Source: Lingula anatina (taxonomy: Eukaryota > Animalia > Brachiopoda). From it: a stretch of 64,000 nucleotides of DNA. Positions 1-64,000 of the stretch are shown here, piece by piece; the first letter of the stretch is position 1, and every line of letters begins with the position of its first letter. The position numbers and the translations under genes were made by a program. The notes under the pieces are model-generated. The model searched no databases and was not told the origin of the DNA. It saw nothing but the letters and a program-made list of their open reading frames with translations. The DNA is taken from NCBI GenBank assembly GCA_051362555.1, contig CM120642.1, positions 13,764,001 through 13,828,000 on the forward strand, read 5' to 3'.

Positions 1-2990
1 GATCTTTCACTAGATATTAACAGATATGTCTCTGGTTAAATAGATGACTAATCTCTGTACTGTGAGCCTCAGCAAAAATGTCCACAGAATATTATAACTG
101 CGGCCCTGGCAGAGGGTACAAATTTGGTGTCAAATGTGCAATAGTTTTATGGTGCATGTGCAAGTTAACTTTAAGTTGCTGGTTAACCAAATTCACGAAC
201 TTCGTCGGGTTGTGTCATATAGTGTAGGTATTTTTGATGTATTTAGTTATTCAATGTTTGACGCAGACTTTTTAATCTGTTTAAGGTGTATGTTTGGTAT
301 ACACGCACTGTTTTGACTGAAATTGACAAGCTGCAGTAACACAAATGCCACCTTTATTCCTCAAATTAGAAATGTAATAATTCACTTAACTCTCCCACTT
401 GTGTTTGTATTCATCACTTTAACTGTGATACAGAGAGAGGAGTGGGGGGTCCGGTTTGTCAGTAATTCATTATTTTCTCTTCTTATTTTCAGAAACCCGT
501 ACCATAAAAAGTGGATAATATTTTTATTAATTTTGCTGAATTTATCTAACTGTACTAGTAGGTCATGCTCAATTGCACAAGCTAAGACAGCAACCGCCAC
601 TTTAATCGCCTTCGTCACACCCTTAGAACCTGAAGCTCGGGTTAACCTCGTAAATATTTGGTTGTCAACTATTACACGTTGCAGGTGGCGTACAAAAATG
701 TGATCATTCTCTTTCTATCTCATTAAATCAGACCCTTCTCCTTCGATCGCCGTTGTTTCCAACCCAACCAAATATTGCAAAGCAAATGTGAGCCGCCATC
801 GGCAGATGGTGCATGTTAAATATGATATTCCATTAATATCGAAATTGCATCCAATTTGTCCGATAAATGCAGTTTTCATCACTCTAGAATCCATAGTCTG
901 ACTACGTCATGTATTAATGTGGAACAGACATTTACTGTAAAGTGGCCTTAGACGTATTTCCCCGTGTATAATTTACAAAAAATCATTAGTCACAGCAAGC
1001 ACAAGAATTTCTCCTTTTTAAAACTTTCTTGTTATATTTTGAAAATATCGTCGAAAATATAGACATAAGCCCAAGTATTCACTATTTGCGATGAGCCTGC
1101 ACTTTGAAGACATATAAATGTATAAATCACCAGGCGCCTACAGTGTTGATGGCATATTAAGTCACAGTGCCCGTTCCTCTTGGGACTACATCTGCGATAT
1201 TAACTTGGATCACAATGTAGGGCATGGGAAACCATCAGCGTCGTGTTTTTATACTTTTAACACGAAATTGCAACATCAACATCGTGTTTTTATACCTTAA
1301 CTGATTTTACTATTAAGAGAGTACATTTCAGCCATTTTGTTTTACTCTATTTATTTGCTACATTCATTTGTGAATTAGAAGAGCTAGCCTCGTTTCATAT
1401 GGCAATACAAAAAGCAGACAACCTAACTGATTTTCCTTTTATTTAAACAGTTTTAATCATTAAAAGCATAATATTCACTGCTAATTTATTTGCTTAAAAC
1501 GTACAGTTGCACAATATTGCTTGTCTGTTAAACATGCAAATTAACTCAGACATGTCCAGCGTCTGCTGTCATCATTGCTGAAGGGGTATATGTTTAATCA
1601 CAGCATCCTGAAACTATGAAGTTCAAAGTAATGACAATTTTGCTGTTGTGAAATGTCTTATGTAGTGGAATTGCATGGGAAAATGCTTTCAACATTTTTT
1701 GAATCATTCATAAAGTCTCTTCTCTGTTGTTTGCTTACCAAATTAGAAATGTGCGACTATATGGGGGAGAATATTTGGTAACATTAATAAATCCACTTTG
1801 CGGTTGATGACTATTAAATATGTCGTGTTTTGGAGATTGAAACTATTTAAGTTGTAGGAAAAAGCATTGAAATTTCAGCTCATGCCTATAATGACAAAAT
1901 ATGGTAATGTAATTTGGTCTGATCCAAGAAATTCAATATATGATTTCAAAAACGTATTGAAATACAGTAATCTGAACTAATGAATAAAGATGAAGTTAAC
2001 ATTGGGCATATCAGCAAAAGTGTCGAAAGCACAATCAAATTTTCTTTCCTGTATTGTTTGCCTTCACTGCCCATACCCTTTACGCCTTTAGCATAATATC
2101 CGAACGTATTGTCTAAGTGTGTACCTTATAAGGTGAAACTTTTTTTAAAAACCCATGAACGGCGATCTATTTTCAATACACATAGGCATATACGCAAATT
2201 AAGCTAATGCAGAATATTACAAAAACACTCGTGTTCCCGCTACAAATTATAATCGTTAAATAAGCTTGATTTTAACCTTGTATTTAGACGAAGCAAAATC
2301 ACTTCTTAACACCAAATACTGTCATCAAAACTCCGAACAAATTTATCCCAAATTGCACAGTAACGAAGTTATTGACATTGGTCTTGAAATAAGGGTCAAC
2401 GCGTTTTCACAAACGGAAATTTATATGCCAGCCATTGACTGGCTGGAATATCGGAATCATGTGTGACTGGGTTTCTATTGTGTGGTGTGTGTTATTTACT
2501 CAGCCCTGCAAAACACAAGAAGACCGATATATATAATCAGGAACGGCTGTACTTATATGGTTTCCAATGTCAAAACAAATGAATATGAAATATGTTTTTG
2601 ATTAGCATTTATTTTAACTAATTGACATATCTTCGATATATATACATGTATGTCACTACTTTATTCTGAGTAGTGATATTTAGATCAATGTTGATGTAAT
2701 TCCTCTTCGGTGATATAGCCCAATCCGATTGTGTCGAATTAAAAATGTGCCATTTACGTAAAATATGTTATTAAGAAGCGAACCATGTGAATAAGCCAGT
2801 AAAACACTCCATTCGATATTGCACGTGTTTTGTTTGTCAGCCTATCAAGAAGTAGGCCTGTTTAAAGCTCGCTGGCTCCGGTCAATAAAGTCCTGAACAA
2901 ACTGTCAATTTCTGTAGTAAGTATAAACCTCATCAATAATACATGCAAATGCAACTTTGTAATGGCGGGCCTCTGGTGGTGATTCTATGA

Positions 2991-3420
2991 TGACGTCACA
3001 ATTTACAAAAGCACACGAACACGGCTGTGATAGAAATTAATTTTTGTGGTGCACTTATACATGTATGCATTTGGATGACTGCAGCTAGACTGTACTTTGG
3101 ATTTTGTGGTACTGCAATCATAGACCGTGTGGATCAATACATCACCTAGATCTGCAAAACAGAAGTAGATACGACTTGGCAGGTGTGGCGTTTCCCTGAT
3201 CAATATATTACCTCAAACTGTAGCGTAAAACAAAAGGATTAATATATGAAATAGTAACTTGACTCCTGCTCTCTGAACGTGTCCTGTCGGAAACATGCAA
3301 TTTGACTTGGATTTGGATTTCAAGTATAACCTACTGACTATACATCGAATTATCCAGTGCCTTTGTGACGTCATGGATTACTCCGCGCTTTTGGCGACGT
3401 AAACTCGCGTGCGCGGCTCC
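2991..3420 (+). promoter_or_regulatory. Putative Cav2 promoter region with two perfect CRE palindromes and a CpG-rich patch
   Basis: TGACGTCA at 2991-2998 and 3366-3373; CpG-dense ctccgcgc...ggcgacgt...tcgcgtgcgcgg at about 3380-3420, roughly 600 nt upstream of the ATG. Confidence 0.4.
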
Positions 3421-3774
3421 TGGAACCCGGGGTCTCAACTTTGGATTAACAAGTCTTGGCTAATCATATAACAAAGACCGGAGTATCTATCCGTTAAGAC
3501 ACCGTAGCAGTCGTTTTAATTGACAAAGATAGTATTCCCGGTGAAATCTGGACATATATCGGATTATGCAACGCGACCATTCTCGGAGTACCATTGTTTG
3601 GAAGTATCATTGGATGATCGATCGAGGCCTGCCTAGCAAGCATACATGACGATTCATTATATTGCCATAGCATTCAGAGAATGATTTGAAGCTCACCAAA
3701 CAAGAGAGAGAAAGAGAAGAAAAAGTGGCAGCGCTGTACGATTATTGTCAAATTGCTGCCCAAACTGAAACAAC

Positions 3775-3858
3775 ATGGCGATTGCAGAAACCAACAACTA
3801 TGAATCCGCCAATAGCTTTCTAGAAGAGACTGCTTATGTTAATCTTGAATGCTGCTGA
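3775..3858 (+). other. Upstream ORF, 27 codons (MAIAETNNYESANSFLEETAYVNLECC*)
   Basis: Strong context CAACATGG; out of frame with the main ORF; stops 133 nt before ATG 3992. Confidence 0.45.
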
Positions 3859-3991
3859 AATTAGTCTGGTTTATATACGCGTAAAGGCGACGACATCGAA
3901 TCACCACCATCAACGAGGTCAAAACAGAAAGTGTTTTTTGTGCGTGTGTCCTTTGTTTTAAATTCGACTGATTTTGCATATTGTACTTATC

Positions 3992-4209
3992 ATGGATGTC
4001 TTTACCAGGGTTGGGAGCTTGTCTCCGGGCGAAACTGGTCCAGATGGCAGTCAACGGTCTGGGAGCAAAGAAAATTCCCTAAAAAGTGGAAGCAAAGGGG
4101 CCAACAGACTTAGTCTTCCTGGAGTTGGTGGAACAAATACTCGTTCACTGTTCATCTTCAGTGAGGAGAACTTCATAAGAAAATACGCCAAAATGATAAT
4201 TGAGTGGCC
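3992..4209 (+). CDS. cac: Cav2 coding exon 1 (N-terminus MDVFTRVGS...RSLFIFSEENFIRKYAKMIIEWP)
   Basis: ATG in good context (ATCATGG) with an in-frame upstream TAA at 3959. Ends CC|ATATCCTTTT, a U12 donor in phase 2. The start codon is less certain than the 3' end. Confidence 0.88.
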
Positions 4210-7200
4210 ATATCCTTTTTCTGATCAACCGACGGATTATAAGGGTGTTCTCACTCTGTTATTATGGAAGTTGATAAATATACGACAAAGGTAAGTCTTA
4301 CTGGCGTGCTCAGCCGAAGAAATAACTACAGTATCAGAGGTAAGTGGCTATGTGACAGAATGCATGTTGATAATGTGCAAAAATTAACCACCCCATTGTA
4401 CAATAACTAGAAACAAAAACTCTTACCAAACTTCTCTTTAAGTCTTTGTCTGTGGCATGTTATATATGATACGCGCTTACTCTCCAAGCAAGCATGTCAG
4501 TGAGATTCCAACACGTGGTCCACGTGTCCTGAACAACCCAAAGTGCCAATCACTCCAAATGGGTTATCATCCACAAATTATCAAATACGTTAGATAGCGG
4601 TCGATACTCAATATACCTAACCAGGTAACACTCAGTTTACATGTAAGTGTGTGTGTGGTATTGCATATTTTCATGCCTATCAACTTAACGCTTTTGTTAC
4701 GAAACGCTTAAATTGATCAATAAAATATATTTCAAGTTAGCCTTGTCGAACGATTCTAGGAGGTTCTACAACACTTTAACTTACATCTGGTGGCTTCATT
4801 ATTTCTTAATTAGTTTGCGAAATAATGAAGCCACAAATGGTCTACATTTATTTAAAATTAGCTACATTCTTAACGTCATAACTGATAATTATGTACCAAC
4901 TACCAGCTTGCATTTTCTCAATGTAATGTACTGGTATCTTATGCTAGGCACCATTAATGGAGTTAGATTAGGACATATTGATTGGGAAATTTCTTCTGTA
5001 ATATTTCATGAAACATCATTTTGACAACTTGGCGTAATGACTCGATCGTGAGCTTTAAAAAGGTGAAACTTGATTTCGTCAGCGGCCATGGTCTTAATGG
5101 ATGGGTTGCTTAGATTTTTCTTTCCCCCGTAATTTTGTCACGTGTCCCCAGTTTTCCTTTCCCTCAGGCCAGCAGTGAAATGAAATCTACTATGCCGCTA
5201 ACATATCAAAAGGCCAAGTTTTCTCAAAGGATTATTACTTTAAAATCACAAGTACACACGGTAGCCAAGACTTGCAGCTACACAACCGCCCAGCTCATTG
5301 CTATAATGGCGTTTGTAATTACCGGCAACAGCTCTGTTACTGCCCTAAACTGCGGAAGGATACAATTAGAAGCTGTACCACAGCACTGATATTTTAGTTG
5401 GGTTTGACGACTTGCTTAATGAATATATGCGCATCTGAATGTATGGAGTCCTAATGCAGTTCCGAACACATGCATACGATATGGCTGTCCCGGTTTTGTT
5501 TATACGCTGGTCATTTGTTCTACCTATCTGGGTCGCTGAATGTGTGAACAGGGCGTGAAATGTATGATTTCAGTTTTACACAGTGCTCTTTCATCCAACG
5601 TAGAGTCATTAGTCTTCAAAATGTATTATTTGTGTCAGTACCTGGAAACTGTAGATTCACTTTGAGTTATACCTGTACATGTATGATAAAATCTGGTGCG
5701 TTAATGGATTTTTTCAGTATCGGTTAATGTTGACTTAATCTGTAGATGTAAAACACACAGATGAACACACAAAGGAGCACAACTATGGGATAAGTGTTCT
5801 AGATCATTCTCAATTCGTGTTTTCCGAGATTCATTAATAATTCGTATGGCATATTTTCCACTTTATGGATTGTAATGAGTTCTTTATAATTCAAGCGATA
5901 TACTTGGCATATTCCCAGCATGCATTTCGCCGAGTTTTCTTTTTTGAAAGAGATGGCCATTATCCTCTCTTCGTTTATGCAAAACCTTACAGTCTTTGTA
6001 TACGGGATAGCACACATTGTGTTTGTATATAATATTTAAAAAAAAGGTAGCCCATATTCAAATTGCCACCCCCTTGCCTGAACAACTGCTTCAGCTCTAA
6101 ATTCCTTTAACCATGATGAACAATTTACAAAATTTACAAAAATGAGGTTTGCTACGATCGACGTACTCGCTTTGGGAACGTGGTGACACCGCGTACAGCA
6201 AAAATGATGGCGTGGGGATAATTCTTGGAAATCAGGCTGATTATTTGAAGGAGGTACGATGAATTGCACGCAGTTTTACAATGGTGATCTTAGATATTAA
6301 TGCTTGAAGAAGGTGAGTTATACGACCACCAGTGATACAAGCTGTATTACCTAGAAATACATCGGATAAGGATATTTGATGGAAAATATAAAAGTGTGCA
6401 TTGAGTTTCAAAATAAATTCGAACTATATTATTGAATGCGACAGATAAAAAAGTGAGACCGTCGTTATTTTTGACGGAACAGACTAACTAACAGTCCTTA
6501 TGCGTGCTCAAACTGTGGGATGCTATTTAATCTTTGAAAGATTTGCAGACTCTTAAACAGGGAGGGCGCTAAGACAAAATAATAATGACAAAAATAACGA
6601 TGTAATAAAATAACGAAATGAAGAACTGTTGTGGCACTAATGGATTTTGTCGGATTGACCTCATCATGACTATATTGCATGCTGATTATACCCCCAATTT
6701 TTGTAAGTAACCAAGCAAGCCGCACCAGGCGCAGTGGAATACGGGCCCAAAGGGCAGAATAATTGTTAAGTTTCGGCCTACATGTTAACGTTCACCATAG
6801 ATAAAACTAGCCGTGTCCTTACGTTATCCTGGCGCAGCTGTGCCTTCTATTTATTACCCTTTTTATTTTCAGTATCTTCTTCTCCCATTTCCCGTAGATA
6901 CTCTAAGGTTAATCTAACTAAAATGAAACATTAGTTAAAAAGATGTAATCAATTGATCGCAAGTATCCCCATCGATTTTTTATCCTGACGTTTCTGACGG
7001 TACCATACATGTCGGGCTCTCGTGTTCGTATACACACAGCACATGTAAATGGATTGCTCTAAGTAATGTAATATTTTCCTGGTGATAATCGATTCTTGAT
7101 TGTAGCTAGTTACTCTTAGCATAATGCACTTTACTGACTTGTGTATAATATTGTCGGAAGTTTCCTTACTGTGAGGTACTGGCTCTGTTCTTTGCTTTGT

Positions 7201-7304
7201 TCAGCATCACGTCTATTTAATGTTATGTTAAGGAAAGTAGAATTAATTCTTAACACTGACTATACTGTTTGTTAATAAATAATAACGTTATAATCCTACT
7301 TATG

Positions 7305-7308
<4 letters not shown>

Positions 7309-7349
<41 letters not shown>
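7309..7349. repeat. Poly-T tract
   Basis: Direct reading; similar runs at 9880-9912 (A) and 50346-50396 (T). Confidence 0.9.
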
Positions 7350-7350
<1 letters not shown>

Positions 7351-8778
7351 AAAAACATTGCACTTGTATGGAATATTTAAAAAAAGAATGCCATTTTACT
7401 GCAAAATACGAAAATTACAAATAAGTAACGCTGGACCTCATTGTCCAGACATCTATGTTCTCATCAGTTACAAAAGGGAAGGATGACTTGTTTTCTCAGT
7501 AAAAATTGAGTTCACTTATTTCACAAAGAGAGTTTGACAAGGTGCCGGCGGGTTTTCGTGCTAGTAATATATTCTGTGTCTTTGAAATCTAATTGCCTAC
7601 TGGGAAAAAAATATAATTGTTCGGTAAATTATGAGTATATATATACCATTTTTGTCCTTTACTGGTGCTATATTGCACCCCCACTGTTGTGTGTATCTTA
7701 CTAGTATATTAGCGTTAGAATTTATTTATTTACCCATCCATTAAAAACATGGCAAGATGGAAAATGTAAAGGACGTTTATTGAAAGAAAAAGTGGCGTAC
7801 TTAATTCGGTAATAGAAAACAACAGTACGTGTACATTTTAGATAAAACAAGGTAATTCTAATCTTAAAGATATGTTTGGAATATTTACTCGATGAAACTG
7901 ATTTATATTCATTTCACAATTGGATACAAGCATGCTTGCTATTGGAAATACGATAGAATCTATTTTAAAAGCGACCATCCCCTTGCTTGTGCCAGCTTTC
8001 ACAATCAAATACAACTATAGAGGTATGTTGCAATATTGAATTGCGTCTTAGTTCATTTTGACTCGAGAAAAGGGTTGGGCGATATTCCCAGTGGAAAACG
8101 CGAAAATGGATCTAATTGAAGTTTTGCGAGGTTCTGACTCAACATGGGTAACAAGTATTAGCGTGTTGCAATCCCTCACTGGCCTATTAAGAAATTTCCA
8201 ATAGTAATCTACAGTATCGTTTTGACTATTTTGCGATAATAAGGATGTGCCGTTGAAATAGCAATCCGTAGATTGAAGTAGGGCGTGCAGTTGATAATCA
8301 TCTTATGAAATAGAGAGCTTTCGTAAGAGTTATGAAAATAGGGTACGCCCCCGTCAGTGCTGTCGTATTCAATAATGCTTTGATGCTTTTATTTCTTGAG
8401 AGAATACCTTATAATATTTAATGCAAAAGCATACTAGCCGTTGATGGCCACGACAAAAAATGACCGCTGAGAGAGCACCGCATTTAAAGGCTTTGCTAAA
8501 CTGAAAGGGTATATTAAACTATTGTCAGCCTTTATGTTTTGTCATTGAAAGATTAATACAAATTTCATCCTCAGTTCCCATCTATAACCTGTTGACATGA
8601 CTTGCTGAGATGCTCTAGACCATTTGGCATCCGCTGTTTTTGGTCGTTTTGCCCAGCTGTACAGCATAACGCACCCGCCTGGTACTCAGACTAGCATTGA
8701 AACAAATGTAAATTCAATGTATAGGCCTATACTAAAGGGACATATTGAAAACTCAGTTTAAATTAAACGTTTTGGTGC

Positions 8779-8947
8779 CAGGCCCGTAGCCAGGGGGGGT
8801 TCGGGGGGTTCGAAAGAACCGCCCTTTTTGCTCCGAAAAGGTCCACTCTGGATAAAATTTGATCTAGGTACATGGAAGATTTTATGGTAAAAGGTCCACT
8901 TTTTCAGAAAACGAACCCCCCATTTGAAATTGCTGGCTACGGGCCTG
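8779..8947. mobile_element. 169-bp MITE with perfect 15-bp TIRs (CAGGCCCGTAGCCAG)
   Basis: CAGGCCCGTAGCCAG...CTGGCTACGGGCCTG; flanks ggtgc/agtgc may be a 5-bp TSD with one mismatch. Confidence 0.85.
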
Positions 8948-9878
8948 AGTGCTGACAGATATATTTCCTGTTTTAGTTAGTTCTGTTACGCATGCGGCCT
9001 TTAAACCGCACTCTATTTCGTAACAGCAGCGGAACCATTACAGACGTAAACATACTATGCGACTATAGACAAAGCATACTCAGACTATGATGAGACGTGA
9101 CACAACTGGCAGGAGCACTATTGTTTTATAATGGAGTAAAAATACGGGGAAGGGGATACAGATCAATAGAAAGGGAAACAATATAGCACTCTACAAAAAT
9201 GTTTTTTATAAAAGCGCCTTCGCTCCATAGTTCACTTTCTCACGAGGCACATCAATGTTTCATGTCCTTAATTTGTGTACATGTGGAAAATACAGACACA
9301 TGTTTGTTCACTATGATGTATTATTCTTAGCTGCAAATGACTAATTACAGTGTTTTATTTCACATGCGGGTAATTCATCATGCCACTTGACTTTTTTAAA
9401 GTTTGACCCACCAGTTGTTTGTCCATTTTGGCAAGTCCTCTTTTGGGCAATGTTCTTGAATAAGTCTTAAATAGCTGTCCTGTTGAACTGTAGATCCAGT
9501 CGTCCAGAAAGGTTGCTTACACAGGCGATTATCTAAATAACTCCTCGGGTTCTAAATCCCCATAAAAATCAATACAAACAGAAGTGACACTGCATAGCAG
9601 GAATTATCAATATAATGAAGTAATTATTCTGCTGGCTAGTAGTGGTCGGCTAACATGATTAATTTGCTGGCGGTGATGATATTAAACATATGATGGGGCC
9701 ACTTCTGGCAGAGTCACCTTAGGCATTACATACTAAGTAAAGCTCCCACGCCTGGAGATAATGACACACGGCTATATCTGAAGACACAAGGGAATGATGA
9801 ATCAGTCGTGTTTACTTACTACGGACATGAGTTTGTGTAAATCTTGTTTCATATGTTATTGTTTAATCGTTATAACCT

Positions 9879-9913
<35 letters not shown>

Positions 9914-12900
9914 ATTTATATTTGCCTCGCTGACTAGAACACATTGCTTGGGTGGTTTTTCGTGGTGCAGTTCGTATTCTGGTAAACTTATCTCCATTGT
10001 ATTTTTACCAACGTGCTAAAGCTATATAGTTATCAAATAAGGGAAAAATCAAAATTGTATAATGATTTTACAAGTACATCCCTGTGCCTTTGTTGAAATG
10101 ATCATTCTATATTTCGGCAAAGTACGTTTACCGGTCACCAATCCATATTCCAATAATCGATAAGATAGACATTGCTTCTGGTTTTAATTTTGTGTCCCAC
10201 TGGGATAACAGCCAATCCCTTTCCAGTGGCAAAATGTAAAAACCATACATTTGTTGCCAATTGATCTAGTGAGCACGTACATTTGATGTATAGAAAAAGT
10301 ATACTAAAAGAATAAATTGTGTTTTTGGGTTATTCATATATGACAGGATTATTCAATGGGAGAAATTTGTTTTACTTACAAATCGTTTATTCATTTAAAA
10401 ATCACAATATATAATATACAATTCCTTCAATTACTGGTGATGAGTAGCTGTCAAATATGCTCCCAGTTTAACATGTAGCTGTTTATTTGACACAAAATGT
10501 GAAGACTATCAAAATACTCGGAGGAAAAGTATTTGATCTGTTTGGTTCCTATCTCCTTTACGGTTTACTGGAAATCGGCGTTTTGCCATTTTCTGTCTGA
10601 ATAACCCATGAATACACAATCCCCCACTTCCCATACCACGTGACCTTCCTTCAGTGCGGAACTGTTACTGTTGAAATATTTGCTGGTCAAGGATCTACTC
10701 CAACAGTATGTTTGCATTTTGGTTAAGAATTGCATTGTGCAAAGAAGTATTAAACAGATACAGCTAAAAACATAACTGCTTCAGATAATCAAATCATTGT
10801 ATTCAGTAATGATATGAATATCAATTCTGTGTCGACCAATGAGTTATGAAGAAATAGCCTATGATATCAAAAATGATAAAAAACAATAGGCCTATGATAG
10901 GATGTAATACTTGCTTAACAATACTTTCTGTTTAAATGTGATTTTAAAAGATTAATCAAGATATTATTCTTTTTGGGAAGGTTTTTAGGGTGTTTTTATT
11001 TCTGTCTATCAAAATTCTTAATACACTTCCAAATGGGATTATACCTTGGTTTATTCGGCACGGTTTGTAACACTAGCAATGTTCACGCAGGCTTTTTGGC
11101 AACTTGCTTAATTAACCCCCCCCCCCCCAAAAAAAAAAAAAAAAATCCACCACCCGTTGCCGGCAGTCTCTGGGAGCTTGTCATCTGCTTCAATTATGGT
11201 CGGGTCGGTCATATCGCGGGCTTCATCTCGGCTCTGTCAAGAAATCGGGCAATCATCCTGTGAAGATATTAAATTTGGAACTGAAGTGTGAACTTAAGGC
11301 ACGAGATAGAATATGAATTAGTGTGAGTGACGTAAATGGAACCGGCGCCATTATTCCTGGCTGTTGACACATCCTTTACCAAGGAAAAAGTACAGGACGC
11401 TTAACGTCAACGATATTCACAACATTCACATCAATGTTCAGATCTACTTAAGTTATAAAAATGTGTATTCTTGGGTTGTTCATTGTGTGAAAGATATACA
11501 AAACAGTTTGCCACATCAATTAAGTTAGTCTCACTATTATCTTATTCTTGTGTTGATATCCTAATTTATTGCCTAGGATTGTGACGGGGGAATAAAGCAT
11601 CGATAAGCATATCAAAGTAGTAACGCCACTAATTCAGTGTTATTCCATCAGTACTCTGGTCCTAGAACAAGACTTCTAGTCAAAATTAAGCCACTGGAGA
11701 CCATTTGCCGATGACAATTGCTGATGCGCAGAATAACGCAAAGAAAACCAAAATGTCTTCCGATCATCAGTATGAGTCAGAGTGTAAAGAGATGATTCAA
11801 CAAGTAGAAACTTGTTCTCCGATAGTTCGAAACCTTGTTTACCAAGCATATCTTCAAAACTCGTGTGTACTTTGATAATAGAATTTTACAGAATTGTAAC
11901 GAATCACGTGATTTGTGTTTCGTGATTTACGAAATGATTCAACAGTGTATATTCGAGTTTTTAACTCTGTTAATTCTATCCTTGAAATTGTAAGGTATTT
12001 TTATGTGACCTGCATGTTGAAACTGCGCGTAAACACGCCTATGGCTTATACGGGAACCAAAATGTTTAAAATGTTATAACATTTGTTAAGTTGTGCGAAT
12101 GTGAGGTATTACCGATGTGCAACTCTCAAAGCCAAAGCCCTTGCTTTTTAACAACCATATTTGTTGAAAAAAATTAGCTCAGGCAGCAACCGAATGAAAG
12201 AACCCTCTTGAGAAATGAAGTCAAAGAGAGAGAGATGAAAGAGTTATATAATGTCTCAATTACTGTTGCTTTTATGTGGTCGATAGGCGAAAATTATGTG
12301 TTTAGTTCAGTGATAGAAGGCAAAATTCTGTGAGTCAACATTAGTGGTGCTGGGGCAACTGTGACATTGAGGCGATAACGAGTTCTGGTACGTTTCAAAT
12401 GATACTGTTATAGGCAGTTCATTGCTCACGGAACTGGGAAGATTCGACAATAAAGAACACTTCTCGTTCTTAAATATCGGTATATCTTTGTTATTCTCTG
12501 GTTTGTAGCATTGCATAGCTGCATGTCAGTTTTAAATATTCCATTCGTTGCGTATAAATTACTTCCCTGGCCAGTGTGCACTTACTAGACATGAAAAAAG
12601 GGAAACAGTAGAGACGGGGCGGCGGTTTACAATGTTTGATATGAAAAGCAAAATAAAATGTTTTAGTATAGACATGTGTATATCGCAACATCAATTGTAC
12701 CAAAAAGACGTAAAATGAGCTTGCAAAGACATAAAGGAAGGTGGGTTAAATAAACAAGTGTAAATATCCACTTATTTAACTTTAAGAAGGAAGTAAGCAC
12801 CCGCGTGTTCAGTGCACGATATACATATATTTATTCTACCTGTAGAAGTATTGGGCTGACTAGTTTAAATACGAGGGCAATTGTCGCCGACGCGCCGTGG

Positions 12901-15900
12901 GTGGATAAATTATTTTCTAAGATATATATAATTAATCACCAAAACGATGTATATTAAATAAATTATTGAGATGTATTTTATCCATTTTGCTTCGTACATC
13001 TCAGTGCTTTGGTTTGCATCACAACCTCAAAACTTAGCCGTTCCCGTTCTACATACGTAGTTAAAATTGTTCAAACGAACTATTTTTATAAATCTTGTAG
13101 TGAGTGGCCTTTGTGAAGCACATTCCTGAATTCATACCTCTGGTTATATGACTTCATCTTCAATTTTTGTGTGAAATAGGCCGATTTCGTCACAAATTCG
13201 ACCCTTACATCTTTCAAAAAATTAATTAGTCAGTAACAGCTGCTTCGATATGGTTTTGTTGAGATATTTTGTAAACTGTAATAACACATGTCATTTGAGA
13301 CGTAAAATGATAAACAAAAGAGATAGTGCTTCTTAGGTGGTCATCATGTCTTCCTGTCTACACCCTCAGTCTCACTCTTAATCTCTTCATTTTTTTCGAT
13401 AGTATTACTCCGGAATAGCCTAATCTATAATAGAGTACCGACTCCATTTTATTAGAAACTGCTCTCAGTGGCTGTGGTTAAGTTTACGGTTATTGCTAAG
13501 ATAGAGTAATTTAGGCAATTTAGATTACGAGATTTAAATGGGATATCTGTAGACAATAGGCTAGGGTCATCACGATGGTAATGATACCATGATCATAAGA
13601 GCATTATTAAGGACAACTTGCTCTTCCCATGACTGTTTATCTTTATCAAAATAAAGCATGTTTCTGCGAAGTAGACTAATGAATCTAAATCAGCATTCTT
13701 CAAAAAATATCTTCATATGCGATTTAAATGATAGATCTTCAAATGGCCAAGCATCCTTTCAATAAAATTTATGTAAATTTTAGCGTCTCATCCATCCATC
13801 TCATCCATGCTACAACCGCATTTTTAACTTTTTTCAAATGGTGTTAAAGTAACTCTACCCACTTTTTTATAAATTTATTGACATACAATTTGTACCCGTG
13901 CAATGTGGCAGATACACACGCTTCCTTGCCTAGGGCCTGGATTACACATATCAGAGGATTTCCTTTGACATATTTATAGACCTATCAAGGAGATTGAACA
14001 GCAGGATATGAGTTTCAGTGACGAGTGACAATTTGAGGAGTAGCATTTCTGAGAAAAATAATCAAAGTTCTTACGCATGTCACCCATCACGTGACTGCCA
14101 CTGCGCAGCGGTATTCTGCTTTATGACGGCATTAGCCATTTCAATCGCTACTCACACGTCAAGATTTACGTCGCTTTTTCCTTTGTTCTTTGACTTCTCA
14201 GTCTTGAATTGCTTAGACAAGAAGTAAATCTTCGGGATTAAAGGGCTTCAACTTGACATACGAATGCTTTAAAACAGGTGCATTGAATACGTGTAATTTA
14301 TAACACAGTCCTCTGTCATGATTCTTCCTTTAGAGTTTGCAATCCGTGGTGTGTGCACGTTTTATAATGAAATAAGAATCATCTTTATTTATGCTTTAAA
14401 ATTAAGAGAAATTAAATGAATCCTGTTAAATAGGCACCTCGCTGACGCACCAAGATAATCATTTTTGGCATTTGAATTAATGACTTATTTGTTGTTGATT
14501 TAGAGTACATTCCCTTTAAGAAAGAACTAAAATATTCACTACAGATCAGTGGTTTTACATGCAAAACAGGGATGCTTTAGAAATATTGAGACTGTATATA
14601 CACGTTCAGGGGTCCTTTTTGATCTCCATTTTCACAAGTCTGCAAAGGGTATATAGGCTTTTTCCAGACCCCTTCCTTCCTCCTTCAGGGTGACTAGGCA
14701 AAAAGCTGAAAATTATTAACTTGAACAACAATTTGGATCATCATTTTATCATTTTACAAAAGCGTGCAGAAGGCATTAATCCCCCCACCACCACCACCAC
14801 CACCACCACCACACACCCCCCCACCCCCAGCGTACAGTTTGTAGAACTGTGAAAATGATGGTAAAAATGGATCACCCCTTAGTTTAACTTGTATATTTAT
14901 GTATGTTGTGCTAGATAAGTCTCCTGTGGATGAACTGCAACAGTTGTATTATATCGGATAGAAAAATTAAAATTACCATATTTTATTACGGCTATTGATA
15001 GCCAATGGCAGGACCGTTTTTTCTATGATAACGACAAAGGATTCTGAAGGGGCTTTGCGGGGGGGGGGGGGGTGCAACGAACTCTCTGTCTGGCCTCTCT
15101 AACAGAAAACATACTCATTTGTTTTAGAAAACGAAAACCCTCCAGTTGGAAGCATTTAATTAGATGTTTCACGTATAGAGGGAGGTGTGCAGCATTAGCA
15201 GTGGGATTTGAAGTCGAACCCCCTCTCTGAAATGTTAGATCCACCTTTGCCAGGGTCTTTTAGGTCGTCCGCTTCAAAGACCTTGTCCCTTTAATGAAAT
15301 ATAGGTATAGGGACATTGAAAACGACATGGGCATTTAAACAGCAAGGCAGTCGGTAATACAAATCCCTACGATATCCGCTTTAACTTCATTCCCCATTTC
15401 CGTCTCAGGGCAATAACGTGAAAGTAAATGTAATTCTCAAATTGTTCGTGACGCTCTTATGCTACAGTGACGGTGAAAAACAAATGACCTTTTTTTAACT
15501 GACAGCCTCTGTACTGGAAATGCCGAGTAACAAGAACACAAAATGTTGCAAGGTTTCTAACAATCCTCTAAGTGCTTCAAAGAGACTGAATGCAAGGACC
15601 ATATTGCCAATAGACCTACATGAAAAGCTAATCATTTTGAATTTGAACAAAGAACATTTGCGAGGTTTCTAGTCATCGTCATTATTTTGCCTCATCCATC
15701 CCTGACAAGGTCTCCTAACATGCACTGGCATGAAAATTGTGTAAAAAGTCCGCCTTCTGCACATGCTGATCGATGGAATATACACAACAGGCAACGTTTG
15801 ACAGGCCTACCGCAGCCGACTTTACAAGGTTACAGAGAGGAAACGAATCGATAGGCAACAATCCGCCGTTCAACCGGCGCATGGTCAATATCAATTGCAT

Positions 15901-18900
15901 TTGACTGCTGCAGGAGCTTCTTTAAATATCGGTGATCATACAGTCTTATAAAGGGATTGAACAAAACAGTTCTTTTTCCAGCTGGTTATGTTTTCGATAG
16001 AATGCGCCATTAGCCAAAATTGAAACTTGTTATACAACCGTGTTCTTTCAATACAAAAGACTTACTGTTAACAATGGTGCTTCTCTTCAAATTAAACGAA
16101 AGTCCCCCAAGATAAGATATCAGGGCCAGGGTATCAGGTTCAAACAGGAGCGAGTTCTTGGCACGAAGTACCCCATAGAAACAAATGTTAATAGTCTTTT
16201 CGATACTTTTCCCTCGATGCTCAAACAAGCCTTCTAGGTCGCTTAATGAACATCGTTCGGAACGTATAACGAATATTGGGGTAATAATGTTTTAGCCTTG
16301 TAATTTTTTAGTCACATTACTGACCAGTCACAAAAATTGGTACGTTTCGAACAAAAATATCGCCCCCTTCGCATTTAAACTAATTATTGCCTTTAGTAAA
16401 TCGGACGCTTAAGCTTTCTGTTTAAGTTGCTTGTGTCCCCTATCCATCAGCCTTCTTAGTCAAATCACAATGTTATGAGCGTTTGTCCTGCAAAACTATG
16501 AACATACGTACGAGAATAACTAATGTGTTCTTTCTCAAGGTGGTTGCTTAGAGCATTAAGATTATGGATGTATGTGTGGGCAGCATCTTTTTCAGGCACT
16601 TAATATCAGCACCTAAGTTGTTGTTCTGATATAAGGCATTATTGATATGCTGTTAAACTACTATAGTCTGAGGTGTGAGGAATTTGGATTGGAATTAACG
16701 AGCTTGCAGGCAGTAAAAATCATAAAGGCTGTTTTGATATCTTGGTGGTTAAATTTTCGTGCATATTGTCTGCGATAAAATGGGTTTCATCATACGTGTA
16801 GGAGACGTATTGTTTAAACCACAATGCAAAAGATAAAGTGAATATTAATTGGCAAGTATTCATAATCTATTCATCGTCATAGTTTTTGCTTATTATGCCC
16901 TGTATGTCTTGTTTCACAAGCAAGCCAAATGCTCAGGAAATGCCCGTTTAGTAAGTTACACTTGGAAACGCGAAATTAGATATTTTGATAATGTATTTAT
17001 TTACACGTCGTTCGATTTTTAGAGCCGGATTTTTGAGTTAAGTCTCTGAAAGACTTCACATTATATGCTTAATGATATATGTATCTATTTAATATCACCG
17101 TAGATTATCCACATTGTACTACACGATACGCCCCGCCTCCATTTCTTTACCTAACAGAATTTATCATGAAGGACTAGTCAGTACGCACTGAGCAATCAAA
17201 ACGTTTATTATAATACTTTAAAGAGCTAGGATACAAGCGAGAGCTCATCAATCACCGAGTCCTGCAATATTAAGCACTTACACGAAAGCAATCACGCCAT
17301 TTTTTCGACTCCGCTCAATGTTGAGTTAAACCAAAACAAGAATGTTAAATTTCTGGGAGACTACCTAAACAGAGAACCAATTTTGGGGTTTCAATTTCAT
17401 CAAAAGTTTAAAACATTCAACAAAAAAATGAATTGGCAGAGAAGCTGATAGCTTTCAGTGTTAATTAAGCACCTTGGTAGATTGTAAAGGAACAGTAAAA
17501 ATGATCGCATGGTAGTGGTGGACCTAGAAAACAGAAAGAAACCTTTGACAAGACAACAGCTCTAGAACCATTTAACCAAATCATTTATGCGAATGTTTCT
17601 CCTTTGAAAAAGAAAATTATTATAGAAATTCTGAAATAAGGATAATAACGAATATTGTGAGAGGTAATGACCAATCTGCTCATGGCTTTCATTAAATTTA
17701 CCGACAAATTTAACGGCGAGGCATGAAGTTTGCAGTAGGTGGTCGCTTCCTTGATGTTTCTATCTTCAACACAATTCTTAATTTCATTTAGCGGTTGCTT
17801 CTTTTTTATGGAACAAAAGTAATTTTCCTTGTATCTTTATTGGTTTAAAAGTAAACCTATAACTATCATTTTATTATCCATAAAACTTATCATCCATATG
17901 CACAGATTACAAGACAAAGTTATACTTCCTTGGAAAAAACGTCGACCTCGTAGCCATCAACAGCGATAATGGACTCTCATATAGTGATAGCGACAGAAAG
18001 CCAATTACAGGGAAAAAAGTGGCATAAATCCCTGATTGAAATAACCGCTTTCCAGTGTTCACCGTTATCAGAAAAGAAGCATCATTGACCTTCAAGACTA
18101 TCTCTTCTTTCTGCTAGTATGAATATCCATTAAGTGTAAATTGGAAAGCTGTCCTTTTATGACCTTTCTGTATATGCAATTATTCTTCAGAACAGTGATT
18201 TGATGCCTTCCCTATTTTTCAAAGCTTCAACGTGTTCAAATTTTGTTTGTTGTATTGGCTTTAATATATAAGAGATTTAATCCCATGGTCATATTTTGTA
18301 AAGCACTGACGGAAAAGTGTGTTAATCGTGTCGATATTTTTCATATTGAAGCGGTTAAATCAATCACTTCAATTATTTGAGGAGAATGTTGTTTTATGAA
18401 GCCAGGTATGAACTAGCTACCCTTATGTCCCAGTGATGATTTTGCCTCAAATACACTCGATCTCACACTTTATTCGGGCGCGGGGCGTTTTCGGCCGTTA
18501 CCTGTCTCATTGCCTCCCTCTCCGCTGCGAGAGGCATTTGTTTAGAAAAAGGGTGCAATGTTTTTGGCTAAAAAAGATTATTTTTCTCTGTAAAGACCAT
18601 GGTTAACAATGTTAACCACAAAGCTGAGGGAAACTTCGAAATCTAACCTACACCTATGTTCATTTGAAATTGCGTACACTTGGACGTGTCCAATTATTTA
18701 GATTAACAAAAGGGTTGGTTTAGCTATATTGTTTCTCCCGATGTCTCAAACATCTCATAAATGTACAAGGGCATTTAACACGAAGACAATGCTTTACCAG
18801 GCAAGTCGCGTTTGTCCCCGCTCGTCGCTTGGCAACCACTGTAAACATTTGCTGCATTTCAAAGCAGCGACAAGTGTCTACAATCGACTGGGGTATTCAT

Positions 18901-20786
18901 AACAGATCATTAACAAATTGTAATGGAGTTGATGCATCGAAGTGCATCGTGTGGCTTTGTAAAAACAACAACAGGAGAACGCGAAGCGCTGTATTTTGAA
19001 TTGAACGAGGAGTTAAATATGATATTGGGCGTATTGTCTCTGGCTATGTTCTGTAGAAAAGGGTTTACTGTCAATGATTTTTGCGTCAGCACACGATTGC
19101 TTTAGCAGCCAAAATCTATTCTTAAGATGCAGCTTTGTTCAGTTCTAAGTCCAATGCTGATGTGCGTATTTACAGCGGCTACACGTATATAAAAGCTGCA
19201 AGGGCTAATTTTGACTTGGTTAATTTAGAAATGGGAAGTCAAAGCTGAGGAAAAAAAGCGAAGAGAGCTGATATGTACAATGTATGTAAATCTAAGGGCT
19301 GGGCTGGCATAGGTTGTTGTATAACCTTTCTGGCGGGCATTTCGGAGGAGCTTCTGTAGTGCAATAGAATTACACAATCAGTGCAATAATATGATTGCAA
19401 TTAATGATGATTCAGCTTTAGCAATATTTACTTATATTTACACGAGAAGTGCTCCACCGCCTGGGTGCCTGACAGCAAATAAGGGAGAGTTTCTGAATTA
19501 GGTGCGCCGTGCAAGCATCCCTACGACATGTTGCATGAAAGAGCAATTTTCAAAATTCAAGTCATTCATACAAACTTTTTTCAAAGAAAATTGCTTTAGA
19601 AGTACGAATAAGGCAATTTCCACGCATTTAAGAACAACGGCGAGGCAGAAAATTGCTCCAAGGCGACATAATAGTTGATAATGGGTGCCGGCAGCAGTTC
19701 ACTCATAACAAAGACCTGCTGATGTGGACCGTATAAAATTTGACATCCTCTAACATTCACATTAATTTATTAGACAGATTACTACATCCGCACATCGATT
19801 CACAGACGCTTTTGTATCTCATGCAAACCGTCTATTAATATGTCCGGGTGAACGCACTCTGCAGAAGTCCACCCTAGTTTTGCGGTGGGTTTTTTTCCCC
19901 ATTATTCACATGAGTTTACAGCTTCAGATGTACAATTATCTAAAGTAGGCTACTTTTGGTCAGTGTGTACACCCGCACATCCATGTTAAATTTTACGTCA
20001 CATTTATGACTACTAACATACTTCCATTGTCACGTAAATACATGAAGCAAATTCACATTTCACTGGTCCAAATATGATATGAAGTGTCTCCGGTCTATAT
20101 CTAAATATAAATGTTCCAAAGTAGAATAATCTGAACTGGTAAATAAATAAAAACAACACAAAACAAAACCAGCAGTGGTTAGTTTTCCCCAACCGATATA
20201 ATCAGTTTTTTGTTTGTTTGTTTGTTTGTTTATTTTATTATTATTATTATTAATTTTTTTTGATGATGATACAATTGAAACCGGTCAAGGGAAACTAACT
20301 TCTGTTGTTTTTGTTTTGTTTTGTTTAATATCTATATATTTAAAATGCATATTTAGCGAAAATGGTTTCCTGTCCAAAACCAGCATCCAGTGTCAATAAA
20401 AATTGTTGCTCCATTCTTCAAGTCTTCTTTATCACAGTAGACAATGATAAAATGGAAGCTAGAGTATTTATAATCTTTTATTTACACATGACTTGAGATC
20501 AGAAATATAGCCGTGGCTGCAATTTGTGATAATGTCTCGACAGCGTCTAATTTGGTTGATTATGAACTGCTCATCGCGTGTGGGTATTTGTCTATAGTGA
20601 TTATTTTCTGTCTCTATTCATTTTTTTGTGTTAAAGCGGTTAAACATACCGGTGTTCTGTTACATTTACTCATTACTGTTTTCGTGACAGAAAAGGGAAG
20701 CTTTGAAAGGTTCGTGATGAATTACTAATTTGAATGCTGAATAATTTGATGATTAATCTACATGTTACAACCACATTGTTTTTATT

Positions 20787-20825
<39 letters not shown>

Positions 20826-21077
20826 TTGTTATTGAATATATGTCTGCATGGTTCCTATGTGTATGGTAAAATACTCAATTTGAGATTATATATTTAAGGA
20901 AATGCATACCGTTTCTCCACCTATGCTATTGTCTCGCTTTGAGCTCAATTCAGAAATAGACAGCAGTGTAAAGGTATGGTATTTAAATAACTCCGGAAAA
21001 GGTATAGTATTTAGACAATTTCATTAAAAAACAAAATACGCAAGAAACACGCAAGGCGTGTCGTTTCCAAATAACAA

Positions 21078-21584
21078 AGACTGGGTTCCCACCCCTAGAT
21101 CGATCTAACAGGATCGGTCCATCTCCACGGGGCCACTCGCTGAATTGCTTTCAGCCCAAGCGGCTTAGACGTCTTGGACGCCCACTAAAGCTGCTATACG
21201 ATAGTTAATTACCCCCTATCAGCCTCAGCAGGCGTGACAGACATCTAAGCCGCCCAAGTTAATTGCAATTAAGCGAGAATCCCCTCGGAGATAGTTCGAT
21301 CCAAAGTTAGTACAATAGTCTCTGGGATTCGTCTCATAGACTGGGTTCCCATACTTAGATCGATCCATCTGGATCGACCTAACTCCCTGGGGGTTCACGC
21401 TTAATTGCTATCAGCCCAAGAGGCTTACATGTCTGTTTCGCCTACCGAATCAGTTAGGGGTAAAGGTTATTAGCCCCCAAACAGCTTTACTAGGTGTGAC
21501 AGACGTTTAAGCCGGTTAGTTTGATAGCAATTTAGCGAGACTCCCTAGGGAGATAGATCGATCCAAATATCTATGGGAATGGTC
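21078..21584 (+). mobile_element. Two tandem ~250-260-bp fold-back (palindromic) repeat units
   Basis: Both start AGACTGGGTTCCCA (21078, 21338); internal nested inverted repeats; related to 25413-26076, 55563-55785 and 57234-57480. Confidence 0.8.
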
Positions 21585-23894
21585 CCAATGACGCGTATTC
21601 TGAAGATGGGGGAATGGTTAAGTCAGATTAAACAACATCAGCCGATCATCATTTCATAAATATGCCAATAGCTGATTGAACAGTGCTTGCCTTGAGTCAA
21701 GTTGGGATGGTGGGATTTAGTTGACCATGGATAAAAAATGTACGAAGGTCAAAATTGCACGTAAATAGATGCACCAGAGAGATGGAGACCCCCTTCGAAT
21801 CTCATATTAACATGCAAAGATGTATTTTCCAAGCATCTAAATGATTTAAAGGGTAAAATTTAACATAAAGACAATCAAAGCTATACAGAATTGAGATCGT
21901 GCTACATGTATGACTTCAGGTTGAAAAAAAAAACTAATACATTATTGGGTGCTGTTTTGGCAATTCATTTGTCTTTGGGTGATACGTTTTGTTGAACGAA
22001 ATGTCAAATTCTCCCCCTGAAGGCGATTGCTGATATTAGATTAAGGCGAGAAACATTGCCAGCTTTTTTCACACTCACACAGCACTCTGTGTTGGAAGTG
22101 GGCTGATTCAGGAATCTCGCCCTTTCTCCAAATACAATCTTTACCCACACCCCCCTGTTTACAGAAACGGACATCTTAATACATCTTAATACTTTGATTC
22201 AATAATTTGATTCAATTTTTTATCCACCTCCACAGCACTCCACTCAGCCTTTACAATTATTGCAATCTTACAAACTTGTCTCAAGCTTTATGAAATAACC
22301 TGGTCTGAAAATAAGAATAAAACACTTTGACAAAGCTGATAAAGACAGGCCTTCGTGTCTGTACAATGAAGTCTGATTCTAAAGTAGGTCAATATTCTGC
22401 GAACTAGAATATCGATTGCTGGTTTAATGGATTGAGAAGTAAATGGAATTTTTGCTGGTAATAACAGGATGGTAATAGAGCATATATAGTACGTGTAGCC
22501 CAGATCTCGGTCATTCAGCCGAAGAATGGAGATTTCTAAATAATGTGCCTTAATTTGATATGGACGAGAAAAGATGCAAAGTTTATTAAAACAAGGTGAT
22601 GTGTATCAAAGTTGCGACCGTATTTCAGAGTGATAACATAGCATAAGATAGGCCCATGCTTTATCTTATTGGATTTTCAATCTTAAAAGCAATGTACATA
22701 TTTGATGTAGGGAAAGCGAAATGATGTGTAGTGAGAGGATATCTAATATCATTTGTATAGAACTGATGGTTTGAACGCTAGGCCTACTCTCTCCAATTTA
22801 AATGGAGATATTGTTACTACTGTTCATCTCTCTGGCGTCTATGAAGTCTTTTGATTTTTTTGAAGAAGCTTGCGATTCCCTGTCGTTTTTTTTTTCATTT
22901 TGCTTTATACCCCACCACCAGTGATAAAAAAGTTAACCATAATTCATAGGTAATTCATTCGACACAGTAAGTGATGAATACATGAACGATACATGCTGCG
23001 ACTACCCCTTTGTGCAGAGGTGGGGCAGGGTACTAGATCCCACATTTGTTTTGGAAGTGAGTGGGGCATGATCACTGTTCCCCTATGGATCCATGTCAGT
23101 CTTTTGTTTCCTTTTTCCAGAAGCTCTGTTATCGGTTGCCGCACTGATTGCTTATTCACAGCCCACTTTTCTAAACGTGAATAGAGCCTGGGTCTTATTA
23201 CCTAAATGCTATAAAAATCATTAATTTGCAAATAGAATCAGTTTCAATATTCGGGGAACCACAGAGTATATTCAAGGTGCATGTATTACACTGTGGTTCA
23301 ATCAGTAAAATTGCTGGGAGTTTGTCGTCAAACTAAGGCCTTGAGATGAGACACTCAGTATCCAGGTGTAGGTCCTGGCTTTTCTGTTATGTTTACATAT
23401 ATACTTTTGTCACCAGCATTGTTTGCAACAAGAAATTGAATTCTACCCTTTAATGAAATAGCAAAGAGGAAGAGCTTCAACAACTCTTAGACAACCAGGG
23501 TTGTTTATGGGAAGACGCTTTTGTGATATTAAGGATACTATACAGAAAATGTCATTTTGTGTATTAAGTGCATTTATGTTTAATGTATATAGGGTACTTG
23601 TTATGCAGTTCGGCGTGTGTTGTTAATGTATGGTGAAGAGCAATGCATTTGAGATGCGTATGTGTTGCCCGCGTTTTCTTATTGTTGTATCTGTACTCTT
23701 TCTGCTGTAATATTTTAAGATACAATATTATAGAATGCACGTAAAAATATTTCCGGTAAAGTGGTGTATTTTATTTGCTTATGTTAATCGTTATTAATTG
23801 CTTGATATTACAAAGATTTGTGTTGGCCAGCTTGATTGAGTGCGCATCGGTATATTTTTGTGTTCAGCGCGTTTTGCCTTAAATTATAAAAGCT

Positions 23895-23896
<2 letters not shown>

Positions 23897-23936
<40 letters not shown>
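23897..23936. repeat. (GT)n microsatellite
   Basis: Direct reading. Confidence 0.95.
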
Positions 23937-23940
<4 letters not shown>

Positions 23941-24303
23941 GCGCATGTAAAAAAACGTTTGAGTACATGTAGGTCAGTGCGCTGTCGACTAAATGTATCG
24001 AAAATAACTTCCTCATTTTCATAATAATTAACGAATCAGTTATTAAGGGGGGGGGGGGAGAATCAGCGTTATTTTTAATCAGTAGACACGGTGCACTAGG
24101 ACTTAAAACTGGGCTAGGCCTATTCCACCATCATAACAGCTGCACATCGATATCGCTCCAATTGTCATTGTATGGTTTACATTATGGTGGTATTGATTTT
24201 TTTTCGAAAAGACCGTATGCTTGGCTGGCTTGTTTTAGGCATTAACCAAGAGGTCAGGCAGTAATTGCATTAGCCCTTGCTGCACGGCCGTCTGGTTTTT
24301 GTC

Positions 24304-24305
<2 letters not shown>

Positions 24306-24357
<52 letters not shown>
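24306..24357. repeat. Compound (CT)n(AT)n microsatellite
   Basis: Direct reading. Confidence 0.9.
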
Positions 24358-24569
24358 GTTTGAAATTTTGGCCTGTAGATCCTTTATGCATTTTTATTTT
24401 TATATGTCTATTTTTTCTTTTGTACGTGTATATGTGTGTGTATGTGTGTGCGTATCTGGGTGTGTCTGTATGTGTGCGTGTACGTGTACATACACGTACA
24501 AAAGAAAAAAAATAGACATATAAAAATGAAAATGCATGAAGGATCTATATATAGGCCTAGTTTCAAACA
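24357..24569. repeat. Inverted repeat with ~75-bp arms around a TG-rich spacer
   Basis: ...TTTTTATATGTCTATTTTTTCTTTTGTACGTGTAT pairs with ATACACGTACAAAAGAAAAAAAATAGACATATAAAAA... Confidence 0.85.
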
Positions 24570-24702
24570 AACCTTTTGCTCTTTTGCATGCATGGTATGC
24601 TGTATTTTGTCAAATGTGTATGTCAGTTGTACAATTGTGACAATTCTTTACACTATATGTTGATGAAACAAACTACATTTCATCATGAAGAAACAGGAAT
24701 AT

Positions 24703-24784
24703 TTATGCATTACGAATATTGATAAGAACCTAAGTAGTTGAAATTATGCATTACGATTATTGATAAGAACCTAAGTAGTTAAAA
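24703..24784 (+). repeat. 41-bp tandem duplication
   Basis: TTATGCATTACGA(A/T)TATTGATAAGAACCTAAGTAGTT(G/A)AAA twice. Confidence 0.85.
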
Positions 24785-25200
24785 TTAATAGTCTACTTAA
24801 AAATATGACTTACTGTATTTGGTAAATTTCCCATATTATATTTACAATCACTACAAATGCATAAGATCGCGTGGATGAGAGCACACACTCACTCAGTTGC
24901 TAGTTTAGTCATTCGTTCGCTTGTTCGCTCGTTCGAGAGAGAGAGAGAGAGAAAGAAAAAAGGATGCGGTAACTCTATACGGAGTGTGGATGCGTTTGCG
25001 TTTGCATTGTTGCGTTTGGATGAAGGTAAGAAGTAACGATTTAGCCACAAATTTCAAGAATGTCATTGTCTTTAGACAATATATCAAAGATCCGAATCGT
25101 ATGTCTGTCATTAATGTACATGATCATCTATTTTTTACAAAAAAAAAAAAAAAATCAAAAGATTAGGAATTTTCAGAAACTTTCCTTAACTCTCTTGTAC

Positions 25201-25306
25201 TCCGTTTGAATATATGGTACTGCTAACCATCATAGCAAACTGCATCGTGCTGGCACTTGAGGAACACCTTCCAAATAACGATAGGACACCTCTAGCACTA
25301 CAGCTG
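25201..25306 (+). CDS. cac: Cav2 exon 2 (IS1: [35 protein letters not shown])
   Basis: Preceded by U12 branch site TTTCCTTAAC (25181-25190) and AC acceptor; ends CTG|gtaagt; 106 nt. Confidence 0.96.
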
Positions 25307-25412
25307 GTAAGTAGGCAAGCCATAGACACTATGAGAGTTACTAAGTTACAAACGTATTTATTCAGTACAAGGTGTGTCAGCGCTTGGACATAATAACGTT
25401 ATTTTGTCCAAG

Positions 25413-26076
25413 GTCAGCGTGACCTCTAAGGGTGCCTTTACAAGAAGGGACCATTCTCAATGACACATCGGCCTACGTAGATCGGTCCAACTCTGCGGGG
25501 ACTCTCGGTAATTCCCATAGATTCTCGCTAAATCGCATTCAGTTTAAGCGGCTTAAATGTCTGTCACGCCCACTGCTAGTACGATAGGTTTATGGGAGCA
25601 ATCAGCTTAACAGATTAACACGCCTTCTTCTGGCGTCAAGTAGAATACAGAAAAGCTGGTGATTATACGAACACGGTGGAAACAAGAGGAGGTGTGTCAT
25701 TCAGTTAAGCTGATTGCTCCCATCAACCTATCATTAAAGCCGCTTAAACTGAATGCGATTTAGCGAGAATCTTCTCGGAGATAGATCGATCCTGCTAGTA
25801 TGATAGGGTTATGGGAATGGTTTATCGTACTACTCAGTAGCTGCTGCGCACTAACTCCACGGAGACTCTCGGTGAATGCAATCAGACAATCAGATTAATA
25901 AATTTACACGCCTCCTCTGCTGAGTAGAAAACAGAAAAGCTGGTGATTTATACGAGTACGTTGGAAACAAGAGGTGTGTTTATCTGTTCGTCTGATTGCA
26001 TTCAGCGTGACTCCCCGTTGAGTTAGTGCACAGTAGCTAGTACGATAGATTTGTCACCCTTAGAGGTCACGCTGAC
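25413..26076. mobile_element. Composite fold-back element with 22-bp perfect TIRs enclosing two hairpin modules
   Basis: GTCAGCGTGACCTCTAAGGGTG...CACCCTTAGAGGTCACGCTGAC; internal inverted GATTCTCGCTAAATCGCATTCAGTTTAAGCGGCTT pair; duplicated loop AGAAAAGCTGGTGATT...TGGAAACAAGAGG. Confidence 0.8.
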
Positions 26077-26584
26077 ACCTTTTTGATAAATAAATAATCT
26101 GTCCATGAATTGATATTCAGTTCAGATTTAATGTTGTACATGAATTGATTATTACTTGCGGTGCAGTCCAGCAAGTCTTTAATGCCCTTTTCACATCGTG
26201 CTGAATACTTGCCCGCATCACAAAGTTTTGAGAGATTGGCAAGTAATAACTATAACGAGAAAGAGAGGCTCGCCTAACAGAGCATACACGCTGCTCTGGT
26301 CTGCACGGCTGAATAATTAACTTAATTAAACAACAAGAAGCAAACTTTTGGAGAACTTGTGAAAGAGAGTAAAAATCTCTGGAACAAGTTATAACTTCTG
26401 AAAGTGCACTGGTACACACTGGGGCCTCTGTTCACAACGTGCGTTACGCGTATTTGTATTGAAATGCTTAGGGACAAAAACAACGCAATAGCCCAGCAAT
26501 TACGTATTGGAGCCATCTAAATGGGACCCTGTGCTTGACACGAACAGTTAACGGGATTGTGAGAAGGTAACTTGTGGAAGGGAA

Positions 26585-26615
<31 letters not shown>

Positions 26616-27461
26616 GTAACGCACTATGTGAAAACACAAAGGCGTGCGTCGCTCAGATATGCTCCTCGATGTGAAAAGGACCTAAATCGTATTCTTAAAT
26701 CTTTTAACATTTTGCAAATCGTGTCCATTTTTGGCACAGGCTGGGGCCGTAAGGGGATTCGATACGTTATGCTTTTTTTTCCTGTAATGTGGATATACAC
26801 ATTGTTAAGTTATGAAATAATTCTGTCACATCAAAGACACATCAGGGCGTCTTTTCTAATTCGAACTGATGATGTAACGGCAGCGTTATTTGGGCTTAAA
26901 AACTATATAACCCCCTTACTTGAACAGCTAGCAACACCGCTTCTAAGGCGCCTACTTAATCACAACAATAAGTAATAGGAAATTTTCTAGAAAGGTTTAC
27001 TTGTGATTTTATCAGCAAAAAGTCGAAATAATGCCTCTGATGAAAGGCACAACGCTGCAACCAAACGGTGGCATTGAATTGTAGTTCACACCCTAGCCGT
27101 CAACGACGCCATTGGAGGCCAATTTTCCTGATGATATCTTACTTTCTCATTGGCTTATTTCGGATACCGATCACTATGACACCAATTTACAAAGCAGCTT
27201 AATTGACTATTACGATTGATCACCTTGTGTACAGAAGCGAATGGGGTGGTAAATAAATGAAGGTGTTTATTTTTTATTGCATTAATGTTAAGATAAGTAT
27301 TTTACATAAATAAACGGGGGGGGGGGGGGGGGTATTTTGCCAACGTATCGAATCTATGAGCTTCTTAGAAATATATAAGGCGGGGGTGGGGGGGTGGGGG
27401 GGGGGGGGTGAAAGAAGCATATATCCATTGGAATTGAAAAAAATCTTTTTGTATTTTACAG

Positions 27462-27601
27462 GAGGACACAGAAGTTTATTTCCTAGGAATTTTCTGCGTA
27501 GAAGCATTTCTCAAAATTATAGCATTAGGATTTATCTTACATAAAGGTTCTTATCTACGGAACGTATGGAATATATTAGACTTCGTAGTGGTAGTAACGG
27601 G
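27462..27601 (+). CDS. cac: Cav2 exon 3 (IS2-IS3: [47 protein letters not shown])
   Basis: ttttacag| acceptor, GG|gtaagt donor, 140 nt, phase 0 to 2. Confidence 0.96.
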
Positions 27602-28834
27602 GTAAGTACATGTTTTTGTACATAACATCTGTGTTACTTATGTTAACAATTACATATATAGGCCTACGGCACAGGGGGATCAAATCATGTGTAAACAAGG
27701 AGTTGTAACTCCTTGATCAAAACCATCATCTGGTGTTTTAACATCTTCTGGTGTTTAAAAAAACGGCATTTTAATGATAATTTCGAATTTATTCTCTTAA
27801 ATCCAACCAATTATCGTTACTATTCTTGCTGGTAATTGTGAAATTTTAGATATTAGGATTTTTTTTCAATCAAGATGATAAGAATGGTTGGGGCGGGGTT
27901 GTTTGATTGGAGGAAAGAAAGTTGTAAAACTTAACACCAATCAAAATTGAGAATGCATGCGCATATGGGGCTAAACCAATTAGGGACAATTTCATGTTGA
28001 AATTGGGTCAAAGAACCGAGGGAAATTCAAGCGTGGGAAAGGAGAAAGAGAGGCAATAACATTGAATGTTTTGCGATTTCTTATCATTAAAAAGAAATTG
28101 TTACTGTTATCGCTTTGTAATGTCGACACCAGATGATGGTATCAAGATGCAAATACTAGGAGGAAGCAACATTAAGTTTAGAATGAAGGTAAAGCGATTG
28201 CGAAGCTAACGTTTATTTTGATTTGCATTAACTTTCACGTACTAGTAGTACACTGATGGTTATTTTGTCGATTTCACGTAAGATACACTGTGATAATCCT
28301 GTAATGTTTCCACCTGTATTTTCAGTCTTTGTTTAACTAGATTTTTGCATAAAAATAGTTCAGTCGAAATCAGATGTACTTAACCGATATTAGGGCAATA
28401 TATTAGCGAGTCCTATCGAAATTAGTAATAATATTACGCCTTTAATTGCATCAACTTATTTCTCGCTGTTTTGTGTCTCACCGTGGACCCATGATCATCA
28501 CGTAAAATGGACACAAGGCTATAAATATAACAATTTTTAATATAAGTTGTAATAATATTTTTGAGAAGTGTAACATGGCTTCAATTTTTTTCAGGTGCGT
28601 CGAAAAATGTTGCTGAATTTTAGCACTGCTGAATTAATTAATATCCCTAAAAGCCTTTTGTGGACACAGGCAAATATTATTTAAACCTTTTTTAGTCTTT
28701 GTTCTTTTTAATTTTCTTTAATTTTTTTTTATTTCAGGCAGCAGGACACTGAAAAGAATTATAATCACTGTTTAATATGCCACCTATAAATACCTTCACA
28801 TATGCTTATTGGTATATATGCATTATTTCTACAG

Positions 28835-28926
28835 GCTCCTTTCCATAGTTTCACCACATTTTGATCAACCTGCATTTAGAGCTCTAAGGGTTCTTCGCCC
28901 TTTAAAATTAGTTACAGGGTTTGAGA
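28835..28926 (+). CDS. cac: Cav2 alternative exon 4a (IS3-S4: [31 protein letters not shown])
   Basis: tttctacag| acceptor, A|gtaagt donor, 92 nt, phase 2 to 1, open frame, S4 RxxRxxRxxK motif. Confidence 0.88.
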
Positions 28927-29224
28927 GTAAGTCAGTTTAGATCACCCTGCATTAGCAGAAAGAACAGTTCAGTCAGTGTCTCTTTGTTAGCAAATCTGAC
29001 TTGGTGTGAATTTCCTAAATGTTTCTAGATAGATTGAGTGTAGATTCTGAATTAACATGGATATACTTCTCATGCATTTCAGTAGTCTAAGTTTATTTTG
29101 ATTTAAAATCACCACCACCCCTTAAAAAAAATCTCTGGCTGTATCTAGCCTAACTTAGCTTTGATTTAAAATCTTAGTGTCAAGATTCTAAAAATGCAAA
29201 AAAAAAAAAAAATAAAATAAAATA

Positions 29225-29274
<50 letters not shown>
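29225..29274. repeat. (AAT)n microsatellite
   Basis: Direct reading. Confidence 0.9.
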
Positions 29275-29275
<1 letters not shown>

Positions 29276-29572
29276 GAAATAAATAGAAATAATAAAAAAA
29301 TAATAAAAAAAAACAGGTAAGTCTGTTTCAGGCAGCTTTTCTTCTCAGATTTCCATAGTATAAGGGACTATGGGGTTATGCTACTCCAAGGTAGGGTACT
29401 ATTCTGTTTCAGGTTATTTACCAACACTTGGTGTTGGGATATGATTTTTCTTTGCATGCACAGTTTACTGTGTCTGATCTGATTGCATTGATGCTGTAAC
29501 CGTTTGGGGGTTTAGCAAATAACACAGACTGGTTGAAGACATTTGTGCTTGAACTGATAACGTGTGCCAATT

Positions 29573-29691
29573 GTCTAGCATCACTTACCCAAGGCTTCAG
29601 ATCAGACCAGATGCTACAAGTCTAGCATCACTTACCCCAGGCTTCAGATTTTATCTCACAATCCAAGATCACTTACCCTAGGCTTCAGATC
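29573..29691 (+). repeat. Three copies of ATCACTTACCCNAGGCTTCAGAT
   Basis: Direct repeats with ~48-nt and ~41-nt spacing in the intron between exons 4a and 4b. Confidence 0.8.
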
Positions 29692-31503
29692 ACATGTATT
29701 CATGTGAAATTTATACACAAAATACACTTTCAAATTGCCATATGAGCACACTTATATTGATGGTCTGTGACTTTAGCTAGTGGAATTGTTTTAAGTCTAT
29801 AATACCTATCAAAACTAAATTTTGTGCCTACATCAAAGACATGATGTAGTCGATGACCCGTCGATGACCATAACTGAAGCTGTCCCTTAGGTCACAAATG
29901 TGGCTACCATCACTCATCATGACACTGAAACAATGACAGGACTTGGGTAAAAGAAAACAGCCATTTTTTAAACCTTCATTCTGGCTTCAAAGCTATTAAA
30001 CAGTACAAGTATTTATTGAAAATAAAGATTTGATTTTTTGAAATATTAGCCAGTGCTTTTTACCAAGTTTTCTAGCTGTGAAACTTTTTTTTTTCAATTC
30101 CATTGAAAAACAACTCTCATTGCCAACAGTGACTGACAGAAATATGAGCAAGTGGAAACCCTGAATTAATATTAGATAACTGACACCTGGTAATGCCTAT
30201 ATTCCTCTTTCTATCTCTGAAATGAAAGGCATTCAAAGCCATCTGCTCTATTGGTTTTGTATTAATCTTCTTCTTTACCAGCCTCATATTTGTCTATGTT
30301 GTAAAATGACATTATTGGAAACTGAATCTACACAACATTGTATTGATGCCTTCAGACAGAACCAAGAGCCATAATGAGATGGTCGAAAAAAAGGAGGACA
30401 GTTCTGTTAGTTCACTCCTATTAGTATTAGGAAATGATAAAGGATTTTGCACTCCAGTAGGAAATTGTGTATTGATTTTTGAATAGTGAGGAGAGGTCCC
30501 TTTGGCTCGTAAAGAATGGTTGTTGAGGGCGTAAGGACATGGGCATTTTTCATCTAGGCAACAAGTCCATCTTAAACAGTTTGTGTTCAATAAGTCTGAT
30601 ATGTCTTCAGGATTAAATTGCACTCTTCAATACAGCTTTATATTAATTGCACCAGTATTGGAGAATTAATTTCAATGCTAAGTGCATTTTTCACCACTGG
30701 GTTAATAACAGGCTTGCTGTCGTAACTTAATGATGGACTACATCAAACAATAAGCAGTCACGCATTTTTTTTTTTTGTGCTGTAAAATGTAAAAACACAA
30801 GGTTAGTGAAAATATGTGTTCATGCATAGAAAAATGGAGTTTTACAATTATTAGGAAATTCATTATGGAAGAGAAGTTAGCAGATATGAAATCATTAATT
30901 CATGTGTAGCATCTAAAGAATTGTTGTTGATGAATCGGTGCAGAATGCATCGTGATGCCCCTTTTATAATGTTGCTTTTTTTTCCAGTTGGTTTTGTGTT
31001 TAGAACATTATGAGCTAATCTGAGTTTCAGAGTCAACTGAGATTTCATTATTATTATATGCACATGCCTGTGCCAATTCCATACACTGAACAGTAATGGA
31101 CTGGCACATGCACATGTATGTTACATGTATAACACCTATACTCTGAAGCTCAGGGTTATAATGACCACTGTATGCCCCAAATTCCAAACTGATCTTAATT
31201 TCATTTTGTTTCTATAGGGTGTGATTTATAGCCGTGCTGTGTTGAAAGTTTTGTCTAGATGCTAGAGCTGAATTTCGATGTTTGGTCCCTTATATTGATA
31301 GCTTTTGAAGAACCCTTTATGTTCTAGGTCCAGTAGATGAGTAAATGTCTACTAGAGAGTTGTCATAACACTTGTCATCTATGTTAAACTTTTCAGAATT
31401 GTGTAAGATATGCTCCACTTTGTGATATCATGTGACCATGCTTCTTGTCTTGTAGACTACTGCCACCTGTTGTTTAGCTTCCTCATCTTTTCTAACCCCG
31501 TAG

Positions 31504-31613
31504 GTTTGTTACCCTCTTTATGGAGGGAGGGAGTGCAGACACAGGTTTCGACTTAAAAACCCTCAGAGCTGTCAGAGTTCTTCGGCCTCTGAAGCTGGTC
31601 TCAGGAATTCCAA
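31504..31613 (+). CDS. cac: Cav2 alternative exon 4b (IS3-S4: [37 protein letters not shown])
   Basis: ctaaccccgtag| acceptor, A|gtatgt donor, 110 nt, phase 2 to 1, canonical Cav2 IS4. Confidence 0.94.
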
Positions 31614-32205
31614 GTATGTTGTTTCTAGTTATTAATTGATGTGACTGTATTCTATAAAGAAGGTGTAAAAGATTCCACTTTTTAAAAGAAATAAATTGGT
31701 TGCTGTCTATAAACATAAACAAATCAAGCATCTCCCCATGTAATAACCCATGCATTACATCACTGATATTGATAATTTTGTTTTGTGGACATTCTTTAAC
31801 ATGCAAGTTGTTTTTCGCATCAACTGAGGGGGGAGGGTATTGGCTAATTTCATTACAGAAACCTGGGTTGTGGTACAATTACTTTACCATTTTTACTTTC
31901 AGCAATTTAATGAATCCAAGAATTAACTAGAACTGGACTTCATTTGTTTATCAAAAGAGATTTCACAATTAAACAAATAAAATAACAAATGGTTTGTCCA
32001 AAAAAGCAAAAAGCACTAGAATAATTAGCGTCACTATGTAATCCAAGTCATTTTATTACAAAAAGTTTCTTATGTCAATAACACATTTAAAAAAAAATTA
32101 CAAAAAAATGATTTTATTATGACTGACAACAGTATTCTTTATCCTTTTAATGATAATTTAATTGTAACCCTATGCATGTCAAAATATTATATGTTACCAT
32201 TTCAG

Positions 32206-32355
32206 GTCTTCAGGTCGTGCTAAAGTCCATCCTATGTGCTATGGCCCCACTGTTGCAAATTGGTGTCCTAGTGTTATTTGCTATCATCATGTTTGCTATC
32301 ATTGGGCTTGAGTTTTACAGCGGGGCCTTCCATAATACGTGCTACATGATAGACA
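32206..32355 (+). CDS. cac: Cav2 exon 5 (IS5: [49 protein letters not shown])
   Basis: tttcag| acceptor, A|gtaagt donor, 150 nt, phase 1 to 1. Confidence 0.95.
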
Positions 32356-32678
32356 GTAAGTATGAAGCCTCTTTCACTGGCCAACATCTGTAGGATATTG
32401 TCAACTTGGCAATTCCTTCCAAACAAAGGGGTGCATGTAAGTTATTCACCAAAGACTAAATATACGTGTATATATATGTATTTACTTGTTAGTTCTATAA
32501 CTTCAAATGACCATGGCATTATTGTTAAAAATCTCAATTTTTTAAAAACATGTCTTCACAGTTATCAGTAGTGCTCCAAAAGATATATAACAACTAACTT
32601 ATAATATGCATCTTCAAGAAAACTGCCGTCATCATCATGGGAAACAACTGCATCAATTTTGAATAATTCTCTTTCCAG

Positions 32679-32920
32679 CCAACATTATTGACACAATGGG
32701 AGAGTCTAGTCCAAGGCCGTGTGCTGTGAACCTTCCGAAAAGCAATGGGGAGAAACCTGATCCTTCTTCTGGGCTTTCCTGTAGACATAATGTATCCCGT
32801 TGTAAGCCATACTGGGAAGGACCCAACTATGGCATTACCAGTTTTGACAACATTCTTTACGCCATGTTAACAGTATTTCAGTGTATCACTATGGAGGGAT
32901 GGACAGACGTCTTGTATTTT
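32679..32920 (+). CDS. cac: Cav2 exon 6 (domain I turret and pore: ...[36 protein letters not shown])
   Basis: ctttccag| acceptor, TTT|gtgagt donor, 242 nt; selectivity-filter Glu in TMEGW. Confidence 0.96.
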
Positions 32921-33326
32921 GTGAGTATTCCTCAAGGTTAACTTTGATCAGCTTTTTGCTTTGTTTCATGGAGCAATTGTAGTAAAGCAGTATTTAAAAT
33001 ACTCTGCGTTAACAAGCAAACCTGGTGCATGCAGTTTGTTACAAAAACTCTTGATTGGTAGGACCAGTTGGACATAGTAGAGCGTATCTAGAATTGACAG
33101 CAAAATGGCTAGAGTTGCCACTTCTGCACTTACAACGACCATCCTCCACAAACTTGTTAGGCCACTTGTCACTTTTTTACTTTGAAGATATATAATGTCA
33201 TTACATTAACATGATGTAACAAGGGATGAAGGATTGAAGGACAGAAATGTGATTTTCACATATGTGAATTGCAGTTCATTGTATTTAACTGTTTATTGTA
33301 TTAAATTTCTTTACTTTACTTTCCAG

Positions 33327-33430
33327 ACCAATGATGCAATGGGCAGCCTCTTCAACTGGATGTACTTTTTTTCACTCATCATTCTCGGCTCTTTCTTTAT
33401 GCTCAATTTGGTGCTTGGTGTGCTAAGTGG
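33327..33430 (+). CDS. cac: Cav2 exon 7 (IS6: [35 protein letters not shown])
   Basis: ttccag| acceptor, GG|gtaagt donor, 104 nt. Confidence 0.96.
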
Positions 33431-33927
33431 GTAAGTACGTCAAAGTGTAAGAGTAAATCATTACTATATGATTCAAAAACATGAAAAAATAAGTTCATTT
33501 GTATCACCAGCGTGTACGCTGGCGGTACTCATGGTTTTAGTCCCCGACCTGTCTTGTACGGCTCCAAAGACATATCAGGGTGGCCTGGGCTACAAGTCAC
33601 CGTTATTGCTTCTCCATATAGACCGCAAGGACCTGTGTCCCCATCTCTTGGATTTAGGTCACACATTATCTCTACTTGAACCCCCTGGTTTTTTTGTCTC
33701 AGTCGGTGCATTGGCCTGGGCGTGACGCTCATTGAAATGCACCGTTGTCAAAATTTTTGAAAATTCAATGCTATTAAATATCTCCCAAACCGAAGGAATT
33801 ATGGGAAAAATTACTATAGAAGTTTGACAGAAAGTCATGTGAAGATACCAAATGTGCCCTTGGATTTGACCTTTTTTTTCAAGGTCAAATGGGCCAAAAT
33901 TTTGTAAAAGTGTGAATTTTCTGAAAA

Positions 33928-33980
<53 letters not shown>

Positions 33981-34562
33981 TTGTTTGTGCCGAGGTCATC
34001 TTTCATCTCCGTGAGTTTGGGGTCAATCGGTGCATTTTCATAGGAGAAGCGGCCATTAGATGCTGAAACTGAAAAGTCTCTCTAATTCTGGAACCATTAA
34101 TGCTAGAGACCTCTTGTTTTTTGCATTTGATAGTGTTTGTCAAGCCCAACACTGGGGGTTGTGTCTGTTTTTTTTTCCCATGTGGTTTACAAGTTATGCT
34201 GTATCAAAAAGTACATTGTTGTGGTGAAAACAAAATGTGCAATATGATTATATGCATGTAATTTCGAACATCTGGAAAAGATAACATAAGGCTTATTGAG
34301 GCAGACAACTTCTGGTCAAAAATGACATTATTGTATGAAATTTGAACATCTGGAATTCCGATAAAGAAGTCTCCAAGTTAAAGATTATTTCTGATGGAAG
34401 ATTTTGAATAAAAAAGAAAATAAAGTATATATACTGTATATATATATACTAAGTTGTTTTGAGCTTAACTGCATGTTGATACAAAGCCTAAATGTTCAAA
34501 ATTGCAGATTTTTGCTAAACCATTATACAGAGTGATTAAAAATATTGCTTTTATCCCTCCAG

Positions 34563-34678
34563 AGAGTTTGCTAGAGAGAGGGAGAGGGTAGAAAACCGCC
34601 GTGCTTTCTTAAAACTTCGGAAACAGCAGCAAATACAGAGGACCTTAAATGGTTACCTTGAGTGGATATGCAAAGCAG
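34563..34678 (+). CDS. cac: Cav2 exon 8 (AID: [38 protein letters not shown])
   Basis: ccctccag| acceptor, G|gtaaag donor, 116 nt; AID core LxGYxxWI. Confidence 0.95.
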
Positions 34679-35008
34679 GTAAAGTAAAAGTGTAATGGAT
34701 TGACATTTGAACCAATGAATGCCATGAAAAAATCATTTCTGGAAGAGTGCAAATCTCATAATTAGTAGATAGCCATATTTCACAGGGACTGTTTCTACTA
34801 TAGTTAGTATTTCAGAAGCACTGTTCTGGTAATTGATATCTACAGAAATCAAAATCCATTTCAGTTTCAAGTCTTTCTTGTATTGCTTTTTCATAAAAGG
34901 AAAAGTTTTCACACACATAGTCTTCAATAGTTGCTGGGGTTTCTCCATCCCTTCCATTGTCATTGATTATGGTCTTAAAACTAAACCAAGAATGTGTTTA
35001 AATTTCAG

Positions 35009-35068
35009 AGGAAGTGATTCTCAATGAGGATAAAACGACAGATGAAGAGAAAATGAAAATCATAGAAG
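35009..35068 (+). CDS. cac: Cav2 exon 9 (I-II linker: EEVILNEDKTTDEEKMKIIE)
   Basis: tttcag| acceptor, G|gtaaac donor, 60 nt, phase 1 to 1; continues the KAEEVIL motif. Confidence 0.92.
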
Positions 35069-36047
35069 GTAAACAGAGTAAAGGTATTGATGCTGCATGA
35101 TTTCCTATGCTTGCTTCTACTTCTAGTTTGTGTGCACTAAATATCATCACTGAAGATCTATGGTTTCCAAGAATGCAGATAATCACTAAGCATGATTCGA
35201 TGGAAGGCTGAGGATTATAGTGTGGAAAATAGATCATAGACTACAACCGGATTGTGTAGTTTCGTTGTCTATAATATAGTGGAATTGATGTATTGAACGA
35301 CAAAAAAATACATGGTTGTCACAAGGAATTAAAATTACAGGATGATTGAATAGAGTAAAAGCTGGTTTAAAGCCAGATCAGTGCAGATTCTTGGAAACCA
35401 TACATTCTTTATAGTAATGTGATGTGCAGAGAATCATGTTCAGAGGAGTCTTTGAAGCCAATACAATTCGGAAAATGTTTAGATTGTTCTTACGCCTAAA
35501 AAGTTTTGCTCGTAATTCGGATTGAAGAAATGTCAGTTTTGTGCTTTAACTCCTCCTGAAACAAGATGATGACTGCAATGACCCTATGATTCATAACCAA
35601 TGGAAAAAAATATTATAATAAATATCTGATATATAGAAAGTGTTATAGAAAATTTGGATGATGTTTGCGGAGGGAAAAGGGTGGGCACAGAGAAGCTGAA
35701 AATGCTGCTTGTATTTTAAAACTTAAAAGAATTAAGAATGCACACGTACGTGTTCATTGCAAATGTACATAGAAACCCTGTAGTTACAAGAAGATAATAT
35801 ATATGGAACATCATTGACTGTAAAAGTGTTATTGTTATAGAAAGGTATCAAAGTAAAAAAAAATCTCAGTCATAAAAAGTTTTCAATTAACATACTACAT
35901 TTTTCCTGGCGTAGAAAAATGAGTGAAATCATTTTTAATGTGTGTTACTTAATAAGTCATATTGAAAGGTCAGTTTGATATAAAATGATAACACGCAGAA
36001 GAGCAACCTGGCTTAAGTTGAATAATCATCAAATTTTGTGAGTAATT

Positions 36048-37012
36048 CAGGCCTTCCCAACTACCAGACTCGGCACCTACGGGTCCAGTATAAACCGGTT
36101 TATTAGACCACACTACCCGTTTTCAAGGTGTGTGTCAGATCGCATTACAGAGTATCAGCCACCACACCGATTTTGCCTGGTGCGCGATGTGATAGCAATG
36201 ATCCTAAGCGGGGTTGGAAAGTAGTGCATCTCATCTAGATTCATGCGCTGCTGCAATTTTCTCTGTTTATGCTAAAATCTGACAGTACCGCAATTTTTAA
36301 CATAAAATTTAGGTTCGGACATAGCCAATGATGTTTTGTAAATAAGAACTTGCAAACTTATATATTAATTTAGAAAAGTAGACTTAATTTTGATAGCAGA
36401 AGCATATTCTGTCGGGGGTTAAATTATTTTCATGACTACCGGGATGGACGAGATTGAGGGCAGGGATAATCCTAGAGAGGGGTGAGAAACGTCTATTGTT
36501 CTCGTCAGCGAGGCTGTCCTTTTTCAGGGTTTGTATGCACGGACAGAAAACTTAAGTATTGTGGGAACGTTACTAATGAAGCCACTGGTAGTACTAGTAG
36601 ATATCAGCCTGTAGTCTTGAACAAGCGCCTCGATGACGAGTGAACAGTTGTCAAAAACAAAAGACCCAGGTGTGGTAGTTCAACTACTGTTCATGCGTGC
36701 CGCAACGACCAAACCTAATTGCTCCTCAAGGTGACAAAACAATAACCGGTACTGACGGCTAGGCTCGTCTTAATCATATAAGTAGCGCGTTTCCACCCCC
36801 TGATTGAGGGAGTCGTCTGTTGTATTCATACGACTCCTACTTGACGAAAACGAGGCGCGATACCCGGATGACAGGTAGGCTTACAGAATTTGTGATAGGG
36901 TATGATACTCTTTTATGCGATCTGACACACACCTTGAAAACGGGTAGTGTGGTCAGATATACCGGTTTATTCTGGACCCGTAGGTGCCGAGTCTGGTAGT
37001 TGGGAAGGCCTG
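36048..37012. mobile_element. 965-bp non-autonomous DNA transposon with ~110-bp TIRs and 5-bp TSD (TAATT)
   Basis: 36048-36157 is a near-perfect reverse complement of 36903-37012; termini CAGG...CCTG; TAATT on both flanks; no long ORF. Confidence 0.9.
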
Positions 37013-39124
37013 TAATTGTTGGGCTGGCTTTAAACTTTCAAGAGTTTTAGGTTGCTTGTTGTGCATAGACACTATCAAGGATTGGGACCAGTAAGGTTTT
37101 TTTTAACTGTTTATAGAAATCCTGGAGTGTTCTAACTACTTGCTTTGAGTCTGTCACTATAGTTTTGCTTCATAGATGTGTACTGTTCTACCCTGAATAT
37201 ACTTATACCCACGTGCAGCATCAAATATTTTGGTTTTATCATCTTTTGATTTAGTTATAATTCCATTTCACTTTTTCAATGAGTATTTCTCAACCCTGGA
37301 TGGCTTGCATTGTGTGACCTATACTAATAAAATAATTTGTGATACTTAAGCCATGAAATATTTTATTCACGAGCAACTATTCATGCAATTGCCTGTAGTC
37401 ATGCTTATTCTAAAACAATAACAAATTTAGACTGAATGAATGTGCACTTATCATGCTTTTATTTTTCACTTTTGGAAAGGGACAAGTTTTTTACATTTGT
37501 AGTGCTCTAATTGTGTCTCAAAAATGACTTAAACAGTTTTTTCACATAAACACATGTTTGAGTAGAAAAACAAATGAAAATGGCACAAGAAATCCTGATT
37601 TGCATATTGCTGAATTTTTTGGATAGTGATCTTGAAAACATTGCATCATGGGTAAGATACACTTTATAAAACCAAAGTTAAACTGGATTGATATGCCCTA
37701 ATACTCAAGTATATTTCATTTGTCTCCCATTAAAAGATCCTTGCCTTCATCTACAATGCATTCTTCTCATGAAAATACCCATCATGAAACTTGCTTCTGC
37801 ATGAATGATCTGCAAACATGATGCATTTCTACTGAATGTGATTACTTTCATGACATATAGTAATTCGAGGCAATATTGTGGTCACCATGAGTAGCACGTA
37901 AACCCACATTGTCTTTCCTAAATCAGCTGATAGTACTGTATGTAATACTGATATTTCTATGCTGTATAAAGGGGGTCTGTGTCTGAGAGTTTTGCTTGTA
38001 ATATATGTGTTATAATTGTACTTTTTTACAGATCTTATATATATATAAACTCAGTTAACATCGTTGCCCGTAATGTGTCATACTGAGACAGATATACAAA
38101 CAACTCTGAATTGTTGTGTATATATATTCTTCGTGTAGAGTGCAAATTCTACCTCTTATAACCCACCCCTAAATGTGCCTGTTTGTACCTATATAGAGAT
38201 TGTATACCAGAGTGATGTCTTCCTCTTCTTAAATTGATTTGAAGTAGTTTCCTGTTCACCCATAGAAGATAATTTACTGGCATGCCACAGATATATTGTA
38301 TGCGTGCATTTATGCGTGCACATATATACACACAAAGATGAAATAATGCCATGTTTTTTAGATATTATGTGCATACACACATGCGTGCGTGCATGCAAAT
38401 ACACACACCATACTGGCAAATGATAGACCTAATACATAACTTAAGTTTCAAATTGTCTCATGTAAAAACAAATTCACATTTAAGCCCTAGAAGCAGTTCC
38501 TAAATAAGCACCTTGCTCATTGTCTCCTTGCTGCTTTTTGCAATTTATTTTTTGCGAACAATAATTTCACATTTTCCTAAAATAAGTGCATCATCTTCAA
38601 AGTAATTTTTTTATAAAAAAATTTTATGCAGTCAATACACATTCCCAGGTTTTTTCCCTCTGGACAGCTTTAATTATGGAAAAGTTTGATTTTGCGTGCT
38701 CCATGAAATCATGGATTTTGGGAGTCACAACATAAATAAGTTATTTCTAGTATTTCTGTATGCTACAGGCAAGGATTATATGAATGCACTGCCTTCAGTC
38801 AAGCCCCTTTTTACTTCATTTCTCACTGAACATGAGAGAGGGCCATTTGTAACATAATGGATGATACCCATGACAAATAGCTTATCTCCACACCATTGTA
38901 TTATGACATTTTCCATTTTACCACCAAGGCTTAGATTTAACACTTCAGATGAAATTAGTTATTTTTAAGAATGTTTTCTGTTCTAATATGGTAATATATT
39001 CCATGTTTTCTGGGTTTTTGTTACTGGAATTTAACTAAGGATAAAGTTTGCTCTCTTATAGTACTAAATGCTTTTTGCTCAGTATTGTCCCATTAGTTCA
39101 ACTTGTGTCAACTTTTTTCTCCAG

Positions 39125-39235
39125 CAAGAAGAAGAGCAGCTTCAAAGAAGATGAAGAATATTAAAAGTGGAAAAGAGGTTGACCCAGATGCTGATTCTGA
39201 GAATGAAGATGATTTATTTAATGATATCAATATGG
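39125..39235 (+). CDS. cac: Cav2 exon 10 (I-II linker: ARRRAASKKMKNIKSGKEVDPDADSENEDDLFNDINM)
   Basis: ttttttctccag| acceptor, G|gtaagt donor, 111 nt, phase 1 to 1, ARRRAA motif. Confidence 0.9.
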
Positions 39236-40539
39236 GTAAGTTACAATAATTATCTAGTTTTCTTTCAACTATTTGATAAGTAAGAGAAATTATCTGAATG
39301 AATAAACCCTGCCAAGCCATCTGAAAACAGTGGTATTCTCAGCATGTTGTTGTTTATTGCTGTGTATTGATTTTTCTAAACATTTGATGGTAACTCACTT
39401 AGATGACCAATATAGATTAAAAGATAATTTGAACAAATATTTTTTATGAGTGAAGTATAATCTAAAAATGTGTATTAAGTGTTTCAAAGTTGGAGGTATG
39501 TCCTCACAGTCCTACAGTTCATTTATTAAAATGTTTATTTGCACTGAAATTGTAGACAATTTACTAAATTTTGCATAAGTATATAACCAATCAAAGGTTC
39601 ATTGGGATTAAATATTAATATTAGACTGAGGGTTCATTGGACCAGAAGGTATTTTGTTTTTAAACATCTTCACTTGTTTTAACTGTTTTTATTTGCTGAA
39701 AATGATACAAAATTGACAGAATCTTACCCCCATTGCCATCCCCCAAATAAATAAACAAATATTTTAATGAAAAAAAAAATTAAAGTAATATAAAAAAGTT
39801 ACTCAAAAACATACTGCTGTATGAGTAGCTGCACAGTTGGAAGAAATTGTTAATGTATAGGTTCATATTTTTCTGATGACTTGCTTCTAAAAGTTAAAAC
39901 TGATCTACCTCTAAACCAGACACAAAAGGGGTTCAGACCACTGAGTCTTTGGACCTTTGAATCAGATTCGGTAACCCAACAAACATTCAGACTGTAGAGC
40001 TCTTGGGCCTCTGACTACTCTCAGACCCCCAAATCACTGGAAATTTAGGCATGTAAACATGGATGCAACTCTTAAACCGAGGTGTGACTTGCTGTCTCCC
40101 TGTTGCTTGATATATTTTTGAAAAATAAATTGTCTTATTTTCTGTAAAAAGTAAATGCATATAAAACTGAAAAAAAGTACTGTACCCCATGCAAGGTTAT
40201 TCCTGGCAGAAATCTGTAAAATTAACTGTAGTAGTTGTTTTTTTTATTTTATTTATTATTATTATTATTTTGTTTTGTTTTTGTTACTTGAAAACTCCAT
40301 TTTGATTCTCCATAAAAAAGAAAAAGAGAAAAAAATATCCACATTTACTGGTGCAGAAAATCCCAAATGAATTTAACATATTGGTCAGCAAAGCTTAATA
40401 TAGTTTAAGCCAGATAATTTTGTGTAAGGCTGTGACTGGCAAAATGTAACCTGTTAATGTGTGATAAATAGCTTGATTTAGTTATGTTTTTCACACTGGA
40501 TTTATATACATACTGTGCATCTCTGTGTTTCTGTCATAG

Positions 40540-40560
40540 TGATGGTCCCTGTGTTAAAAG
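40540..40560 (+). CDS. cac: Candidate 21-nt cassette microexon in I-II linker (VMVPVLK)
   Basis: tgcatctctgtgtttctgtcatag| acceptor, AAG|gtaagg donor, frame-preserving and stop-free in the required phase 1. No homology support. Confidence 0.45.
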
Positions 40561-42168
40561 GTAAGGTTGTTTTTGAAGTGGATCTCAATACAAGTTAACC
40601 CAGTTGATCATAAAACATCGGATGTGCCTAACTACCTCTGCAAATATCTGTATTATTAAGTGATCAGGCTTTAGTCTTCCTTCTGTTTCTAACAGGTCTG
40701 ATAATGACATAGAAATGGAGGCATAATTACTCATTTTGCATTATTGGACTGTTCTTGATAGCCAGTTATTTTTTTCCCTGAAAACCCATTAGAGATTAGA
40801 TTGCATTAGATATGAGACACATTCACCTCCTAGTGCTGTTCTTATAGTGAAAGCTGTTCATTGCAATCGAAATTCAGAGGACATTTGGTGCAAGAGGCAC
40901 TTTGCTTATTTGAAAATAATACCATAAATAAGCCATAAAACCCAGATCAGATGTGAAATTTCTGACTTCTATGTTCTACGATTATGCTTTACTGTCTATA
41001 TGATTATTGGTATTTAAGAAGATAGGGCTGTGCTTAATTGAATGGGTATGGTTTACTATGGAAGTTGGGATGGTATGTGAAAGGGGGAGGGGGGATGTCA
41101 GAGGTTTCCTGGTGAAAAACTTGTGCTAAGATCCACTCTATGTCAGTGAGATATGTGGTAGAAAGTCTGAACTTCAAACCAAACCTGTTTTTTGATGGAT
41201 TGCAGTGTATTGATATTGAAATCTGTGATGACATTTTAGAAATAAATCACAAAATTTGTGTTATGCTTCCACGTTACTAGTGGTTGTAAAATCAGACCTG
41301 ACAATTCAAAAATGCACTGACAATGCTGTCATTAGCTATGGGGTTATGCTTGAAGATTAGAAGTCAAAGCTTCTCCACGCCAACTTTTGCTTCAAGCCAG
41401 TTTCAGCATGGGAGAAGCACCCTGGGTTTCATAGCCTAAAACTGTCCTGTCTATAACAGGCATGTTTCTGAGAAAAGCTTGATGATGGAATATATATGTC
41501 ATTGTCAATGCTTTGGAACTTGGGGTCGGTAGAAATTACAAACACATCATTTACAGTCTGCTTTACCAGTGTAAGCAGCTTGGTTATGATTTGCCCTCTC
41601 ACAGCTGCTGGTCTACGATTTCCTCTCATTCATAAATCCCCTGTCTCTTGATACTTTTAAGCTGTACTGGCTACATAAGCACTGCAAATGTCTTTGTTTT
41701 GTACTTTGTTTAAGAATAATGCCCATTCTCTGGCACAAATGATTCTTATTCAAATTATATTGAATTCATTTTCACTATTTGTTTCTTTTGGGAGATTCTG
41801 AATTAGTTTTAAGCCCTTTCAAAATTCTTTCATGAAATTAATAGTACAACCAACACAGATTAGCCTGATTGCTTAAACTGGTTTGGTAGTATTATATGTT
41901 TATTGTAAATTTCTTATCAAAAAGGTGAACCTGTGAATTAGGGATCATTCCCAATAAAATTCAGCACAATAAAATTGATTCAGCTCAGCACTTGCAATCA
42001 GATTAATGCCTCTTCTTGTTTCCAACTTTCTCATAAAATCACCAGCTTTTTTTTTTCATTTTAAGCTATAATATGTTTGGCCAAATTCAATTATTTTAAG
42101 CATTTGGAGAAGGTGTCTAACAGACAATCAGTTTGTGCCAGAGAGTGAACAAGGCTTTTCATTGTTAT

Positions 42169-42418
42169 GGGTGCATTTACAATAAAACTATTGTACTAGG
42201 TAGTTCGAACTAACACCTCTGGGACTCTTGCTGAATGCAATCAGAATTATAGATAAACACGCCTCCTCCTGTCACTCATTAGAATACAGAAAAGCTTGTA
42301 ATTAAATGTGTATGTTGTTATCAAGAAGAGGCATGTTAAACTGATTGCATTCAGCGAGAGTCCCTGGAGAGTAAGTTCGAACTACCTATAGTAAGATACT
42401 TTTATTGTAAATGCACCC
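42169..42418. mobile_element. 250-bp fold-back MITE with 19-bp perfect TIRs (GGGTGCATTTACAATAAAA)
   Basis: Terminal and inner inverted repeats (TAGTTCGAACT; GGGACTCTTGCTGAATGCAATCAG); loop shared with 25413-26076. Confidence 0.85.
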
Positions 42419-44185
42419 TTGCAAACTATCCACAAATTACACCATCATCACTGGAGTAATTTATGCTTAATTGGCCAATGGCAGCAGTGCTTTCACTTCT
42501 TACAATCATCGTTAGCAATTACCAAAAGAAAAGAAACTAACTCTCTTAGTATATATTTACCTCAAGTAATACATCTCGACAACTATTATTTGCATACTAA
42601 AAAGAAGATTGCTGGAAAGGGTAAAATGGGTTACAGACCTTAGCATATCATTGTCAGGGTAAGGTGGGCAAATATGTGAGAAATAGATATGCAGCACTAT
42701 TTATCTTCGCATGAAACAAAGTAATTTTATGCCTTTTGGTCAAGATTTTCATTGCATTTCCTGAATTTGATTATATGATGGGAAAACAATTTTATCAAGG
42801 TCATATAAACAATTTCTAATTGCATTTAGTTATCGAGATGTTGGCTTGATATGTATAACTCATTAATAACAGGCAGTGTTTTTTTTGTCATACCATATGA
42901 AAAAGTAACATTAAAAAAATGGTTACCTTTTATAGTTAGAGCCAAGTCATGTAACCCCTCTCTGTTTAATTTATGTGGACAATAAAGCTAACAGTATTCC
43001 TAGATGGTCCAGTGATTTTAGTTTTGGAGTAAATAATGTTAGGTTACATATTGTTTCAACTTACTACTTATCATATATTGTATTTTGTGTAGAATTAAAA
43101 TAGCAATACTTTTATTATTGTAGCTAGTATAATAACCCAAAAGTTGGTAGTTCAGTAGGCATTTGATTCATGTACTGATCTGAAAATGTATTATTAACAT
43201 AGCATTGAGATTATTGTTATTTTATGAAAGCAGTAGAACATTTTTTTACATTTCACAGTTCCAGTTGTAACTTGTTATGAATTGTATTGACTTAAGATTT
43301 AAGTACAAAACTACAAAGGCTGGTGAGATTGACACTAAGCCAAGGATATATTTTTTCTGTGCAAAAATGATACACAGTAGAACACGTACAGCAATGCAAG
43401 ACCATTGTTATAAGTTTCTTCGTGATAAAAATCTTCAATATTGAATAATTAATTATCTAAAATATTTTTAAATATTAAAATATAGTTGCTTGAAGTCTGA
43501 AGGAAAATGTGTTCAGTCATCACTCCAGGCCCACAGAGTTCTTTATTTTGGAGATGACATATGAAAAGATTTCACACCTTTCTAATTGGATTTAATAACA
43601 TACAGGTCACTATTATGCATTTGTTACTAAAAGAGAGGGAAATGTTTTCATTTCTTCATAGAAGCAGTGTGTTTCAAGGGATATAATTGTTTTACTGCAT
43701 AGTTTCAGCTGTATTTTGGGGTACTGATAGTATGTTCTTTCTTATTAAAGATAAGTATTAGTCAGTGAAGGGGGCATATGAATCACCTGGGAAAAACATG
43801 CAATGCCTATCATGATCATTATGCAAGAGCTTGTAGCTTTTGGCTTTCACACATATTAATTCAGAAATGGGATCCATTGGGTGATACAAAATGGAACATG
43901 TACATGTACCATGGTGAAGCTATTGCACATTTTTTTTACCTGGACTTGGTAATTTTTCATCATTATCTATTTCTCTTAGGTGACGGCTTTTACTACTAAG
44001 GGTTGATGAATGTTCAAAAAAAAAATTGTTATAATTTTTCATCCAGTTCAATCAAGTGTGTTATGACTTTTTTTACTTCATCATGTGCAGGGCATGTGAT
44101 TCAAGATAATCATTTTGTTTATAAAATTTTTAAAAAATTGTGCATTACAAGATCGTTTAAGTCTTTCTTAAATGTATCTTTATAG

Positions 44186-44273
44186 GGAACCCATTTAGTC
44201 CAAATGCATTTGGTTTAAAGCCTAGGAAAAGGAGGAACACCTGTCCTTGTTGGAGAACAGAGCGTAAATTTAG
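44186..44273 (+). CDS. cac: Cav2 exon 11 (GNPFSPNAFGLKPRKRRNTCPCWRTERKFR)
   Basis: ctttatag| acceptor, AG|gttagt donor, 88 nt, phase 1 to 2; WRxE+xFR pre-IIS1 motif. Confidence 0.88.
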
Positions 44274-44511
44274 GTTAGTATTTAATGAAATACAAAAAAG
44301 CCTTTGCTTTTTGTCATTAATTTTACATTCTGAATATTTAAAAGCTTTTTGCTTTGTAATATAATATTTGAACTTTGATTGGCATTGACTAAGAAATATG
44401 AAAAATATTGCTAAGGGAGCACATCCGTAGTATATCACTTTTAATTTTAATTATCAATGTTAAATGGATGCTATGGAAGACATGTTTTTAATAGATTCAA
44501 ATTTCTTTCAG

Positions 44512-44639
44512 ATTTTTTATACGACATGCAGTGAAAAGCCAAGCATTTTACTGGGGAGTGATAGTTCTTGTTTTTCTTAATACTGTGTGTGTAGCAGTGG
44601 AACACTATGGTCAGCCAGCTTGGCTGGATGCCTTTTTAT
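44512..44639 (+). CDS. cac: Cav2 exon 12 (IIS1: [42 protein letters not shown])
   Basis: ttctttcag| acceptor, T|gtgagt donor, 128 nt. Confidence 0.95.
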
Positions 44640-44695
44640 GTGAGTATTACAGAATCCTTTATATAACTTGGACAGTGGAAAATAGAAACCATTGC

Positions 44696-44700
<5 letters not shown>

Positions 44701-44763
<63 letters not shown>
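44701..44763. repeat. (TG)n microsatellite
   Basis: Direct reading. Confidence 0.95.
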
Positions 44764-44766
<3 letters not shown>

Positions 44767-45553
44767 GGGGAGTCTGGCCAAACTTTGCATTCTTTGCATT
44801 GCATCCAAGCTATAAACATGTTCTCATGAGAAAGACAGCAAGAACATGCAAGTGATCCTTTTTACCTCTTTTTTATTTTTTCAACATGAATGGATTGAGT
44901 GAAACTGACTTAATTCAGCCAATCAGACACAAATTTGTCTGTACTTATGGCAGATTTTCAACCAAAATTGTCAGGATTACTTCACATTTCTCTCCATACC
45001 ATACACAACCCTGCTGATCAATAAGTTCATGGGTCAATGCATTCTGTGCCTTGTCTCTGACATATTGAAGCTATCTCCAGAGACAACACTGTTATAAGCT
45101 TTGTGCAATTTTCCATGGAGAATATGTTAAACCCATACAGAAAGCAATATTGCAAATAACAATTTCATGATGAACTGTTGTATGGAGATATTCCATGGTT
45201 GACATCATATGAAGTCATATTTCCCCGAACAAATGTTGTTTGACATTTAAAGTGACTAAGTTTCTTTAAATCAGCATCCTTTTGAATATGATTGTATAAG
45301 CCCTGCAATATTATCATAAGAAATCAATGATTCAAAGTTTTGGACATAAATAAATGAAAAATTTTGCTTAACACTGTGCATTAAAAAGCATATTGGGTGG
45401 TGAGACATTTTACCAGATGACTTGTGTAACCGGAAGCAGACCTACATTTTGCAGACTTGGTTTATGAAATGGGATTACGTAATGTGTTATCTCCAAACTT
45501 TGTATTAAAATTAGAGTAAGTAACATCTTCATTTTTGATTTTGATATTTTCAG

Positions 45554-45666
45554 ATGGAGCAGAGTATGCCTTCCTTGGTTGCTTTTGTTTGGAAATGTTT
45601 ATCAAGCTATATGGACTAGGCTTCAGGATGTATTTCAAGTCTTCTTTCAACATTTTTGACTGTGTG
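45554..45666 (+). CDS. cac: Cav2 exon 13 (IIS2-S3: [38 protein letters not shown])
   Basis: ttttcag| acceptor, GTG|gtaagg donor, 113 nt. Confidence 0.95.
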
Positions 45667-45934
45667 GTAAGGCCAACTGCCATGTGATTTAGTAGCACAT
45701 TAAGATAGTTTAAAAACATTTTGTTCATATAGAACGTATAGAATTATTTGTAAGTATGCAAAACTGCATGTTAAAATAGACAGCTGTTTTTTTTTTTTTA
45801 ATTTTGTGAACAGCATTAACATGATATCCTGCCAACTTTTTTTATTATGATACAAAATATAAGTATAATAAATGAAAGTAGTGTAGCATACTTTAGGAGT
45901 AAATAGACATCATTTATAATTGATAACTTTTCAG

Positions 45935-46044
45935 GTAATTGTTGGAAGTATTTTTGAAGTGATCTACACACAGTTTACCAAGGACTCATTTGGCTTTAGT
46001 GTACTCCGAGCATTGAGATTACTAAGGATATTTAAAGTCACACG
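45935..46044 (+). CDS. cac: Cav2 exon 14 (IIS3-S4: [37 protein letters not shown])
   Basis: ttttcag| acceptor, CG|gtatgt donor, 110 nt. Confidence 0.95.
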
Positions 46045-46395
46045 GTATGTGTTTCATTTTTAATGATGTGAATTAAAGTAGGAAAAGTGGGTAGTGCTCA
46101 TCATTAGAACATTTTTATTCAATTTATATTGGTGGACATTCAATAAAATGCTATTTACTTGCCTAATATATGTAAAAGTTTAATTTAAGATTTTTTGTCC
46201 TTCATCATTTTTATCATTATTGAAGAATATCCATAATTAGGCCTAGGGTCCCTCACTTTTCTTTTCCTGTTCTGGAAATGTATTCAACCACATAAAATTG
46301 TATACCTGTTTTAAGTTTGCATTCAATTAAAAAGCAAAATGATTGAATATCAATTTTGTTTTCAAATGTTAAATAATTTACAACGTGTGTTCCAG

Positions 46396-46527
46396 ATATT
46401 GGTCCTCCTTGCGAAACTTGGTGATATCTTTACTCAGCAGTATGCGTTCCATTGTCAGTCTGCTGTTCCTGCTCTTCTTGTTCATTGTCATCTTTGCCTT
46501 ACTGGGGATGCAGCTCTTTGGAGGAGA
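46396..46527 (+). CDS. cac: Cav2 exon 15 (IIS5: [43 protein letters not shown])
   Basis: ttccag| acceptor, GA|gtaagt donor, 132 nt, ends phase 2. Confidence 0.96.
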
Positions 46528-47696
46528 GTAAGTATTTAGCTAGGGGTTGGCTGTGGGAGATGATGGAAGGAGGATAAGGGGGCAACCTTTGACATATATA
46601 TAGATAATCTATATTCTGTAGAATCAATTTTAAGTTTTTTTGAAAAAGAATCGATTCAAAGTTGTTGAAATGTAACTTACCAACTTGCCTCCTTGCTATT
46701 TTTAATAAAAAGTGGGGGAAAGGGCATTGAATACTTTGGAAATGTATTTAATAATGAAAATGATGTTGCAGTCACTTTTTGAGGTAAGATTAGTCATTAT
46801 GGGTTATTTTCTGACCAGAAGTGAAACAGGGTATCTGATATACATATAAGTTACATAACTGTCAGTTATTTCAGAAGTTTTACACACATATATTTTTATT
46901 ATTGCAAAAGTGTAGTAAATGATTAATACATCTTGATGTGGTGATATAATCTTTTAAAGATGAACAGCGTAAAAAGGTAATATAATATATATTTTGATAA
47001 AATTTCATGGATAATCTATTATAAGTAAAATTGAAAAGTAAACATGCATATTTACCTGTCAAAGGTGAGTTAATTTACATATTTCTTTGGCTGATCCTTT
47101 GATTGACATATTTGAGGAACAGAAAATTACGTAGGTGTTCATAACTAAAATGATTGTAAATTGTTCCTAGAAAAACATCTTGTCATGAATTCAAGGGCAA
47201 CTTTTTAAGTCTTGCCAGTTCAAGAGAATCTAACTATCAAACCAGAAATCTTCAGCTATAATATCTTATTATTTATGAATATGGAAAGCCTCCCTGTTTG
47301 TTATGTTCCTCAGATATGCAAAGAAAAAGGAAAACGCTTCAGGGTCAGTTAGTAAAGGATAATACTTCAGTTGGAGACATTGCCTGTAGCTGTAACATTT
47401 GACCAACTAGGTATAACATTTTCACCTTGGTATGAGGGTTTTACACCTTGGCTCCAATTTGTGATATACCAACACAGAAGATATAGGGAATATATTTTAA
47501 AAATATGTTTTTGAAAACCTCTCATGAAAAATTATTATATTGAGGCTTGGTTGTTAAAGTACCAAAGATAAATAACAAAGTTTGTATATTAATTTGTAAA
47601 CATATATATAGAAGTTTATCTTCTGAGTTGGATGTATTACATTATAAAACTGCATACATTAATATTCCATCATTTCTGCTATTTTTCCGCCTGTAG

Positions 47697-47769
47697 AATG
47701 AACTTCGAGGAAGGACGGCCTCCAATGCACTTTGATACTTTTTTCATGGCAGTTATGTCCGTGTTCCAG
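47697..47769 (+). CDS. cac: Cav2 alternative exon 16a (domain II turret/P1 helix: MNFEEGRPPMHFDTFFMAVMSVFQ)
   Basis: tttttccgcctgtag| acceptor, CAG|gtagag donor, 73 nt, phase 2 to 0. Confidence 0.9.
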
Positions 47770-48593
47770 GTAGAGATAGTTGCCTCGCACATTGCACCTC
47801 ATATCTTCCATATATAGAAGTGATTTAGTTCCAGTTAGTACCATATATGGTGACAATGACCATACTTGGAAATGGCATTGAAACCACATGTGCAAAACCT
47901 AATATAAGCCACCAACAAGTTTTCCTTAAATGAGAAGCATTTTATGTAACTTGTCTTTTTGAAACCATTATGACATATAAAGAAATGTTAATTAATATCC
48001 GCAAATTACATTTTCAAGTCGTTTAAAATGTCAAAAGGCCTCCAGCAAAGAAATTTTTGTCAATTGCTATTATATTTGAAAAACTAAATGTTTGAAACAC
48101 CTTTTATCTTGACTGAAAAAGAATTGTTTTAAATTTGTGATATTTTTGTAAAAAATTTAGTATCATTGTCATATTTGATAAACAAAAAGATACAGACTTG
48201 ACATACAAAACTGCTTCTTGTTATAATTAGTTTTAGAATGCACTAATTTTGGGATATGATGAAGCAGATATTTTGGTATCAACTAATTCAAACAAAATTG
48301 AACATATCATTCTCAACTAATTTTGTCACAAATCTTATTTAAAATTGTTTGGAATAAAAAAGTCTGAAATATCCAAAATGCTGCTTGGTCATATTTTTGT
48401 GGTGGAAGTGTGATGGGTCACTAATATGATATTTCTTTCTTAGTTCAGTTTTATTTATAGTTTTGTTTAAAATTCAGGGTGTCTCTCGGTTTGCGTGCCT
48501 CCGTTTGGTTTTGATATGTTGGTGATGTTTTTAACTACCATTATTGTCAATATTGTTATCTTTTTTCATTTTTATTTATCTTTCGTCCTGCAG

Positions 48594-48669
48594 ATGGAAT
48601 GATCTTCCAGACGGCCGGCCTCAACTTAATTTTGATACTTTCCCCATTGCCTTGTTGACAGTATTTCAG
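48594..48669 (+). CDS. cac: Cav2 alternative exon 16b (domain II turret/P1 helix: WNDLPDGRPQLNFDTFPIALLTVFQ)
   Basis: Long pyrimidine tract plus ctgcag| acceptor, CAG|gtacac donor, 76 nt, phase 2 to 0. Confidence 0.92.
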
Positions 48670-49957
48670 GTACACATCTGATGAAATTTGACAGGAACTA
48701 AATTGTAACATAATTATGCCTTTATGAAACAAAGTCAAGGTCATGTGGGAGATGGTGTTATTTGTAAAAGTGTTTTATTTTCACAGTTTATGATACATAA
48801 AACCAAATTTTTTTGTATTGAAAATAGTTCTCACCCTTAATATTATTCCAACATACTTACAAATTTGAAAATGTATGGCAAACTAGATTAAGGTTTTTCT
48901 TATAGCCATTCTATACAAAACAGAAATATGCACAAAAGAAGTAAAAATAAATGTGCACCATGCTCTTAGGTTCCAATCCTAAATCAAAGATTTAGCTGTT
49001 TTGATTAAATATTTTTGCTACTACAGAAGAATAGATATATGTCAATATCACTCCACTGTGTCCACGGGCCTTTTTCACATGAAGTATTTTCTGGGTGATA
49101 CAGTTGTAAAGGTTACCATATGTTTTGAGAAATTGAGAACTAAATTTATAAAAACATTGGTTATTACATAAAATTCACCTAAATAGAGCCACTTTTCACT
49201 GCAAATTACAGCAGGTAGCAAACTCGTATAGAATTTGTGAAAGGGAGTAAAGTCCCCTGTAATGTAAATGCATGGTAAACCTCTCAAATTGTACTTAAAC
49301 AGCTGTATTACGAAGACATAATGCTAGATGTGAAAAGGCTTTTGTTTAAACATCTGTGTTTAGATTTTTAACTATAGAAATTGAATATCATTGTATAATC
49401 TAGTATGAACAGTAAGTAAATTCTGGTGAAAGGCAACTTGAACAAATTCAAACAAAATAAAACAACAGCACTGAATATAAAGTACTGGATACACTTGCTG
49501 TAAAATGGAAAAAACATTTTTTTTGGCCTTTTGGCTATATATTTGATTAAATTAATTTGGTTTAGGATCATTCTGAATGAGCATGGTTCATGATCAAAAT
49601 GCCCCCCCCCCTCATCCAAGACACCATCTTCCATCTTGATCTTAACACCTCAGTGGGTAAAAACTACTGTTACCATGGAAAACATACAATCGATGTCCAA
49701 CGATGTGTGTCTGCATTGCTTATCCTCAGTGTACCACTGTAGTAACAAATTTAACTTGTTTCTGTTCCCCTCTCAGTTTCCATAAAAACCAATACATATA
49801 TGTGCCCTTCATGTCTACTGGTTACTTTAGTCTTTTGTTATTAATTATTACTGTTACAGAAAAACATGAATACAGTTATCGATGTGAAAATTTTGGAGCG
49901 TCATGGTCACTTACATCTGCTCTTGAAATACTATAGCTATCTGACTATGACGTCAAA

Positions 49958-50153
49958 GGACTCATTTCACAAAAGAACTCAATAATTTCACCATTCAGAG
50001 AGTGAAACTATAATTTATGCATGGAATATAGTTATTTTGGTAAAATTCTCTTCTCACTTATCATACAGTCATATATTTCTTATAAGACTAAAAGGTTTAG
50101 CCTTTGAAGGTTAGACAGACTTTTGTCTTGTAGTTCTTTTGTGAAGTAGTTCC
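49958..50153. mobile_element. Degenerate Tourist/Harbinger-like MITE
   Basis: GGACTCATTTCACAAAAGAACT ... AGTTCTTTTGTGAAGTAGTTCC imperfect TIRs; same terminus type at 58197 and 58466. Confidence 0.55.
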
Positions 50154-50339
50154 TGTTTCTGTACTCCAAAGGCATGCAGCCTTTTGACCTTAATGGCAAA
50201 ATCTTTTGTTCTATTTGATGGTGTAGTGAAGGACTGATTGAGACCTGATGATTTTTGGCCCTGACTTGGGCCTTACTGGTCCTTTCTCAAATCCCTTGTT
50301 CTTTATATTCATGTCTGCTTTGTAAATATGTCATACTTT

Positions 50340-50398
<59 letters not shown>

Positions 50399-51445
50399 AA
50401 TGGTAATTTACTTCTCCTCATCCAGGTGTCCTTATGTTTTCAATCGAAAACAGGAATTTCTCATCTGAAAAGCTTTGTCATTCAGTTTCTATCAGCTGGT
50501 GTGTAATTATTGATTTTTATCCAAAATCCCTGTTTATAGTTGGTTTCATAGTTTCACATTAGATTGGCATAAGATTGGGAATAACTGCTGGCATGTGTCT
50601 GATGATAGTTTACATAGAGTGAAGTACTCTTGGGAATTGTATAATATCAGGCTTCAATTCACTGATTTGAGAGAAATGAATTTATGGACAAATCAATAGA
50701 TGTATGGCCCAAATGATTCCCTGTACTTTTTTTTGAATAACCAGGAGGAGGATGCGTGCAGCCTTTCTGCATTGTATATAAGAATGGCCATATTCATGTG
50801 CACACTGTTTTCATTCAATCAGCCTTATGGGTTGGCTTTAATTTGGATAATTTCCAACAGGCTGAGCATAATGAAACAGGTAGATCTCCCATGTATCAAA
50901 ATATACATCTGGTAATTAGCTCATTGGGTAAATATACATTTTTTTACCCTCCTGGCTTGCAGAGACATTTTCTTTACTGTTTATGTTATATGTTCATCCT
51001 TCTTACCAATATCAGTTTCTGCAAATGCTTCATTGTTTTTGTTATTTTTGCATGATTGTATGTCAGTCTCTGAATATATACACATAAATGTGCTGGCATT
51101 ATGTTGGATGCAGACACTATATAGTGCATGTTTTATGAAGATTGTTCACTGGATGATTATGTAGACTAGTTATAAACTGGGATTGCTTGGACAGTTTGTT
51201 TCTATTTTTATAGAATTCAATAATAATAAATTTAAAAAATATATATGTCAATTTAATATTTTAAGTGTGTTTTTTTGGATTCATTGAGAACTTGTATTTG
51301 AATGTTGTTTGTATATTAAACAATCATCAAACGAGGCAATTCACTTATTAATGATAATAAATGTACACTGTACGTTTTTGATTTTTATTTGGAATATTTA
51401 TCCTTAATGGCAGTACTTGTAGTGGTAAGATATTATTTCTTTCAG

Positions 51446-51566
51446 ATCCTCACTGGAGAGGACTGGAATGTGTTGATGTACAATGGAATTGTCTCCAGAG
51501 GTGGAGTCAAAGGGGGTGGCTTATGGTACTGCTCATATTTCATTGTTTTGGTGCTATTTGGTAACT
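51446..51566 (+). CDS. cac: Cav2 exon 17 (domain II filter and IIS6: [40 protein letters not shown])
   Basis: ttctttcag| acceptor; ends T|GTATCCTT (U12 donor); 121 nt. Confidence 0.96.
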
Positions 51567-51744
51567 GTATCCTTACTTGCTCAATGGTGAAATAGTTTCA
51601 GATATCAAATATTCATTCTAGTACCTGTAAATGACAAAAATTATTATTTTTGAGAATATGTATAATATTCACTAAGATAAATTTATCAGAATATTAGTTT
51701 TATATTTTGTGCTCTTGTCCTCTTTCCTTAACTGAATCCTTCAG
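51567..51744 (+). other. U12-type GT-AG intron, 178 nt
   Basis: 5' GTATCCTTAC; branch TTTCCTTAAC 12 nt upstream of the junction. Removal restores FGNY-TLLN. Confidence 0.93.
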
Positions 51745-51845
51745 ATACTCTATTAAATGTCTTCTTGGCTATCGCCGTTGACAACCTGGCAAATGCTCAA
51801 GAGCTCACAGCTGCTGAGGAGGAGGAAGAAGATGAAGGAGCAAAG
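51745..51845 (+). CDS. cac: Cav2 exon 18 ([34 protein letters not shown])
   Basis: U12 branch TTTCCTTAAC (51723-51732) plus cag| acceptor; AAG|gtatgt donor; 101 nt. Confidence 0.95.
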
Positions 51846-52671
51846 GTATGTAATGGATCCCTCTGCTAGGTTAAAAGTTTTCTAGTGATCAAAATATTAA
51901 GAAACCCTAGGCATTCAAATATTGTTATAGTAACAGGAAATTTGAGTATATACTTCATCAATTTTTCAAGCTAAGAAAAATTCTATCCCAAAAGTCAGCT
52001 GAGGTGTGTCTCTGATTTTGGAACCAAATACTTTTAGAAACCTAGTACATATATATTGTAATATTTTAAGAGACTGTCACCTCAATAATTTGAAACAAAA
52101 AATTGCCACCTAGAATAGATGATAGAAAGTATTTGTGTATATTTACATGGTTTAGAGTGCAATCCAATGTTTAACCAAGCTTTTATATGAAGCAGTTCTA
52201 GAGTTAGAGCAAGCTTTTGATATTGTTTAGCAAATGAATGATATGTGATATGTGCTTTTGGTCAATTTAGGTGGACGTACCCATGCATGTATACAGATAT
52301 ATATTCCGTATATATATATATATATACCCAGCTAATGTTAAATTTAGAGTAGAATTTAACCAAATGCATGGTCTATATTTTCTAGAAATTCTGGGTGTAC
52401 TTCTCTTCTCTTTGAAACCTCTTAAAATTAACAAAACATACCACTTTTTGATATCTGATAATTTCTAGTGTGCTTGCAGCTTTAGGATTTAAAACAGAAA
52501 ACTCAGTGCAACGATTCATTTTGCCTAAAAGATAAGATATTAACTTAAAATATGGGACCATTTAGCAGAAGAACAGCAACTGACGCAGGTGATTCTTTTG
52601 TCTTGTCTTGTCACATGACCAACAAGTGCTACTTGTTGGCGTTAAATGCTGTGTGGTCTTGTTCTTTCTAG

Positions 52672-52728
52672 CGTCGAGAAGAAGTAAAGAAGCAGATGGC
52701 TGGAGAGTTCGGCAATGCCGATCAGAAG
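52672..52728 (+). CDS. cac: Cav2 exon 19 (II-III linker: RREEVKKQMAGEFGNADQK)
   Basis: cttgttctttctag| acceptor, purine-rich open frame in phase 0, AAG|gtgcag donor (weak), in-frame stop just after; 57 nt and symmetric. Confidence 0.7.
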
Positions 52729-55562
52729 GTGCAGAAATGATTGCATCATTGAGTGTTGTGTGTTCACTGTAGACAGTGAGGATTGGTGGGAGAAGACCAG
52801 AAACATTTTAAATGGGGGGAAATTGAAGGGGGGTTTATATATCTTTGAATTTGACTTATGTTCAGAATTGTAAAACAAGCCCTCTCTTCTATGCACCTTA
52901 TCCAAGTTTTAACTGCAGTCAAGTGGGGTTAATTTAAATGGGATTGTCATCATCTCACTATAGTTAGCCAAGCCTACTACTTATTTTGGCTACAGTTCCA
53001 GTATTTTGGTGATGAGTGGAGATCAGAGGGACTTACTTTGTTCCAAATAGTGAGTTCGAGTCATAATCAAATTGCCTACTGAAATGAATTTGAGTTAGGC
53101 CTGCACAACCTTTCTGGAAACACAACTTTGATGTACTGTTGGGGTCAGGTTGTCGCTCTGCAACAAACCTTGTTCTCTTTTGCAGGCATTAAGTTGCATA
53201 CCAAATCCATATTGGCTGCCGCTAACCAGTTTTGGTTAAAGTTCATGAAGATCAACAAGCCACTCTCTGCATTTATCAAACATCAGTTAATTTGCTGTTC
53301 GAGATTTTTTTTGCCAAAACTGGGTCTTCTCCCGCCGTCCATGTGCTGTTAAGTTCTATGTGTGTGTTGTAGTGGTCTCCTGTGTGACACATTGATTTCA
53401 GTTTCTCTGTCATTTCTTCCTCTTTTTCAGAGATTCATTTCACATTGATTTAAACTGCTCTCTACTATAGGCTAAGCAACATCACATTATAGTACACCTG
53501 AATTTAACTTTTAAGTGTCATTTGAAGGCTGACACTATCTCTTAAATTTGGTTTTTTAATTTTCAATATTGGAAGTATCAAAAATTGTGGAAGTGGAAAA
53601 TAAATTGCCCACATTTAAGTAGTTGGGTCAAGATATGTTATAATTATTTGAACGCAATTAGATTTTCTTTGAAAAACCTATGATCATAACATTTTGGATT
53701 ATAAACCAGATCAAGGCTACAAAATCACATTATAACTACAAAAGTCATTGTAACTACAAAAGTCATACCATTTTAGACTAGCCATGCAAGATTCAGTTGT
53801 ACACTTCCTCAGCTTCTTTATTAAGAGCAGCAAAGGACAATTTTTGCCTGCATTGCTAGGTACTTTGATCTTGATTAACTAATTTGTAGTGTCTTTATCA
53901 TCTTTGAACTAATTCAACATTTTCATTTATTTTAGGTCTTTTTATTTAAAGATTTAAAATATGAAATTCTGACTGATATAATAATAATCACTATTTAATA
54001 TCTTGTTTCCTATAATTTCTATTTATAAACATTCTAATTATAAGATGTACCTGTTTTGTAATTAGCATGATATGTAGTTGTGTGTGGCATGGAGTTCAAT
54101 GGTCAAACTAGCATATAATAAATGTTTTAACAAAATAAGCATTTTCCACCAATTCCATGGTAAATTGGTAAAGAATTATCAAATAAGATTCTTTTAAGTC
54201 AAACCTGTGGCTAAAATGTGATTATGTAGCACTTGGTGAAAAGTCTTAATGCTAGTCTGATCCTAGAGGCTTTATTAAGTGTTGTGCCACTTAGTATTGT
54301 GCAGCATGATGTAGTACATGTTGTAATATAGTTCACTTACTTAGTAGGCTTATACTCTAACAGCAGTGTAGATTGGGCTTCATTCAAACTGGATCTTATG
54401 TCCATCTTCCACTTGTTAAAGAGCATTCTACCTATTAACATGTCAGAAGACACCTTGACATTTTCAAGGTAATCTTCAATGTAATCAAGAATGTGACTGA
54501 TCACATTGAGGACTATTAACCAGTAATAATTTTATAATTTTTAAAGAGCAAGTTAACTGCTTAGTTTGGTCTTATGGATGTCGTGTTCAATGTAGTATGT
54601 GTTATTTTTTATTTGGGATAACATACAACCTTCAAATTTCAAACTCCTATACTTATGACTTTTTGGAACTCGTATACAGTTTTCAAAATGAAAAAATATT
54701 TTATGAAATGAAATTAACTGAGTATTTTAAGAGTTTTATTTTTCAAAAAGGGTGAATCATATTTGTCTGTATGCATTCAATTGTTATTACTTTCAGGTAT
54801 CAGCACTTTCCTTGATTACAGTGTTGTATTGTGTACATTTTTATAGTAGTGCCCCCAAATTAGATGACTGCACAGCTGCTTTATGTTGATAAATATACTA
54901 ACAGTTACATAATGAACAAATGCTTATTAGAGAAATATGTCTACCTAGTCATTCCTTTTCTTAGCTGTTAGTTTTTATAGATTAGAACTTAGTGCACCTT
55001 GTTACATTGTGTATATAGATATAAGATCACTGTGCTGGTCTTTAATACAAAACTTTAATTTGCCTGTATTTACCTCACTGCATTGCTGACCAAAATTAGA
55101 AAAAAAGATAACGATGTTGATATATGACAGTTAAATGTATTTTTCCTGTGGGGGGATTTTTTTTAATTTAATATTGACTGAATTTTATAACCATTTAGTC
55201 AGTTGAAATCATGAATGTTTTTGTGTTCAATTTGTCCAGTGTTAGCTTTTGGATCAGATATCAGTTTTCAAAACCTGTGTACTGTGTAAAATTATCAAAA
55301 GTTGCAGGACATTTCATTTCAGTGGATACATGCTTCTGTTCCTCTTGGTCAATTACGTATAAAACATTATCAGGAATGATCCTTCAAAGATCATGTTTCA
55401 CATATAAAGTCATCATTGACGGCTCTACAAACAGGATGTTTATGCTGGTTATTCATATTTGTAAAACAATACACAGTGAGCATTTTTTTACATATTGTTT
55501 ATTGTCTTGGTTACTTTCAGGGGATATATGAGGGAAATTACTTTGACCTACAGGTACACTAA

Positions 55563-55785
55563 TACTGGATTCCCATAAACCTTTTGTACTAGCAGGATTG
55601 ATCTAACTCCAAGGGGATTCTGGCTAAATTGCAATCAGTTGAAGTGTCTTAAATGTCTGTCACACCCACTGATCTACTAGGGGGAGTAATTAACTTTCAT
55701 GCACGCTTAAACTGAATGCAATTTAGCAAGAATCCCTTCAGATATAGATCAATCTTCCTAGTATGATGGGGTTATGGGAATGATT
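55563..55785 (+). mobile_element. Degenerate copy of the fold-back repeat family
   Basis: ATTCCCATAAAC...GTTATGGGAAT termini and shared core AAATGTCTGTCACACCCACTG. Confidence 0.7.
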
Positions 55786-57028
55786 CCTAATTCGTTGTCT
55801 GGCCATCCCATCTGTTATCTTAGCCATGATATATATACATGTTCTTTCAACATCTGTACTGATATAGTTTATGTAATCTATGTAATTCTGTAGCCACTTT
55901 CAGACCAATTTTAAACTGAACTGTTTTTAGGTATAATATTTGATAGCTACCGCAATGCAATTGATTCAGCAGGATTCCTATGTCAGACAACTGAGTTTTA
56001 GAGTATTTATTTATTTATTTTTTGGGGTGATGCACCTCCATAATCAACATGACTCTGCTGTTTCCATTGAAATGAATGACTGGAAATGTCTGTGGCATGT
56101 TGCTTCTTGAGTTGAGTTTCCAATAAAGCTTGAATTCCAGGGCGATATAAGGAAGCTCAGCAAAGATGACATACCTCATTGGCCTCAGACTTGATGGATT
56201 ATTTTGTTGACTTCTAGTGACTTCTACCGACCACCAGTCTAGCTTTAAAATTGGTCTGAACATAATTGTATAGTTTATAAAAGCTGATTAGAATGAAATC
56301 CAGATGTAATCTGATTCAGTAGTTCCTGTCTTGTTTTTGTTTAGAGTAACATTTAAAGATGTATGTTTAACACCAACATGTGGCATACACAGTGTTGAAG
56401 TCACAAATATAGGAGTCATTACTTCAATACATGTAGATCCATAAATGTATTAGGATGTATATGCAAACATATAGGCAAGAAAAGAATCCCAAGAAGGTAA
56501 AAAATCTATACTGATGGCTTGTTAAGAAAACCAAGCATTGAATTATGTGCCTCTAGGGATTATTGGACCCATTTTCTTCTCTTTTGAAATCAATTGTTAT
56601 TGAAAGTTACATTTTTGTTCATATTTGAAGTGTTTTCCGAATTGATTGCTGATTGATGCCAATGTGTTTGCATATTCAAATGTGATGTCATTTTAATATT
56701 TCTTGACAAAAAACACCGATTAATGACATGGAATTTTTTCATGTCATTAGTAATATTTCCATAAAAACACAAAAACAAATTGTTTCATTATAATGTGATG
56801 TACTTCTGAATCTATGGAATAATGACATATATATAATAATTATTTTAAATGACACCACAGTTGAACTGTCCCACTTGAAATGAATTTAAATCAAGCAACT
56901 TTCCTGTCAAGTGAGTTTGAGCTGATATCATTGTTTATATGTTAACATAAGGACTATATGTAATTATTGCCATGTTGCCAGACAATTTGTGACAGCTTTA
57001 ATTAGTGAGCAAGTACTGTCTTGACAGA

Positions 57029-57200
57029 CCTTGTTCAGAATGAGTTATGTTGACCTACTGGTAGTTTCCTGGAACTCCACAGGGACTCTTGCTGAATGCA
57101 ATCAGATGAACAGACTAATATGCATCTTTCTCACTTAGCTGGAATCCCCATGGAGTTGGGTCGCACTAGCTAGGTTGACTGAACTTATTCTGAGCAGCCC
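57029..57200. mobile_element. Degenerate fold-back element sharing the GGGACTCTTGCTGAATGCAATCAG core
   Basis: TGTTCAGAATGAGTT...AACTTATTCTGAGCA imperfect TIRs; core matches the 42169 element. Confidence 0.6.
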
Positions 57201-57233
57201 TCACGATGATGTTTTCTATTCAACACACTACAA

Positions 57234-57480
57234 GACCATTCCCACAGATATTTAGATCGATCTATCCCCCTGGGTAGTCTCACTAAATTGCTGTCAACTT
57301 GGCTGGCTTAAATGTCTGTCACGCCTAGTAAAGCTGTTAGGGGGTAATTATCTTTATCCCATAGCTGATTCGGTAGGCGTGACGAAGCCTCTTGAGCTTA
57401 CAGCAATTTAGCCTGAACCCCCAGGGAGTTGGGTCAATCCAGATGGATTGATCTAAATCTGTGGGAATTTAGTCTATGAG
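57234..57480 (-). mobile_element. Inverted copy of the 21338-21584 fold-back unit
   Basis: Collinear reverse complement over the whole length, including the CTCATAGACT junction. Confidence 0.8.
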
Positions 57481-57719
57481 GGATTACATTGAGTACCTTT
57501 TGTAAGAAATTCCTTATTGCATGGTCTGTTAAGATAGCACACTCTAAGGTAAACTTTCACTGTTGGACTAGTTAACTCACTGTATTAGTAGCAACGTAGT
57601 TTCTCTGATATGTAGGCTTTGCTTTCACTAGCCGTAGAACCACCAGTGTAATCTCACCCATGCAGCTCTTGTAGACCTTCAGTGAACTCAAAGTTTATAT
57701 CAAAATTGTCAAGTGTAAA

Positions 57720-57919
57720 GGCCTGTGCAGAACCAAGTTGATCTGCGAACTAACTGATCCACTGACTGACTGATCCTCAGATCAAATATGACAGCCCCAC
57801 TTGAAAGCTTGCCATGTAATCCCCTGGAGAAATCATTATGTGGAAAGCTTTCATGTGGGTCGTCCATATTTGATCCACATATCAGTTGGTCTATGGATCA
57901 ACTTGGTTCTGAACAGGCC
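57720..57919. mobile_element. 200-bp Tourist/Harbinger-like MITE with ~24-bp TIRs
   Basis: GGCCTGTGCAGAACCAAGTTGATC...GATCAACTTGGTTCTGAACAGGCC plus inner inverted repeats. Confidence 0.8.
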
Positions 57920-58196
57920 CTGTATCTCTTGATCTTACCCTTTCCAAAGCTATGAAAGTGATTCCTTTGCTCAGCATTTGTAACTGTTGCTGTTACTTTA
58001 TAGGATACTGAAACTCTGGTTGATCAATTAAACTGCAGTTATATGTAAACAGTTCTAGTTGTTCAGAAATATGATAAGATAATCTCAGCATTAATTAAGT
58101 TTTAGAATATGGCTACATGTACACACACACCCTACTATACGTTTAAAGAGAAGATTACCGATTATTACTGATTGAACAAATGTCTTTATTCTACCA

Positions 58197-58795
58197 GGGA
58201 CCCATTTCACAAAATTAATTTAAAGATGTAGGGTCAAAAGCTGGACCCAAATTTAAATTTATAGATTACACTTCTTTGGTATACTGTAATTTGCTCTGAG
58301 AGTTACCAGTGCTTGTCCATATGAATATGATGTTGGAAAAAAAGTAAAAGGGTCTGTTTTAAACAGTCAGTCTCTTAATTCTATTGGTCTTTTAATTCAT
58401 TACTCCCTGGTCTTAAAGATTAATTTCAACTTTTGACAATGAATCTATTGTGATGCTGGTCCAAGGGGGTCCATTTCACAAAGAGAACAAAATACAAAAT
58501 CCTGCAGTCTCAGCTAAATGCACTAAGAATATTTACGCAGACTACGATCCATTTCAGTAAGAATTAAAGGAACTTTAACATCATTTTTGTTATCTTTAAA
58601 ATTAAATTAAAATTAAATTAACCAGTGGTGAGTTGTATATTTTATTTTTGTATATCAGCTCCAGTTACATATATTGTGGCCCAGTTGGTCTTAGACAGTT
58701 TTGGCTTATTTGGCTTCAAGAAGATGGCTCTCCAAGTTCAGTTGAGCAAAAAAAAAAAAAAAATTGATAAATGAGAACTAAGTGAAATGGGGCCC
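58197..58795. mobile_element. Two adjacent degenerate MITEs (GGG(A/G)(C/T)CCATTTCACAAA termini)
   Basis: Left termini at 58197 and 58466; right terminus GTGAAATGGGGCCC ending at 58795. Confidence 0.5.
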
Positions 58796-59868
58796 ATATG
58801 GTAAACCTTCCTCTTGACTAACTAAAGCAGCTACAACTAAAATGCTACTTCTTATTACGTATTGATATTGTTTATCATATTTTGAAAGTTAGTGTGGTTT
58901 AAAGTAAATGCATAGACTAAGCCAGATAGGTGTAGCATATGCAGCAGTGCTTTACAGTTAATAGTTTACCTTCCAGTCTTATGCTTGGCATATAAGGCCT
59001 AATTGTAAACGGATGTAGTTTGTTTAAAAAATGTATCTTTTCATTTAATGTTTGCATCCAAATCTTCGTTTACAAGAAGCATCAACAATATAACAGTTCT
59101 CAAAAAGACAAGGTCTAGTCATACAGGCCTAATGAACATGTAAAGTAATAGCTATTTGTCATCTTGAGCCAAACATATGTGATCGTGAACATAGAACTAA
59201 TGAGTTGAGCTGCTGTTTCATGGTGCAAACACAAAAATACTTGTTGTGAGCGTCCCATTATGGAGCACAGACATTTTGGTCAACTTTCATCTGGGTCTCT
59301 CACTGTTAACATAAGAACTCCTTTTCTATTTTCAGTTTGGCATAAACTGCACATCATAGATTCCAAGTCAAAAAAGTGACATTTTCTCCTCTTGCCATAA
59401 AATAGCTTTATCAATAGAGAAAATAACAAAAAGCCTCAAAACAAATCAAACTTAATCTAATTGCATTTCTATAATCTTTTATTCATATTGTGTATTAATA
59501 CAGGGGTAATGCACTTGAAATTTGTGCTGAAATTTGAGTCGTTAATTCAACATGTGCGATCATAAATCCATGGCGCTAGATCACGAACAGCTGTTTGATT
59601 TATAATACCTATTATGGTATAAGGCAAGGAACACAATTGTGATGTACTTACATGGTTGATGCTATTTACAGACATTTTCAATTAGTTTAACATGGTGTTT
59701 TGGAACATAATAACATAAAACTTAAAATTTGATTGAAAATTAAGGAAATGCTATGTTGGGGATTCATAATGAAATTAAGTACCATAGAAATCTGGAAAAG
59801 AAATTTGCCCAGGTATGTATGTAGGGGTATATTCTCTCATCAATAACTGTACATTTTGTGATTTTTAG

Positions 59869-60038
59869 ATGCGTAGAGAGGACCTGGACAAGACTGGGAT
59901 GGGCATGGGGAACATGCAGATGGACAAGTTCAGAGTGCCGGCTGTGGGCATTGAACCTCCCCAGGTGAACATATGTCCACCTTCCCCACCCAATAACCAG
60001 GATCCAAAACAACCAAAAGGAGGGGGTGCATTCAACTT
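59869..60038 (+). CDS. cac: Cav2 exon 20 (II-III linker: MRREDLDKTGMGMGNMQMDKFRVPAVGIEPPQVNICPPSPPNNQDPKQPKGGGAFN)
   Basis: tttttag| acceptor in phase 0, GC-rich coding-like island, TT|gtaagt donor; VNICPPSP resembles invertebrate Cav2 II-III linkers as I recall them. Confidence 0.75.
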
Positions 60039-61318
60039 GTAAGTTGGCTTGCTAAAGATTGGCTGCTTATTGTATAATTGTTAGCTTTCATACAGAATCT
60101 TTTTTTTATTCCTTCTCAGTATTTAAGTGTACTGAAAGGTAATGCTAGGTCAGTAAGCCAAAGTAGGAAGACTACAATGATTGGATTGATCGTTTCAGTA
60201 AGAGGGAAGATTATCTTTACAATGAACTTGGTTTATGCAGCTGATAACATCATGCTGTACATCACCTTACAAAAAAAGAAAAAATGTTGATATTGTCTTG
60301 ATAGTCCCATGTCTGAAGTCCAGTGGTTGTGGGATAATGTACATTGTTAATTTGTTTGCCATCCCCAAGGACATGCCAATGTTGATATTATTATTATTAT
60401 TATATTATTATTATTAAGGTTCACATGTCCAACATATCCTCTGTATCATATACTGTTGCATGAGGTTGCTACGGGTAACCATGGTTACTCTGTCCTCTGT
60501 GAGACTTGCTGACTGTCAGCCGCTAAACACTGCTATATTGGCAAATGGAAACTGTCTGGTTCCCTAGTTATGCTGTTTTGAATGCTGCTGGGTTAAATAT
60601 CAGTTTGATACTAAAATGCTGTTGTCAAATGGACATTCATATTCCTTGCATTCTGTTTGAGCACATTATTAAAATAACTTATTTTGAAAATTGATATTCC
60701 AATTGGAACATGGAATTTTTTGTATGTAAATATTACTTTGCCTTGAAGGACAAAAAGAGAATAATATTGCAATATCTCCCTTTATTGGAATTTATTTACT
60801 TATATAATGCCAGGGGGAGCCAGACATTTAACGATGAGTGGTATTTATCTACGTTATGGCAGCAGCAGCTTTCAGTGTAGGAAAATTATGAGCTGCATCA
60901 ATATGAACACTGCAAAGCTGTTTGGGTACGGGAACATGGGATAATGTCTTAATTACCTTGTCATTTTGATGCTCTGTTGCCAGTGGCAGAAAAAGGACTG
61001 CATGTAAATTAATCATTATGACTGGACATTTCACTTTCATTCAGGTACCTGATGCTTATTTCTTATCAAACATATATCATGCTTTGGACATTTTATGATA
61101 TTACCCTTACCCAGAATGCATTGCATCTGTATTTTGTTGTTGTTGAGGCTCATTATGTATTGAAATATTCATGTGTCAATTCGCCCATGTCATGTCATGG
61201 ATGCTGTATTGTGATTGGTCAAAATGCTCCACTTGGTGTGTCACTAGTGTTTTAGGTCGCTGTTACATTCAGTGACAAAAAACATAATTGATGCTCAACT
61301 ATTCTCCATCTTCCTCAG

Positions 61319-61360
61319 TGATAAAACAACATTTGAAAGAATAATGGAGGATGATGAATA
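61319..61360 (+). CDS. cac: Candidate 42-nt II-III linker exon (F-DKTTFERIMEDDE-Y)
   Basis: attctccatcttcctcag| acceptor, TA|gtatgg donor, phase 2 to 2 matching the exon 20 end, no stop. Confidence 0.4.
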
Positions 61361-61795
61361 GTATGGAGATTGTTGTTTGGAGCCAAGGGCATGGGGAGCA
61401 GAAATACCTGAAAATTTTGAAGTTCATTCAGGCTTTGTAAAATTATGTAGCAGCTGTTTTTTTTTTGTGTTTTTAGTCACAAATAATTAGATAAACTATA
61501 ATGAAATGGAATACAGTCTCCAACAAAATTACCATGTGATAGTACACTTCTGATAAGATTGATCCACAACAAATGATTTCTTTTCATTTTATTTATTTAT
61601 TTGAAAATATAATAATTGTTCTTATAAATCACTGAGAATTTTTTATTTGAGGTGGGGGTCAACATAAAGAAATGCTGGTACATAGAGCTCCCCATACTGA
61701 ACATCTGCACCATGTCTTTGGCTCTGATATTCCAATGTGCTGTTTTTATTGTCTTCAAGTTTATGATGACAAGTTCTGCATGCGTCTCGTTGCAG

Positions 61796-61849
61796 CTACA
61801 ATAATGAGATTGTGTTGAAGATCATGGCGGACGATTACAACCGAGATCG
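61796..61849 (+). CDS. cac: Candidate 54-nt II-III linker exon (YNNEIVLKIMADDYNRDR)
   Basis: gtctcgttgcag| acceptor, CG|gtagca donor (weak), phase 2 to 2, no stop; retains CpGs in CpG-poor surroundings. Confidence 0.42.
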
Positions 61850-64000
61850 GTAGCACTATCTGCGTCTTTTACACCTATTTAATCCAAATAGTACAGAGCA
61901 CAAATGAACACATACAAAAACTGTTTGCTGTGAAATTGGATTTAGTATGAATTGCAAATTTTGACATTTTTAAAGAAATCCTTCTATTGATTTATTTTAT
62001 AATGAATTAGTTTATTTCTGATGGTAAATATAGCATGGAGTCGATATAAAAATAGTTTAGATTACATACTTCCATTATCTTAACCTTATATCTTTGTCTC
62101 TCCATTTTTTTTTCAACATCTCAAATTAAATACATTTTCTGCTATTTACTAGAGAAGTACCAAATCTACCAAAATGCAGGAAACGTTTTAAATGTCTTCC
62201 TTTCTGCCCTGTACTGGCCTGAGTCTGTGTGATAATATGACAGCCAGGTACTGCTGGATCTGACTTCATACTTGTCATTGTGCCTTTCTGACCCATTTTT
62301 TAAAACATATTATAGAACAGCAATAGGGCCAGGAAAGTTGTGTAAAGGATTTGAATATTTTCAGTTTTTAAAAAGAGTATTGTGTAGTGAATGAATTTGA
62401 GTGTGCATTAAGAATTTACCTTGAATTTGCCATAAAAGTGATGGATAGATAAGTAGTTTCTAAATAAAACCTAAATAGATAAATGAATTATTAGATAAAC
62501 AAATAGATATTAATAAGTAACTGGTTATTTATCGATTTGTGAATTGTTTAAATTACTGCACAAACTATGAAAAATGAATATAGTACCTTTGATGCCATCT
62601 TTGCTTCACTAAATTTTGTAAAAACACTACACTATCAAATTAATTAATTTCAGAACATGAATGAAATTAAAATGTCTATTTTGGTGATAAAAATGTGTTA
62701 AAAGCTGCGTAAATGAATAATAAGGAGAAAATTTAGGATATTTTTTATAAGTACCTCAGAATTGAGAGTGTCAACTCCAAGGCCAGACCATGAAATGCTC
62801 AGTGGGGCACAATGACAAGCAGAATCCTCAGGGAATGGCTGTTTTATGCCTTATGTGGCTGTAGACTTTTATCATTCAATCGGTTTGTCAATTTCATTCT
62901 TTGAATTTTTTTCAGTTTCAGAAACCACAAATTTTCAGTTCAGTTTTTCAGTAGAACTCCTGTATTTATATTTGTATATGTATATACATTTGCACTTTTT
63001 ATGTATATATATATATATTTATGACCATGTGATTTGTGAACTTGAGTCGCCCTAAACATAATTATTATTATTATTATTAACATTCTCATTAGATGACGCT
63101 TTCTGAAATTCTCACCACCAAATATACGTGTCGTTCTTTTATTATTATTATTTTATCAACTAAATTAGATGTGGACACAATCTTAGTTATTGAGTTGTGT
63201 TGAAATCCATCCACAACATCAGTTCTTCATGGCTCAGATGTGCTACTGACACTATCAAGGGGGGGTCCAGTAACGTTGCCTGAAGAAGAAAGGGTGGATG
63301 AATATGTAAAACGGCCTGCCACAAATTATCATCTTCCTTATAAATAAAAGAAGCCATGCTTTGCTATAAATCAAATGTTACTGCAACAAATGGGGCTGGT
63401 ATAGCCTTTTTCAGGGTTTTTACCTGGTTATTCTGATCTTTGGTTGAATTTTAGGTAAACACCTTGTCAAAAGATGTTTTTTGTATGCAGAGATAGATTC
63501 CCACAAAGTTAAGATTTGGAAGAAAGCAAAAATGCAACATGATGTATAAATTGGCCCATGGTAATATTTCTTTTGGAATATGCCATCTAAGCTGCTATTT
63601 GTCCACCCCTTCTGAAAGGTTTTCTTCCTGGATTCTCTTACCAGCTTCAAACTGAGTATGGCTATACACCTTGACAGCTTAGACAAGTGCCTCGATGCTT
63701 GATACACTACGTATTTCACAACTGACAGATGGAACATTATTCCAGCTATTATAAATAATTGTTTTCGGAAGTTTGTATTTTGGCTTATCTGTTTAAACAG
63801 AAAAGGGTACATGAAAGCGAATTATTGTTCCATTTGATCACAACTGCCTTTATACTTGTTTACATTATTTTATTTTATGTTATTTTTCAGCATGCATTGC
63901 CTATTTTTTTATACGTGTGCTGTACCCATTGAATTGTCTGTTCATATAATTTGGTGTGTTTACCTGTCCTGTTTTGTCTTCCAAACTTATATATGAAGGT

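What the first reader, a model, noticed from the sequence alone, without database searches (positions are those of the whole stretch)
47697..48669. Duplicated, mutually exclusive exons swap the domain II turret and pore helix of a Cav2 channel
Seen: two homologous exons with intact splice sites between the IIS5 and TGEDW exons, 16a MNFEEGRPPMHFDTFFMAVMSVFQ (73 nt) and 16b WNDLPDGRPQLNFDTFPIALLTVFQ (76 nt). Both run phase 2 to 0, so including both or skipping both shifts the frame. They differ in length and charge, and at conserved positions (NFDTFP vs HFDTFF; LLTV vs VMSV) just upstream of the filter Glu. Known: invertebrate Cav3 channels (Lymnaea exon 12a/12b) switch the domain II turret to change Na+/Ca2+ permeability, and NALCN uses alternative pore exons. 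I do not recall an equivalent switch in Cav2. Inference: a splice-based switch of the outer pore that could tune conductance, selectivity or sensitivity to pore-blocking peptide toxins.
Basis: partly seen in the sequence, partly recalled or inferred. Interest (0 to 1): 0.85.

Follow-up and report, generated by a model that had tools for sequence, protein, structure and literature searches.

The report
Twin pore exons, brachiopod calcium channel
A lamp-shell (brachiopod) gene for the synaptic calcium channel Cav2 carries two intact, long-diverged copies of the short exon that builds part of the outer pore, so it likely makes two interchangeable channel versions, predicted to differ modestly in blocker and partner contacts rather than in which ion they pass.

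Summary
The window is the Lingula anatina Cav2 gene (RefSeq XP_013405220.1). Exons 16a (47697-47769, 73 nt) and 16b (48594-48669, 76 nt) have AG/GT ends and the same phase. Either alone gives an open frame; both or neither gives a stop. The copies are old (45 of 72 nt alike, synonymous sites saturated, flanks unalignable), yet both keep the family pattern, which points to selection on both. RefSeq uses 16a only. Spliced 16b was not shown: 44 RNA reads were laid and no joint was listed. Thirteen genomic loci of other animals and the mollusc and nemertean isoforms I saw have one version each. The Cav3-like ion switch is not supported: net charge is equal, neither exon has Lys or Cys, and the EEEE filter and its adjacent Asp lie outside the pair. 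A modest retuning of the outer vestibule and pore-helix packing is more likely. A weak tree hint puts 16a with molluscs and 16b with annelid-like exons. My literature searches found no description of this pair. The scan noted an analogous Cav1 pair in another genome before.

The parts
46396..46527 (+). constitutive upstream exon (IIS4-S5 linker and IIS5, ends ...GMQLFGG plus 2 nt)
   Evidence: matches P0003 residues 778-821; AG/GT ends; 3 RNA reads carry the preceding exon's end in front of it (loose ends)
47697..47769 (+). exon 16a, 73 nt, MNFEEGRPPMHFDTFFMAVMSVFQ: L5II turret plus first part of the P1 helix; ancestral length, derived helix
   Evidence: used in RefSeq XP_013405220.1; 53.0 bits to relatives' profile; 5 reads over 47716 in run X7 and no depth in the bin beyond 47783
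48594..48669 (+). exon 16b, 76 nt, WNDLPDGRPQLNFDTFPIALLTVFQ: alternative copy; one-codon in-frame insertion in the turret, family-typical helix
   Evidence: 50.7 bits to relatives' profile, AG/GT ends, open frame; absent from the one RefSeq model seen; splicing not shown
51446..51566 (+). constitutive filter exon ILTGEDW...FGN with domain II filter Glu and adjacent Asp; followed by a GTATCCTT (U12-type) donor
   Evidence: only one copy in the window
51745..51844 (+). next constitutive exon (end of IIS6)
28835..28926 (+). second duplicated exon in the same gene: alternative IS3-IS4 exon (92 nt, phase 2 to 1), not in the RefSeq model
   Evidence: a like exon is in a Pomacea RefSeq isoform
31504..31613 (+). 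annotated IS3-IS4 exon (110 nt, phase 2 to 1), partner of the above

Best explanation
The Lingula Cav2 gene holds an old tandem duplicate of the exon for the domain II turret and first pore helix, and the two copies are likely spliced one-or-the-other into two calcium-selective channels predicted to differ modestly at the outer mouth. Shown: two intact same-phase exons; only single inclusion keeps the frame; deep synonymous divergence with the amino-acid pattern kept. Inferred: exclusivity comes from ordinary splice-site competition, with nonsense-mediated decay removing double-inclusion and skipped messages. The 824-nt spacer is too long for steric exclusion, the flanking introns are all GT-AG major type, and no competing RNA pairing was found. 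Also inferred: 16b alters the turret surface (one extra residue; Gln instead of Pro at the site of Cav2.2 Thr643, a peptide-toxin contact; this loop also touches alpha2delta). 16a alters P1-helix packing (F-M-A-V-M-S for P-I-A-L-L-T). The expected effects are on surface delivery, blocker sensitivity, conductance or inactivation, not a Ca-to-Na switch.
For: Frame test. Divergence between copies: 45 of 72 nt, pS 0.75, pN 0.28, flanking 150-nt introns no more alike than shuffles. Neutral-decay control: 0 of 20000 simulated copies stay intact with at least 16 of 24 majority residues at distance 0.5 or more (53 of 20000 at 0.3, 853 at 0.2). 16b's length change is exactly one codon against 73 nt in 13 of 13 relatives' loci. 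16a is in RefSeq; the one difference read in it in RNA is synonymous, against 9 intronic differences listed in the same run. Mapping to Cav2.2 residues 638-659 puts 16b Gln on Thr643. The review PMC10761187 (passages) names Thr643 as a ziconotide-coordinating residue and ECLI-III as alpha2delta contacts. The same gene has a second duplicated exon (IS4), a known Cav2 habit in Drosophila. No docking-site pairing above shuffles.
Against: No read shows 16b spliced: 44 reads were laid in 4 runs, no joint passed the 3-read threshold, and most reads were intronic. No protein holding 16b was found (a weak search, 7 hits, all single exons of other animals). The pair was not seen in any relative examined, so there is no cross-species proof of function. 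Most differences are conservative and occur in single-exon relatives (H 10 of 22, P at turret position 4 6 of 22), so the biophysical effect could be nil. No function was measured.
Confidence: 0.58

Rival explanations
1. 16b is a silent relic: it was the working exon until 16a took over, and it has not yet decayed or is used only at trace level.
For: The RefSeq model uses 16a alone; no spliced 16b read; no 16b protein found.
Against: Synonymous saturation with intact splice sites, a 20-of-25 pyrimidine tract and 18 of 24 majority residues require selection until recently. RefSeq also omits the alternative IS4 exon that a Pomacea isoform uses. RNA depth was too low to test.
Confidence: 0.17
2. 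Both exons are used but are functionally equivalent; the duplicate persists by splitting expression or by giving a frame-coupled way to regulate message level.
For: Equal net charge, no Lys or Cys, mostly conservative changes.
Against: 16a carries S where 37 of 37 distinct stored exon peptides have T, and V and F seen in 0 of 37. 16b has L where 22 of 22 have F, plus an insertion. Each copy has left the family pattern in a different half.
Confidence: 0.17
3. The pair is an ion-selectivity switch like Cav3 exon 12a/12b, one isoform passing substantial sodium.
For: Same region of the channel (IIS5-P1 loop) as Cav3 exon 12 (PMC4436565, PMC9694082, passages); 16a's helix departs from the family pattern.
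Against: No lysine or cysteine in either exon, the one Arg is shared, net charge is equal; the EEEE filter and adjacent Asp are constant; His at the 16a position is also in Lymnaea Cav2 and other single-exon molluscs.
Confidence: 0.06
4. The second copy is an assembly artefact (two haplotypes placed in tandem).
For: None beyond the general risk in polymorphic marine genomes (recalled).
Against: Copies are only 45 of 72 nt alike with unalignable flanks; RNA reads of two public runs (X1, X7) lie on the spacer and on the 16b region.
Confidence: 0.02

Closest known systems
Cav3 (T-type) exons 12a/12b of protostome invertebrates (Lymnaea LCav3)
   Same: Alternative exons for the domain II S5-P1 loop, ending before the filter residue (PMC4436565, PMC9694082, passages).
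   Different: The Cav3 exons are about 41 and 52 aa, cysteine-rich, and switch selectivity through one lysine against the filter-adjacent Asp on an EEDD filter. Here they are 24 and 25 aa, with no Cys or Lys, equal charge and an EEEE filter, in a Cav2 gene, and seen in one species only.
NALCN exons 15a/15b
   Same: Duplicated domain II pore exon in lophotrochozoans (PMC4436565, passages).
   Different: The NALCN pair changes the filter residue itself (E or K); here the filter exon is single.
Drosophila cacophony (Cav2) IS4A/IS4B and I-IIA/I-IIB
   Same: Mutually exclusive exon pairs diversify an invertebrate Cav2 gene (PMC11828482, PMC12370356, passages); the window also has an IS4 pair.
   Different: Those lie in the voltage sensor and the I-II linker. 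PMC11828482 states cac has only these two mutually exclusive sites, none in the pore. Several fetched loci have no intron at all between the IIS5 and turret coding parts.
Lineus longissimus Cav2 RefSeq isoforms with two domain I turret/P-helix versions
   Same: Alternative pore-loop segments in a spiralian Cav2 (P0260 against P0263).
   Different: Domain I, not II; predicted isoforms only, exon structure not checked.

Membership tests
Cav2 alpha-1 subunit | closer to Cav2 than to Cav1 or Cav3 | tested here: met
   P0003 scores 2046, 2006 and 1955 bits to human Cav2.1, 2.2 and 2.3, at most 1512 to Cav1, at most 601 to Cav3
Cav2 alpha-1 subunit | EEEE filter ring | tested here: met
   TMEGW, TGEDW, TGEGW, TGEAW in P0003
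Mutually exclusive exon pair from tandem duplication | adjacent homologous exons, same phase, similar length, intact splice sites | tested here: met
Mutually exclusive exon pair from tandem duplication | double inclusion and skipping break the frame | tested here: met
Mutually exclusive exon pair from tandem duplication | each exon found alone in mature transcripts | tested here: inconclusive
   16a in the RefSeq model and partly laid reads; 16b not shown; no joint listed among 44 reads
Mutually exclusive exon pair from tandem duplication | physical exclusion device (steric, U2/U12 clash, competing RNA pairing) | tested here: not met
   824-nt spacer, GT-AG major-type introns; best joint pairing matched by 5, 14 and 18 of 20 shuffles; not required where frame and decay suffice
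Cav3 exon 12a/12b selectivity switch | turret lysine in one exon, neutral residue in the other | tested here: not met
   0 Lys in either exon
Cav3 exon 12a/12b selectivity switch | 3 versus 5 turret cysteines | tested here: not met
   0 Cys in either exon
Cav3 exon 12a/12b selectivity switch | measured change in Na/Ca permeability | not testable with these tools
   needs patch clamp
Cav3 exon 12a/12b selectivity switch | pair conserved across protostome phyla | tested here: inconclusive
   one copy in 13 of 13 spanning genomic loci, and one version per taxon in annotated isoforms; no mollusc-type locus was among the 13, and no brachiopod or phoronid genomic DNA could be checked
NALCN exon 15a/15b | alternative exon carries the filter residue | tested here: not met
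   the filter exon 51446-51566 is single

The most novel reading that the evidence does not exclude
The duplication predates the split of molluscs, annelids and brachiopods. Lingula keeps both members of an ancestral Cav2 pore-exon pair; molluscs kept the 16a (Met/His) type and annelids the 16b (Trp/Asn) type. The two Lingula isoforms differ measurably in permeation or peptide-toxin block, making this a pore-domain splice switch in a presynaptic Cav2 channel.
Probability: 0.15. Interest if true: 0.72.

Novelty: new variant of a known kind. Interest (0 to 1): 0.4.

Why it matters
[quoted passage not shown] A pore-side pair in Cav2 gives a natural two-variant experiment on how the short L5II turret and P1 helix shape conductance, alpha2delta dependence and toxin block in a synaptic channel. 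It also shows that the public model of this gene misses two intact alternative exons. The importance is limited by the single species, the lack of proof that 16b is used, and the absence of the residues that drive the known selectivity switch.

Tried and rejected
The run search listed no indexed RNA holder, only 9 raw-read runs by species label; 4 of the 9 were laid, on a stretch from the upstream exon to 16b, so joints to the filter exon could not be seen and the test is too shallow to decide (run X4 gave 0 reads). A word-based protein search with 16b plus 15 intron-derived residues gave 1 candidate and no hit, weak evidence. The full-library phmmer gave 7 hits, none a Lingula 16b. A second cluster look-up repeated the same isoforms, adding 2 proteins, so only 15 of 32 Pomacea, 15 of 33 Lineus, 15 of 59 Mytilus and 15 of 27 Ruditapes members were seen. 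The repeat finder did not list the exon pair among its 20 largest direct-repeat families and gave no inverted repeat that I could tie to both exons; competing-pairing test negative. Exon tree (24 columns): 16a with molluscs at 83/76, not starred; 16a+16b as one clade not rejected (p-AU 0.09). The primary papers on the ziconotide structure and on Cav3 exon 12 (2014) were not held. No structure or complex was predicted, because the 16b isoform exists here only as a joined sequence. Look-ups of earlier scan notes by place, genome and sequence were blank.

Full report
Identity. A 77-residue exon peptide of the window matches one protein at 100%: the Lingula anatina Cav2 alpha-1 model XP_013405220.1, held as P0003. 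Its residues 178-1024 map exon by exon onto the + strand from 4010 to 61850. It scores 1955-2046 bits against human Cav2 structures, at most 1512 against Cav1 and at most 601 against Cav3, and it has an EEEE filter.

The observation. The upstream exon ends GGA GA|GTAAGT at 46527. 16a is 47697-47769 (73 nt) and 16b is 48594-48669 (76 nt); both lie between AG and GT, with 20 pyrimidines in the 25 bases before the AG. The filter exon starts at 51446. Either exon alone gives an open frame through the next two exons; both or neither give an early stop. The RefSeq model uses 16a. Of 18 exons tested with profiles against all six frames of the window, only this exon and the IS3-IS4 exon have a second copy. 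One claim needs correcting: both peptides have 3 acidic residues, 1 Arg, no Lys and no Cys, so net charge is equal apart from one His in 16a.

Age and selection. The copies share 12 of 24 aligned residues and 45 of 72 bases; pS is 0.75 (saturated) and pN 0.28. The 150 bases of intron on either side align no better than shuffles (172 and 25 of 200 shuffles score as high). They are about as far from each other as from exons of other animals (36-53 of 72 bases over 9 loci). Against the column majority of 22 distinct single-copy exons from relatives, 16a keeps 16 and 16b 18 of 24 residues. A neutrally drifting copy kept its splice sites, frame and at least 16 such residues in 853, 53 and 0 of 20000 trials at distances 0.2, 0.3 and 0.5 or more. 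The model is crude (no indels, equal rates), but the conclusion that both copies were under selection after the duplication is robust. The copies diverged in different halves. 16b keeps PIALLTVFQ but has one extra turret codon and Leu where 22 of 22 relatives have Phe. 16a keeps the turret but has Ser where 37 of 37 distinct stored exon peptides have Thr, and Phe and Val seen in none of them.

Relatives. Annotated isoforms carrying this segment show one version per taxon: Pomacea 15 of 15 seen, Mytilus 16 of 16, Mercenaria 15 of 15, Ruditapes 13 of 15, Gigantopelta 11 of 13, Biomphalaria 5 of 7, octopods 6 of 7, Lymnaea 3 of 3, Lineus 15 of 15, cestodes 5 of 8. The rest gave no match to the pattern; the 7 that I read are fragments lacking the segment. 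Only part of the larger clusters was listed, and annotation is a weak test: Lingula's own model lacks both alternative exons. I picked by eye the 13 Cav2-type loci with an intron at the same place that also reach the filter exon (11 distinct exon sequences). All 13 have a single 73-nt exon; the best non-overlapping second candidate scored at most 2.6 bits (none in 4 short loci), against 50.7 in the window. Their peptides resemble annelid, vertebrate or unplaced forms; none is of the mollusc type, and no brachiopod or phoronid relative was found. A tree on 24 columns puts 16a with nine mollusc rows (83/76, not starred) and leaves 16b among Trp-type rows; forcing 16a and 16b together costs 8.4 log-likelihood units but is not rejected (p-AU 0.09). 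A brachiopod-lineage duplication and an older one with reciprocal losses both remain open; I favour the first on parsimony.

Expression. Nine raw RNA runs under the same species label were listed; four were laid on 46380-48700. In all 44 reads were laid (10, 3, 0, 31), mostly intronic, and no joint reached three reads. In run X7, three reads carry the preceding exon's end in front of exon 15. Five reads cover 47716, all with a synonymous change, and depth is zero in the bin after 47783, which fits splicing at 16a's donor but does not show it. By their letter counts the reads over 16b look unspliced (my reading of the depth table). Two protein searches for a 16b-containing product found none. 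Use of 16b is therefore unproven, and the test was too shallow to count against it.

Mechanism. The introns are 1169, 824 and 2776 nt, too long for steric exclusion, and are ordinary GT-AG introns. No intronic stretch pairs with the neighbourhoods of both exons better than shuffles (5, 14 and 18 of 20 as good). The simplest account is splice-site competition with nonsense-mediated decay of the out-of-frame products (established knowledge, inferred here). For function, 16b residues 6-27 of P0002 align without gaps to human Cav2.2 638-659, so Gln in 16b and Pro in 16a sit at Thr643. [quoted passage not shown] The Cav3 switch works through a turret lysine that neutralises the Asp next to the domain II filter Glu, in a cysteine-braced loop (PMC9694082, PMC10120453, PMC4436565, passages). 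Neither Lingula exon has Lys or Cys, the Arg is shared, and the Glu-Asp pair is in the constant exon. I therefore expect two calcium-selective channels with modest differences at the outer mouth and in helix packing. This is a prediction; nothing was measured. The one invertebrate-type Cav2 paper I read reports weak block by the standard omega-toxins (Trichoplax; PMC7939481, passages), so a toxin effect would need suitable peptides to show.

Literature. Eight searches bore on novelty; I saw their listings, and passages of the eight papers cited here (PMC6259924 included). None described a domain II pore-exon pair in Cav2. PMC11828482 and PMC12370356 (passages) give Drosophila cac two mutually exclusive pairs, IS4 and I-II. 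Subscription journals are largely outside the library, two primary papers were not held, and no supplements were read; a supplementary alignment could mention the pair.

Verdict. A real, old, probably functional duplicated pore-side exon in a brachiopod Cav2 gene: a new variant of a known kind. It is less striking than first proposed, because it was seen in one species, 16b use is not shown, and the residues behind the known selectivity switch are absent. Interest 0.4.

Noticed in passing
window 28835-28926 and 31504-31613: A second duplicated exon pair, for IS3-IS4 (92 and 110 nt, both phase 2 to 1). The upstream copy ends ...LKLVTGFES and resembles the alternative exon of Pomacea isoform P0125 (1 of 15 isoforms seen); Lineus also has two versions. 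It sits at the position of Drosophila cac IS4A/IS4B, so this pair may be old among protostomes. It is not in the Lingula RefSeq model.
   Followed up: partly
window 51567-51744 and after about 4210: Introns with ATCCTT-type donors. The one after the filter exon starts GTATCCTT and has a TCCTTAAC branch motif near its end, i.e. U12-type. The intron after the first IS1 exon shows an ATATCCTTT stretch at the site described as a U12 intron in PMC6259924. A GTATC start follows the filter exon in many relatives' loci.
   Followed up: partly
proteins P0260, P0263, P0258, P0265 (Lineus longissimus): Same-length isoforms differ in the domain I turret/P-helix segment, the I-II linker and IS4, suggesting further alternative segments in a nemertean Cav2, one of them in a pore loop.
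   Followed up: no
protein P0009 (Saccostrea cucullata): A Cav2-like protein with TGADW in domain II, i.e. Ala in place of the filter Glu.
   Followed up: no
proteins P0345, P0346: Open frames holding a Mytilus-type copy of this exon followed by two or three tandem partial repeats of its 3' half, a recent partial duplication at the same exon in a mussel-like genome.
   Followed up: no
L020, L023-L027, L032, L036: Cav1-type loci read TSEDW rather than TGEDW at the domain II filter.
   Followed up: no
window 44185-44271: A short exon in the I-II linker is poorly conserved in relatives (34 bits, with the Lingula row itself in the profile); no second copy of the I-II beta-binding exon was found.
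   Followed up: no
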